Shown in pieces: positions 1-64,000 of a stretch of DNA of 64,000 bases; within the stretch, counting starts at the first letter, position 1; each line of letters opens with the position of its first letter. This DNA is from Haliotis cracherodii. Its lineage: Eukaryota. The notes under the pieces were generated by a model. It did no database searches. It had not been told where the DNA came from and was given only the letters and a program-made list of their open reading frames with translations. The DNA lies in the NCBI RefSeq assembly GCF_022045235.1, contig NW_027266285.1:4092001-4156000 (forward strand), written 5' to 3'. A program made the translations under genes and the position numbers.

Positions 1-254
1 ATTAGAGGAAGAAGCAGGGCATGTTGTGTAGGTTTATGTACCGTTGCCATCACCAGAGTCCTTAAACTGAATAATATGATGACATGATATCATAATTAGC
101 GTACACAAACTAGCAGTGTCATCGTTTTCTCGTCATTAAATAGGAATATTATTTGAACGCTCCAAACACAAGTAGACGTGTATATTGATACCAAGTAAGT
201 GCAGTAAAGCGGAATCGCTGACCAGGATTAAATCCAGTTTGTTTAGTTCGCTTC

Positions 255-454
255 GGAAACGATATCACGCTTAGGAAACGATAATACCCTTAGGAAACGA
301 TATCACGCGTAGGAAACGATAATACCATTAGGAAACGATATCACGCGCAGGAAACGATAATACCCTTAGGAAACGATATCACGCTTAGGAAACGATAATA
401 CCCTTAGGAAACGATATCACGCGTAGGAAACGATAATACCATTAGGAAACGATA
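255..454. repeat. 19-bp minisatellite with two alternating variants (38-bp dimer), about 10 units
   Basis: GGAAACGATATCACGC(T/G)TA alternates strictly with GGAAACGATAATACC(C/A)TTA. Confidence 0.95.
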
Positions 455-1069
455 ACATTATCCGTCGATTTGTATTTCATTTATACAGGAATTCAACTTT
501 GAATGAATGATATACTTATTAGACACGTTATCAACCTTAACACAAATGAACGGAAATACAGATTAATGACCGACACCGACTATTTCATTTTTTGGGATTG
601 AATGTTTTAGGTACAAAGAAACCCGCCTCAGAAAACCTAAACACCTGATTTCGCTCACCCTTGAAGTCAATACTATGAGAGGAGGACATTTGGCCCTTTC
701 AACATTTACACATCGTGTAGGAAATATATCATGACATCGATGTGGTCGAGGTTAGCTAATAACATTCAACCGATAAAGGAACAATATCCGAGATGTTTAT
801 AACATTCACCCGATGAATCAACAATAATCGAGTTGTTTAAATGACAAAGGAAGAATACTCGAGTTGTCGATAGTTTTCACCCAAAGAACGAACGATACCA
901 GAGTGGTTAAAACGTTTATATTATTCACCTATACATTCACCCGAATATCACCTGATGAGGGGACAAACTCCGAGATTGTTTATAATATGATAAAGGGGAA
1001 AGAGGTAGCAAGTTTCCATGTTCCAACCTTCGAATGCCAGTTTGACTTGTTAATAAACATATAATTCTT

Positions 1070-2750
1070 CATCAGATAGTATCAGCCAGATTTAACAGCG
1101 TCCTGGTACCTGGCCGTCGACCAGGTATGGGACGAACCCCAACTCTCAGTTCATTGCCTGTGTTGTGATCGATGATCGATTGAATAATAGATCTGTAGTT
1201 TGTAGTTCGCCTTTTGTGATCCTCCACTGTAAACCATATGTTATATCCCGTGCCTCTCCCACCCTTCACACTCACACAACAATCACTTACAGTGTGGTCG
1301 AGTCTCTGAGCTGCACAATCAGTTTACACTGGAGTTGGCTAGCCAACTGTTTTCGTGTATGTTCTGATGGCGAAATATTTCATGCCACCGTAAAGCGAGT
1401 GTCTGTACACGCTGCACTTCAAATATTAACCGGTACCATGTCGTTATTGCGTTGCGTCACCATAATACCGTGTAGAGACAGGTTCCTCTTTCCATTAACC
1501 TAGTTCAGCCGACAGCACTCTTTGGAGTTCACTTTATTCAGGTTTGATTCCCATTTGTCATTTTGTTTTCAGTGTTATCGCTAATTCTATACAAACTGCC
1601 CGCGTTAGTCATTCAGTGATCCTAAAGAGCAACATGTCGTTATGTAACCCCAGCTGGCTCTACTGTGGGGGTCGGGGGAGGAATCACATTAGGAGACCTT
1701 ATCTCTGCCCCGTCACCGCGATCTTACAACGTCACCACATTCCTTCATAAAAGTACGATTTCGAAGGAAAAAGTAGATTACATCACGTACTAAAACTGGA
1801 GAAACTGTTGTTAATATTAGAATATCGTTGTTAATATTTTGGTTAAAGGCTTGAAATTATGTCTCCCACGTTTATACAAATACCACAAAAAGTATAATTC
1901 AATAAATGAAAGATCGGTTGCTAGGTTAGGAAAGGATAACGCTGATAACGAGAAATGTACTATGAATATTGCAAACATGAAACAACAGCTAGTTGTATCC
2001 CTTCTCACTCTGCCGCAGACTACTTACAAACGATGACGCTAGGCGGCATCTTTGCTCAATTCTGATTTACTGCTGTAAAGTCGTCCATGGCGTTATTTGC
2101 CTCGCCACGATACGTTTAAAGGCTTTTAAAGCTGCTGGCGTCTAAACTTGGCGCCGTGTAAGGTTTCAATGGCCGTTTGCCTGTTGATGAATGACTTGTC
2201 TGTTTGAACTTTGACCACAAGGGCCGCTTTACTACTTCGCAGATAGCTACGCGTAGGGGAAGTAGATTTACAAATTATGGAAATTCGTCGTTTGTGTTGA
2301 TGTGGCCGTAGGCTGCCTATAAACCCGGATTCCAGCGTCGGGAATTTTCGTCAATGAGCGTAAATAAATCCGGAGTCACATTATCCAGTAACGCGACGCA
2401 TATTGAAAATCTATAGTTCATACGAGCAGTAATTAATATTCTCAATGCTACTAACGAAGAAGAGAAGGCGAGACGTTGCCGCCTAATTCTTTGTCCACTC
2501 CACGCACTCTTGACCATATCTGATTTACACCCGCGTAATGATTTCATCCTGCTGTGATGCAAACATGTCTTACCCAATCACAGTCATAAACATACAGGAA
2601 AATAGTGCGCGACGGAAAATAGATCAAGGCTCTGTGATCTTCGGCTTCATCTCGGAGTTAGCAAGACACAGACAATCGCCCCAGGCGTCAAGTGGTGTAT
2701 ATTTCCCGGGATTGAGGGACATCTTGCCAATATTAACCATTACAGAGCTA
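1070..2750 (-). mobile_element. Heavily decayed Ty3/gypsy LTR-retrotransposon gag (possibly also protease) relic
   Basis: My translation of the minus strand from about 2700 gives, in one frame with stops, AWGDCLCLANSEMK..RALFSCMFMTVIG*DMF..NINYCSYEL*IFNMRR..SGFIYAH*RKF. Further on, with frameshifts, are QTAIETLHGAKFRRQQL and CK*/CGR..SCC. The order resembles invertebrate gypsy Gag (W..Y..A, L.VIG.D, YER..FN.R, LTL..AI, CxxCG knuckle). No LTR is seen. The match is by recalled motifs only. Confidence 0.4.
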
Positions 2751-3270
2751 AATTAGTTCATATGAGCTTACTTCGGAATAAATTCGTACACATATGGACC
2801 AACACATTGCAAGTGCTCATGCAAATGATCCAATTTTCCCCTTGCTTTAAACTAGACGCCCACACTCATGATCTCCGTAATTTAAATTCTTTAGGAAGTT
2901 ATTTCTTTGTTTTATGACATTTTCAACACGGAAAAGGTTAACGTTGTTGAACGCGCCACTTTGACCCCAACATCACTTAGAATTACGATGAATTTCACCC
3001 ACTAACTTTCTGACTTCACTCCTTGGGGAATTATTATCCCCTTAAAATAATAGCCAAACGTTGGTAAGAATTTTGCCTAACTAAACAGAATCAAAATAGA
3101 CGGGTGAGCAAAACAACACAAACATCGTTTGACCGAGATCCAAAATACTTCTGCAGGTGTATACTGCAAACTGGGGAATGCGGGGTGATTATCGAGTCGC
3201 TCTTATAAAACTCTTGAAATATCAACCACGGAAACACTTGTCCATATCTGGGGAACGACTTGACGACTAA

Positions 3271-4371
3271 ACCACCGACTAACTGACTGCGTGGAAGATG
3301 CACCACCGACTTAATGACTGCGAGGAAGATCCACCACAGACACACTGACTGCGTAGAAGATCCACCACCGACACACTGACTGCGTAGAAGATCCACCACC
3401 GACACACTGACTGCGTAGAAGATCAACCACCGACTAACTGACTGTGTGGAAGATCAACCACCGACTAACTGACTGTGTGGAAGATCCTGCACCGACTAAC
3501 TGAATGTGTGGAAGATCAACCACCAACTAACTGAATGCGTAGGAGATCCTGCACCGACTAACTGACTGTGTGGAAGATCAACCACCGACTAACTGACTGT
3601 GTGGAAGATCCACAACTGACTAACTGACTGCATTGAAGATCCACCACCGACTAACTGAATGTGTGGGAGATCAACCACCGACTAACTGACTGTGTGGAAG
3701 ATCCACAACTGACTAACTGACTGTGTGGAAGATCCACCACCGACTAACTGAATGTGTGGAAGATCCACAACTAACTAACTGACTGCATTGAAGATCAACC
3801 ACCGACTCACTGACTGCGTTGGTGATCAACCACCAACTAACTGACTGTGGAAGATCTCTCACCCACTCGCTGACTGTGTGAAAGGTCCACATACGACTAA
3901 CTGACTGTGTAGAAGATCCACCACCGCCTGACTGACTGTGTGGAAGATCAACCACCGACTCACTGACTGTGTGGAAGATCCACCACCGACTCACTGACGG
4001 CATAGAAGATCCACCACAGACTCACTGAATGCGTGGAAGATCCACCACGGACTCACTGACTGCGTGGAAGATCCACCACCGACTCACTGACTGTGTAGAA
4101 GATCCACCATTGACTCACCGAATGCGTGGAAGATCCACCACCGACTCACTGACTACGTGGAAGATCCACCACCGACTCACTGACTGACTGGACGATCAAA
4201 TACAGACTCACTGACTGCATGGAAGATCCACCACAGACTCACTGAATGCGTGGAAGATCCACCACCGACTCACTGACTGACTGGACGATCAAATACAGAC
4301 TCACTGACTGCGTGGAAGATCCACCACAGACTCACTGACTGCGTGGAAGATCAAATACAGACTCACTGACT
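3271..4371. repeat. 31-bp minisatellite, about 35 copies
   Basis: Unit CCACCACCGACT(A/C)ACTGACTG(T/C)GTGGAAGAT; period 31 (3361 to 3392). Confidence 0.97.
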
Positions 4372-4904
4372 ACCAGCCCGTGCAGCATATGTATGGATCT
4401 ATTGTAATCTAATTATAGCTTGCGTGGAAGCTCCAGTGTGAAAGACTGGGATCTCAATAGTGAAGATGATTCATTGAGAAGGATCCGAATAGTGTCAATG
4501 GTATTCAGATGAAAATAACACTTCCTGCCTGCATGACTGCCCTTTTTTCCATAATGAGAGGAGCATTAAGGTGCACTCCAAACATTTAAACAACCGGCGA
4601 AAGCGGGACATAGAAAAGGGTCATTAAAAATTTGCAAGATAAAGAAAACCAACTACATCACAATGATGTCAATCATTCCGAGAGGCTATAATGTGGTTAG
4701 TATATAAAGTGGTATTTTCAAATATCCTTTGTCTTACGAGAAACGGAGATAGTTTGATCTTCTTAAACTAGGAATTATACTTATCAGACACAGTCTCTTG
4801 TGTCTCTGAAACTTATCTCAAAATGTGTGTGACTGAGGATTGTTCAAAACTCGTTATCATTCAGTATGTTAAGCCACTCTTTGTGCTGCTTGTTTGTATT
4901 AAAG

Positions 4905-6371
4905 AAGAATGCCACTCTGCACCAGGAAGCCTAAACGTAACTTCATTCTCAGGTGAGTATACACCCCTTATGAGGCACCGTCACATTACTGCCGGGTACC
5001 CAACACTACGGGGTGAAGTGAGGCACCACATCAGTCTGGGTCTCTCCGCAACCAACGCTATCAAACCGCCACCTATGGCGAGCGCATTTAATCACACCCT
5101 CATATGGAGATGAAGAATATGTTTCTTCCGAGATGATTCAGTCGCGAAGTCCTCACTTACATCTAATCAGTAGCATACGATGGGTGATAGAGACTCCCTA
5201 GAACTGCCATAAGTAAGAAATTACTTTCCTGGCATGAAAACAAACTATTCCGTTACTTTTTAATTCACCAATTTTCGTTTGCCAAAAAGTGTTCTCATCC
5301 CTCCACGACGCCCATATCCAAATTGGTGTCCTCACACATCTACACCCTCTCACCTCATTCCAGCTTCCCCCACAGCACCTGAATTAACCCCTGTCACTCC
5401 GCTGCTAGCGAAGACTGGACGTTCGATCAGTACTACAGGTGCGACTTTGAGATGACATTTCACAAGCTACAGGAGCTGATTAAGAAGTCGTTCTTGCATC
5501 CCGTAATAACTTCAGTACAAAGGTTTGGTAGTTGCCTTGATGAGAGTTGTCTCGCAAATTATCTCGGGCGTTTCCCGAAGGAATAATAGTAAAGAAATAA
5601 TAGCTTCAACTATAATTCATATAATGGTTCTAATCATTTTACACAGGCCAAGATTTCCTGAACATGTGCCACAAGGTAGCTGCAATACTGACTGGAGGGG
5701 GCGCGGCGGTATGGAGCCTTGCTGGAAGTGGTCTGTGCTCGTCGTGCCGTTCCTATACCTTACAGGAAGGTTGAAGGTGCGACAAAGGTGCGATGTTGCG
5801 ATCGTAAGCATTAACGAGAATGACTGAGTTATATCAAGGTGAGACTGATGTGGAAGAAAATCTTAAATCAAGGCAGGTGAACCCAACGACGAGCACGGAG
5901 AAACTGTAGCAAAGTGAAGAATGCATTCCTGTAACATCCTGCTACATCACACACATGCTTATAACCAGGGTAATTAGCAACAGGATAAACACACGAGAAC
6001 TACCCTGGGCTATAACGAACAGTGGTTAGTGTAGCTTGTAGTTGTTTAGATTGTGACGGATGCTTGGTTTGACCTGGGTGGATCACATGGCAAACCTCAC
6101 GGTGCACCTGGGCTTCCTCCCACATACCATTCATCTGAAGAGAGTGAAGGTGAACGTGACATATATTGTTTTGGTTTTTATTTTATAGGAATGATGTATT
6201 TGTCAAGAGGGCAAAAAAGAGGACGAGACAGTTGCGAAGAACGTTGCCAAGAACGATGATAGCCTACATCAATTATCATGTCGAACAACACACAGCAGCC
6301 TCGGGTCCTGTCGCGTCCATGTGCCTGTTTCATTGAAGTCAATGCGCATGCGTAGCTTTGGAGATTTATAG
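4905..6371 (+). pseudogene. Possible decayed multi-exon Cys-rich (EGF/MEGF-like) gene fragment
   Basis: AG..GT-bounded segments at 4905-4952, 5376-5522, 5647-5838, 6050-6149 and from 6189. Fragments such as CHSAASEDWTFDQYYRC, PEHVPQGSCNTD, GLCSSCRSY, DCDGCL..PGW and CICQEGKK/DSCEERCQER lie in shifting frames with stops. Confidence 0.3.
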
Positions 6372-7110
6372 ATTGTAAATAAGGCGTGGATTCAAGTCGC
6401 GGATCAGTGATGACAAACGGACTTCTCATCACGATCTGCTGTTGATCTCTGAACGGAACCGTCGCCATCTTGCCAATTTAACCGATAATCTATCAAAGGT
6501 CAATTCAGCTTTTAATGGACGATGTTTGTTCGACAGCAGTTCCTGACCTTTGGTCCAGACTGCACCAAGCCAAGACCGCTATGTACGTTCCACTGACATT
6601 AGGAACACACTAGATTCGAGGGAGTTTGTCAAGATTGTCCAGGAACACCGTTATATTTGTTGCAACATCATGCAATTTATTCAGGCAGTTTTAGTTTCAA
6701 TAAAATCAATCAATAGGAAAACGGCAACCTGAAGATCATAACTTGCTTCGGTTTGCGAATTTGGTTGAAGCTTCAAACACTGCCTACCAGTTGAAAATGG
6801 CGCGCTCGCCTATTTCACGGTTACCTGGTGGCATCTTGGCCATGATTCCGTTAGATGCAGATTGCATGAATAGAGAATGTGAAGGGCTGTAGTCTAGATG
6901 ACTCCGAAGAGCATTCATCATAGATCATTTGTATCCAGTACCAACTGATTGATGCTGATAAATTTTAATTTACAAATCATGTTTATGTTTGAGATAAACT
7001 TAAAATTGTTAGAGGTCATCACGGCGCAAGAACATATCGATATACTGTGTTGGCCATGAGGATTGTCGGAAGCATATGCGGAAGAACTACACATACTTCT
7101 TATATTTGTG

Positions 7111-7272
7111 GGGGCGGTCGGGTAGCCTAGTGGTTAAAGCGTTAGCTCGTCACGCCGAAGACCCGGGTTCGATTCCCGACATGGGTACAATGTGTGAAGC
7201 CCATTTCTGGTGTCCCCCGCCGTGATATTGCTGGAATATTGCTAAAAGCGGCGTAAAACCGAACTCACTCAC
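7111..7272 (+). mobile_element. tRNA-derived SINE, family A, full length
   Basis: A box TAGCCTAGTGG, B box GGTTCGATTCC, tail GCTGGAATATTGCTAAAAGCGGCGTAAAAC plus (ACTC)n. Perfect 13-bp TSD TCTTATATTTGTG at 7098-7110 and 7273-7285. Confidence 0.95.
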
Positions 7273-8338
7273 TCTTATATTTGTGTGATGACCATCTCCT
7301 GACAAGAATGTTAAGTCTGTGAATAATTACCCCGAGAAGTTTTCATGTGATGTCACAATTAAAACGCGACGATACGGCGTAGTGTGAGTATATGATGACA
7401 GAGCAGGGGTCAAGGTTATTACCCTGAACTCAAACTAAAAAAAAGCAACGTGTTATTGTAATAAAAATGAAAAAAACTGTACATAAGCCGGGAAAAGAAA
7501 AGCATATGTCATCTTGATATTTTACACGCATCGGAGGTTTTACTGACTTCCTGTGTGAACATTGTACAAACGAAAGCAACTATTTACAGAACTACTCTGC
7601 CCCAGCTCCCCGTCTCAGTTCTGTGGCTAGTTACATTGCGTCATGGCGGTGTATTCTTGTTCCTATGTAATCAACGTTGATTTGAGAGTTTACGTTTCAC
7701 GTAGTTTATTCCGAATGAACTAATATGACTAAATTTCCAATAACGTTTTTATTTGCATAATAATAATTTGCAGCACATTGGCAGTGTTGTAATCCCAACC
7801 TTTTATTACTATCCTGTTGAATTAAATTGCCCAAAACATGCGGCACTGCCTCTTTGGCGTGTCGTGCGGAGATTGAAATTGACGTGTCAGTTTAAAGCGA
7901 ACTCATGACACTCATTTTAAGAGCTACGGTTCAAAATCCTCCAATTTAATCATTTTTGTTTGTTCAACTATTCAAGTGGTTGGCCTCTAGGCAGTGTGTT
8001 GTTATCGCGCTTATCTCCGCTGTTACTGACGGTGGCCAGGGCGACCTCGCAAGCAGAACCTACTGCCGCGCCTCCCGCGTTGATCATAGTACATATAGTA
8101 TTCTGTGAATGCTTCCTTCAAATCTGGTTATTGTTAGGAATATACTGAATGAATGGAGATAACTGATATGACTGAAATGCGTGAAAGAAGATTTCTTGGA
8201 ACGCCAGCCCGAAAAATACAAGCTGGAGGGGGCATTGTTACATTATCAAATCAAATCTTGTTACCTGTTACCATCATGGTGCAACTGTTATACACGTAAC
8301 TCACTAATGCTATATCAAAAGGGCGCCCACTATTGATA

Positions 8339-9678
8339 CGAGGGTTGAGTGAGTAGTTCCCGGCCTCAGGTGGAGAGAATTGCGTAAGAGCAAAATATTT
8401 TGTTGAGGACAATACGTGATGTCATGGAGTTATATCCAAAAAAACTTCAGTTGAAAATTGGGAAAATTATTTTATTGTGACAAGTCAGTAAAATAAGCAG
8501 GGGTCCGAACAAATGTAAAGGAAAGTGCAAAGAGCCAGTACTTGAAACAAGGGCTTAACACCAAAACCTTTTCATGAAGATATGAGTACAACTCTTGGGG
8601 GAACCTCCCTTCCTGTGCCACCATAAAAGTGGACAGCAGGGTTTTAGCATGGCAGGGGGAGCCTTGAAAACAATTTTTGTCCTGGAAGGGCAACATCGGA
8701 AATGATCCTGAACCACGGTATGGTGATGAGCCGCCCGCGAATGAATGAACGTGATACTGCTAGTTCAGTAGGTATTCCACAGGAGAGACTACATTCCACC
8801 ATCACAGAAGCTTTGGCAATGAAGAAAACATGAGCTCGTTGGGTTCCAAAGCTTCAGACGTCTGATGATAAACGCACCAGGCACAATGTGTCACGTCATA
8901 ATCTAGCTCTGTTTGAGTGAGCGAGCGAGTGAGTGAGTGAGTATGGTTTTGTGCCGCCTTTAGCAATATTCCAACAATATTGCGTGGGACAACAGAAATG
9001 GCCTTCACACATTGTACCCATGTGGGGAATCGAACCCGGGTATTCAGCATGACGAGAGAACGATTTAACCACGAGGCTACCCAACCGCCCACAGCTGTTT
9101 GAAGGTTCTTGTAACGATTTGTGACTATGTTTGAAAATAACGAAACAGTGGAAGCGTTTAACATCACCACCATAAAGAAGGCAGAGACTATTCCATCAGC
9201 TCGAAGGTTCTTGCCTCCGTGTATCTGGGGTGCCGAGGGTGTCGTCATGTTGTACGATGCCCCCAAAGACCGGACATTAAACGGAGGCAATTACGGATGA
9301 GAAAAGGCTTCAAGACTAAGGAAACTGAGAAAATGTGTGTTCTTCCATCAGGACAATGCACGGGCGCATAAATTAGTTATTACATGGCTACAATCCACAA
9401 TTGTGGCTTTGAACTCCATCAGCATCAAGCTTATTCTCCTGATTTAGGTCACAGTCAGACAGATGTTGCCAAACATGAAGTCAGCTCTAGCCGGAACGCA
9501 TTTAGACTCGAACGATGACGTCATAGCAGCTACAGAGGCATTTTAGGACAGCCAAGAGAACTTCCATGAACCCCTCCAAAATGGTTGTAAAAAATGTATC
9601 AATGCAAAAATATATCATTTTAATGTGTTTTGGTGAAGTGTTTCTATGTGAGGCTCAGAACTTTTCAATCGACCCTCG
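8339..9678 (+). mobile_element. Full-length but decayed mariner DNA transposon
   Basis: Imperfect ~30-bp TIRs (CGAGGGTTGAGTGAGTAGTTCCCGGCCTCA versus revcomp CGAGGGTCGATTGAAAAGTTCTGAGCCTCA) flanked by TA. Transposase motifs ARWVPKL (~8836), FFHQDNARAH (~9340) and AYSPDL (~9430), with frameshifts. Confidence 0.93.
8915..9090 (-). mobile_element. Family A SINE nested in the mariner
   Basis: Diverged reverse-complement copy of 7111-7272 with a (GAGT)n tail; CTGTTTGA occurs on both sides (TSD-like). Confidence 0.92.
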
Positions 9679-10278
9679 TATGTATGACATCATATTCCCA
9701 GCAATAGAATCAAGACATTTATATTGATGTCTATTTGTCGAGCCAAATTTTCACAAAAGTGTAATAATGTTGTGATGAAAAACTTAAAAGTATATCATTA
9801 TAGGAAAGGAAATATATCTTTGACTGATTCGAATGATATGATGCTAAGATAGCCGTCGTATCAAATTACACGAGATAAATTCTGTGGGAAGTTACCAAAA
9901 GAAGTTACACTTCTGAAACGAGACCGTGGTAGGAAATGTTTCCAGGATATTTATCAGAATAGAATTGCGGTGTGATACAATGGATAATCAAAGATGGGAT
10001 ATGTCAATCAGTTAACTCTATGTACAAATACACTACATGAGAACAAGCTTAGTTGGCAGAATGAGTTGTAGTCATTGCTAAAGATTTTTAGAAAAATTAA
10101 AAGTTGTTGCAAGAATTTACAGCCGAAACCAACACAAACACAAGGAAGCATTTGTATAGGCTGTAGGCAATAACATGGAGGGTCGGAGTGTGCAACTGAA
10201 ACTACCTAAGCTAGATGACATGGTTATATAGTTTGTCGTTTCCATTTCCGAAAACCTCTTGTCGTTACTTACATTGTA

Positions 10279-10437
10279 CGGTGAAACCTCGTTTGTCCGG
10301 ACCTGTCCAGCAACCTCGCAGTCAGGACGATATGTATATATCCACTATTCTGTACTCAATGTACATCGCATCCATGATTAGTCCATCCGGACGATTACCC
10401 TTGGAAAAGCACCTTCTTAATTAACGACGTTTCACTC
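10279..10437. mobile_element. Tc1/pogo-type MITE, about 160 bp
   Basis: TA-CGGTGAAACCTCGTT ... AACGACGTTTCACTC-TA: imperfect 15-bp TIRs with TA flanks. Confidence 0.55.
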
Positions 10438-11031
10438 TATTCATTTATTGACAGAAATATATGCACGCATATTTTGTTTTGCATTATTTGGGAGACATGA
10501 GCTTCAGATCAACGTTACTGTAACAACTTACTAGCAGATAGCAAGGTTAGCAGGGGCAACAATTGAGCCTGTGTGCATATATCTAATTATATTTACATAC
10601 TATATTTGGACGAGATTATAACTTTCCCTGGTACCACTAGAATATCGAGGCCAAGAAAACTGCGAAAATAGCACCTAGAAGAAGGTGAATGTTTACTCAG
10701 ATCTCATGACAATTGATCTTCACGGATTTACAAGTGTTGTGTCGATGGCTCCAGTTCCCTCCACTACTCATCTCACAGACATATAAGTGTTATGTCAGTG
10801 ACTGCATACACATCGGTACATCGTGGTATATCAATTAAATATCAGCGAATTATTGTTATTGATCTGTGACTCAGCTCACACGTTTTGTCTTAAACCACGG
10901 TCACTATGACAACTGCCCCAGAGGGCGTGCAGTATCTCCATGCTGGGGCAGTTGACACTCATTGTGGTCTCCTGACAGAGTCTTTAGTTTACAGATAACA
11001 ATGTCAACATATTCTTACATCACTGAATAAT

Positions 11032-12487
11032 ATAAGGGTAACGCTATTTTTCAGGGCATTATCATTTGTAGAAGCCCGAGGTCTTCCATTAACTGCCCGA
11101 CGAAAGAGGGCGGTTGAAAAGACCGGGGTCTACTGCAAATGATAATGCCCTGAAAAATAGCGTTACCGTTATTATAGCTAAAATGAATGAAATTTGGTAT
11201 CAAATAAAAATAAACAAAATTATTATATAATGGGTAGGTTTCTCGGCAGGATAAAGCCAACGGATAAAAACGATATCCGTTGGGGTCATATGCGGATAGA
11301 GATACAAATATCAAAGGTCAAGTAGGACTACTTTCACTGTTTACAAACAGACATGGCGTCGTCCTCGTCATTAGGCGATCGAGTCAGAATTAACCATCGT
11401 GAATCTGGATAAATTACAGAGGTAATTGCTATCATTATCAAAAGAACAGTCTAATATACTGAAAATCAGTGTCTAACTGTGACGTGGCTAAGGCATTTTA
11501 TAAGTTTGGGCAACTTTGGAGATATCTCATAATTTCGAAACAATTTTGCGAGGGCACGAGGCCTAGCCAGTAGCCATCAGTAGCCATATCTGTGCTTGTA
11601 GACCTCTGCGGCTTGAAACCTTCTCATCAAAATAGTTAGATTTGGTCGAAATATGTTTGAATTGGGAATTGTTATCTTGTTTCGTTTTGTCGCTGTGTGT
11701 ACATCTGACTACACTTCTTCACGTTATGACAGGACAGACCGACTGTCAAGAACGTCTGACCGTGGCCGTGACGTCTCATAGACTAGGGTTAGAGTATCTT
11801 CCCTTTGACAAAGGGCAGTTACTCTAGCGGACAGACAGATGGATTGCCGCGAAAGGCAATTAAAAACAATTGTTGTTTTGCGTATATGTTGCTACGCCAC
11901 TGTATAAGAAGCAGATTTTAGTTGGAACTATATTGGCTACTGTCACTGTCCGACTGACACATCACTTACCCTGTGACGTAATAAATATTAATGCGCGCAT
12001 TCCAGGAAAACTCGCAATGTTTCGGTAATGTTTGTGAGAGAGGGAAAGCGATTTTCAAGCACAGAATTAAAGAATGACATTATATGATAAAGAGGTTATC
12101 ACGCTTGTGTGTTTGGGGATGGTAAATATCCTGTATTAGGAATAGACACAATGTATTTAGCTCGCCATTATTCCTAATGCAGGATATTTACCATCCCCAA
12201 ACACACACGCGTGATAACCTCTATATATCGGTTTTGAAACATTTACAGCAATCAACACAAATGTCACTGACCCATTTTTACAGATATGGAAACGTCATAG
12301 AACAAACCAGATGACGTCACTATTGAACGTGACGTCACCTATCCCTACCATATGACGTCAACTAACAACGGGCGTGATAATGGCCCGTCGTCAAGCAATA
12401 TGAGGGCATTATCAAGTTACAGTGGCCCGCTCATTTCTGATAACATGCGGGAGGTTTAATGATAATTCTATCCATTTTAGCTATAAT
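11032..12487. mobile_element. Non-autonomous hairpin-terminated element (outer)
   Basis: Hairpin of about 140 bp at 11032-11172, then ATTATAGCTAAAATG (11171-11185). Its perfect inverted copy CATTTTAGCTATAAT is at 12473-12487. Confidence 0.65.
11220..12228. mobile_element. Second hairpin-terminated element nested in opposite orientation (inner)
   Basis: Hairpin 12091-12222 with 54-bp arms and 2 mismatches. The adjacent ATTATATGATAA (12079-12090) is inverted, with 1 mismatch, at 11220-11231. Confidence 0.55.
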
Positions 12488-12492
12488 TAGGT

Positions 12493-12779
12493 GGGGGCAC
12501 GGGTGGCCCAGTCGTCTAAGGCGCCGCGATTCGCTGTGCAGAGTTGCGTCCCTTGGGCAAGCCAGAAACCTATGATTGTGGGGTACAATTCTGGTTCGCC
12601 CCGATTATGTTTTTAGGTTTGTCAGCACCATACCCGTGATCGTGGGTTTCACCGAAGTGGTAAACGTCTGAGACCTCCATCACTTCGGGGTTTCCTCCCA
12701 CATTAAGCTGACACGCCGTGATATATCTGGACTACTGTTAAAAGCGGCGTTAAACCCAACTCACTCACTCACTCACTCA
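12493..12779 (+). mobile_element. tRNA-derived SINE, family B (V-domain/RUDI-like)
   Basis: tRNA-like head GGCACGGGTGGCCCAGTCGTCTAAGGCGCC. GTGGGTTTC...GGTTTCCTCCCAC resembles the V-SINE domain (recalled). Tail is similar to family A, plus (ACTC)n. TSD CTATAATTA(G/A)GT at 12481-12492 and 12780-12791. Confidence 0.8.
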
Positions 12780-12835
12780 CTATAATTAAGTATATGAGTC
12801 CCTGAACCTGTCTGTCTTTCTCAGTTATAGCCAGA

Positions 12836-12998
12836 NNNNNNNNNNNNNNNNNNNNNNNNNNNNNNNNNNNNNNNNNNNNNNNNNNNNNNNNNNNNNNNNN
12901 NNNNNNNNNNNNNNNNNNNNNNNNNNNNNNNNNNNNNNNNNNNNNNNNNNNNNNNNNNNNNNNNNNNNNNNNNNNNNNNNNNNNNNNNNNNNNNNNNN
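12836..12998. other. Assembly gap (N run)
   Basis: 163 consecutive N. Confidence 1.
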
Positions 12999-13138
12999 AT
13001 AGATATTTTTGAAAGATTCTCTGAGACAAAGAATTGTTTTGAAATTTAAAGGCAATCATACACATTCTTCACAAAATTGGTGTGTTTGGGCATGCAAGCT
13101 CGTGGAGACATGAAGTCCTTGTATGAAAGTTTGTTAAA

Positions 13139-16100
13139 TTAACATAGAGCACTAAGGCTATCGTAACCCCCATACTTTAACATAGAGCACAAAGGCGATC
13201 GTAACCCCCATACTTTAACATGGAACACTGAGGCGATCGCAACTCCCATACTTTAACATGGAGCACTAAGGCGATCGTAACTGCAAAACGTTCACATGGA
13301 GCACTGAGGCTATTGTAACTCCCATACTTTAACACGGAACACTGAGGCTATCGTAACCCCCATACTTTAACATGGAACACTGAGGCGATCGCAACTCCCA
13401 TACTTTAACATGGAGCACTAAGGCGATCGTAACTGCAAAACGTTCACATGGAGCACTGAGGCTATTGTAACTCCCATACTTTAACACGGAACACTGAGGC
13501 TATCGTAACTCCCATACTTTAACATGGAGCACAAAGGCGATCGTAACTCTCATATTTTAACATGGATCACTAAGGCTATCTTGATTCCCATACTTAAACA
13601 TGGAGCACAAAGGCGATCGTAACTCCCATGCTTTAACATGGAGCACTGAGGCTATCGTAACTCCCATACTTTAACATAGAACACTATAGCGATCGCAACT
13701 CCCATACTTTAACATGGAATACTGAGACGATCGTAACTCCCATACTTTAACATGAAGCACTAAGGTGATCGTAACTCTCATTCTTTAACATGGATCACTA
13801 AGGCGATCGTAACTCTCATATTTTAACATGGAGCACTGAGGCTATCGTAACTCCCATACTTAAGAAAGAGCACTAAGGCTATCGTAATTCCCATACTTTA
13901 ACATGGAGCACAAGGGCGATCGTAATTCCCATACTTTAACTTGGAACACTGAGGCGATCGTAACTCCCATGCTTTAACATGGATCACTAAGGCGATCGTC
14001 ATTCCCATACTTAAACATGGAGCACTGAGGCTATCGTAACTCCCATGCTTTAACACGGAACACTTAGGCTATTGTAACTCCCATACTTTAACATAGAGCA
14101 CAGAGGCTATTGTAACTCCCATACTTTACACATAGAGCACTGAGGCTATTGTAACTCCCATACTTTAACATGGAGCACTAAGGCGATCATAACCCCCATA
14201 CTTTAACATGGAACACTGCGGCGATCGTAACTCCCATACTTTAACATAGAGCACTAAGGCGATCGTAACTCTCATTCTTTAACATGGAGCACTAAGGCGA
14301 TCGTAACTGCAAAACGTTCACATGGAGCACTGAGGCTATTGTAACTCCCATACTTTAACACGGAACACTGAGGCTATCGTAACTCCCATACTTTAACATG
14401 GAGCACAAAGGCGATCGTAACTCTCATATTTTAACATGGATCACTAAGGCGATCGTGATTCCCATACTTAAACATGGAGCACTGAGGCTATCGTAACTCC
14501 CATACTTTAACATAGAGCACTAAGGCTTTCGTAACTCCCATACTTTAACATTGAGCACTAAGGCGATCGTAACTCTCATACTTAAACATGGAGCACTAAG
14601 GCGATCATAACTCCTATACTTTAACATGGAGCACTAAGGCGATCGTAACTCTCATACTTTAACATGGAGCACTAAGGCGATCGTAACTCTCATACTTTAA
14701 CATGGAGCACTGAGGCTATCGTAACTCCCATACTTTAACATAGAGCACTAAGGCTTTCGTAACTCCCATACTTTAACATTGAGCACTAAGGCGATCGTAA
14801 CTCTCATACTTAAACATGGAGCACTAAGGCGATCGTAACTCTCATACTTTAACATGGAGCACTGAGGCTATCGTAACTCCCATACTTTAACATAGAGCAC
14901 TAAGGCTTTCGTAACTCCCATACTTTAACATTGAGCACTAAGGCGATCGTAACTCTCATACTTAAACATGGAGCACAAAGGCGATCGTAACTCCCATGCT
15001 TTAACATGGAGCACTGAGGCTATCGTAACTCCCATACTTTAACATAGAACACTATAGCGATCGCAACTCCCATACTTTAACATGGAACACTGAGACGATC
15101 GTAACTCCCATACTTTAACATGAAGCACTAAGGTGATCGTAACTCTCATTCTTTAACATGGATCACTAAGGCGATCGTAACTCTCATATTTTAACATGGA
15201 TCACTAAGGCGATCGTAACTCTAATACTTTAACATGGAGCACTAAGGCGATCGTAACTCTCATACTTTAACATGGAGCACTGAGGCTATCGTAACTCCCA
15301 TACTTTAACATAGAGCACTAAGGCTTTCGTAACTCCCATACTTTAACATAGAGCACTAAGGCTATCTTGATTCCCATACTTAAACATGGAGCACAAAGGC
15401 GATCGTAACTCCCATGCTTTAACATGGAGCACTGAGGCTATCGTAACTCCCATACTTTAACATAGAACACTATAGCGATCGCAACTCCCATACTTTAACA
15501 TGGAACACTGAGACGATCGTAACTCCCATACTTTAACATGAAGCACTAAGGTGATCGTAACTCTCATTCTTTAACATGGATCACTAAGGCGATCGTAACT
15601 CTCATATTTTAACATGGATCACTAAGGCGATCGTAACTCTAATACTTTAACATGGAGCACTGAGGCTATCGTAACTCCCATACTTTAAGAAAGAGCACTA
15701 AGGCTATCGTAATTCCCATACTTTAACATGGAGCACAAAGGCGATTGTAATTCCCATACTTTAACTTGGAACACTGAGGCGATCGTTACTCCCATGCTTT
15801 AACACGGAGCACAAAGGCGATCGTAACTCTCATATTTTAACATGGATCACTAAGGCGATCGTCATTCCCATACTTAAACATGCAGCACTGAGGCTATCGT
15901 AACTCCCATACTTTAACACGGAACACTTAGGCTATTGTAACTCCCATACTTTAACATAGAGCACTGAGGCTATTGTAACTCCCATACTTTAACATGGAGC
16001 ACAAAGGCGATTGTAATTCCCATACTTTAACTTGGAACACTGAGGCGATCGTTACTCCCATGCTTTAACACGGAGCACAAAGGCGATCGTAACTCTCATA

Positions 16101-17247
16101 TTTTAACATGGATCACTAAGGCGATCGTCATTCCCATACTTAAACATGCAGCACTGAGGCTATCGTAACTCCCATACTTTAACACGGAACACTTAGGCTA
16201 TTGTAACTCCCATACTTTAACATAGAGCACTGAGGCTATTGTAACTCCCATACTTTAACATAGAGCACTGAGGCCATTGTAACTCCCATACTTTAACATG
16301 GAGCACTAAGGCGATCATAACCCCCATACTTTAACATGGAACACTGCGGCGATCGTAACTCCCATACGTTAACATGGAACACTGCGGCGATCGTAACTCC
16401 CATACTTTAACATGGAGCACTAAGGCGATCGTAACTCCCATACTTTAACATGGAGCACTAAGGCGATCGTAACTCTCATACTTAAACATGGAGCACTAAG
16501 GCGATCGCAACTCCCATACTTTAACATGGAGCACTAAGGCGATCGTAACTCTCATACTTTAACATGGAGCACTAAGGCGATCGCAACTCCCATACTTTAA
16601 CATGGAGCACTAAGGCGATCGTAACTCTCATACTTTAACATGGAGCACTAAGGCGATCGCAACTCCCATACTTTGACATGGAACACTGAGACGATCGTAA
16701 CTCCCGTACTTTAACATGAAGCACTAAGGCGATCGTAACTCTCATACTTTAACATGGAGCACTAAGGCGATCGTAACTCTCATACGTTAACATGGAGCAC
16801 TGAGGCTATCGTAATTCCCATACTTTAACATGGAGCACAAAGGCGATCGTAATTCCCATACTTTAACTTGGAACACTGAGGCGATCGTAACTCCCATACT
16901 TTAACATGGAACACTGAGGCGATTGTAACTCCAAAACTTTGACATGGAGCACTAAGACGATCGTAACGCCCATACTTTGACATGGAACACTGAGGCGATC
17001 GTAACTCCCGTACTTTAACATGGAGCACAAAGGCGATCGTAATTCCCATACTTTAACTTGGAACACTGAGGCGATCGTAACTCCCATACTTTAACATGGA
17101 ACACTGAGGCGATTGTAACTCCAAAACTTTGACATGGAGCACTAAGGCGATCGTAACTCCCATACTTTGACATGGAGCACTAAGGCGATCGTAACTCCCA
17201 TACTTTGACATGGAACACTGAGGCGATCGTAACTCCCATACTTTAAC
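13139..17247. repeat. 38-bp satellite, about 108 copies, with internal multi-unit duplications
   Basis: Unit AACATGGAGCACTAAGGCGATCGTAACTCCCATACTTT; period 38 (13141 to 13179). Confidence 0.98.
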
Positions 17248-18091
17248 AGGAAGAACCTTTTTGTTCTTAAGGTCGCTTTGTGAAACGGGGCTATGGCACT
17301 GCAGTTGAACATGAAAACAGTATCGTCTTCATCAGGGTGATTCCTTGTCGTACCTTGGGCTATATTACAAACAGGGCTTTCTTTCATATTAGAATTTATT
17401 TCCAAAGTGATTAAGACTACACCCCCTGCCATACTAAAAATGAATAGTTCACATACCTGCCTCCCATAATTAACAACATAAAGGTAAAGACCATCGCTCA
17501 CAAGACGTCATCGGTTAATTTGCGGAAGGAGTGTTTGGGGGCGATCCCTTTATGTGGTAGGCATGTAATACCACGATGAATGTGAGTGGTATGGTGTCGT
17601 CATTAGTGGATGGATACCTGCTATGTAGTTGGTGGCGTCTTTCAAGTTTTTCAATTAGTTCAGCAAGCCTATTGTTTATCAAAGTGCAAATTGGCCCCAA
17701 TCCGGTAGCCGCTAATGTTCTATCTCACGACGTCGACACTGGTGTGAGACTGGGCGCCATCACACAAGCTCACCTGTATAATGCTATCATGGTTAAATCT
17801 CATTGTCTTAAAGTAGTTTATAATATCGAGCGCCTATAGCCGTGTTGACATAATGTCCTGTAACCCGAGATTGTCCAATTCCCGCCCGTTATTGCCCTTG
17901 TCACATAATATCGTGTTTAATTATGTGGGAAATACCGCTGGCTGTCACAACACAGTCTGAGACTTCAGCATGTGGAACCTGGAGATCGATAATCAGTGAT
18001 GACCATGCAGGGCAGCTAGCTTCATATTACAATAGTCCTGAAGTACATGCACTTTGGCTGCATTTACTGCATCTGCATTTAAATTACACCA

Positions 18092-19547
18092 GCACTAGCT
18101 GTACCTGTACTTATGATATACTCTCTGTACCTGTACTTATGATACACTCTCTGCACCAGTACTTATGATACACTCTCTGTACCAGTACTTATGATACACT
18201 CTCTGTACCAGTACTTATGATACACTAGTTGTACCTGTACTTATCATACACTAGTTGTACCTGTACTTATGATACACTCTCTGTACCTGTACTTATGATA
18301 CACTCTCTGCACCAGTACTTATGATACACTCTCTGTACCAGTACTTATGATACACTCTCTGTACCAGTACTTATGATACACTAGTTGTACCTGTACTTAT
18401 CATACACTAGTTGTACCTGTACTTATGATACACTCTCTGTACCTGTACTTATGATACACTCTCTGTACCAGTACTTATGATACACTAGTTGTACCTGTAC
18501 TTATGATACACTCGCTGTACCTGTACTTATGATACACTCTCTGTACCTGTACTTATGACACACTCTCTGCACCAGTACTTATGATACACTCTCGGTACCT
18601 GTACTTATGATACACTCTCTGTACCTGTACTTATGATACACTCTCTGCACCAGTACTTATGATACACTCTCTGTACCTCTACTTATGATACACTCTCTGC
18701 ACCAGTACTTATGATACACTCTCTGTACCTCTACTTATGATACACTCTCTGCACCAGTACTTATGATACATTCTCTGTACCTCTACTTATGATACACTCT
18801 CTGTACCTCTACTTATGATACACTAGTTGTACCTGTACTTATGATACACTAGCTGTACCAGTACTTATGATACACTCTTTGTACCTCTACTTATGATACA
18901 CTAGCTGTACCTGTACTTATGATACACTAGCTGTACCAGTACTTATGATGCACTCTTTGTACCAGTACTTATGATACACTAGCTGTACCTGTACTTATGA
19001 TACAGTAGCTGTACCTGTACTTATGATACACTAGTTGTACCTGTACTTATGATACACTCTCTGTACCTGTACTTATGATACACTCTCTGTACCTGTACTT
19101 ATGATACACTAGCTGTACCTGTACTTATGATACACTCTCTGTACCAGTACTTATGATACACTAGCTGTACCAGTACTTATGATACACTAGCTGTACCAGT
19201 ACTTATGATACACGAGTTGTACCTGTACTTATGATACACTAGCTGTACCTGTACTTATGATACACTCTTTGTACCAGTACTTATGATACACTCTTTGTAC
19301 CAGTACTTATGATACACTAGCTGTACCTGTACTTATGATACACTAGCTGTACCAGTACTTATGATACACTAGCTGTACCTGTACTTATGATACACTAGTT
19401 GTACCTGTACTTATGATACACTAGCTGTACCTGTACTTATGATACACTAGCTGTACCAGTACTTATGATTCCCTTGTTGTACCTGTACTTATGATACACT
19501 AGTTGTACCTGTCCTTATGATACACTAGTTGTACCTGTACTTATGAT
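18092..19547. repeat. 26-bp minisatellite, about 56 copies
   Basis: Unit GTACC(T/A)GTACTTATGATACACT(CTCT/AGCT/AGTT). Confidence 0.98.
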
Positions 19548-20686
19548 GCTCCACTCCGCCACTGTCAGCTAGTCAACAAACTGCCATGCAGGTCAATGGT
19601 AAAATTACTGTAAGGGTATTTGAAAAGTTAAATATAACCTCAACACTCACTCACGCAAAACCCTGGTTCCCAACTGTGCATCCTAACTTCACGACTCACC
19701 AAATTAATTAAACCGACAAATGGCTCCTGAGACGTGTCTTTTCCCAGGGGTCAGCTGGAAGGAAATTATGGTATTTTGTCTAACTGCTTCATGGCGATTG
19801 TCTCTGGTTTAAATGCAGGCTGTTATTTCCTCTCGCGTAACACCATAACTACTGAATCGTCCACGCTTTACGAAAAGAATGAACCATTACACGATTTCAA
19901 GTCATAAGGTTATTATTAGATTATCCATCTTGAGCTCTGTTTAAGAAAATCTTGATTAGTAGTTCTCAAAGAAATATGTATGGAATTGTAAAGATTTCGC
20001 ATACCCGAGGGACTGGAAATTCCGAAACACTGACAGCAGGCAATGACATGAGGACTACATTCTATCATGTGAGTAATATTCACCTTCATTCATCCGCCAT
20101 AACTACTGATCGGATACTGTGTAATCATGTGCCAATTTAATCTTCAGACTAAGACGCCTCCCCCGATATGTTTACCTGACCGGACGCCCGAGTGCACGTT
20201 ACAGCCAAGACATACCGAGCTGGAGAAGTGAGGTAACGTGCGCATCATGGACTGGGTGACGAGCTCGTTACGTGATGGCTGACCATCGAGCTCTCCCAGC
20301 TACACTCCACTAGCCACTTGAGGGCTGGTCAGTAATTATACAGACAGCGCTGTCTTGGTAGTGACTAATCAAGAATGACGGTGAACATGATGAAACTAAT
20401 TACTCGCCAAAAGGTACCGAATCACACCCACGTTGGATGTCTTGGAACTGCAGCTCTGACCACAGTAGATGGTAGTGTACAATAATAACATTGTTCTTGC
20501 TTATCTCAATTTTCTGCCAGTTTTCAAACCGCTGTTTGCGCTATCAAAGACCAACGACACAAACTATCAACTAACATAGACACTTAGATCGACATTTACT
20601 TGAGGTTTGCTTCATCAACAGACACCCAAAACAGAAACTTAGATCTTCAGTTACTTATTACTTCCAGTGCCATTGTGATTTTGCCT

Positions 20687-23600
20687 TACTTTCTGCTTCC
20701 TTTATCAACATACAACCAACACACACACGTAGATCGTGTGATACTTTCTGCTTCCTTTATCAACATACAACAAACACACACATATAGATCGTGCTTCACT
20801 TTCTGCCTCCTTTATCAACATACAACCAACACACACACGTAGATCGTGTCATACTTTCTGCTTCATTTATCAACAGACAACCAACACACACACTTAGATC
20901 GTGTGATACTTACTGCCAACTTTATCAACATACAACAAACACACACGTAGATCGTGTGATACTTTCTGCTTCCTTTATCAACATACAACAAACACACACA
21001 TATAGATCGTGCTTCACTTTCTGCCTCCTTTATCAACATACAACCAACACACACACGTAGATCGTGTCATACTTTCTGCTTCATTTATCAACAGACAACC
21101 AACACACACACTTAGATCGTGTGATACTTACTGCCAACTTTATCAACATACAACAAACACACACGTAGATCGTGTGATACTTTCTGCTTCATTTATCAAC
21201 ATACAACCATACACACACACGTAGATCGTGTCATACTTTCTGCCTCCTTTATCAACATACAATCAACACACACACGTAGATCGTGTCATATATTCTGCTT
21301 CCTTTATCGACATACAACCATACTCAGACTTAGATCGTGTCATACTTACTGCCTCCTTTATCGACATACAACCAACACACACACCTAGATCGTGTCATAC
21401 TGTCTGCCTCCGTTATCAACATACAAGAAACACACACACGTAGATCGTGTCATACTTTCTACTTCCTTTATCAACATACAACCAACACATACGTATATCG
21501 TGTCATACTTTCTGCCCCCGTTATCAACATACAACCAACACACACACTTAGGTCGTGTCATACTTTCTGCCTCCTTTATCAACATACAACCAACACACAC
21601 ACGTAGATCGTGTCATATATTCTGCTTCCTTTATCGACATACAACCATACTCAGACTTAGATCGTGTCATACTTTCTGATTCCTTTAATAACAGACAACC
21701 AACACACACACGTAGATCGTGAGTAACACACACACTTAGATTGTGTCATATATTCTGCTTCCTTTATCGACATACAACCATACTCAGACTTAGATCGTGT
21801 CATACTTTCTGATTCCTTTAATAACAGACAACCAACACACGCACGTAGATCGTGTGATACTTTCTGCTTCCTTTATCAACATACAACCAACACACACACT
21901 TAGATCGTGTCATATATTCTGCTTCCTATATCAACATACAACCAACACACACACTTAGATCGTGTCATATATTCTGCCTCCTATATCAACATACAACCAT
22001 ACTCAGAGTTAGATCGTGTCATACTTTCTGCTTCCTTTATCAACATACAACCAACACACACACTTAGATCGTGCCTTACTTTCTGCTTCCTTTATCAACA
22101 TACAACCAACACACACACGTGGATCGTGTCGTATTTTCTGATTCTTTTATCAACATACAACCAAAACACACTTAGATCGTGATTTACTTTCAGCTTCCTT
22201 TATCAACATAATATCAACACACACACACGTAGATCGTGCTTTACTTTCTGCTTCCTTTATCAACATACAATCAACACATACACTTAGATCGTGTTTTACT
22301 TTCTGCTTCCTTTATAAACATACAATCAACACACACACTTAGATCGTGTCATACTTTCTGCTTCCTTTATCAACATACAACCAAAACACACTGAGATCGT
22401 GCTTTACTTTCTGCTTCCTTTATCAACATACAATCAACACACACACTTAGATCGCGTCATACTTTCTGCTTTCTTTATCAACAACATACAATCAACACAC
22501 ACACGTAGATCGTGTCATACTTTCTGCTTCCTTTATCAACATACAACCATACTCACACTTAGATCGTGTCATACTTTCTGCTTCCTTTATCAACATACAA
22601 TCAACACACACACGTGGATCGTGCGTTACTTTCTGCTTCCTTTGTCAACATACAACCAACACACACACGTAGATCGTGTGATACTTTCTGCTTCCTTTAT
22701 CAACATACAATCAACACACACACGTGGATCGTGTCGTATTTTCTGCTTCTTTTATCAACATACAACCAAAACACACTTAGATCGTGCTTTACTTTCAGCT
22801 TCCTTTATCAACATACAATCAACACACACACTTAGATCGTGCTTTACTTTCTGCTTTCTTTATCAACATAATATCAACACACACACTTAGATCGTGCTTT
22901 ACTTTCTGCTTTCTTTATCAACATAATATCAACACACACACGTAGATCGTGCTTTACTTTCTGCTTCCTTTATCAACATACAATCAACACATACACTTAG
23001 ATCGTGTTTTACTTTCTGCTTCCTTTATCAACAACATACAATCAACACACACACGTAGATCGTGTCATACTTTCTGCTTCCGTTATCAACATACAACCAT
23101 ACTCAGAGTTAGATCGTGTCATACTTTCTGCTTCCTTTATCAACATACAATCAACACACACACTTAGATCGTGCCTTACTTTCTGCTTCCTTTGTCAACA
23201 TACAACCAACACACACACTTAGATCGTGTGATACATTCTGCTTCCTTTATCAACATACAACAAACACACACACTTAGATTGTGTCATATATTCTGCTTCC
23301 TATATCAACATACAAACATACTCAGACTTAGATCGGGTCATACTTCCTGCTTCCTTTATCAACATACAACCAACACACACACTTAGATCGTGTCATATAT
23401 TCTGCTTCCTACATCAACATACAACCATACTCAGACTTAGATAGTGTCATACTTTCTGCTTCCTTTATCAACATACAACCAACACACACACTTAGATCGT
23501 GTCATATATTCTGCTTCCTATATCAACATACAACCATACACACACACGTAGATCGTGTCATACTTTCTGCTTCCGTTATCAACATACAACCATACTCAGA

Positions 23601-26600
23601 CTTAGATAGTGTCATACTTTCTGCTTCCTTTATCAACATACAACCAACACACACACCTAGATCGTGTCATATAATCTGCTTCCTATATCAACATACAACC
23701 ATACACACACACGTAGATCGTGTCATACTTTCTGCTTCCTTTATCAACAACATACAATCAACTTACACACGTAGATCGTGTCATACTTTCTGCCTCCGTT
23801 ATCAACATACAACAAACATACACACGTAGATCGTGTCATACTTTCTAATTCCTTTATCAACATACAATCAACACACACACGTAGATCGTGTCATACTTTC
23901 TGCCCCCGTTATCAACATACAACAAACACACACACGTAGATCGTGCTTTACTTTCTGATTCCGTTATCAACATACAATTATACTCAGACTTAGATCGTGT
24001 CATACTTTCTGCCTCCTTTATCAACATACAACCAACACACACACTTAGATCGTGTCATACTTTCTGCCTCCTTTATCAACATACAACCATACACACACAC
24101 GTAGATCGTGTCATACTTTCTGCTTCCGTTATCAACATACAACCATACTCAGACTTAGATCGTGTGATACTTTCTGCTTCCTTTATCAACACACAATCAA
24201 CACACACACGTGGATCGTGTCGTATTTTCTGCTTCTTTTATCAACATACAACTAAAACACACTTAGATCGTGCTTTACTTTCAGCTTCCTTTATCAACAT
24301 ACAATCAACACACACACTTAGATCGTGCTTTACTTTCTGCTTTCTTTATCAACATAATATCAACACACACACTTAGATCGTGCTTTACTTTCTGCTTCCT
24401 TTATCAACATACAATCAACACACACACGTAGATCGTGTTTTACTTTCTGCTTCCTTTATCAACATACAATCAACACACACACTTAGACTGTGCTTTACTT
24501 TCTGCTTCCTTTATCAACATAATATCAACACACACACGAAGATCGTGTCATACTTTCTGCTTCCTTTATCAACAACATACAATCAACTTACACACGTAGA
24601 TCGTGTCATACTTTCTGCCTCCGTTATCAACATACAACAAACATACACACGTAGATCGTGTCATACTTTCTAATTCCTTTATCAACATACAATCAACACA
24701 CACACGTAGATCGTGTCATACTTTCTGTCCCCGTTATCAACATACAACAAACACACACACGTAGATCGTGCTTTACTTTCTGATTCCGTTATCAACATAC
24801 AATTATACTCAGACTTAGATCGTGTCATACTTTCTGCCTCCTTTATCAACATACAACCATACTCAGATTTAGATCGTGTCATACTTTCTGCTTCCTTTAT
24901 CAACATACAACCATACTCAGATTTAGATCGTGTGATACTTTCTGCTTCATTTATCAACATACAACCATACTCAGATTTAGATCGTGTGATACTTTCTGCT
25001 TCATTTATCAACATACAACCAACACACACACGTAGATCGTGTCATACTTTCTGCCTCCTTTATCAACATACAACCATACTCAGATTTAGATCGTGTCATA
25101 CTTTCTGCTTCCTTTATCAACATACAACCATACTCAGATTTAGATCGTGTGATACTTTCTGCTTCATTTATCAACATACAACCAACACACACACGTAGAT
25201 CGTGTCATACTTTCTGCTTCCGTTATCAACATACAACCATACTCAGACTTAATAACAGACAACCAACACACGCACGTAGATCGTGTGATACATTCTGCTT
25301 CCTTTATCAACATACAACCAACACACACACTTAGATCGTGTCATATATTCTGCTTCCTATATCAACATACAACCATACTCAGAGTTAGATCGTGTCATAC
25401 TTTCTGCTTCCTTTATCAACATACAACCAACACACACACTTAGATCGTGCCTTACTTTCTGCTTCCTTTATCAACATACAATCAACACACACACTTAGAT
25501 TGTGCTTTACTTTCTGCTTCCTTTATCAACATACAATCAACACACATACTTAGATCGTGTCATACTTTCTGCTTCCTTTATCAACAACATACAATCAACA
25601 CACACACGTAGATCGTGTCATACTTTCTGCTTCCGTTGTCAACATACAACCATACTCAGACTTAGATCGTGTCATACTTTCTGCTTCCTTTATCAACATA
25701 CAATCAACACACACACTTTGATCGTGCCTTACTTTCTGCTTCCTTTGTCAACATACAACCAACACACACACTTAGATCGTGTGATACCTCCTGCTTCCTT
25801 TATCAACATACAACCAACACACACACTTAGATCGTGTCATATATTCTGCTTCCTACATCAACATACAACCATACTCAGACTTAGATCGTGTCATACTTTC
25901 TGCTTCCTTTATCAACATACAACCAACACACACACCTAGATCGTGTCATATATTCTGCTTCCTATATCAACATACAACCATACACACACACACGTAGATC
26001 GTGTCATACTTTCTGCTTCCGTTATCAACATACAACCATACTCAGAGTTAGATCGTGTCATACTTTCTGCTTCCTTCATCAACATACAATCAACACACAC
26101 ACTTTGATCGTGCCTTACTTTCTGCTTCCTTTATCAACATACATCCAACACACACACGTAGATCGTGTGATACTTTCTGCTTCCTTTATCAACATACAAC
26201 AAACACACACACTTAGATTGTGTCATATATTCTGCTTCCTATATCAACATACAAACATACTCAGACTTAGATCGGGTCATACTTCCTGCTTCCTTTATCA
26301 ACATACAACCAACACACACACTTAGATCGTGTCATATATTCTGCTTCCTACATCAACATACAACCATACTCAGACTTAGATCGTGTCATACTTTCTGCTT
26401 CCTTTATCAACATACAACCAACACACACACGAAGATCGTGTGATACTTTCCGCTTCATTTTCAACAAACAAACAACACACACACATATAGATCGTGTCAT
26501 ACTTTCTGCTTCCTTTATCAACATACAATCAACACACACACTTAGATCGTGCCTTACTTTCTGCTTCCTTTATCAACATACAATCAACACACACACGTAG

Positions 26601-27140
26601 ATCGTGCTTTACTTTCTGCTTCCTTTATCAACATACAATCAACACACACACGTAGATAGTGCTTTACTTTCTGCTTCCTTTATCAACATACAACCAACAC
26701 ACACACTTAGATCGTGTCATACTTTCTGCTTCCTTTATCAACATACAACCAACACACACTGCGATCGTGCTTTACTTTCTGCCTCCTTTATCAACATACA
26801 ATCAACACACACACGTAGATAGTGCTTTACTTTCTGCCTCCTTTATCAACATACAATCAACACACACACGTAGATAGTGCTTTACTTTCTGCTTCCTTTA
26901 TCAACATACAACCAACACACACACTTAGATCGTGCTTTACTTTCTGCTTCCTTTATCAACATACAATCAACACACACACTTAGATCGTGTCATACTTTCT
27001 GCTTCCTTTATCAACATACAACCAAAACACACTGAGATCGTGCTTTACTTTCTGCCTCCTTTATCAACATACAACCAACACACACGTAGATCGTGTCATA
27101 CTTTCTGCTTCCTTTATCAACTATACTCACACTTAGATCA
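20687..27140. repeat. 54-55-bp satellite, about 118 copies
   Basis: Unit AGATCGTGTCATACTTTCTGCTTCCTTTATCAACATACAACCAACACACACACGT; a 54-bp variant ends CCATACTCAGACTT. Confidence 0.98.
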
Positions 27141-28226
27141 CACCACGTCCCTCATAACATAATTTGATATTGTAACTTACTCCGGTAGATGTATCCATTT
27201 AATAATCAGGAAACGTCTGTTACATATGTAATCCGCGGTTAACAACATTTCGCAACAAAAAAAAACCCCAGTCTGTGAACTATAATAATTTAATTCCCAA
27301 ATAAATTTATGGTTTTAGTAAAGATATGGATAATAAGAAGTTATAAAACGTTTCATTTTGATGATGTTGAAATGAGACTCAATTAGTTTCTGTGTCACTA
27401 AGAACCAGGATGAGAATGAATAAGAATTGATAAATTTCCATTTCCATTTCCGTTTTTAACTCAGTGACACCACACTGTATTAGATAAGGATATTGAAACG
27501 TAACATTAGAATCTAAATAAAAAATCGTCTTAATTTACTATTCTAAAAAGCTCAGCATTCATGACATAAAGCACATGGACGGGGTAAGAACTTCACGGTG
27601 ATATTATGAAGGGCCCTTGAGGTGCCCAGTATGGGAGCCGTTAAACGTAGGACTGCCCCCTTGGGATATTGCAGTGTAGAAAATCAATACAGTATTGTCT
27701 CATTGATGTCTTATTGTCAACTTGTGAAAATCCGGGATGAAATATGTTATTGAAGATATTATGAAAAACATGTAATGCATCTACTGCAATAAATATTATG
27801 CCTTTATTCCGTGGAGAGCAAGGTAATCGTCCCGCAGCGATTATTCATATTTCGTTACGCAGAAATCCTATAATTTAATCCAATTATTGGCTTAAATATT
27901 ATTCAGCTGAAGAAGCATTTTGACACTAGATCAGTAGGTGGAACCGAACTTGGTAAAAATCAGTCATTATGGAAAGTGTGATCTCCAAAGTTGACAGGAG
28001 CAAAGTCACATGCCACATAACAGTTAAGAACGGTTACAAGGACATACGATATTCATCCTATTCAAATGCATAGCATAAATGTTAATGGGAATATGAACAA
28101 TATAACATGATAATTAATATATACTGCCCAGTCTATACGTGATAATGTGACTTTTGGATAATTGTCAACACGTTTTGTATACTTCACTTTTCTCATCACA
28201 ACTGTGTGAAAAGTAAACAACTGAAC

Positions 28227-28690
28227 GTACACGCTACTAATAGAAGTATAGTACACTCTAGTAATAGAGGTATAGTACACGTTACTAATAGAAGTATAGT
28301 ACTCTCTAGTAATAGAAGTATAGTACACTCTAGTAATAGAAGTATAGTACATCCTAGTAATAGAAGTATAGTACACGCTAGTAATAGAAGTATATTACAC
28401 TCTAGTAATAGAAGTATATTACACGCTAGTAATAGAAGTATAGTGCATGCTAGTAATAGAAGTATATTACACGCTAGTAATAGAAGTATAGTGCATGCTG
28501 GGAATAGAAGTATATTACACGCTAGTAATAGAAGTATAGTGCATGCTGGGAATAGAAGTATAGTGCATGCTGGGAATAGAAGTATATTACATGCTAGTAA
28601 TAGAAGTATAGTGCATGCTAGGAATAGAAGTATAGTGCATGCTAGGAATAAAAGTATATTATATGCCAGTAATAGAGGAATATTATTATA
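28227..28690. repeat. 24-bp minisatellite, about 19 copies
   Basis: Unit TAGTAATAGAAGTATAGTACACTC drifting to ...GTGCATGC; this explains ORF 28206-28700. Confidence 0.96.
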
Positions 28691-29039
28691 TTACTCGTGA
28701 CACATATTCATACCAACATCTGCGATAGACGTTAGCTCAATTCGTTGTTCGGTTGTAGCGCATAGCTCTTTTGATATTTTATGTATATGTTGGTTGTTTC
28801 AGTTACGAAATTGAGCGTTCATTGAATGGGTTTTCGGGTGTTACAGATCTCCGCCTGCAGCCTCGCCGCATATAGTAGACGAATGACGACGCTGTGTGTA
28901 GATATGCATACGCAATACAGGACGGCATGACCGTGTACGCAGCAAAGATGATCAAATATACCTTTTAAATGTATTTCTTATGGCTACACACGTTATAAGA
29001 CCTGACCACATTTTCCACCGGAAGCGTCACCTACTTATG

Positions 29040-29400
29040 GTCTAAAGGTCTTATGTTGTGTAATATTTCTTTGTATTTCATCATAACTAATCCCAATAGT
29101 TATATTACTAGCAACTAAACCTTGGCATCCTGGCCGGGAAACTCGCTGTAACAAACTACGCAATTGTTCTTGCCTTACACTAAGGGGAAGTGACAAGAAC
29201 CAGTTCACCCTGAGGCCCAATGTACCACGCATTATACTGGGTAACAAATCGGTCAGAAGTTTCAATTTAGTTTCAAATATTGCCTTACGACCTTGTCTAT
29301 ACACATGTCTAGACCTCTCCACAGAATCAGGGAGTTGGAGTGACTAGACACACATCCAGTTGATCGCATGATTCATCGCCACCATAATACCAGCATTGAT
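29040..29400 (-). mobile_element. Possible 3' fragment of a LINE ORF2
   Basis: RKAIFETKLKLLTD followed by a degenerate C-PL-C-like stretch resembles the C-terminal region of invertebrate RTE-X/CR1-like ORF2. Recalled motif, weak. Confidence 0.25.
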
Positions 29401-29854
29401 TTATGAAACCTAATCGCCTGCTTCTATGATGAATGGCCGAGTACTATAACACCATACCCACTATTTGATTGTGGACATTTGACTAAGAGAACGTATACTC
29501 GATCCTTTTGGCATGTCTTCAAACAGATCCCGCCGACACTGCAAGGTGCTATATGCTTCTCGATGCGTCATCATTATGGGATTTGATGTGTTATGTTAAC
29601 TTCTGTTATCGTGGCAAACTAATGCCCCCTTTATATATGTTCCCTTATTTGTTTTCAGCAGCATATGTGGACGTACAGTGTAGTAACGTACATCCTCTTG
29701 GGTTCTCAACTGCTCTAGGTTTCTGTACTTACAGTATTTGGGGTTTCTTTAAATCAGAATAATTAATTTTTGGAGATCAATGAAACAATTATTAACAATT
29801 GAAGTTAGGATAGTTGCACTCCTTTTATTCACCTCATAACACCGCCAAACCAGA

Positions 29855-31372
29855 CGAAGAGACAACTGTGTAATGGCCGACTGTTTGGTTTAAGTGACAT
29901 CTTCATTGTGACGGAGAGACAACTTTGTGTGCGCCGACAGTTTGGTTTAAGTGGCACCTTCAATGTGACGGAGAGACAACTGTGTATTGGTCCACTGTTT
30001 GGTTTAAGTGGCACCTTCATTGTGACGGAGAGACAACTGTGTATTGGTCCACAGTTTGGTTTAAGTGGCACCTTCATTGTGACGGAGAGACAACTGTGTA
30101 TGGGCCGACAGTTTGGTTTAAGTGGCACATTCATTGTGACGGAGAGACAACTGTGTATGGCTGACTGTTTGGTTTAAGTGGCACCTTCATTGTGACGGAG
30201 AGACAACAGTGTATGCGCCGACAGTTTGGTTTAAGGGGCACCTTCATTGTGACGGAGAGACAACTTTGTATTGGTCCCACTGTTTGGTTTAAGTGGCACC
30301 TTCATTGTGACGTAGAGACAACTGTGTATTGGTCCACTGTTTGGTTTAAGTGGCACCTTCATTGTGACGGAGAGACAACTGTGTATTGGTCCACAGTTTG
30401 GTTTAAGTGGCACCTTCATTGTGACGGAGAGACAACTGTGTATGGGACGACAGTTTGGTTTAAGTGGCACATTCATTGTGACGGAGAGACAACTGTGTAT
30501 TGGTCCACTGTTTGGTTTAAGTGGCACCTTCATTGTGACGGAGAGACCACTGTGTATGGGCCGACTGTTTGGTTTAAGTGGCACCTTCATTGTGACGGAG
30601 AGACAACTGTGTGGAGGCCGACTGTTTGGTTTAAGTGGCACCTTCATTGTGACGGAGAGACAACTGTGTGGAGGCCGACTGTTTGGTTTAAGTGGCACCT
30701 TCATTGTGACGGAGAGACAACTTTGTGTGTGCCGACTGTTTGGTTTAAGTGGCACCTTCATTGTGACGGAGAGACAACTCTGTAATGGCCGACCGTTTGG
30801 TTTAAGTGGCACCTTCATTGTGACGTAGAGTCAACTGTGTATTGGTCCACTGTTAGGTTTAAGTGGCACCTTCATTGTGACGGAGAGACAACAGTGGATG
30901 CGCCGACTGTTTGGTTTAAGTGGCACCTTCATTGTGACGTAGAGTCAACTGTGTGGAGGCCGACTGTTTGGTTTAAGTGGCACCTTCATTGTGACGGAGA
31001 GACAACAGTGGATGCGCCGACTGTTTGGTTAAAGGGGCACCTTCATTGTGACGGAGAGACAACTGTGTATTGGTCCACTGTTTGGTTTAAGTGGCACCTT
31101 CATTGTGACGAGGTGACAACTGTGTATTGGTCCACTGTTTGGTTAAAGTGGCACCTTCATTGTGACGGAGAGACAACTTTGTATGGCTGACTGTTGGGTT
31201 TAAGTGGTCCCTTCATTGTGACGAAGAGACAACTGCGTATGGCCGATTGTTTGGTTTTAAGTGGCACCTTCATTGTGACGGAGAGGCAACTTTGTATGGA
31301 CCGACCGTTTGGTTTAAGTGGCACCTTCATTGTGACGGAGAGACAACTGTGTATGGGCCGACTGTTGGGTTT
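29855..31372. repeat. 57-bp minisatellite, about 26 copies
   Basis: Unit GAGACAACTGTGTATTGGTCCACTGTTTGGTTTAAGTGGCACCTTCATTGTGACGGA; period 57. Confidence 0.98.
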
Positions 31373-34065
31373 TATTAGCTATTAAACACAGCGGATCAAG
31401 GAATTACCAGGGTTTTAACTTTATACTGTGATATCGGTATATCATATCATTCGTAAATCAATTAAACAGGTAGATAGTGACCAAAATGTACCGAAATTCA
31501 CTTCGACGGAAAATCAGGATATGATTAAGTTAATGAGATAATGGTATTGCGCTGCGTCTGGCTACTGGTACTCTTTTGATGGTTTGTCCATGACTACATG
31601 ACAGCTACATCCTACATACTCTGAGGGCACAGCCTGAGTAGTCCTCATCAATACCACACGTCTACAAATGTCGTTATTGCAGCAGAAATAATGTATATAT
31701 ATCGTTATTATTCGTCTCCAGCTATTCACCAGAGATCTGTAGTAGCGATGACTAATTAATGATGACAAGAATGTAATTCTTTTGATCGATCACTTGGCAT
31801 TGTTACTTGGAATTCTCTGGGCTTAAAACAGACAAACTATGTGTATTTCAGCACAGGATTGTCGATATCAGTTCCAACAGGACAAGGTCCGCGTCAGTGG
31901 TGATGTGTAGTTCTCCATTCCCCAGCTAGACATATAGATGGAAATCTTAAGTGCTCCTCTCAGTAACGGCATTTTGACAGCCGGTTTGGGGCGTTAAGTC
32001 AATTACAATATTTTAAAAGGGGCGACCGAACCTTGAGGGGAAGTCTTTTGGCTTCAAAATGAAAATCTGCATCCAGTTCGTCACAAAGTCCATGGCTCAA
32101 GCATCAAATCGTTAACTGCCACAATCTTAACAAAATGGCTAAAAGTAATAGGATTGAGGCTAGTCGATACTGACCACAGAATTCGCCATCAAAACACTAA
32201 TCGTAACTATGCGTTAAGCTTGATAATGATACTGTGTTGAGTAGTATGTGTCTTCGAGGGATGTGAATATAAACTGACATCCAAATGACGATGACGATGA
32301 TCATAATTATTGCACCTCGGCACTTTAGTTGAACAACTGTCCTTTATTAAAAACAACATTTTCCCCGTAGAGGGTCTGAATAAAACCTAGTAGAATAAAA
32401 ATAATTCATTAGATGCATATACTCTTTTACTTTTACGCCTTGAAAAATAATGTTTTGCCGTCAGCTGCAACCAAGCGCACAGTGCCTTTGTGGTGGTTGC
32501 ATTTCAATGCTAATTGTGTTTTGGGTTATCGGTGTTAATCACATTGGGGGAGATATTATCGAAAAATCTCATTTCTGACTTATACGGGAGTCCTATATTA
32601 ATAAGAACGAGATGATGCACCGTTACCGCCGAGCCCAGCTTGGACCGTGAACTCGTCACCAGAGGGCACTCTTCTAATGAAGCTCCTTTCACGGCCATCC
32701 CAGTAGACGTACTGATATTATTTGTGGCGCCGTCTTGGGACTGACGAGGAATATCGAGAAACAAATACAACACCTCCACATAAAGGATAGCCAAGTTGAC
32801 AGAAGAGCGATAGATATGAATTTGAATTATCTTACTTTTGTGGCATACGATAGAATGAGAGGCTAGGCGGGAGTAAGGGTTTATTAGTGTTCAGGTGTAA
32901 TGACAAAACAGTATGGTGCGCCATCACAATTGTGTGGACCCTTATGTCAAGATAAATGAAATAAGTTTATATAATATATCGCTTCTTAGATGTGAGTTAT
33001 ACATTAGCAAGAGGGTCTTCATTCCCGCAGTAATTGATTTATAGATCAGAATGTCCATAAACATGTTTACAATCAACAGAAAGGTGGTGAGAACATATTG
33101 TTCAGATAGAAAGCTTGCAATCGTGTTTTTTTCATTACGAAAACCGTATATGTATTGCTGGTCGGTCTTAATTTTTATGATTAAAGTAGTTTGATAAATA
33201 AATGTAAAATACAACACATACCTAGTTGTGAGTTAATGTTTCTGTGTTACCCAGGTGAAGTCACGTACCGACAAATGTCAACTGTTCTACAATATATCTT
33301 CCAGGGTAAATACATGAGTTGCACATCAACGTTGTGTCACCATTGTTCCACCCATACAGCTCATGAATAGTTACGGAAGTAACTTACAGCACTATTTCAT
33401 CGATCATTACATCAAAGGTATATGTAAAAGCAATTTATCAAATTTGTCTCAGCATAGTAATAACATATCTTCGATATAACTGTCGTTACGTCACTCAAAA
33501 CAATTGCTGTACACTTTGAAAATTATCTTTTTCAGCTCTTAGACAAATGTCTGTGTACAAACACACAGACAGTGGGTACAGACCAACATGAAACGTTCCT
33601 TCTAAACAGCTACAGAAATGAAAGCAATATGACCATAGGAATTAAGAATTAGTTCCATATTTTAGCGCATGTTAGTTACGCGAAGTTTGTAAAGTGACAC
33701 ATATTCCATTCAGAGCAAAGGCATTTGATGACGTTACACACGTCAGATCATGTGATGAGATGTATGTTATGATGCTGTTGCTGTTGCCGCTGGCAGTAGA
33801 AACAGGATACATCACACTCGCAACGTATATGTGATAAGTGTCCAACTTTCAGGCCTAGAATAGCTCTAAAATTACCGCAGCAGCATTAGGAATATCTATA
33901 CAAGTCTTTGTGCTGCCGGTATTTGTAAAATGTCTTCAATCAAAGTTAACATTGATTTCTCCCAACAAAAATAGTCGAGATATCGTTAAAGCTGTGAAAG
34001 CAACAGCTTACTGTTTTGTATGTTTGATACCATATAATATAGATGGAATATTGCTATAACAGAGT

Positions 34066-34940
34066 AAACTTCATTCGCTCCCTCGAACCCACGATGAGCA
34101 GATCCTGGCATGGGTAAAGTACGTACACTCGTTTTGTAGCAAGGAACATCCAGAAGGACCTTAGCATGTGGCGAGGGGTCTGTCATGATATGGGGTTGTG
34201 TTTCCTTCGGCTGCAAACTTCCGCTGGTGACAATTCGTGGAAACCTGAATGGCCAACAATACCAAGATGCCGTTCTTCGTCCAGTGGTAGTCCCTCATTT
34301 TGACAACCATCCTCTTCAGACAAGACCTGTTTACATGGACGACAATGCTAGACCACACAGATCTCGGGGAGTTTGGGCTTATTTGCGTCAAGAAGCTATT
34401 CACTCTTCCTTGGCCGGCCTGAAATCCGGATCTTAATCCGATTGAGCATCTCTGGGACATTCTTAGCCGAAAAATCAGACATCGTGATCCCCCTGTTCAA
34501 GATCTCGCTGGACTTGAAGCCGTATTTCATGAAGAATGGATCCGTTTGCCTCAGAGAAGCAGACAACGAATTGTAATGAGTATGAGGCGTAGGGTTGAAG
34601 CTGTGGTCAATGCCCGTGGATCATACGCACGTTACTGACGTTTCTGTCTTGCAATAGACTCTATGTGACACCTGACATGGTCTGCTGATATCATGACAGT
34701 TACATGACAAAAAACGTTTTTCAATGTTTTCTAATCCTTCAATTTCTGGTCTTCGGTAAAATTCCTTTCCGCTCATATTCTTTTGGAACACAAGATAAAC
34801 TTGCTTTGGGACAACTTTTGCATCACATGAGGTTTACATATACGGCTTATAACAATCGTACATCTCGTTATAATAGTCATCATTAAGTGCCAAAAGTAAC
34901 AGCTCACGAATATGGTGGGTGGCGCTTGTGTGCATGTATA
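34066..34940 (+). mobile_element. Tc1-family transposon, 3' part (DDE domain pseudogene)
   Basis: GSVMIWGC..GNLNGQQY..YMDDNARPHRS..(frameshift)WPA*NPDLNPIEHLWDIL..MSMRRRVEAVVNARGSYARY* ending at about 34637. Confidence 0.93.
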
Positions 34941-37457
34941 TATATATCGTGATATACCAGTTTATGTACAATGATTTTATAGCAAACATTCATATGATAT
35001 TTCAGTAACAAGACCTAATAATGCAGTAAGATATATGCTGGTATAATAAATCGTTGTTGCGTAATTCAGTCCGCCAGAACCCGAGATTCAATGTTGCACT
35101 GATTGAATGATGTCATAATATCAAAACGTCAAACTTAGAGAAACATAAGTGTCGATTATCTCCGAGACAGATTTCATTGGGCGTAAAAGGCAAAACCGTG
35201 ATGAAAATTATTTGGATAGGTCACTTAAATTCAGTGATGACACAAGGTGTTGCGAAGAGGTTAAGCATTTCATTTCTAAGAATGCAATATTTTGGACACA
35301 CAGATAGATAATGAATTATATATTCTGCAAGGAAGAATCTTTATATCGAATCCGAATTTCTTCCCTAATGTAAATGTACATGGGATGTTACCTTACTGTG
35401 ATTCCATCCAGCGAATAATAATGTCTTGATTTATAAGGGTTAGCATCTGACACGCCATCGATAACGATGTTACAAAACGTATACAATAGTGCGCGAAACA
35501 TTTTCAGCTTCTCTTTCGACAGTTGACAGTGTTCCTGTATTCGGTTAACGCAATACGAGTTGTACACACATAATACGTTTTAAATGACAAATCGCCACAC
35601 GCCATTGAAGCAGATATAAGACGAGACTAATCCGTCACATGTTGCTATCTGGAGACCTTCATTTAGCGTGGCAACAGAGATGTCATGGCAGTGCATGGGG
35701 GTAGAGCCTCGAGGCTACCTCGTACATTACGAACTGATTAGTTCAAACTGTACACATACCCACATGCTGCTGAGTGACGGTTCTATCATCACAAAGGAGT
35801 GAGTGAGCTTAGGTGATGCTTACTAAGCCATGGCAGTTACATCACGGAGTTACAGCTCAAATAATTACAGGTTAGGTGAAACCAGTGCGTGTTTGCTTCT
35901 GACAAATCAAAGGTCATAATGATGGCTAATTTGGTTCTTGGGTCCCAAAGTCAGATGATCCAGCTCACGCACCCTTCACAAAGGATGAAGATGTAGGTAT
36001 GGGTGTGACACCAGAACGCCAGCTATCACTGGGAGTAGGCCCTGTGGTCGTGCTGTACTCAATAGGCAGGTATGGAGAGGGTACAGCCCTTGTCAGCAGA
36101 CTGTCTGTCTGTCTACATTGTCTCTCTCAAGCATACATTTCTCCCATCTCTGGACACACCTGTCACACCTTGAGCATACGTATCGATGTACAATTCCCGT
36201 TCTGCCTTCAGCCTGACCAGATTTATTTCATTGTATCTGCATTGAATATGACTCATTACGGTTAAAATAAACATCTTTAAAAGTGTCTAACCTCTTACGT
36301 GAAAACATCCATTTTGTAACAGTTTAAGTGTCCGTGCATTAAAATGTTTCTCATGCAAACATGTTAACACTTGCAGAAAATCCCTCTTTTTTAAACAGAT
36401 TCCAGCCAAACTATTTTTTCAAGAAGTTTCAAGGACAATTTCTTGTCCCTACCATATCAAATGTTCAGCTTATCAAGGAAAACTTTGAAATGTTGTTGAC
36501 AGCTGGCCTGTCTCAGACATGATTTAGTACAGTACTATGGCTAATTTGAGAAAAAAACACAGTATTATTTGTGTCTTATTCCAGTTTATGTGTTTGTAAC
36601 GATGCATTATAAACATGAGCTAGATTATTCAACAATGGCACACAAGTCGTAGTTGGTTAACTAGAAAACCTGATTAGTAGAGATTTCCCCCCGGTCTCAT
36701 TTTCTACTTAACCGGTCTGCAACCCAAGATTTGTTTTGCACTGTCTTACCTGCAGATTGAGCCTAAGACTTACTCAGGTTCAGGTTTTCTACAACGATTC
36801 CTAAAATGTTAACTCTTCAACTGGGCGTTTTTGTCTAAAATTTAGAATTGTTGAAACAAACCACGGCTAGATGTCATCCATTTGAAGACATGTAATAACT
36901 TTCATGATGGGTTTCTAAAAGTTTTGCTCATTTCTTAAATTATACAGATCGTGCGGACCATAGTTGGCTTATTGTTTCTATATCAATCCATTTATATTAT
37001 TTGGGTGAACATGAACCCATGAATTAAAGTCATCCTCGCCCATTAATAGATTTACTATAAACACCTATACTGTATAACACATTTCCCTTCACAATTAATA
37101 CGACAGAGGATTAATGGCAACCCAATGACAGCGTCCTATTTGTTGCCCTTTTAAACCATCTAATAATGAAAAGCACATTTCAAAGAGACTTTTCTAATTC
37201 AATACACATGCTTGGACCTACCCACTGTAGGTCTCAGGGGATGTCTCAAAATGTCCGATTTGGGAACATTTTTAGCATACCCCAGATACATGTATTAAAC
37301 AATCTGGTCATTCATACACTGAAGTATCTTTATTCAACCATATGAAAAATCAGAAGGAATGGGTGTATAGTCAGAAAGAAATGCGAACATTAGTGACTTT
37401 AGCGTAACCATAGAGTTCAAGATAATTTTTGTCATTAAACAATATATCACGTGACTG

Positions 37458-37545
37458 ACCACGGGTCCGGGTAGTCCTGTGGGTACCCGGGCCCTAAGCA
37501 GTACCCACCCGACCCGGGTACCCGAGTTACCCGTCCCAGCCCTAG
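37458..37545 (-). mobile_element. Single end of a hAT-like MITE
   Basis: The minus strand begins TAGGGCTGGGACGGGTAACTCGGGTACCCGGG with repeated GGGTACCC motifs. No partner end was found. Confidence 0.4.
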
Positions 37546-38200
37546 GCGCTTCGTCGAGAAATAGCAGCAGTCTACACAGCAACATGCCGTCATGCGCTCA
37601 ACCACTACTGGACAGCGGACACATGACCTCACTGTTCCCCTCCGCAACAACCATGTAACTAAATAAGAAAATGCATGCCCCTTGAATGTGAGGTACACTG
37701 GGCGCGATTGAAGAGGAACCCACATCTGGTAGTAGCGCAACAGGAGGCTGGTGGGATTGGGCTGTCAGGCATATGAGTCCGGCTCCAGGCATATGGACAT
37801 ACAGCATTGGGGTTGTTCCTTGACTGTATCGAACATGCACACACTACACGTACATATGTGATTCACGCATGTTCAACAGCTGGGTGTTGGAATAACCTTG
37901 TTGGTTTAATTCAATCAACTCCTTCCCCAGCATCATTCTGCCCCTCCCTCATCATTATGTCGGAAACTGACACGTGGCTCTTGTCAGCGCGGGCAGCTGA
38001 TCATGCTTATAAGATATGTGGGACTGTCACTCAAACGCTATATTACACTATCGGAAGGAACTGTCCCCGGGAACAGATGAGCACTGTCACCGCGGAGTGT
38101 CACAGATCGACTGGCAGTACATCGACCACTACATTAAGTTTGCTGCCCTCGTGTAAATAGATGCACTATATCTGTCCTGGCCACGCGACCTACGGATGGA
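37546..38200 (-). mobile_element. Decayed tyrosine recombinase of a DIRS/Ngaro-type retrotransposon
   Basis: In order, with frameshifts: SIRRSRGQ, SSFR*CNI, AVCPYAWSRTHMPDSPIP, FKGHAFS..VTWLLRRG. This matches the recalled DIRS YR order GIRR, FFRKSN, LCPV, SGHSFRRGGAT. Confidence 0.5.
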
Positions 38201-38765
38201 GGAGAAAATAACTTCCTGATAGATGTACAGGTTTGTCTATCTCAGGATGTGAATAAAGTTTAATTCACCTGGGGCTCAGATGTGCTTAACATATGATCGC
38301 AAAAATCTATACACCACTTCTTCATACACGTACTCCGGATAACATATCGATATTACCTAAAGGTGCAAGAATGTGACGGAGAATATATTCAGAAATTCAG
38401 TAGTTACTTAACGCTAATAATTAATTATATCCCATTGTTGAGCGGTTTGATTGTTTCCGACGAGGATGAGTAACGTGACGTCATATCTGTGGATTGTCAC
38501 GAATATCTTAAAAATGACATCATTTGTGTGACAATGGGTTAGCAGTTATGCAGAACTGTTTTGATAGCATTTATGAAATGGTACTATGATTTGTTCTGAA
38601 AAATCTCTTTTAGGATGTCAGCATATTTCCCAAGGAAGTTTTAGGGCGTGTGTGGTGGTTTATTTTCTATTTGACATCGAACTTTTGAAATTATATCTCC
38701 GACGATTTTTAATGAAGCAATGCACTTTACTGTGGTTGAAATTAAAGATAACGTTTTCGCAACTT

Positions 38766-39645
38766 TCATGCAAAGGCAAGTCATTTGTTCACCTGAAAAA
38801 ACACCTCGGGAACTTGTGGTACAAGTCAAAATATTGAATTTCATCCGACATAATCGTTGTCACTGACACGTCAAATTTGGAAATGTCTTTCACATGTCTA
38901 TCATAAAACATTTGGAAAGCTTTACTGAGGTATAGAATGTTGTAACCTTGATAAAAAAAACTGAGCAAGAATTGTATGACGCGCATGCTCGATCGTGCCT
39001 CAAAAGGTTGTGAAATGTTGACACAGAGGGCCTGATCTGCAGGAATATTGCTCGACAGAAAGCAAAGGTTGACTATTGGAAAGTTGAAGTCATCCCGCTT
39101 GTCATACTGTCTTGTGGAGAGTGTTTTGTCACTCTGAGTCTTTTGCAAAGATCTTAATATGAGTCACTGATCTCCTTTATTTCTAGTTCAGGTGGGTAAA
39201 TCAGTGGAATGGAATTGGCTGTTTGATGGGTCTTGAACGACATCAGATTATCGATATACTTTAAGCCTAAGTTAAACGTCTTGACCTAATTACCTTATTT
39301 TGACTTTACCAATCCTAGCAGCAATTCGGATTCATATGCGTCAAGAAGCAGATCAGCAAGAAGGGAAGCGTAAATGGTGTCCATGGGGGTGCTTACTTCT
39401 TGCCTAGATGTCTTACCCCAAATATTTCTTAGATGTTATCAATGAGGGAGTCCAGCATTTCACGTATTGTTTCCTATGTACTCTATGTAGTTGAGAGAAA
39501 TCAAACGACATCATCAAGGTTTGCTCATGGATGAGTCGTAAAACCCACAGTCGAAAGTTAACTTGATGTTGCTTTGAAACAGACTCTATCAAATTATACA
39601 AAGACCGTATGTTCCTGAAGTTTAAATTTTGCAAACAAATCAATT
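38766..39645 (-). mobile_element. Penelope-like retroelement RT fragment plus 3' UTR
   Basis: QEVSTPMDTIYASLLADLLLDAYES, FNLGLKYIDNL, STRQYDKRDDFNFPIVNLCFLSSNIP, KAFQMFYDRH; stops and frameshifts. Confidence 0.88.
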
Positions 39646-39669
39646 GATGCCTTAAATTTAAGTAAGACT

Positions 39670-40965
39670 CCTAATACCATCCTACATCATACCATGCCAC
39701 CAACCTGTAGACAATACAATCACAGGTGATTTCTCTATTGTTGATCATAGCAACACTCGTCAGTCATACAAATATGGACCAAAATACATTGAGTAGCCTC
39801 CTACTAATTGGGATCACTGCTATAACATCATTATGGATGCTGTCGAGGCATATGCAAAAACACTGGCATAAATCCGTTGAATGTCTTTCAGAGTGGGTTA
39901 ATTTAGTGCGTGATGTTGTCATTGGTAGAATGCATACACTTGAAAAGAAAAGAGGAAATAGAATTGGGCTAAACCATTCTGTCCAGGCCAGCTGTCATGC
40001 AAAGTATGCCTGTCCTATGTGATACTTTGTTGTTGTTCCCACTAGCAAGGCCTCAGATAACATAACCATACACAACCACTGCCTCAAAGATTAACCATTA
40101 TCCTCAAAACAACCAAGGAGGGACTTTCTTTATATTCACAGAACGTATTTAACACAAGTGGAATTAATGCCATGTTGATTCTCAAAAACTGACTGGCAAA
40201 ATCAAAACAAGAAAATCTGGCCAAGGATTTTAACTTCAACTTAAGGTGGATCGATGATCTGATATCATTCAATAACGGACAAATAGTCAGTTCCCTTCCT
40301 ATGATTAACCCTGAACTGGAAATTAAAGAGACCAGTGAGGCCGCCTCATCACATGAGAGCTATGCATAAAGGCTAAAAAACTCTCCACAAGGTTGTATGA
40401 CAAGAATATGACTTCAACTTCCCAGTAGTCTACTTTCCCGTTATGTCGAGCAAGATTCCATCAGCTCCAGCCTTTGGGGTCTACATTTCTGACATTTTGG
40501 GGTTCAATCTAGCATGCTCTTTCTACGAAGGTTTGAAAGAGCGTCACGCTACTCCTTCTCAAAAGGTGTTTGATCAAGATTACAACATTCAAAGCCCCAG
40601 CAAAGCTTTCAAAATGTTCCTGTTAGACATATGGAGGACACATCCAAATTCAGTGACAGAAATATATAATTCCCTATTTTGATTTGTACCATATTTTCCA
40701 TGTCTTTTTACAGGTGAGTGGTTGAGTGTGATTTTATGCGATTATGGTTTTATAGCAATATTCCAGCAATATCACGAGGATATGACCTTTACACACTGCA
40801 CCCATGTGGGGAATCGAAACCGGGCCTTCGGCGTCACGAGCGAACGCTTTAACTACTAGGCTACCACACTACCCCTTTTTTCCAGGAAAACAACTGACTT
40901 GCCTTTGCATGTGTTTGTGACGAGTGCCACCGGTGAGGCAGGATACCCTCACCGTTTCACTAACA
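39670..40965 (+). mobile_element. Penelope-like retroelement fragment, internally deleted, with a SINE in its 3' UTR
   Basis: TGDFSIVD, KYGPKYIE, LSEWVNLVR, FVVVPTSKASDNI, GIN.MLILKN, then a deletion, FNFNLRWIDDLI, PELEIKETSE, SSKIPSAPAFGVYIS. The 3' UTR (TGACTTGCCTTTGCATG) is shared with the minus copy. Confidence 0.88.
40714..40876 (-). mobile_element. Family A SINE
   Basis: Diverged reverse complement of 7111-7272; TTTTT(A/C)CAGG TSD-like flanks. Confidence 0.88.
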
Positions 40966-41361
40966 CTTAGTATAATCATTATTGATAGGGATTCATTAAC
41001 ACATGCTTATGATGTCGTCGGAATCTTACAATGGACTTTGCTTTTAGTGGAGATTCCTTATGATTGTGAAAAGTCAGTATTTATTTATTTCGTGTGCTCT
41101 TTCATGAATGGAGGCAGGCTATGCTCAGAACCCTGCTTATAGTGTTGGTGACATGTTCACACGGATGCAGACCTAGCTCATGCAGAAAATGAACGCAAGG
41201 TGAAAGATTTGTTGAACAAAAACTTATTCCTTTTATGTCGTTTTCCATTCTCGGTTTCCCATCCATCCTTTCTTGTACTTGTTACTGTAAACGAATTATT
41301 GTAAATATTGTCATAACCATTACCTATCCCTTTCACTTTAAATGAATGAAATATGTGATCC

Positions 41362-44300
41362 TGTAAGTGTTATTATCTACAGTGTAATATGTTGCAGGTG
41401 TAATGTTGTAAGTGTTATTATCTACAGTGTAATATGTCGTAGGTGTAATGTTGTAAGTGTTATTATCTGCAGTGTAATATGTCGTAGGTGTAATGTTGAA
41501 AGTGTTATTATCTACAGAGTAATATGTCGTAGGTGTAATGTTGTAAGTGTTATTATCTACAGTGTAATATGCCGTAGGTGTAATGATGCTAGTGTTATTA
41601 TCTACAGTGTGATATATCGTAGGTGTAATGTTGTAAGTGTTATTATCTACAGTGTAATATGTTGTAGGTGTAATGTTGTAAGTGTTATTACTAAAGTGTA
41701 ATATGTTGTAGGTGTAATGATGTTAGTGTTATTATCTACAGTGTAATATGTTGTAGGTGTAATGTTGTAAGTGTTATTGCTAAAGTGTAATATGTTGTAG
41801 GTGTGATGTTGTAAGTGTTATTACTAAAGTGTAATATGTTGTAGGTGTAATGTTGTAAGTGTTATTATCTACAGTGTAATATGTTGTAGGTGTAATGTTG
41901 TAAGTGTTATTACTAAAGTGTAATATGTTGTAGGTGTAATGATGTTAGTGTTATTATCTACAGTGTAATATGTTGTAGGTGTAATGTTGTAAGTGTTATT
42001 ATCTACAGCGTAATATGTTGTAGGTGTAATGCTGTAAGTGTTATTATCTACAGTGTAATATGTTGTAGGTGTAATGCTGTAAGTGTTATTATCTACAGTG
42101 TAATGTGTCGTAGGTGTAATGATGTTAGTGTTATTATCTACAGTGTAATATGTTGCAGGTGTAATGTTGTAAGTGTTATTATCTACAGTGTAATATGTTG
42201 CAGGTGTAATGTTGTAAGTGTTCTTATCTACAGTGTAATATGTCGTAGGTGTAATGATGCTAGTGTTATTATCTACAGTGCAATATATCGTAGGTGTAAT
42301 GTTGTAAGTGTTATTATCTACAGTGTAATATGTTGTAGGTGTAATGTTGTAAGTGTTATTACTAAAGTGTAATATGTTGTAGGTGTAATGATGTAAGTGT
42401 TATTACTAAAGTGTAATATGTTGTAGGTGTAATGTTGTAAGTGTTATTATCTACAGTGTAATATGTCGTAGGTGTAATGATGTTAGTGTTATTATCTACA
42501 GTGTAATATGTTGCAGGTGTAATGTTGTAAGTGTTATTATCTACAGTGTAATATGTCGTAGGTGTAATGTTGTAAGTGTTATTATCTACATTGTAATATG
42601 TCGTAGGTGTAATGTTGTAAGTGTTATTACTACAGTGTAATATGTTGTAGGTGTAACGATGTAAGTGTTATCATCTACAGTGTAATATGTTGCAGGTGTC
42701 ATGTTGTAAGTTGTATTATCTACAGTGTAATATGTTGTAGGTGTAATGTTGTAAGTGTTATTATCTACAGTGTAATATGTTGCAGGTGTCATGTTGTAAG
42801 TGTTATTATCTACAGTGTAATATGTCGTAGGTGTAATGATGTAAGTGTTATTATCTACAGTGTAATATGTTACAGGTGTAATGTTGTAAGTGCTATTATC
42901 TACATTGTAATATGTTGTAGGTGTCATGTTGTAAGTGTTATTATCTACAGTGTAATATGTCGTAGGTGTAATGATGTAAGTGTTATTACTAAAGTGTAAT
43001 ATGTCGTAGGTGTAATGATGTAAGTGTTATTACTAAAGTGTAATATGTTGTAGGTGTAATGTTGTAAGTGTTATTATCTACAGTGTAATATGTTGTAGGT
43101 GTAATGTTGTAAGTGTTATTGCTAAAGTGTAATATGTTGTAGGTGTGATGATGTAAGTGTTATTACTAAAGTGTAATATGTTGTAGGTGTGATGTTGTAA
43201 GTGTTATCATCTACAGTGTAATATGTTGAAGGTGTAATGTTGTAAGTGTTATTATCTACAGTGTAATATGTTGTAGGTGTAATGTTGTAAGTGTTATCAT
43301 CTACAGTGTAATATGTTGCAGGTGTCATGTTGTAAGTGTTATTATCTACAGTGTAATATGTTGCAGGTGTAATGTTGTAAGTGTTATTATCTACAGTGTA
43401 ATATGTTGTAGGTGTCATGTTGTAAGTGTTATTATATACAGTGTAATATGTCGTAGGTGTAATGATGTAAGTGTTATTACTAAAGTGTAATATGTTGTAG
43501 GTGTAATGTTGTAAGTGTTATTATCTACAGTGTAATATGTTGTAGGTGTAATGATGTTAGTGTTATTATCTACAGTGTAATATGTTGTAGGTCTAATGTT
43601 GTAAGTGTTATTATCTACAGTGTAATATGTTGTAGGTGTAATGTTGTAAGTGTTATTATCTACAGTGTAATATGTTGTAGGTGTAATGATGTTAGTGTTA
43701 TTATCTACAGTGTAATATGTCGTAGGTGTAATGTTGTAAGTGTTATTATCTACAGTGTAATATGTCTTAGGTGTAATGATGTTAGTGTTATTATCTACAG
43801 TGTAATATGTTGTAGGTGTATTGTTGTAAATGTTATTATCTACAGTGTAATATGTTGTAGGTATAATGTTGTAAGTGTTATTACTAAAGTGTAATATGTT
43901 GTAGGTGTAATGATGTTAGTGTTATTATCTACAGTGTAATATGTCGTAGGTGTGATGTGTTATCCACAGTGTAATATGTTGTAGGTGTGATGTGTTATCC
44001 ACAGCGTAATATGTTGTAGGTGTGATGTAAGTGTTATTACTACATTGTAATATGTTGTAGGTGTGATGTGTTATCCACAATGTAATATGTTGTAGGTGTG
44101 ATGTGTTATCCACAGCGTAAAATGTTGTAGGCGTGATGTGTTATCTGCAATGTAATATGTTGTAGGTGTGATGTGTTTTCCACAGCGTAATATGTTGTAG
44201 GTGTGATGTAAGTGTTATTACTACATTGTAATATGTTGTAGGTGTAATGATGTAAGTGTTATTACTACATTGTAATATGTTGTAGGTGTGATGTTGTAAG

Positions 44301-44400
44301 TGTTATTACTACAGTGTAATATGTTGTAGGTGTGATGTGTTATCCACAGTGCAATATGATGTAGGTGTGATGTGTTATCCACAGTGTAATATGTTGTTAT
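41362..44400. repeat. 45-bp GT-rich satellite (about 57 copies) ending in a 35-bp derivative from about 43950
   Basis: Unit TGTAAGTGTTATTATCTACAGTGTAATATGTTGTAGGTGTAATGT; terminal unit GTGATGTGTTATCCACAGTGTAATATGTTGTAGGT. Confidence 0.98.
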
Positions 44401-44957
44401 GTTGTGTAATTTTGATTTGGTCGTCCTTCATACTCGTATCGATGTAGTTTTAACTCACCTTCACACAATGACGTCCAGTGGACTTCACTACTGATCATAG
44501 ACAACTGTAGTAATCTAACTGTAGTAATTGTTTGTACATGACACAGCATTCATTTGAAGATGATATTCCAGCGGGTGTGGGACAGGATGTAATTTATAAA
44601 TTATAGTATTTTTTAAGCACTTGATATCATACTTTGTTCTTTCGGATATATTCAACTTCCATGGATTTTAACATATTTGTTTAACACTCCTCAGTCACGA
44701 GTGTCACACGTCAGACATTAGCTGTGCTCATGATGGGAAACATATTTATCTGTGTTGATCTTGCAATAAATTTGTGTACGTGCACAACATTTTTTAAATT
44801 TTCTCACGCATGTCAGTTTGCAGTGTAGAGCATTATAATCAAAGATTATTGTTATAGATACTCGTATATTTAGCATGTAGACAAAACTATTTTTCTGTCG
44901 GTCAATATGCCAAAATAATTTCAGTTAGAGCGTGAAGCAAATTTGGCGTTATAAACT

Positions 44958-45160
44958 TTGTTTATTGTTTAACACCGCATTCAGCATTTTTCCAGCGATA
45001 TCATGCGGCCTTCCAATAATCAAGTTTGGAAAGGAAAACCAGTGATTGGTATTGTGAGCATGGGTGTACGATGACACACAATCAACCATATAATCGAGCC
45101 GTTGAGTTGCTGCGTACGACCAGCAATACCTTGCTCAGAACCCGGAATGCGCACAGGTTT
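44958..45160 (-). mobile_element. Old degenerate copy of the family C SINE-like element
   Basis: TTTAACACCGCATTCAGCATTTTTCCAGC..CCAGTGAT..AACCCGGA..CACAGGT aligns by eye with the reverse complement of 52408-52663. Confidence 0.6.
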
Positions 45161-47372
45161 TCGAATAATAATGTAGCAGCGGGGCAGGGCAGGGCAGGGC
45201 AGGGCAGGGTAGAGATATCATGATTTACCAGATGATGTCCCTGAAAGCCACCATACTATACACTGAATACAAAATAAATTTAAACCAAGTAGCCGGCAAA
45301 CTGTTGAGAGTTAAGAAAAGTTCGATAACGATGTAAGAATCTACATCGAAGCGTCGCTATATCCTTAAACTACTCACAATTATTTCTAGAATGCCAATCA
45401 AACAGCTAACTGTTGCGAGTGTCATATGTGACAACTGTAGCTACAACTCACCACCACATGCCGGAACACTCAATACTGACAACTTCATGGGGCAGTCTAC
45501 AGAAACACGACCTTCCCTATTTTTCAGAGATGTTGACTATATAGTTTCCCGTCACACATCAAGCGAGTGTTTATGACATCGATTTGAAGTAAATTAAACA
45601 GTCACATATTGAATACCATAGTGTCATAAACATGTAGTTAACATAATGTCCACGGTGTCATTTACATCTATTAAGGTAAAGACAATACACGAATGGAGTA
45701 TTTCACGAATGCAAAATTAATGAGTTCTTCTATTGAATATTTGTAATTTTAGACCTATACAAGGTACACACTTTATTATTCATGTTCGGAGCCGCACTTC
45801 TAATTATGTCTAATTATATTCAGAATTATAGAGGGATGTTCATGGTCGTTAGGAATAGATTTCTTTGTAAAGTCTCACATAGGATATGTTTAATAACATT
45901 TAATATCACAAACAACAACTCGCGTCTCAAATATCGTTTTCCATTTTTTGTCTTTTTCATTTAATTAACTGCTGGGGGCAGTATGCGAAAATGTGTAAGT
46001 TTACCTGCAGCGGAGAGGGGTTACATAGGGCGCCCTACAAGACTCACGCATAACTCGCGCCTATACGTTTAAAATCGATTAAAACTAATATAGGACACGG
46101 CACTTTCCTAGAACATTTGTCAAGAACATTTCATATTGCATGTCCTGTCCTTCTTGATCGCACGTATCGATGTTTGAAACACCTCGTCTCCAGGAACACC
46201 ACCAAACATACCCCGTCTGGCAGCAAGCAGCAAATAATTTATCAATTTCGTGCATATATCATATATATTTTCAGTTCCACTAATAAGGTTGTTTTAGACA
46301 ATCCCCGACACTTGGGGTATTTCTTCAGCACACCAGTATTGTCTATTTTATTTACCGGACAAGTATGAAGTAATTATTGTCATATGATTTTAATTCATTG
46401 CAACACACAAATCAATGCAAATCATGGTGACAGTTAAATATCTTAGTACCAGGAATAGACACAAGTATTTAATATTTCAGCATACAATGCTCAATCAAAC
46501 ATCGAGCGTTATTTATGCATTTAAAATAACGGATTAGCCCCGGGGTCACGATCTGAAGCAGATGGTGCTAATAATTTCATCTAACAGTATTTACCCACCT
46601 GGATAGTAGTCTGAGGGGGAGGGGGTATTAAAAATGTGACATGTTTCAATTCAATCAAAACACGGAATCTAGTTTTATCTTAAAAACACTGAAAACGGAT
46701 GATTTCAAACAAAATTAATGCACCCAAAGTTCTGTGACACAATTCATTTGGACGTTACTTTGATGCATTCATTTCTCGGTGCTAGTATGCTGTGTCACGA
46801 GCATTTTTGTTTCTGTATCATGCAGTGATTTAATATTCATGGAATGCGTTTTATTTAAAGGTAATACTATTTCTAAAAGCGATACAATTATTTGAAACAT
46901 TGGATGGGTTGAGCTGCTTCCACTTTTAGATGGTTTACAACAAATTGGTAGGCCATTACACTTTTTGTTAATTAATGGAGACAGGACGCGGTGTGTTTTT
47001 TCACGGATAAAAAAAATCCGTAACATGATTATTGATCACGAAGATATCCATAGCATAAACACTATCCACTGATTAATTCCATAATGACATGACGAAGACA
47101 CCTTATATAACGTTACCACACGGCCTACTTTGTCAACCACTCTCATACAGCAGGCGAGACAATAGCGACAACCAAATGCAACATTGAAATTAACAATAAA
47201 TACATAAAAATGCACATTGCTATCTTGTAGCAGGGGAACAGATTTGTTAAACTTCAAAAAGTCTCAAATACATTGCAAGACATTTAGATAGCTCTCTGTA
47301 AAACACAGTGAAATACATTTAGAGAGTGCTCTGTTCTGTATAACAAGGACACTTCCTTAAAGTTTAAGATGC

Positions 47373-47930
47373 ACCTACCTTATCCGTTACGTGTCTGCTT
47401 ATAACTTTAATCACGGGATCGTACGACTTGCTAAAGGACCGACGTTAGAAATTGTGATGTCTTTATAGTCAACCTCATCGGGGTCGCTTGCCTACGCCTA
47501 CACAGCTGTACACTCAAATGAAACGGGGTAGGTAACGATAGCCCTGACGTCACATCACGTGACCACGTCAGCGCGTGCAATCGATGAGTATCGTCCCACG
47601 ATGCTGGTCGTCAGGAATGCGGCGGTCCCTGAAAACATAACGAATTAGATGCCACTCTGTTCGCGGATGGAACTGGGCGGATGAACGTGTTCCCTGGATA
47701 AGCAAATCAGGCTGCAAAATAAATGTGTTCCACAGCATTAGGCTTCCAAATGAGGCTGAATCACAGGGGCGGGCGGGATCGGAAGGGCTCAGTGGCAGAT
47801 TAGGGTGTCCAATAGGGATCCACATTTCCTATATGGGATAACAGGCTCTACATTACCCTTGCATTTTCTTGGCACGGAAAGAGTTTAAGTTAAAAACCCG
47901 CCCAGCCTGTCAATTATCTTCCGGTGAAAA
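47373..47930 (-). promoter_or_regulatory. Candidate Pol II promoter with a short non-coding first exon
   Basis: TGACGTCA 47545-52, TCACGTGA 47555-62, CCACGTCA 47563-70, GC box ~47766, CCAAT ~47809, CTTCCGG ~47918. On the minus strand: TATAAAG at ~47467-47461 and donor AAG|GTAGGT at ~47378. Confidence 0.4.
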
Positions 47931-48061
47931 TGTCGAAAGAAATGTTAACTGAGGCATATTGAATTATGACAACAGTATCACACTGGGTTATCTTAATAAG
48001 TGAAATAAAAGCGTTTCTATACAGGTTATACATACAACTACGGTAAAAGCGGATATTAAAT

Positions 48062-48170
48062 ACCCGTGAGGATCCGAGTTAGAAGAGGTCTTCAGCAACC
48101 CATGCTTGCCGTTATAAGGCGACTATGCTTGTCGTAAGAGGCGACTAACGGTATCGGGTGGTCAGGCTCC
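48062..48170 (+). mobile_element. 5' part of a family C SINE-like element
   Basis: ACCCGTGAGGATCCGAGTTAGAAGAGGTCTTCAGCAACCCATGCTTGCC..GTCGTAAGAGGCGACTAACGG..GGTCAGGCTC matches the sequence from 52408. Confidence 0.85.
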
Positions 48171-49401
48171 ACGCCCGACCCCGCGTTATAAGCGGTAACT
48201 TGATACCCACACAAGCAGGAGACCTATCCGGTAGAAGGGTACCTGGCCTCTTGGTTGACTAATAATTTATAGGATTAATAATTGCTGGCGGAAACGGTAG
48301 TCAAGGTTTGCAGAGTCGTACTTGATATAGCTGAAGTCAACACTTGATGACCCTTTCTGGTAGAAAATAGCATAAACTGCGGCCAACTAAAATATTAAAC
48401 TATTGGAGGAATGTCACGATGGTTATAAGTAATATAGTTATCTAAAAAGAGAAAAAAGGTTTTCCTTGGTAATTGAATTTTTTATTCAGAATTAAAGTTT
48501 GAGATGAGATTTATAAAGAATGATATTATCCTTCGAATCTTGAATGTGCTGCAGTTAAAGTACTAGTATTCACTGGTGACGTCATTAATGGCGTAAGGCA
48601 CCATTGTAATCTATTGCATGTACCGCAGCGGCATTGACATGATCGTCATGTTGTTTTATTCTATATAGCCATGCTATTTTTAAGTGAACTTCATGTCAAT
48701 AGTCCCCAAGTTTTGTTATATAATATATCGAGTTGGACGAGACCGCGAGTTTGAAAGTTGATCTATGTCGAACTTGCGTTGAACAGAGGCATTTTGATTG
48801 GCTGTTGATTTCATACTGGCATAATGTGCGTTTCGTGTGATTCCATTACTGGAACGATTGCCATGTTACCACCTTCATTGAACAAGTCATTGGTTGAAGA
48901 TGGAGACGTGGTTTTCAAGTCAGAATTATTTGTATGCTTTAATTGGTTCAATGGTTTGGATATTTAGTTAACAACACTCGCTTCGTTCTGACAGATTCCT
49001 GTTTGTGAGTACGGTAAGTGGGTGCTATGCATCTTGGCCGTGTGCCAGTTCACACCTGACTTGGGTTAAACGCCGTTATTAACTTAAAAGTGACGCATGT
49101 CGTCGTATAGTCGTTTTTCACTTTGGTGCAACTCAAGAGCCGGACCTGGTGCTTTTAATGATAAAAGCCGGGGTGAAGCTGAGATTAGGTTCCATTATCA
49201 GTGGCTCCTGACAACTGGCGGACGCCAGCCTCCTGATGTCTGCACATCCTAAGACGCCCATCATGGCGTGATCTCGTGCCTGCCTGCGTTATTATGTCAC
49301 TGGTAAAGTGGGTCGGAGCAGACTGGTTTACCGAATCCTAGTTCCAGGTCGCCATGCTATATAAGAGGTACTGACGACCCACATCACTCTTTCTATGTAG
49401 T

Positions 49402-49518
49402 GTGCGTGAATAGGTAGAGTTTTACGCCGCTTTTAACCATGTTCCCGCCATAAACTGGGGGACAGAAATAGGCTTCACACATTATTCCCACGTGAGGTAT
49501 CGTGCCCGAGTACTCGTC
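49402..49518 (-). mobile_element. Degenerate family A SINE fragment
   Basis: GTTTTACGCCGCTTTT..GGGGACAGAAATAGGCTTCACACATT matches the family A 3' half. Confidence 0.7.
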
Positions 49519-49718
49519 CATCTATGAAGAAAGGGAGGTTTGTTGTACAGTTGGTTATCCAAGGACGTATTTCTTAGCGTAAACAGTTGGAATATAGCTA
49601 AATGTAAGTGAGAAATGAGTCGGGTTTAACGCTGCTTTGAAAAGTATCTCAGTGTAGCACGGCGTGATGCAGGTCACTGCTACTTACTATTGTTTGATTA
49701 AAGAACTAAGTATAATTG

Positions 49719-49797
49719 GACAGCCTCCGTGATCTAGTGGTAGAGCGTCTGTCCGAAGAGCGGAAGGTCGGGGGGTGGATTCCCGGACGCGTCATAT
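49719..49797 (+). mobile_element. tRNA-like head of a family D SINE
   Basis: CCTCCGTGATCTAGTGGTAGAGCG..ATTCCCGGACGCGTCATA matches the sequence from 56733. Confidence 0.7.
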
Positions 49798-49803
49798 GAT
49801 GTT

Positions 49804-49852
<49 letters not shown>

Positions 49853-50082
49853 GCGAAGATCTGGGGTAGAATAGGTCTTGAGCAGCCCCTGCTTGCCGTA
49901 AAAGGCGACTAACGGGACCGAGTGGTCAGGCTCGCTGACTTGTTTGATGAATGTCATCGTATCCCAATAGCGTTGCTCGATACTCATGATGTGAATCACT
50001 GGGTTGTCTGGTCCAGACTCGATTTTGTACAGACCGCCGTCATGTAGCTGGAATATTGCTAAGTGCGGCGTTAAACAAACAA
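49804..50082 (+). mobile_element. Family C SINE-like element with a C34(AC)7 expansion at its 5' end
   Basis: GAAGATCTGGGGTAGAATAGGTCTT..GCCGTAAAAGGCGACTAACGGG..GCTGGAATATTGCTAAGTGCGGCGTTAAACAAAC. Confidence 0.88.
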
Positions 50083-50094
50083 GAATAATTCTTA

Positions 50095-50360
50095 ACGTAA
50101 ATGTTAAATTTTGGGATGAGACATTTTGGCAAGAAGTAGGCATCCCCATGGGCACCAATTGTGCTCCCCTTCTGGCTCATCTGTTTCTTTATGCATATGA
50201 TTCGAAATTTCTGCTCAGATTGGCAATATCAAAACAAAAGGAAATTAACTTAAATTTACAACATTCAAAGTCTCAGTAAAGCTTTCAAAAGGTTTTCTGG
50301 TAGACATGTGAAGGACATTTCCAAATGTGACGTGTTAGTGACTAAAATGATGCCCGATGC
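50095..50360 (+). mobile_element. Penelope-like RT fragment, internally deleted
   Basis: WQEVGIPMGTNCAPLLAHLFLYAYDS, then a jump to LSKAFKRFSGRHVKDISK; same family as 38766-40965. Confidence 0.88.
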
Positions 50361-50682
50361 ATCGTGAATATCGTATTGAAGAGATGAAGAAACGTAAATT
50401 TGACAAGATGAACTCAATATGATTTTGAAAGTCTATTTGCTGCTGTCTAACCTATCAGTCTAGCTCTGTTGTACCTAGCTATGGTGCGTCCTATTAAGAC
50501 CATCTAAACGATTATGTTATACCATCTAAACGAATATGTTATACCTACGTCCTGGTTTGACGATCTATGAGACATAACTGTTGAATGTACGTCCTATCGC
50601 GACGACATATCATGCCTTTCTGACCTCAAATCAAGTGAGTCCGATTTGCCTCGTTTTGCACGTGCTCGGACAGCAAGTATGC

Positions 50683-51575
50683 TAGCCATCAGTCACTACT
50701 GATATCTAGTCACCCATTAATGGTAGCCATCAGTCAATACTGATATCTAGTCACCCATTAATGGTAGCCATCAGTCAATACTGATATCTAGTCACCCATT
50801 AATGGTAGCCATCAGTCAATACTGATATCTAGTCACCCATTGAAGGTAGCCATCAGTCACTACTGATATCTAGTAACCCGTTAATGGTAGCCATCAGTCA
50901 ATACTGACAGCTAGTCACCCACTGAAGGTAGCCATCAGTCACTACTGATATCTAGTAACCCATTAATGGTAGCCATCAGTCAATACTGATATCTAGGCAC
51001 TCATTAATGGTAGCCATCAGTCAAACTGATATCTAGTCACCCATTAATGGTAGCCATCAGTCAATACCGACAGCTAGTCACTCATTAATGGTAGCCATCG
51101 GTCAATACTGACAGCTAGTCACCCATTGAAGGTAGCCATCAGTCAAAACTGACACCTAGTCACTCATAAATGGTAGCCATCAGTCAATACTGACAGCTAA
51201 TCACTCATTAATGGTAGCCATCAGTCAATACAGATATCTAGTCACTCATTGAAGGTAGCCATCAGTCAAAACTGACAGCTAGGCACCCATTGAAGGTAGC
51301 CATCAGTCAATACTGACAGCTAGTCACTCATTAATGGTAGCTATCAGTCAATACTGACAGCTAGTCACCCATTGAAGGTAGCCATCAGTTAATACTGACA
51401 GCTAGTCACCGATTGAAGGTAGCCATCAGTCAAAACTGATATCTAGTAACCCATGAAGGTAGCCATCAGTCAAAACTGACAGCTAGTCACCTATTGAAGG
51501 TAGCTATCAGTCAAAACTGATATCGTGTCACCCATTGAAGGTAGCCATCAGTCAAAACTGATAGCCAGTCACCTA
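50683..51575. repeat. 41-bp minisatellite, about 22 copies
   Basis: Unit GTAGCCATCAGTCAATACTGATATCTAGTCACCCATTAATG, with an internal mini-hairpin ATCAGT-CAAT-ACTGAT. Confidence 0.97.
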
Positions 51576-52407
51576 TTATTTTGATCATATTACACTGCAC
51601 AGATGAATGATTATCAGCTTAATGTAAATAATTCGAAAATTATATGTAACATTGTGGAAATGTTCAGTGTTAGAAAGTTCACCCATCAGCTGAAAACAGT
51701 TTGTACAGAGGTAACAGGTTCGTGTTTCTAGCATGTTTTCAGTTTTGTTCGTGATCTGGAAGGTTTGCTATCGTTATCATCCATCTATTTGCGTTAAGTC
51801 GCGAGCTAAGGCCGTGACTATATGATCGCAACATCTATATCATCGGCAACGAACGTCAACGACCAAGGGCTGGACGAATTGACCAATTCTCATGGATTGC
51901 ATGGTGTTTATAGGAGCTCCCTGGAGTGTGTCGGAGTTACAGTTCAAGAATATCGGTATTTTCACAGCACTTGTGGACCAAGTGGTAAGTACCTTTACTT
52001 GTGACATATTGGGGGATCTCTGACAATCTGGTGTCTCTCCAGGCAACTGTAGAGTAAGTCGGTGACATACATACACATGATGCTATGCCGCCTATATCGC
52101 ATTGATGGAGTTGTGGCACTCGGCTTGGGTCAAGTAGCTGATGACGTTGAGTCTGCAGCCGGACTAGCGTACTTCATTGCTCATTGGGTTAGAACATTAC
52201 AAGATACATATGCGGTTGAAATGAATTGTGTTTCCTGATACTGTTCATCACAGTTGTTATTTCCTGCAGTGGCACATAGTAGCCCTACACAGCACATTAC
52301 CAGATAATGGATTCATTTACAAAATGACCTCCTGCACATATACAAGGAATGTTGTTGCTAGGAATGACGTAAACTAGGTCTTTGCCTGGGAGATGACAGA
52401 AGCAATG

Positions 52408-52663
52408 GACCCGTGCAGATCCGGGTTAGAAAAGTTCTTCAGCAACTCATGCTTGCCGTAACAGGCGACTATGCTTGTCGTAAGAGGCGACCAACGGGAT
52501 CGGGTGGTCAGACTCGCTGACGTGGTTGATGCATGTCGTCGTAACTCAATTGCGGAGATCGATGCTCATGATGTCAATCACTGGATTGTCTGGTCCGGGC
52601 TCGATTATTTATGTCCTATGGCTGGAATATTGCTGAGTGCGACGTTAAACAACAAAGAAACAA
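52408..52663 (+). mobile_element. Family C SINE-like element, full length, no tRNA head
   Basis: Perfect 12-bp TSD ACAGAAGCAATG (52396-52407 and 52664-52675). The 3' tail GCTGGAATATTGCTGAGTGCGACGTTAAAC resembles families A and B. A-rich end. Confidence 0.92.
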
Positions 52664-52803
52664 ACAGAAGCAATGATTTTGGTATCGATTTTGGTGTTTG
52701 TTGTTGTTTCACAAACATGAAAACCTTTGTTGAATAGAGCAAACGTACTACAGTACAAATACACTTATGTAGTAAGTTACTATTTGTTTTGAAACGTCAG
52801 TAT

Positions 52804-55800
52804 GAGCAATGATGTATAACAAGACAACACCAAACAACACACGAAGGGTGAAGCAATAATGTATAACAAGACAACACCAAACAACACACGAAGGGTGGAG
52901 CACTGATGTATAACAAGACGACAACACCAAACAACACACGAAGGGTGGAGCACTGATGTATAACAAGACGACAACACCAAACAACACACGAAGGGTGGAG
53001 CAATGATCTATAACAAGACGACAACACCAAACAACACACAAAGGGTGGAGCAATGATGTATAACAAGACAGCACCAAACAACACACAAAGGGTGGAGCAA
53101 TGATGTATAACAAGACAACACCAAACAACACACAAAGGGTGGAGCAATGATGTATAACAAGACAACACCAAACACCACACTAAGGGTGGAGCAATTATGT
53201 ATAACAAGACGACAACACCAAACAACACACGAAGGTTGGAGCAATGATGTATAACAAGACGACAACACCAAACAACACACGAAGAGTGGAGCAATGATGT
53301 ATAACAAGACAACACCAAACAACACACGAAGGGTGGAGCAATGATGTATAACAAGGCGACAACACCAAACAACACACGAAGGGTGGAGCAATGATGTATA
53401 AAAGACAACACCAAACAACACACGACGAGTGGAGCAATGATGTATAACAAGACAACACCAAACAACACACGAAGGTTGGAGCAATGATGTATAACAAGAC
53501 GACAACACCAAACAAAACACGAAGGGTGGAGCAATGATGTATAACAAGACGACAACACAAAACAACACACGAAGGGTTTTGAGCAATGATGTATAACAAG
53601 GCGACAACACCAAACAACACACGAAGGGTGGAGCAATGATGTATAACAAGACAACACCAAACAACACACGAAGGGTGAAGCAATGATGTATAACAAGACA
53701 ACACCAAACAACACACGAAGGGTGGAGCAATGATGTATAACAAGACAACACCAAACAACATACGAAGGTTGGAGCAATGATGTATAACAAGACGACAACA
53801 CCAAACAACACACGACGGTTGGAGCAATGATGTATAACAAGACGACAACACCAAACAACACACGAAGGGTTGAGCAATGATGTATAACAAGACGACAACA
53901 CCAAACAACACTCGAAGGGTTTTGAGCAATGATGTATAACAAGACGACAACACAAAACAACACAATAAGGGTGGAACAATGATGTATAACAAGACGACAA
54001 CACCAAACAACACACGAAGGGTTTTGAGCAATGATGTATAACAAGACAACACCAAACAACACACGAAGGGTTTTGAGCAATGATGTATAACAAGACGACA
54101 ACACCAAACAACACACGAAGGTTGGAGCAATGATGTATAACAAGACGACAACACCAAACAAAACACGAAGGGTGGAGCAATGATGTATAACAAGACAACA
54201 CCAAACAACACACGAAGGTTGGAGCAATGATGTATAACAACAAGACGACAACACCAAACAACACACGAAGGGTGAAGCAATGGTGTATAACAAGACAACA
54301 CCAAACAACACACGACGAGTGGAGCAATGATGTATAACAAGGCGACAACACCAAACAACACACGAAGGGTGGAGCAATGATGTATAACAAGACGACAACA
54401 CCAAACAACACACGAAGGGTTTTGAGCAATGATGTATAACAAGACGACAACACCAAACAACACACGAAGGGTTTTGAGCAATGATGTATAACAAGACGAC
54501 AACACAAAACAACACAATAAGGGTGGAACAATGATGTATAACAAGACGACAACACCAAACAACACACGAAGGGTGGAGCAATGATGTATAACAAGACGAC
54601 AACACCAAACAACACACGAAGGGTTTTGAGCAATGATGTATAACAAGACGACAACACCAAACAACACACGAAGGGTTTTGAGCAATGATGTATAACAAGA
54701 CGACAACACCAAACAACACACGAAGGGTGGAGCAATGATGTATAACAAGGCGACAACACCAAACAACACACGAAGGGTGGAGCAATGATGTATAACAAGA
54801 CAGCACCAAACAACACACGAAGGTTGGAGCAATGATGTATAACAAGACGACAACACAAAACAACACACGAAGGGTGGAGCAATGATGTATAACAAGACGA
54901 CAACACCAAACAAAACACGAAGGGTGGAGCAATGATGTATAACAAGACAACACCAAACAACACACGACGAGTGGAGCAATGATGTATAACAAGGCGACAA
55001 CACCAAACAACACACGAAGGGTGGAGCAATGATGTATAAAAGACAACACCAAACAACACACGACGAGTGGAGCAATGATGTATAACAAGACAACACCAAA
55101 CAACACACGAAGGGTGGAGCAATGATGTATAACAAGACGACAACACCAAACAACACACGAAGGGTTTTGAGCAATGATGTATAACAAGACAACACCAAAC
55201 AACACACGAAGGGTTTTGAGCAATGATGTATAACAAGACGACAACACCAAACAACACACGAAGGTTGGAGCAATGATGTATAACAAGACGACAACACCAA
55301 ACAACACACGAAGGGTGGAGCAATGATGTATAACAAGACAACACCAAACAACACACGAAGGTTGGAGCAATGATGTATAACAACAAGACGACAACACCAA
55401 ACAACACACGAAGGGTGAAGCAATGGTGTATAACAAGACGACAACACCAAACAACACACGAAGGGTGGAGCAATTATGTATAACAAGACGACAACACCAA
55501 ACAACACACGAAGGGTGGAGCAATGATGTACAACAAGACGACAACACCAAACAACACACGAAGGGTTTTGAGCAATGATGTATAACAAGACGACAACACC
55601 AAACAACACACGAAGGGTGGAGCAATTATGTATAACAAGACGACAACACCAAACAACACACGAAGGGTTGAGCAATGATGTATAACAAGACGACAACACC
55701 AAACAACACACGAAGGGTTTTGAGCAATGATGTATAACAAGACGACAACACCAAACAACACACGAAGGGTGGAGCAATGATGTATAACAAGGCGACAACA

Positions 55801-56612
55801 CCAAACAACACACGAAGGGTGGAGCAATGATGTATAACAAGACAGCACCAAACAACACACGAAGGGTGGAGCAATGATGTATAACAAGACAGCACCAAAC
55901 AACACACGAAGGTTGGAGCAATGATGTATAACAAGACGACAACACCAAACAAAACACGAAGGGTGGAGCAATGATGTATAACAAGACGACAACACCAAAC
56001 AAAACACGAAGGGTGGAGCAATGATGTATAACAAGACAACACCAAACAACACACGAAGAGTGGAGCAATGATGTATAACAAGGCGACAACACCAAACAAC
56101 ACACGAAGGGTGGAGCAATGATGTATAACAAGACGACAACACCAAACAACACACGAAGGGTGGAGCAATGATGTATAACAAGACGACAACACCAAACAAC
56201 ACACGAAGGGTGGAGCAATGATGTATAACAAGACGACAACACCAAACAACACACGACGGTCGGAGCAATGATGTATAACAAGACGACAACACCAAACAAC
56301 ACACGAAGGGTTGAGCAATGATGTATAACAAGACGACAACACCAAACAACACAATAAGGGTGGAACAATGATGTATAACAAGACGACAACACCAAACAAC
56401 ACACGACGGTTGGAGCAATGATCTATAACAAGACGACAACACCAAACAATACACGAAGGTTGGAGCAATGATGTATAACAAGACAACACCAAACAACACA
56501 CGAAGGTTGGAGCAATGATGTATAACAAGACGACAACACCAAACAATACACGAAGGTTGGAGCAATGATGTATAACAAGACAACACCAAACAACACACGA
56601 AGGGTGGAGCAA
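52804..56612. repeat. 47/50/51-bp AC-rich satellite, about 77 copies
   Basis: Unit GAGCAATGATGTATAACAAGAC(GAC)AACACCAAACAACACACGAAGGGTG. The minus strand almost lacks stop codons, which produces spurious long ORFs in all three frames. Confidence 0.98.
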
Positions 56613-56732
56613 CATCAGCAGGGTATGCTTATAGCTTTACGAGAGGTGATGAACCTGCGTTTCTGATGAGGAGTCACGCCTTGGACCTCAGCGTACTGAA
56701 ACCTTTCTTCTGTTCGGTTCACTCCTCAGACG

Positions 56733-56980
56733 GTGTCCTCCTCCGTGGTCTCGTGGATAGAGGTTCTGCCCGGAGAGCGGAGAGTCCGAGGTTCGATCCC
56801 CGGCCGCGTCATACCAAAAGACATTAAAAGATGGTACTTGTTGTAACCCTGTCTGGCGCTCGGCATTAGGGGGCTAAAACAAAGACTGGTCGGCTCGGAG
56901 TCAGTACACTGTGTCTGAGTGGGGTATTCATGTTAAACTGCGGCATGGTATCTCAATGGGCTAGGACTATAAAATCGGCA
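56733..56980 (+). mobile_element. tRNA-derived SINE, family D (Meta/Deu-domain-like), 3' truncated
   Basis: B box GGTTCGATCCC. GTCATACCAAAAGACATTAAAAGATGGTAC..CTGGCGCTCGGCATT resembles the Meta domain and GCTAGGACTATAAAA the Deu domain (both recalled). Confidence 0.75.
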
Positions 56981-57099
56981 TTTGTCATTCAGCTATTTCG
57001 ATTGCGTAATCATCATGTGGACAAAGCTGAAACTGCAACAAATATATCTTTTAACGAGTTAAAATATGGCATTGATGATATATGCATCAGTTCTCTGTT

Positions 57100-57363
57100 A
57101 ACATATGTTTGTTCCAAGGCGCAAACATTTACAGTGGCAAAGGAAGGAACATCATCCCTCAAAGCTGTTGGAGATACTTGCTAACAGGAAATAATGTCCA
57201 TTTTCATCAACAGAGAACACCTAGTCACTCTGCTGCCTGGTTGTGTGTTTGGTTTAAATGCAGCCTGTAAGCATGGACAGTATCGTACTTGATACATGCA
57301 AACTGTTGAGGGTGTACTATACATCCTTCGTAGTTCGGCTCAGAACTTTTCAACCACCTCTCG
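57100..57363 (+). mobile_element. 3' remnant of a mariner related to 8339-9678
   Basis: VHFHQQRTPSH (compare FHQDNA.AH) and right TIR GGCTCAGAACTTTTCAACCACCTCTCG-TA, close to 9652-9680. Confidence 0.7.
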
Positions 57364-58922
57364 TACCAGCAACTTTAGAATAAAGGACTGTACGTCCGTA
57401 AATAAAGACTGTTAACTCTATTTTGTGTACCTCTTAACGCAGGGGAAATATTGTTAAATGGTAACGTCGTGGTATATCTGATAACGACTGAGAATATAAC
57501 ACAAAGAGTGTCAACGATTCGACTGCCAATGTGAAATCTGTGTGGAATCCCACATCTGTGACTCACTCGAACATGTGCATTTCTAGCCCGGTTCATGAGA
57601 TCCTGTCTTCAGACACAAATTAAAAGTCTCTATCGAAAGCCACCAGAGGATGTTCATTTCCAGATCTATTGGGTTGTGGTTCAAACCTCATTATTACTCG
57701 CTATTCAAATTGAAGTTACTTTATTTGAAGAACTGCAAAATGTTGGAATTGAACAATTAAATTTCAGCGGCACAATCTGTTATGAGGCTTTGATGTGCAA
57801 AATTATTTTTTCTGAACACGAACGTCGATCCCTGTTGTTGAACGCTCAACACAGAATAGCGACCATCCACATGGCTTCGAGTTTCTCTTCCCTTTCACTT
57901 CTCAGTAGCAAAACAGAAACGGCACGATTCTTATGATTTCTTCAGAAACAAATGGCGATTCAACTGAATCCTTTATATCCATAATCCACAATACGGTACA
58001 GCGAATGCTCTATAATGTGGAGTGTAGTAGGAGCGGAGTCAGACGCACTGAGGGTAGAGGGTCACGCATTCAACCAAGTTTTCCAGCCTGACCAACGATC
58101 CATGTAATTGCCTCTTATTCTTAACTCGGAATCCCTGCGGTTCAAACTGTTAACTAAACCCCGCTACGTGTGGACTTCCTGTTGTATCATTTAGTTTAAT
58201 GATAGAACAATTGGACGATAAAAGAGTGTCGCCGGCTGGATCGAGTACAGAAGGCTAACACATGTTGTCTGCTGACACGGTGACATGGAAGACAGGTGTG
58301 CGACGTTCAGAGCTAAACCTTTACTGACATTAAAACAACTGGTTCATCCGTTTAGGAATTACCTTTCGTTGCATCAGTTTGGGTTTGGTACTTGAATAAC
58401 TTATATTATTTGAATCAACATTTTAAGAGTGAACATTTAACTCACAACCAAAGTTATCTTTTGTGTTACGTAAATTTATGAGAAAAGACTGTGATTGCGA
58501 TAATTATAGATATACTTTTTAAACCCTTATTTTCGTTAATGTATCAATGTATATTATAAAATTAGAATCTTTCTTTGAACAGTTCGCTGTTCTTTATCTG
58601 ATAAAAAACAGATCTATTTTCTACACACATCTTAATGTACTGAATCACTTCAACACAGCAGTCGATAAGTCGGAACGAGAACGTCCTTTTGCTCGGTGAA
58701 CAATGGTGTCCATGCGGTAGGACATCCTCTCCTGTTTGCTCCAGCATAACACTTCACAGATGAACAGCTAGATTACAGATAAAATGATAATTTGGGGTTT
58801 TAGATATCAGTAAATATTGATAAATCAATACAAGATGACTACAGGTAAACCATGTTTCAGTCAATCCATTGATCCTGGTGTCATGTCTAGAGGTGGGATC
58901 CATACAGTAAAGCAACAAAGGT

Positions 58923-61490
58923 TAGTCGGGTACAGTATACGTGCTACACACATCAGTCATTATCAGTCGGGTACAGTATACGTGCCACACACATCAGTCA
59001 TTATCAGTCGGGTACAGTATACGTGCTACACACATCAGTCATTATCAGTCGGGTACAGTATACGTGCCACACACATCAGTCATTATCAGTCGGGTACAGT
59101 ATACGTGCCACACACATCAGTCATTATCAGTCGGGTACAGTATACGTGCCACACACATCAGTCATTATCAGTCGGGTACAGTTTTCGTGCCACACACATC
59201 AGTCATTATCAGTCGGGTACAGTATACGTGCCACACACATCAGTCATTATCAGTCGGGTACAGTATACGTGCTACACACATCAGTCATTATCAGTCGGGT
59301 ACAGTATACGTGCCACACACATCAGTCATTATCAGTCGGGTACAGTATACGTGCTACACACATCAGTCATTATCAGTCGGGTACAGTATACGTGCCACAC
59401 ACATCAGTCATTATCAGTCGGGTACAGTATACGTGCCACACACATCAGTCATTATCAGTCGGGTACAGTATACGTGCCACACACATCAGTCATTATCAGT
59501 CGGGTACAGTGTACGTGTCACACGCATCAGTCATTATCAGTCGGGTACAGTGTACGTGCCACACACATACACCATCTTATCAGTCTGGTACAGAGTACGT
59601 TTCACTATCCTACACCATCTTATCAGTCTGGTACAGTGTACGTGCCACTATCATACACCACCTTATCAGTCAGGTACAGTGTACGCGCCACACACATACA
59701 CCATCTTATCAGTCAGGTACAGTGTACTTGCCACTATCATACACCATCTTATCAGCCTGGTACAGTGTACGCGCCACACCCATACACCACCTTATTAGTC
59801 GGGTACAGTGTACGTGCCACTATCATACATCATCTTATCAGTCGGGTACAGTGTACGCGCCACACCCATACACCACCTTATTAGTCGGGTACAGTGTACG
59901 TGCCACTATCATACATCATCTTATCAGTCGGGTACAGTGTACGAGCACACACACCACATGAGTCAGGTACACTGTACGAGCACACACACCACATTAGGCA
60001 GGTACACTGTACGAGAACACACATCACATGAGTCAGCTACAGTGTACGAGCACACACACGACATTAGTCAGGTAATCTGTACGAGCACACACACCACATT
60101 AGCCGGGTAGAGTGTATGAGCACACACACCACATAAGGCGGGTGCAGTGTACGAGCACACACACCACATAAGGCGGGTGCAGTGTACGAGCACACACACG
60201 ACATTAGCCGGGTGCAGTGTACGAGCACACACACGACATTAGCCGGGTGCAGTGTACGAGCACACACACCAGATTAGGCGGGTAGAGTGTACGAGCACAC
60301 ACACGACATTAGCCGGGTGCAGTGTACGAGCACACACACGACATTAGGCGGGTGCAGTGTACGAGCACACACACCACATTAGCCGGGTGCAGTGTACGAG
60401 CACACACACGACATTAGCCGGGTGCAGTGTACGAGCACACACACGACATTAGCCGGGTGCAGTGTACGAGCACACACACGACATTAGCCGGGTGCAGTGT
60501 ACGAGCACACACACGACATTAGCCGGGTGCAGTGTACGAGCACACACACGACATTAGCCGGGTGCAGTGTACGAGCACACACACCACATTAGCCGGGTGC
60601 AGTGTACGAGCACACACACGACATTAGCCGGGTGCAGTGTACGAGCACACACACGACATTAGCCGGGTGCAGTGTACGAGCACACACACGACATTAGCCG
60701 GGTGCAGTGTACGAGCACACACACGACATTAGCCGGGTGCAGTGTACGAGCACACACACGACATTAGCCGGGTGCAGTGTACGAGCACACACACGACATT
60801 AGCCGGGTGCAGTGTACGAGCACACACACGACATTAGCCGGGTGCAGTGTACGAGCACACACACCACATTAGCCGGGTGCAGTGTACGAGCACACACACC
60901 AGATTAGCCGGGTGCAGTGTACGAGCACACACACGACATTAGCCGGGTGCAGTGTACGAGCACACACACGACATTAGCCGGGTGCAGTGTACGAGCACAC
61001 ACACCACATTAGCCGGGTGCAGTGTACGAGCACACACACCAGATTAGCCGGGTGCAGTGTACGAGCACACACACGACATTAGCCGGGTGCAGTGTACGAG
61101 CACACACACGACATTAGCCGGGTGCAGTGTACGAGCACACACACGACATTAGCCGGGTGCAGTGTACGAGCACACACACGACATTAGCCGGGTGCAGTGT
61201 ACGAGCACACACACGACATTAGCCGGGTGCAGTGTACGAGCACACACACCACATTAGCCGGGTGCAGTGTACGAGCAGACGCACCACATTAGCCGGGTGC
61301 AGTGTACGAGCACACACACCAGATTAGCCGGGTGCAGTGTACGAGCACACACACCACATTAGCCGGGTGCAGTGTACGAGCACACACACCACATTAGCCG
61401 GGTGCAGTGTACGAGCAGACGCACCACATTAGCCGGGTGCAGTGTACGAGCAGACGCACCACATTAGCCGGGTGCAGTGTACGAGCACAC
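58923..61490. repeat. Compound satellite: 41-bp units (to ~59560), 43/44-bp units (to ~59940), 35-bp units (to 61490)
   Basis: AGTCGGGTACAGTATACGTGCCACACACATCAGTCATTATC grades into ATTAGCCGGGTGCAGTGTACGAGCACACACACGAC. Confidence 0.97.
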
Positions 61491-62289
61491 GTACAACGTC
61501 TTTTGAAAGGTATTGTTTGGTTGTGATACACCTGCTGATTATGTATGCACTGCGTCATTGGGAATTGTTGCATCAAGGAATAGCCACATGCTATTACATG
61601 TCAATCAAGGGAAATAACTATCGAATCAAAGCCATAATTCAGCACTAATTCCACATCTTGATGGCGACGATGTTACCACTGTAACGATAAGAAGGAAACA
61701 TTCAAGTGCGACTTGATAAAACGTGACTTGTTGATGAACAGTTTAACAGTGGTGCATCGTATTGCATCGCCATAAGTACTCTGTGCCATCTAATCAAAAT
61801 ATTGAAACAATTATGATCTCTGCGTAAAAACAGCGAGACATCGACATGGTTTTATCTGTTGTAGTGCGGAAGTATCTATATCACAGCATGATGTGACTGT
61901 TAGGGTGTGTAATATCTCGCCGTCAATAATCATATACAAAATCACCTCCCCATAATACTTCTGTAACATTTCCCAGGATGTACACAATGATCCAATTCGA
62001 CACGGCATATCCATCACTCCGCAGGGGAGATAACTGAACGTATTCGATATTTCTTGTCCTCGACAGTGGCTGTAAGTCAAAATTGTTTTGTTACCGTGAG
62101 GAGGACACTTGTATTGGAATGCGCTTTGTACAGAAGAGTGGAACATGTCCCATTTTAATTCTGGAAACCCAAAAGTCCAGAAACTCTACGCTCTTTGCCC
62201 AGTCTCGGTTAAAGGTATTTACAAAATTAAACATGCCGTTTTCATGGGAACATACCAAGGATGAAAAAATGAAAAAAAAAAATGTTTAA

Positions 62290-62672
62290 AAACTCAATAT
62301 TTAGACTATGTCGCCCATGGGCGAGGTCTGGCCCATGGGTAGGCCCATGGGCGAGAATATGTTCCTTTACTCAAAACTCATGTTTTTGTTTCGCAAATAC
62401 ATTAAATGTATTTATTTAAGTATCATGACACAAAATTTAACTCATTTTAACTTAATTCAACGATTTTATAGCGATATTGAAATATTTCGCCCATGGGCGA
62501 GAAAAAGGTTTGGCCCATGGGCGAGAATATGTTCCTTTACTTAAAACTCATGATTTTGTTTCGCAAATACATGCAGGTGTTTCATGGCACATAATGAAAC
62601 TCAATTTTACTCAATTCAGCTATTTTACAGATTTATTGAAATATTTCGCCCATGGGCGAGAAAAGGTTTTGC
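62290..62672. repeat. About 160-170-bp degenerate tandem repeat carrying GCCCATGGGC motifs
   Basis: GCCCATGGGCGAGAATATGTTCCTTTACT at ~62343 and ~62513. The 14-bp palindrome TCGCCCATGGGCGA occurs at 62311, ~62487 and ~62646. Confidence 0.8.
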
Positions 62673-64000
62673 CTTCGAAATCCTTGATTATTATATCATG
62701 CCAGAGTTCTGAAATTCAGTGACAATGTTGCTGAACAGTAGAATCTGATGGACGTATTGTGCAGAACCTGTTTGACACTATGGGTTCCAGGACCACTAAC
62801 ACTCTGAGCTGAAAAAGTTTGGTCATAACCGCACCCAACATCTTTAATGAACCCGGCCTTATCTCTCAAAACGTTTTGGCAGTTTATCATACGAATTCAT
62901 GTGCGTGTACAACATTAAATTTTAGTTAGTTTCTATTTCATTTCCCATTTTATGACCCGTTGATACATCACACTGTGCAATTACGTGACAGGTACGCGTG
63001 CGCGTATTTTAATGGAAAGAAACTATTCGTCTTTTATTGCATAACGTTTGGCTGAATATCTTACATTCTAACGAAATCTCGAAATAATTATTTAATTACA
63101 AGCAGTGTCGAACTGACCAGTAGGAATTATGTTTCAATGCGATTGAGGAAAACGTGAGTGAATATTGTGACACTAAAGCAACTTTTAACTGCATTGTCAC
63201 TTTTGGTATGAAAATGGTAATAGTTCAGAAAAACGTAACAGCCTTCTTATGATAATTCTCATATTCTCATTAGTACGTTGTATCTAATTACAGTGTCGGC
63301 CTTATTTACAGGTGATTCTACAATACTTGTTGTCGGTCAATTACAATCTGCCACACCACGCGTGAATAAACAGTTATGCAGGTGTTGCTGTGGGCAAATA
63401 CCTAGCCTGTACATGTATATTTTTGTGGATACATGTATTACATATTTTCGTTGATATGTGGATATATTAAGCACAAAGACACAAAAAGTTTATGAAAGAT
63501 GAATTTGTGCCTTGATATATATATTCAACGCGAACGAAGCTTGTATTTTCTCCGCGATCCTGATGTGTATCATCGTTTAATTGGTCATTCATTAAAAGTA
63601 TGTTGTGAGGCGATATCAAAGGAGCCGCTCAATATACACAGTGTCGTCCGTTTCGCGTGAACTACCACCCTACCCTGTCAGTAAGAGTTATGTAATCGGT
63701 ACACAAATATATTTGGTGCGATGTCAGTGTGGAAGGAGTTTGAATTACGTCCGCCAGTGGCCACAGAAAGTATAGTACAAATCAACAAGGCCAATGCCGT
63801 ACTAATAACCTAGTGACTCGCGTAACAACGGCTGTCAATATGTCTGCTACATCTACTATACCATCATCCCTGTCACAAATGGGGTATTAACGGCTTATTC
63901 AAAATATTTATTGTAGAAATGTCGTTATCAGACTAACGTACGTCGTATTCAGTCCTCAACTGGATGTTACATTTCTGTTACCAGCCCTGTTTGTGAAAAT

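Follow-up and report, generated by a model that had tools for sequence, protein, structure and literature searches.

A tandem-pseudoknot RNA head shared by abalone retroposons and viruses: a possible exonuclease block that sets element 5′ ends

The 5′ head of a tRNA-less SINE from the abalone Haliotis cracherodii is predicted from covariation to form a pair of H-type pseudoknots in tandem, of which the second encloses a hairpin, and the same head occurs in the 5′ untranslated regions of LINEs and behind the last open reading frame (ORF) of several RNA viruses. We give about even odds to the proposal that this LINE-derived head blocks 5′-to-3′ exonucleases and thereby sets the 5′ end of the element. 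The SINE lies in a 64,000-nt stretch of contig NW_027266285.1, which we call the window; unprefixed coordinates are window positions. The question at stake is how a precise 5′ end arises in SINEs that lack Pol III boxes and in LINEs with neither promoter nor ribozyme. The head of LP-SINEs has stood as a promoter proposal since 2016, and its sharing with RNA viruses makes the 5′-end question testable. This kind of SINE family is already known; for the structure of the head, its occurrence in viruses and its placement behind a ribozyme we found no published account.

The full-length copy (256 nt, LP-SINE kind, forward strand) occupies positions 52408–52663 and is 86–89% identical to its best genomic relatives. 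Duplications of 12 bp at 52396–52407 and 52664–52675, both read from the sequence, set its 5′ end at 52408, in agreement with the original prediction. A 3′ tail motif on the forward strand (52621–52649), which recurs in full-length RNase-H LINEs, is followed by a CAAA-type terminal repeat (52650–52663). Two further forward-strand copies are present in the window. The second, at 48062–48169 (57 bits), begins at the same point as the 52408 copy, as had been noticed, and ends after about 108 nt, while the third, at 49849–50085 (53 bits), has a single core hairpin and has lost its 5′ bases beside a C-run/CA repeat. The reported absence of Pol III boxes holds in part: neither a B box nor a tRNA was found in the SINE, but one mismatched A-box-like match lies in the middle of its body. 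The window also contains a tRNA-headed SINE at 7109–7274 on the forward strand, with a 3′ tail of the same kind as the LINEs, a decayed SINE tail on the reverse strand (45061–44957), and flanking minisatellites with units of 50 bp (77 copies, 52804–56612) and 41 bp (22 copies, 50679–51578). The end of the SINE tail (52637–52652) shares about 10 letters with a stretch of the viral xrRNA coremin that PMC10520033 prints as conserved; this likeness may be chance.

The family comprises thousands of genomic copies. A DNA search of the 1.18-Gb genome with the SINE gave 7288 candidates, of which 40 were scored, and a 35-nt head pattern has 4917 exact matches. All 30 best genomic copies share a common 5′ start point; the flanks upstream are unrelated to one another, in keeping with a head that is not tRNA-derived. 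Target duplications were sought around 78 matches to the head, spread over 60 loci; many of these matches sit in tandem arrays or lack a tail. Of the 78, 25 have a duplication of at least 8 bp (8–14 bp). The gap between duplication and head in these 25 copies is 0 nt in 5, 1 nt in 12 and 2 nt in 5, so that 17 copies fall within 0–1 nt and 22 within 0–2 nt, with a gap of 4–6 nt in the other three; the view that the head marks the 5′ end of the element is thus borne out. The base preceding the head is G in nine of the twelve copies with one extra base. Unrelated SINE families in metagenomes also start at the head, as judged by eye. The head has, besides, been amplified into tandem satellite arrays with 40–105-nt units (L507, L511–L513, L579–L581 and L585–L587). 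Variable duplications, a short tandem-repeat end and a length close to 255 bp (here 256 nt) are features of LP-SINEs, and the SINE head is 80% identical over 60 nt to LINE heads of the same genome. By these descriptions and by a printed scallop head, the SINE is of the LP-SINE kind known from molluscs.

We aligned 20 diverged heads by sequence alone and scored covariation on that alignment. Stem S1 of pseudoknot 1 (52410–52425) pairs 52410–52413 with 52422–52425, with a U linker at 52414, and encloses the 5′ strand of stem S2; 84% of its cells are paired and two of its four pairs show changes on both sides. S2 spans 52415–52440 (7 bp, 52415–52421 with 52434–52440), is 91% paired and has compensatory changes at all seven pairs; a conserved AGAAUA-type linker (52428–52433) precedes its 3′ strand. 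Directly abutting S2, hairpin S3 (52441–52444 with 52450–52453), found by RNAalifold, is 91% paired with compensatory changes in three of four pairs. Slid-stem controls reach 33–58% paired against the 86–91% of the covarying stems. The S3 loop (52445–52449) forms the 5′ strand of pseudoknot 2 and pairs with bases 3′ of the core hairpin as stem S4, the register of which shifts among relatives and which is short in the 52408 SINE. When own and swapped partner strands were compared across 20 lineages, S1 reached z 3.8 and S4 z 3.3; a repeat on 29 clusters, drawn from the 55 best of 83 matches, gave 2.9 and 4.1. These swap tests take no account of relatedness. S4 has at least three pairs in 16 of the 20 relatives and is absent in four.

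The core hairpin at 52455–52469, delimited by the alignment and by its tandem duplication, is near-invariant across the family. The original prediction left unmentioned a 22-nt tandem duplication of the hairpin in the 52408 copy, spanning 52449–52491; the second copy (52477–52491) is followed by a 3-nt linker and the 3′ strand of S4 at 52495–52498. The hairpin is 98% paired but invariant in the 20 relatives, and since it barely varies its pairing register is unproven and an alternative register may apply. Taken together, the helices predict a head in which two H-type pseudoknots follow one another, the second holding a hairpin, and the covarying fold contains no three-way junction.

This fold retains some of the helices first proposed and replaces others. 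The GAAGATC/GGTCTTC stem is a family feature, covarying at all seven pairs, but the decayed 52408 copy reads GCAGATC/GTTCTTC and keeps five of the seven S2 pairs. AACCC and CTAA likewise fit the family consensus; the copy itself has AACTC and CCAA. ACGGG is indeed present at 52494–52498, but the CCCGT/ACGGG closing helix to which it was assigned is paired in 48% of cells (z −0.3 in 20 lineages, 0.0 in 29 clusters), and the GGGTT/AACCC pseudoknot fares no better (40–64% paired; z 0.2 and −0.3). The GGGGT/GCCCC exchange at 49853, taken as compensation, is atypical, with counts by eye among the 30 best copies of 20 for GGGGT, 5 for GGGTT and 0 for GCCCC. The broader idea of a conserved, pseudoknotted RNA that is not tRNA-derived is upheld by the tandem pseudoknots, whose stems S1, S2 and S3 covary across 20 relatives, and the helix order is, as suspected, not that of a canonical HDV ribozyme, the covarying helices being tandem and not nested.

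The head measures about 75 nt, and the model built from the 20 relatives has 77 positions. Intact carriers score 41–78 bits and core-only chance matches at most 27.6 bits; the training rows score high by construction, and the held-out sequences are the LINE loci, L271 and L274. In some SINE families the linker before AGAAUA takes insertions of more than 30 nt. Folding of seven individual sequences told little (z −0.1 to −2.0). When the stretch from the window and 14 homologous loci were scanned with Rfam, no family matched the head. We found no published description of its structure in the open literature, as distinct from subscription journals, Repbase and Dfam.

The likely source of the head lies in LINEs. 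In locus L276 it stands 340 nt upstream of an ORF whose protein has 94 scored matches in the abalone genome, and around such ORF1 matches the head is found 500–700 nt upstream in 14 of 15 fetched loci and in 17 of 20 more. Full LINEs measure 5.7–6.1 kb and carry ORF1 followed by an ORF2 with APE-RT-RNase H; the homologous ORF1 of L276 contains a weak zinc knuckle. Judged from ORF1 and this domain layout, the closest donor found is a Nimb-like LINE of the I superfamily, in a comparison confined to RNase-H LINEs. The earlier derivation from an RTE 5′ untranslated region stands as to a LINE 5′ untranslated region, with an RNase-H element of the I superfamily, not RTE, as the closest donor found. 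The SINE tail motif is common to one LINE subfamily (L458, L465 and L468), and RNase-H LINEs are a candidate partner for LP-type SINEs. A search with the RNase H family matched mostly another LINE family, which lacks the SINE tail.

Young LINEs start 59 nt upstream of the head with a 58-nt minimal unit, a predicted HDV-like ribozyme with almost no P4 (L456:295–352 and relatives, G000:C80:9102700–9112600). All of its expected pairings are present, comprising a 7-bp P1 with a G-U at the cut site, a 7-bp P2, a 3-bp P3 and P1.1, together with L3 and the C in J4/2. Its Rfam score against RF02682 is 27.5–29 bits, below the cut-off of 44, and no compensatory changes were seen in it. In 11 of 13 full elements a 12–15-bp duplication abuts G1 of the unit, and 57 of 63 LINE loci begin with GGC. 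The unit is 98–100% identical among subfamilies whose ORF1 proteins are 52–69% identical, and the junction between ribozyme and head has 661 exact genome matches. Nimb and I are missing from the ribozyme-bearing clades listed in PMC5786205.

Among the 63 head-anchored young LINE loci, 62 keep the upstream ribozyme, one is cut inside it and none starts at the head. A search anchored 3′ of the head found the ribozyme in 26 of 30 loci, a start at the head in three and neither in one, and an older stem-variant pattern gave 12 matches, of which six are tandem arrays, five start at the head and one has the ribozyme. In total, eight older LINE-type copies without the ribozyme begin exactly at the head, and for one of the eight, L549, a duplication confirms this end. 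L549 is itself a 600-nt bipartite, non-autonomous element, composed of a LINE 5′ untranslated region and a 3′ tail, that starts at the head and has a 9-bp duplication. Reverse transcriptase stalling at the 3′ edge of the ribozyme could be a source of head-start LINE ends, but it is insufficient for the SINE families because these have no ribozyme. Downstream of the head, about 150 nt of the LINE 5′ untranslated region (L456:420–565, L276:2045–2190) contain more conserved stems, common to the abalone genome and a clam-associated contig and with some compensatory changes in six sequences; these stems are possibly a larger translation element. Young full-length LINE 5′ ends also form a dense cluster at G000:C2:20.9–21.75 Mb, with dozens inside 0.9 Mb.

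The head is not confined to retroposons. A 17-nt core pattern matched 12 viral contigs, seven with the full upstream fold, and a further search added one; these eight contigs represent seven viruses, namely six RNA-virus lineages and one DNA virus. Three RNA-virus carriers have tombus-like polymerases, one is toti-like, one has an A21 capsid (two near-identical contigs) and one an S-domain capsid with an unassigned long ORF. All six RNA viruses have the element on the coding strand, 3′ of the last ORF and 5–197 nt past the stop, and two of the six lineages carry it in tandem; in five cases it is 17–109 nt from the contig end. The DNA virus (212 kb, with Bro-N, NAD ligase and MSV199 genes) has an intergenic element. 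Relaxed core patterns yielded no further carriers in viral contigs: the new loci score at most 27.6 bits, where 98 of the 104 loci numbered L307–L410 were scored and repeats of known contigs left out. The small-flank loci L255–L270 were scored by the descriptor script alone, whose values of 9–10 are also reached by chance matches. Contigs matched to one viral 3′ end in sequencing runs all stop short of the element. Metagenome contigs hold at least 122 stretches with the core, mostly in SINE families, for which we infer animal hosts. The prokaryote collection gave six matches, five with the fold (L271 and L273–L276), which are likely eukaryotic or host carry-over in bins; L276, in a bacterial genome record, is an animal-type element with a LINE ORF1.

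We infer the function of the head from its covariation, its positions, the start sites of its carriers and the common tail. Since it lies in sense, 3′ of the last ORF, in six RNA-virus lineages, a role at the RNA level is indicated. Under the exonuclease-block proposal, a copy would be transcribed by read-through from a host promoter, and after decapping or upstream cleavage Xrn1 or Xrn2 would trim the RNA to the base of S1. The protected RNA could then serve as template for an RNase-H LINE through recognition of the 3′ tail common to both elements. The fold would have a comparable task in RNA viruses, shielding a 3′-terminal subgenomic RNA. Xrn1 requires a 5′ monophosphate. Where LINEs have the upstream ribozyme, the folded 5′-OH end would stay untrimmed, which may be why their copies start at the ribozyme; HDV-like ribozyme ends have been argued to resist 5′-to-3′ decay (PMC11331408). 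Such a block explains the head-defined ends, the viral 3′ position and the tandem copies together. For class 3 xrRNAs, Xrn1 is described as stopping exactly at the P1 base (PMC12397905); a stop at the base of the first stem matches the start point of the SINE copies.

Several features count against an exonuclease block. Missing from the head are the class 3 T-loop and AGY network and the three-way junction of classes 1 and 2, and the long linker insertions are unusual for a tight ring. Pseudoknot 2 and the invariant hairpin are unneeded for a simple block, but match the helix order of the TSS, a viral translation enhancer. S4 is missing from some relatives, a single head-start LINE copy has a confirming duplication, and the extra G before the head could be the trace of a cap or start site.

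This likeness to the TSS suggests another role, that of a ribosome-binding, cap-independent translation enhancer serving uncapped viral RNA from the 3′ untranslated region and ribozyme-cut LINE RNA from the 5′ untranslated region, with the SINE docking on ribosomes and so capturing LINE protein. The helices of the head follow one another as in the TSS of turnip crinkle virus, with stacked H4a/psi3, H4b/psi2 and H5, and psi3 of that virus is formed with upstream bases (PMC5336357, as far as its description goes). The tombus-like polymerases of three carriers and the closeness of the element to contig ends agree with such a role, as does its place in young LINEs, 3′ of a ribozyme that leaves no cap, and 3′CITEs are described as able to work at 5′ ends (PMC5712577). 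But the likeness is drawn from helix order, the head is smaller than the TSS (an H5 equivalent of 15 nt and an overall length near 75 nt, compared with 100 nt), and 6–14 AUGs intervene between the LINE head and ORF1. An enhancer also gives no account of SINEs and ribozyme-less LINE copies starting exactly at S1. We regard it as the main rival, though rather unlikely; it is compatible with an exonuclease block and both could hold.

The two readings in which the head generates its own 5′ end seem quite improbable. That it is a self-cleaving ribozyme of a new class, cutting at its own 5′ edge, was the original prediction, and it would fit the precise ends and a 19-nt core as nearly invariant as in catalytic RNAs; ribozymes in untranslated regions are also reported for some toti- and tombus-like viruses (PMC13725137). 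However, the C proposed as catalytic is base-paired, forming the G-C closing pair of the invariant hairpin in 20 of 20 relatives in the RNAalifold register, and the base after it varies among LINE subfamilies. Young LINEs keep a separate HDV-like ribozyme, cleavage in a viral 3′ untranslated region would sever the genome end, and no Rfam ribozyme family matches the head; the head is probably not a self-cutting ribozyme. Twister, pistol and hatchet do not fit it either, by Rfam and by their general descriptions. We hold an internal DNA promoter, with transcription starting at the head and the RNA fold secondary (Matetovici 2016), to be just as doubtful. It agrees with the 5′-terminal place of the head in LINEs and SINEs, has a cited precedent in trypanosome Pr77 (both PMC4758252, in its accessible text) and could account for the extra G in single-base cases, yet explains neither RNA viruses without a DNA stage nor the compensatory pairing. 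Both self-cleavage and a self-starting promoter should strip the upstream ribozyme, and it is the retention of that ribozyme with an intact head that disfavours them.

Returning to the exonuclease block, we propose, with slightly less confidence than we give the block itself, that the head represents a new structural class of xrRNA, the first in cellular retrotransposons, and a cassette passed around among LINEs, SINEs, RNA viruses and one DNA virus. Promoter-less and ribozyme-less retroposons would gain from it a third route to a 5′ end, by way of a host decay enzyme that trims read-through transcripts, and some LINEs would later have added an HDV ribozyme in front. If so, xrRNAs (or TSS-type enhancers) would extend from viruses to host mobile elements. 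The distribution of the head shows a non-coding RNA module moving between retroposons and unrelated viruses. The analysis also names a candidate partner LINE and a predicted HDV-like ribozyme in an I-superfamily LINE.

Among known systems, the HDV-like ribozymes of R2, RTE and ingi/L1Tc differ from the head, which has no P3/L3, no P1.1 and no unpaired J4/2 C; the HDV-like ribozyme of young abalone LINEs stands apart from the head as a 58-nt unit preceding it, and is lacking from the SINE. LP-SINEs, described from abalone, oysters and periwinkle under the names Hdi_LP, Hmi_LP, Oco/Oed_LP, Sgl_LP and Lsa_2, share with the 52408 SINE a length of about 255 bp, the lack of a tRNA, variable duplications, a terminal tandem repeat and a head of some 70 bp that stems from a LINE (PMC4758252). 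The 5′ ends of Nimb-17_LMi, I-3_DR and RTE-9_CPB agree with their first 70 bp. A scallop head shown in supplementary Fig. S2 has the same core in its ‘Nimb-17 homology’ block and, by eye, fits S2, S3 and S4 with other letters (PMC4758252). The accessible text of that study proposes the head as a promoter, gives no structure, mentions no virus and leaves the partner LINE unidentified (PMC4758252).

Class 3 xrRNAs of Tombusviridae and Solemoviridae, and coremin, resemble the head as compact pseudoknots at the 5′ edge of an RNA, located in viral 3′ untranslated regions, whose boundary coincides with the first-stem base (PMC12397905, PMC10520033). The head shares with class 3 an apical-loop pseudoknot with the 3′ side and a 5′ end at the first-stem base, but lacks the L2B T-loop, J1/2 bulge and AGY motif described for class 3 (PMC12397905), and its S1 loop, made of one U and the 7-nt S2 strand and followed by the AGAAUA linker, is unlike class 3 as described. 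It further differs from class 3 and coremin in having two tandem pseudoknots with an invariant hairpin, and in its occurrence in cellular retroposons; by its predicted fold the head is outside xrRNA classes 1–3 and coremin. The TSS of turnip crinkle virus and umbraviruses combines two stacked pseudoknots with a third hairpin, ordered as in the head, and is 3′-proximal in uncapped viruses, like the head in its viral carriers (PMC5336357, PMC9780821). H4a/psi3 would correspond to S2/S1, H4b/psi2 to S3/S4 and H5 to the core hairpin. The exact pairing partner of psi2 enters this mapping as general background. Compared with the TSS, the head has a much shorter third hairpin (15 nt) in place of the long H5 arm and the T shape of about 100 nt, a strong primary-sequence core, and a second setting at the 5′ ends of animal retroposons.
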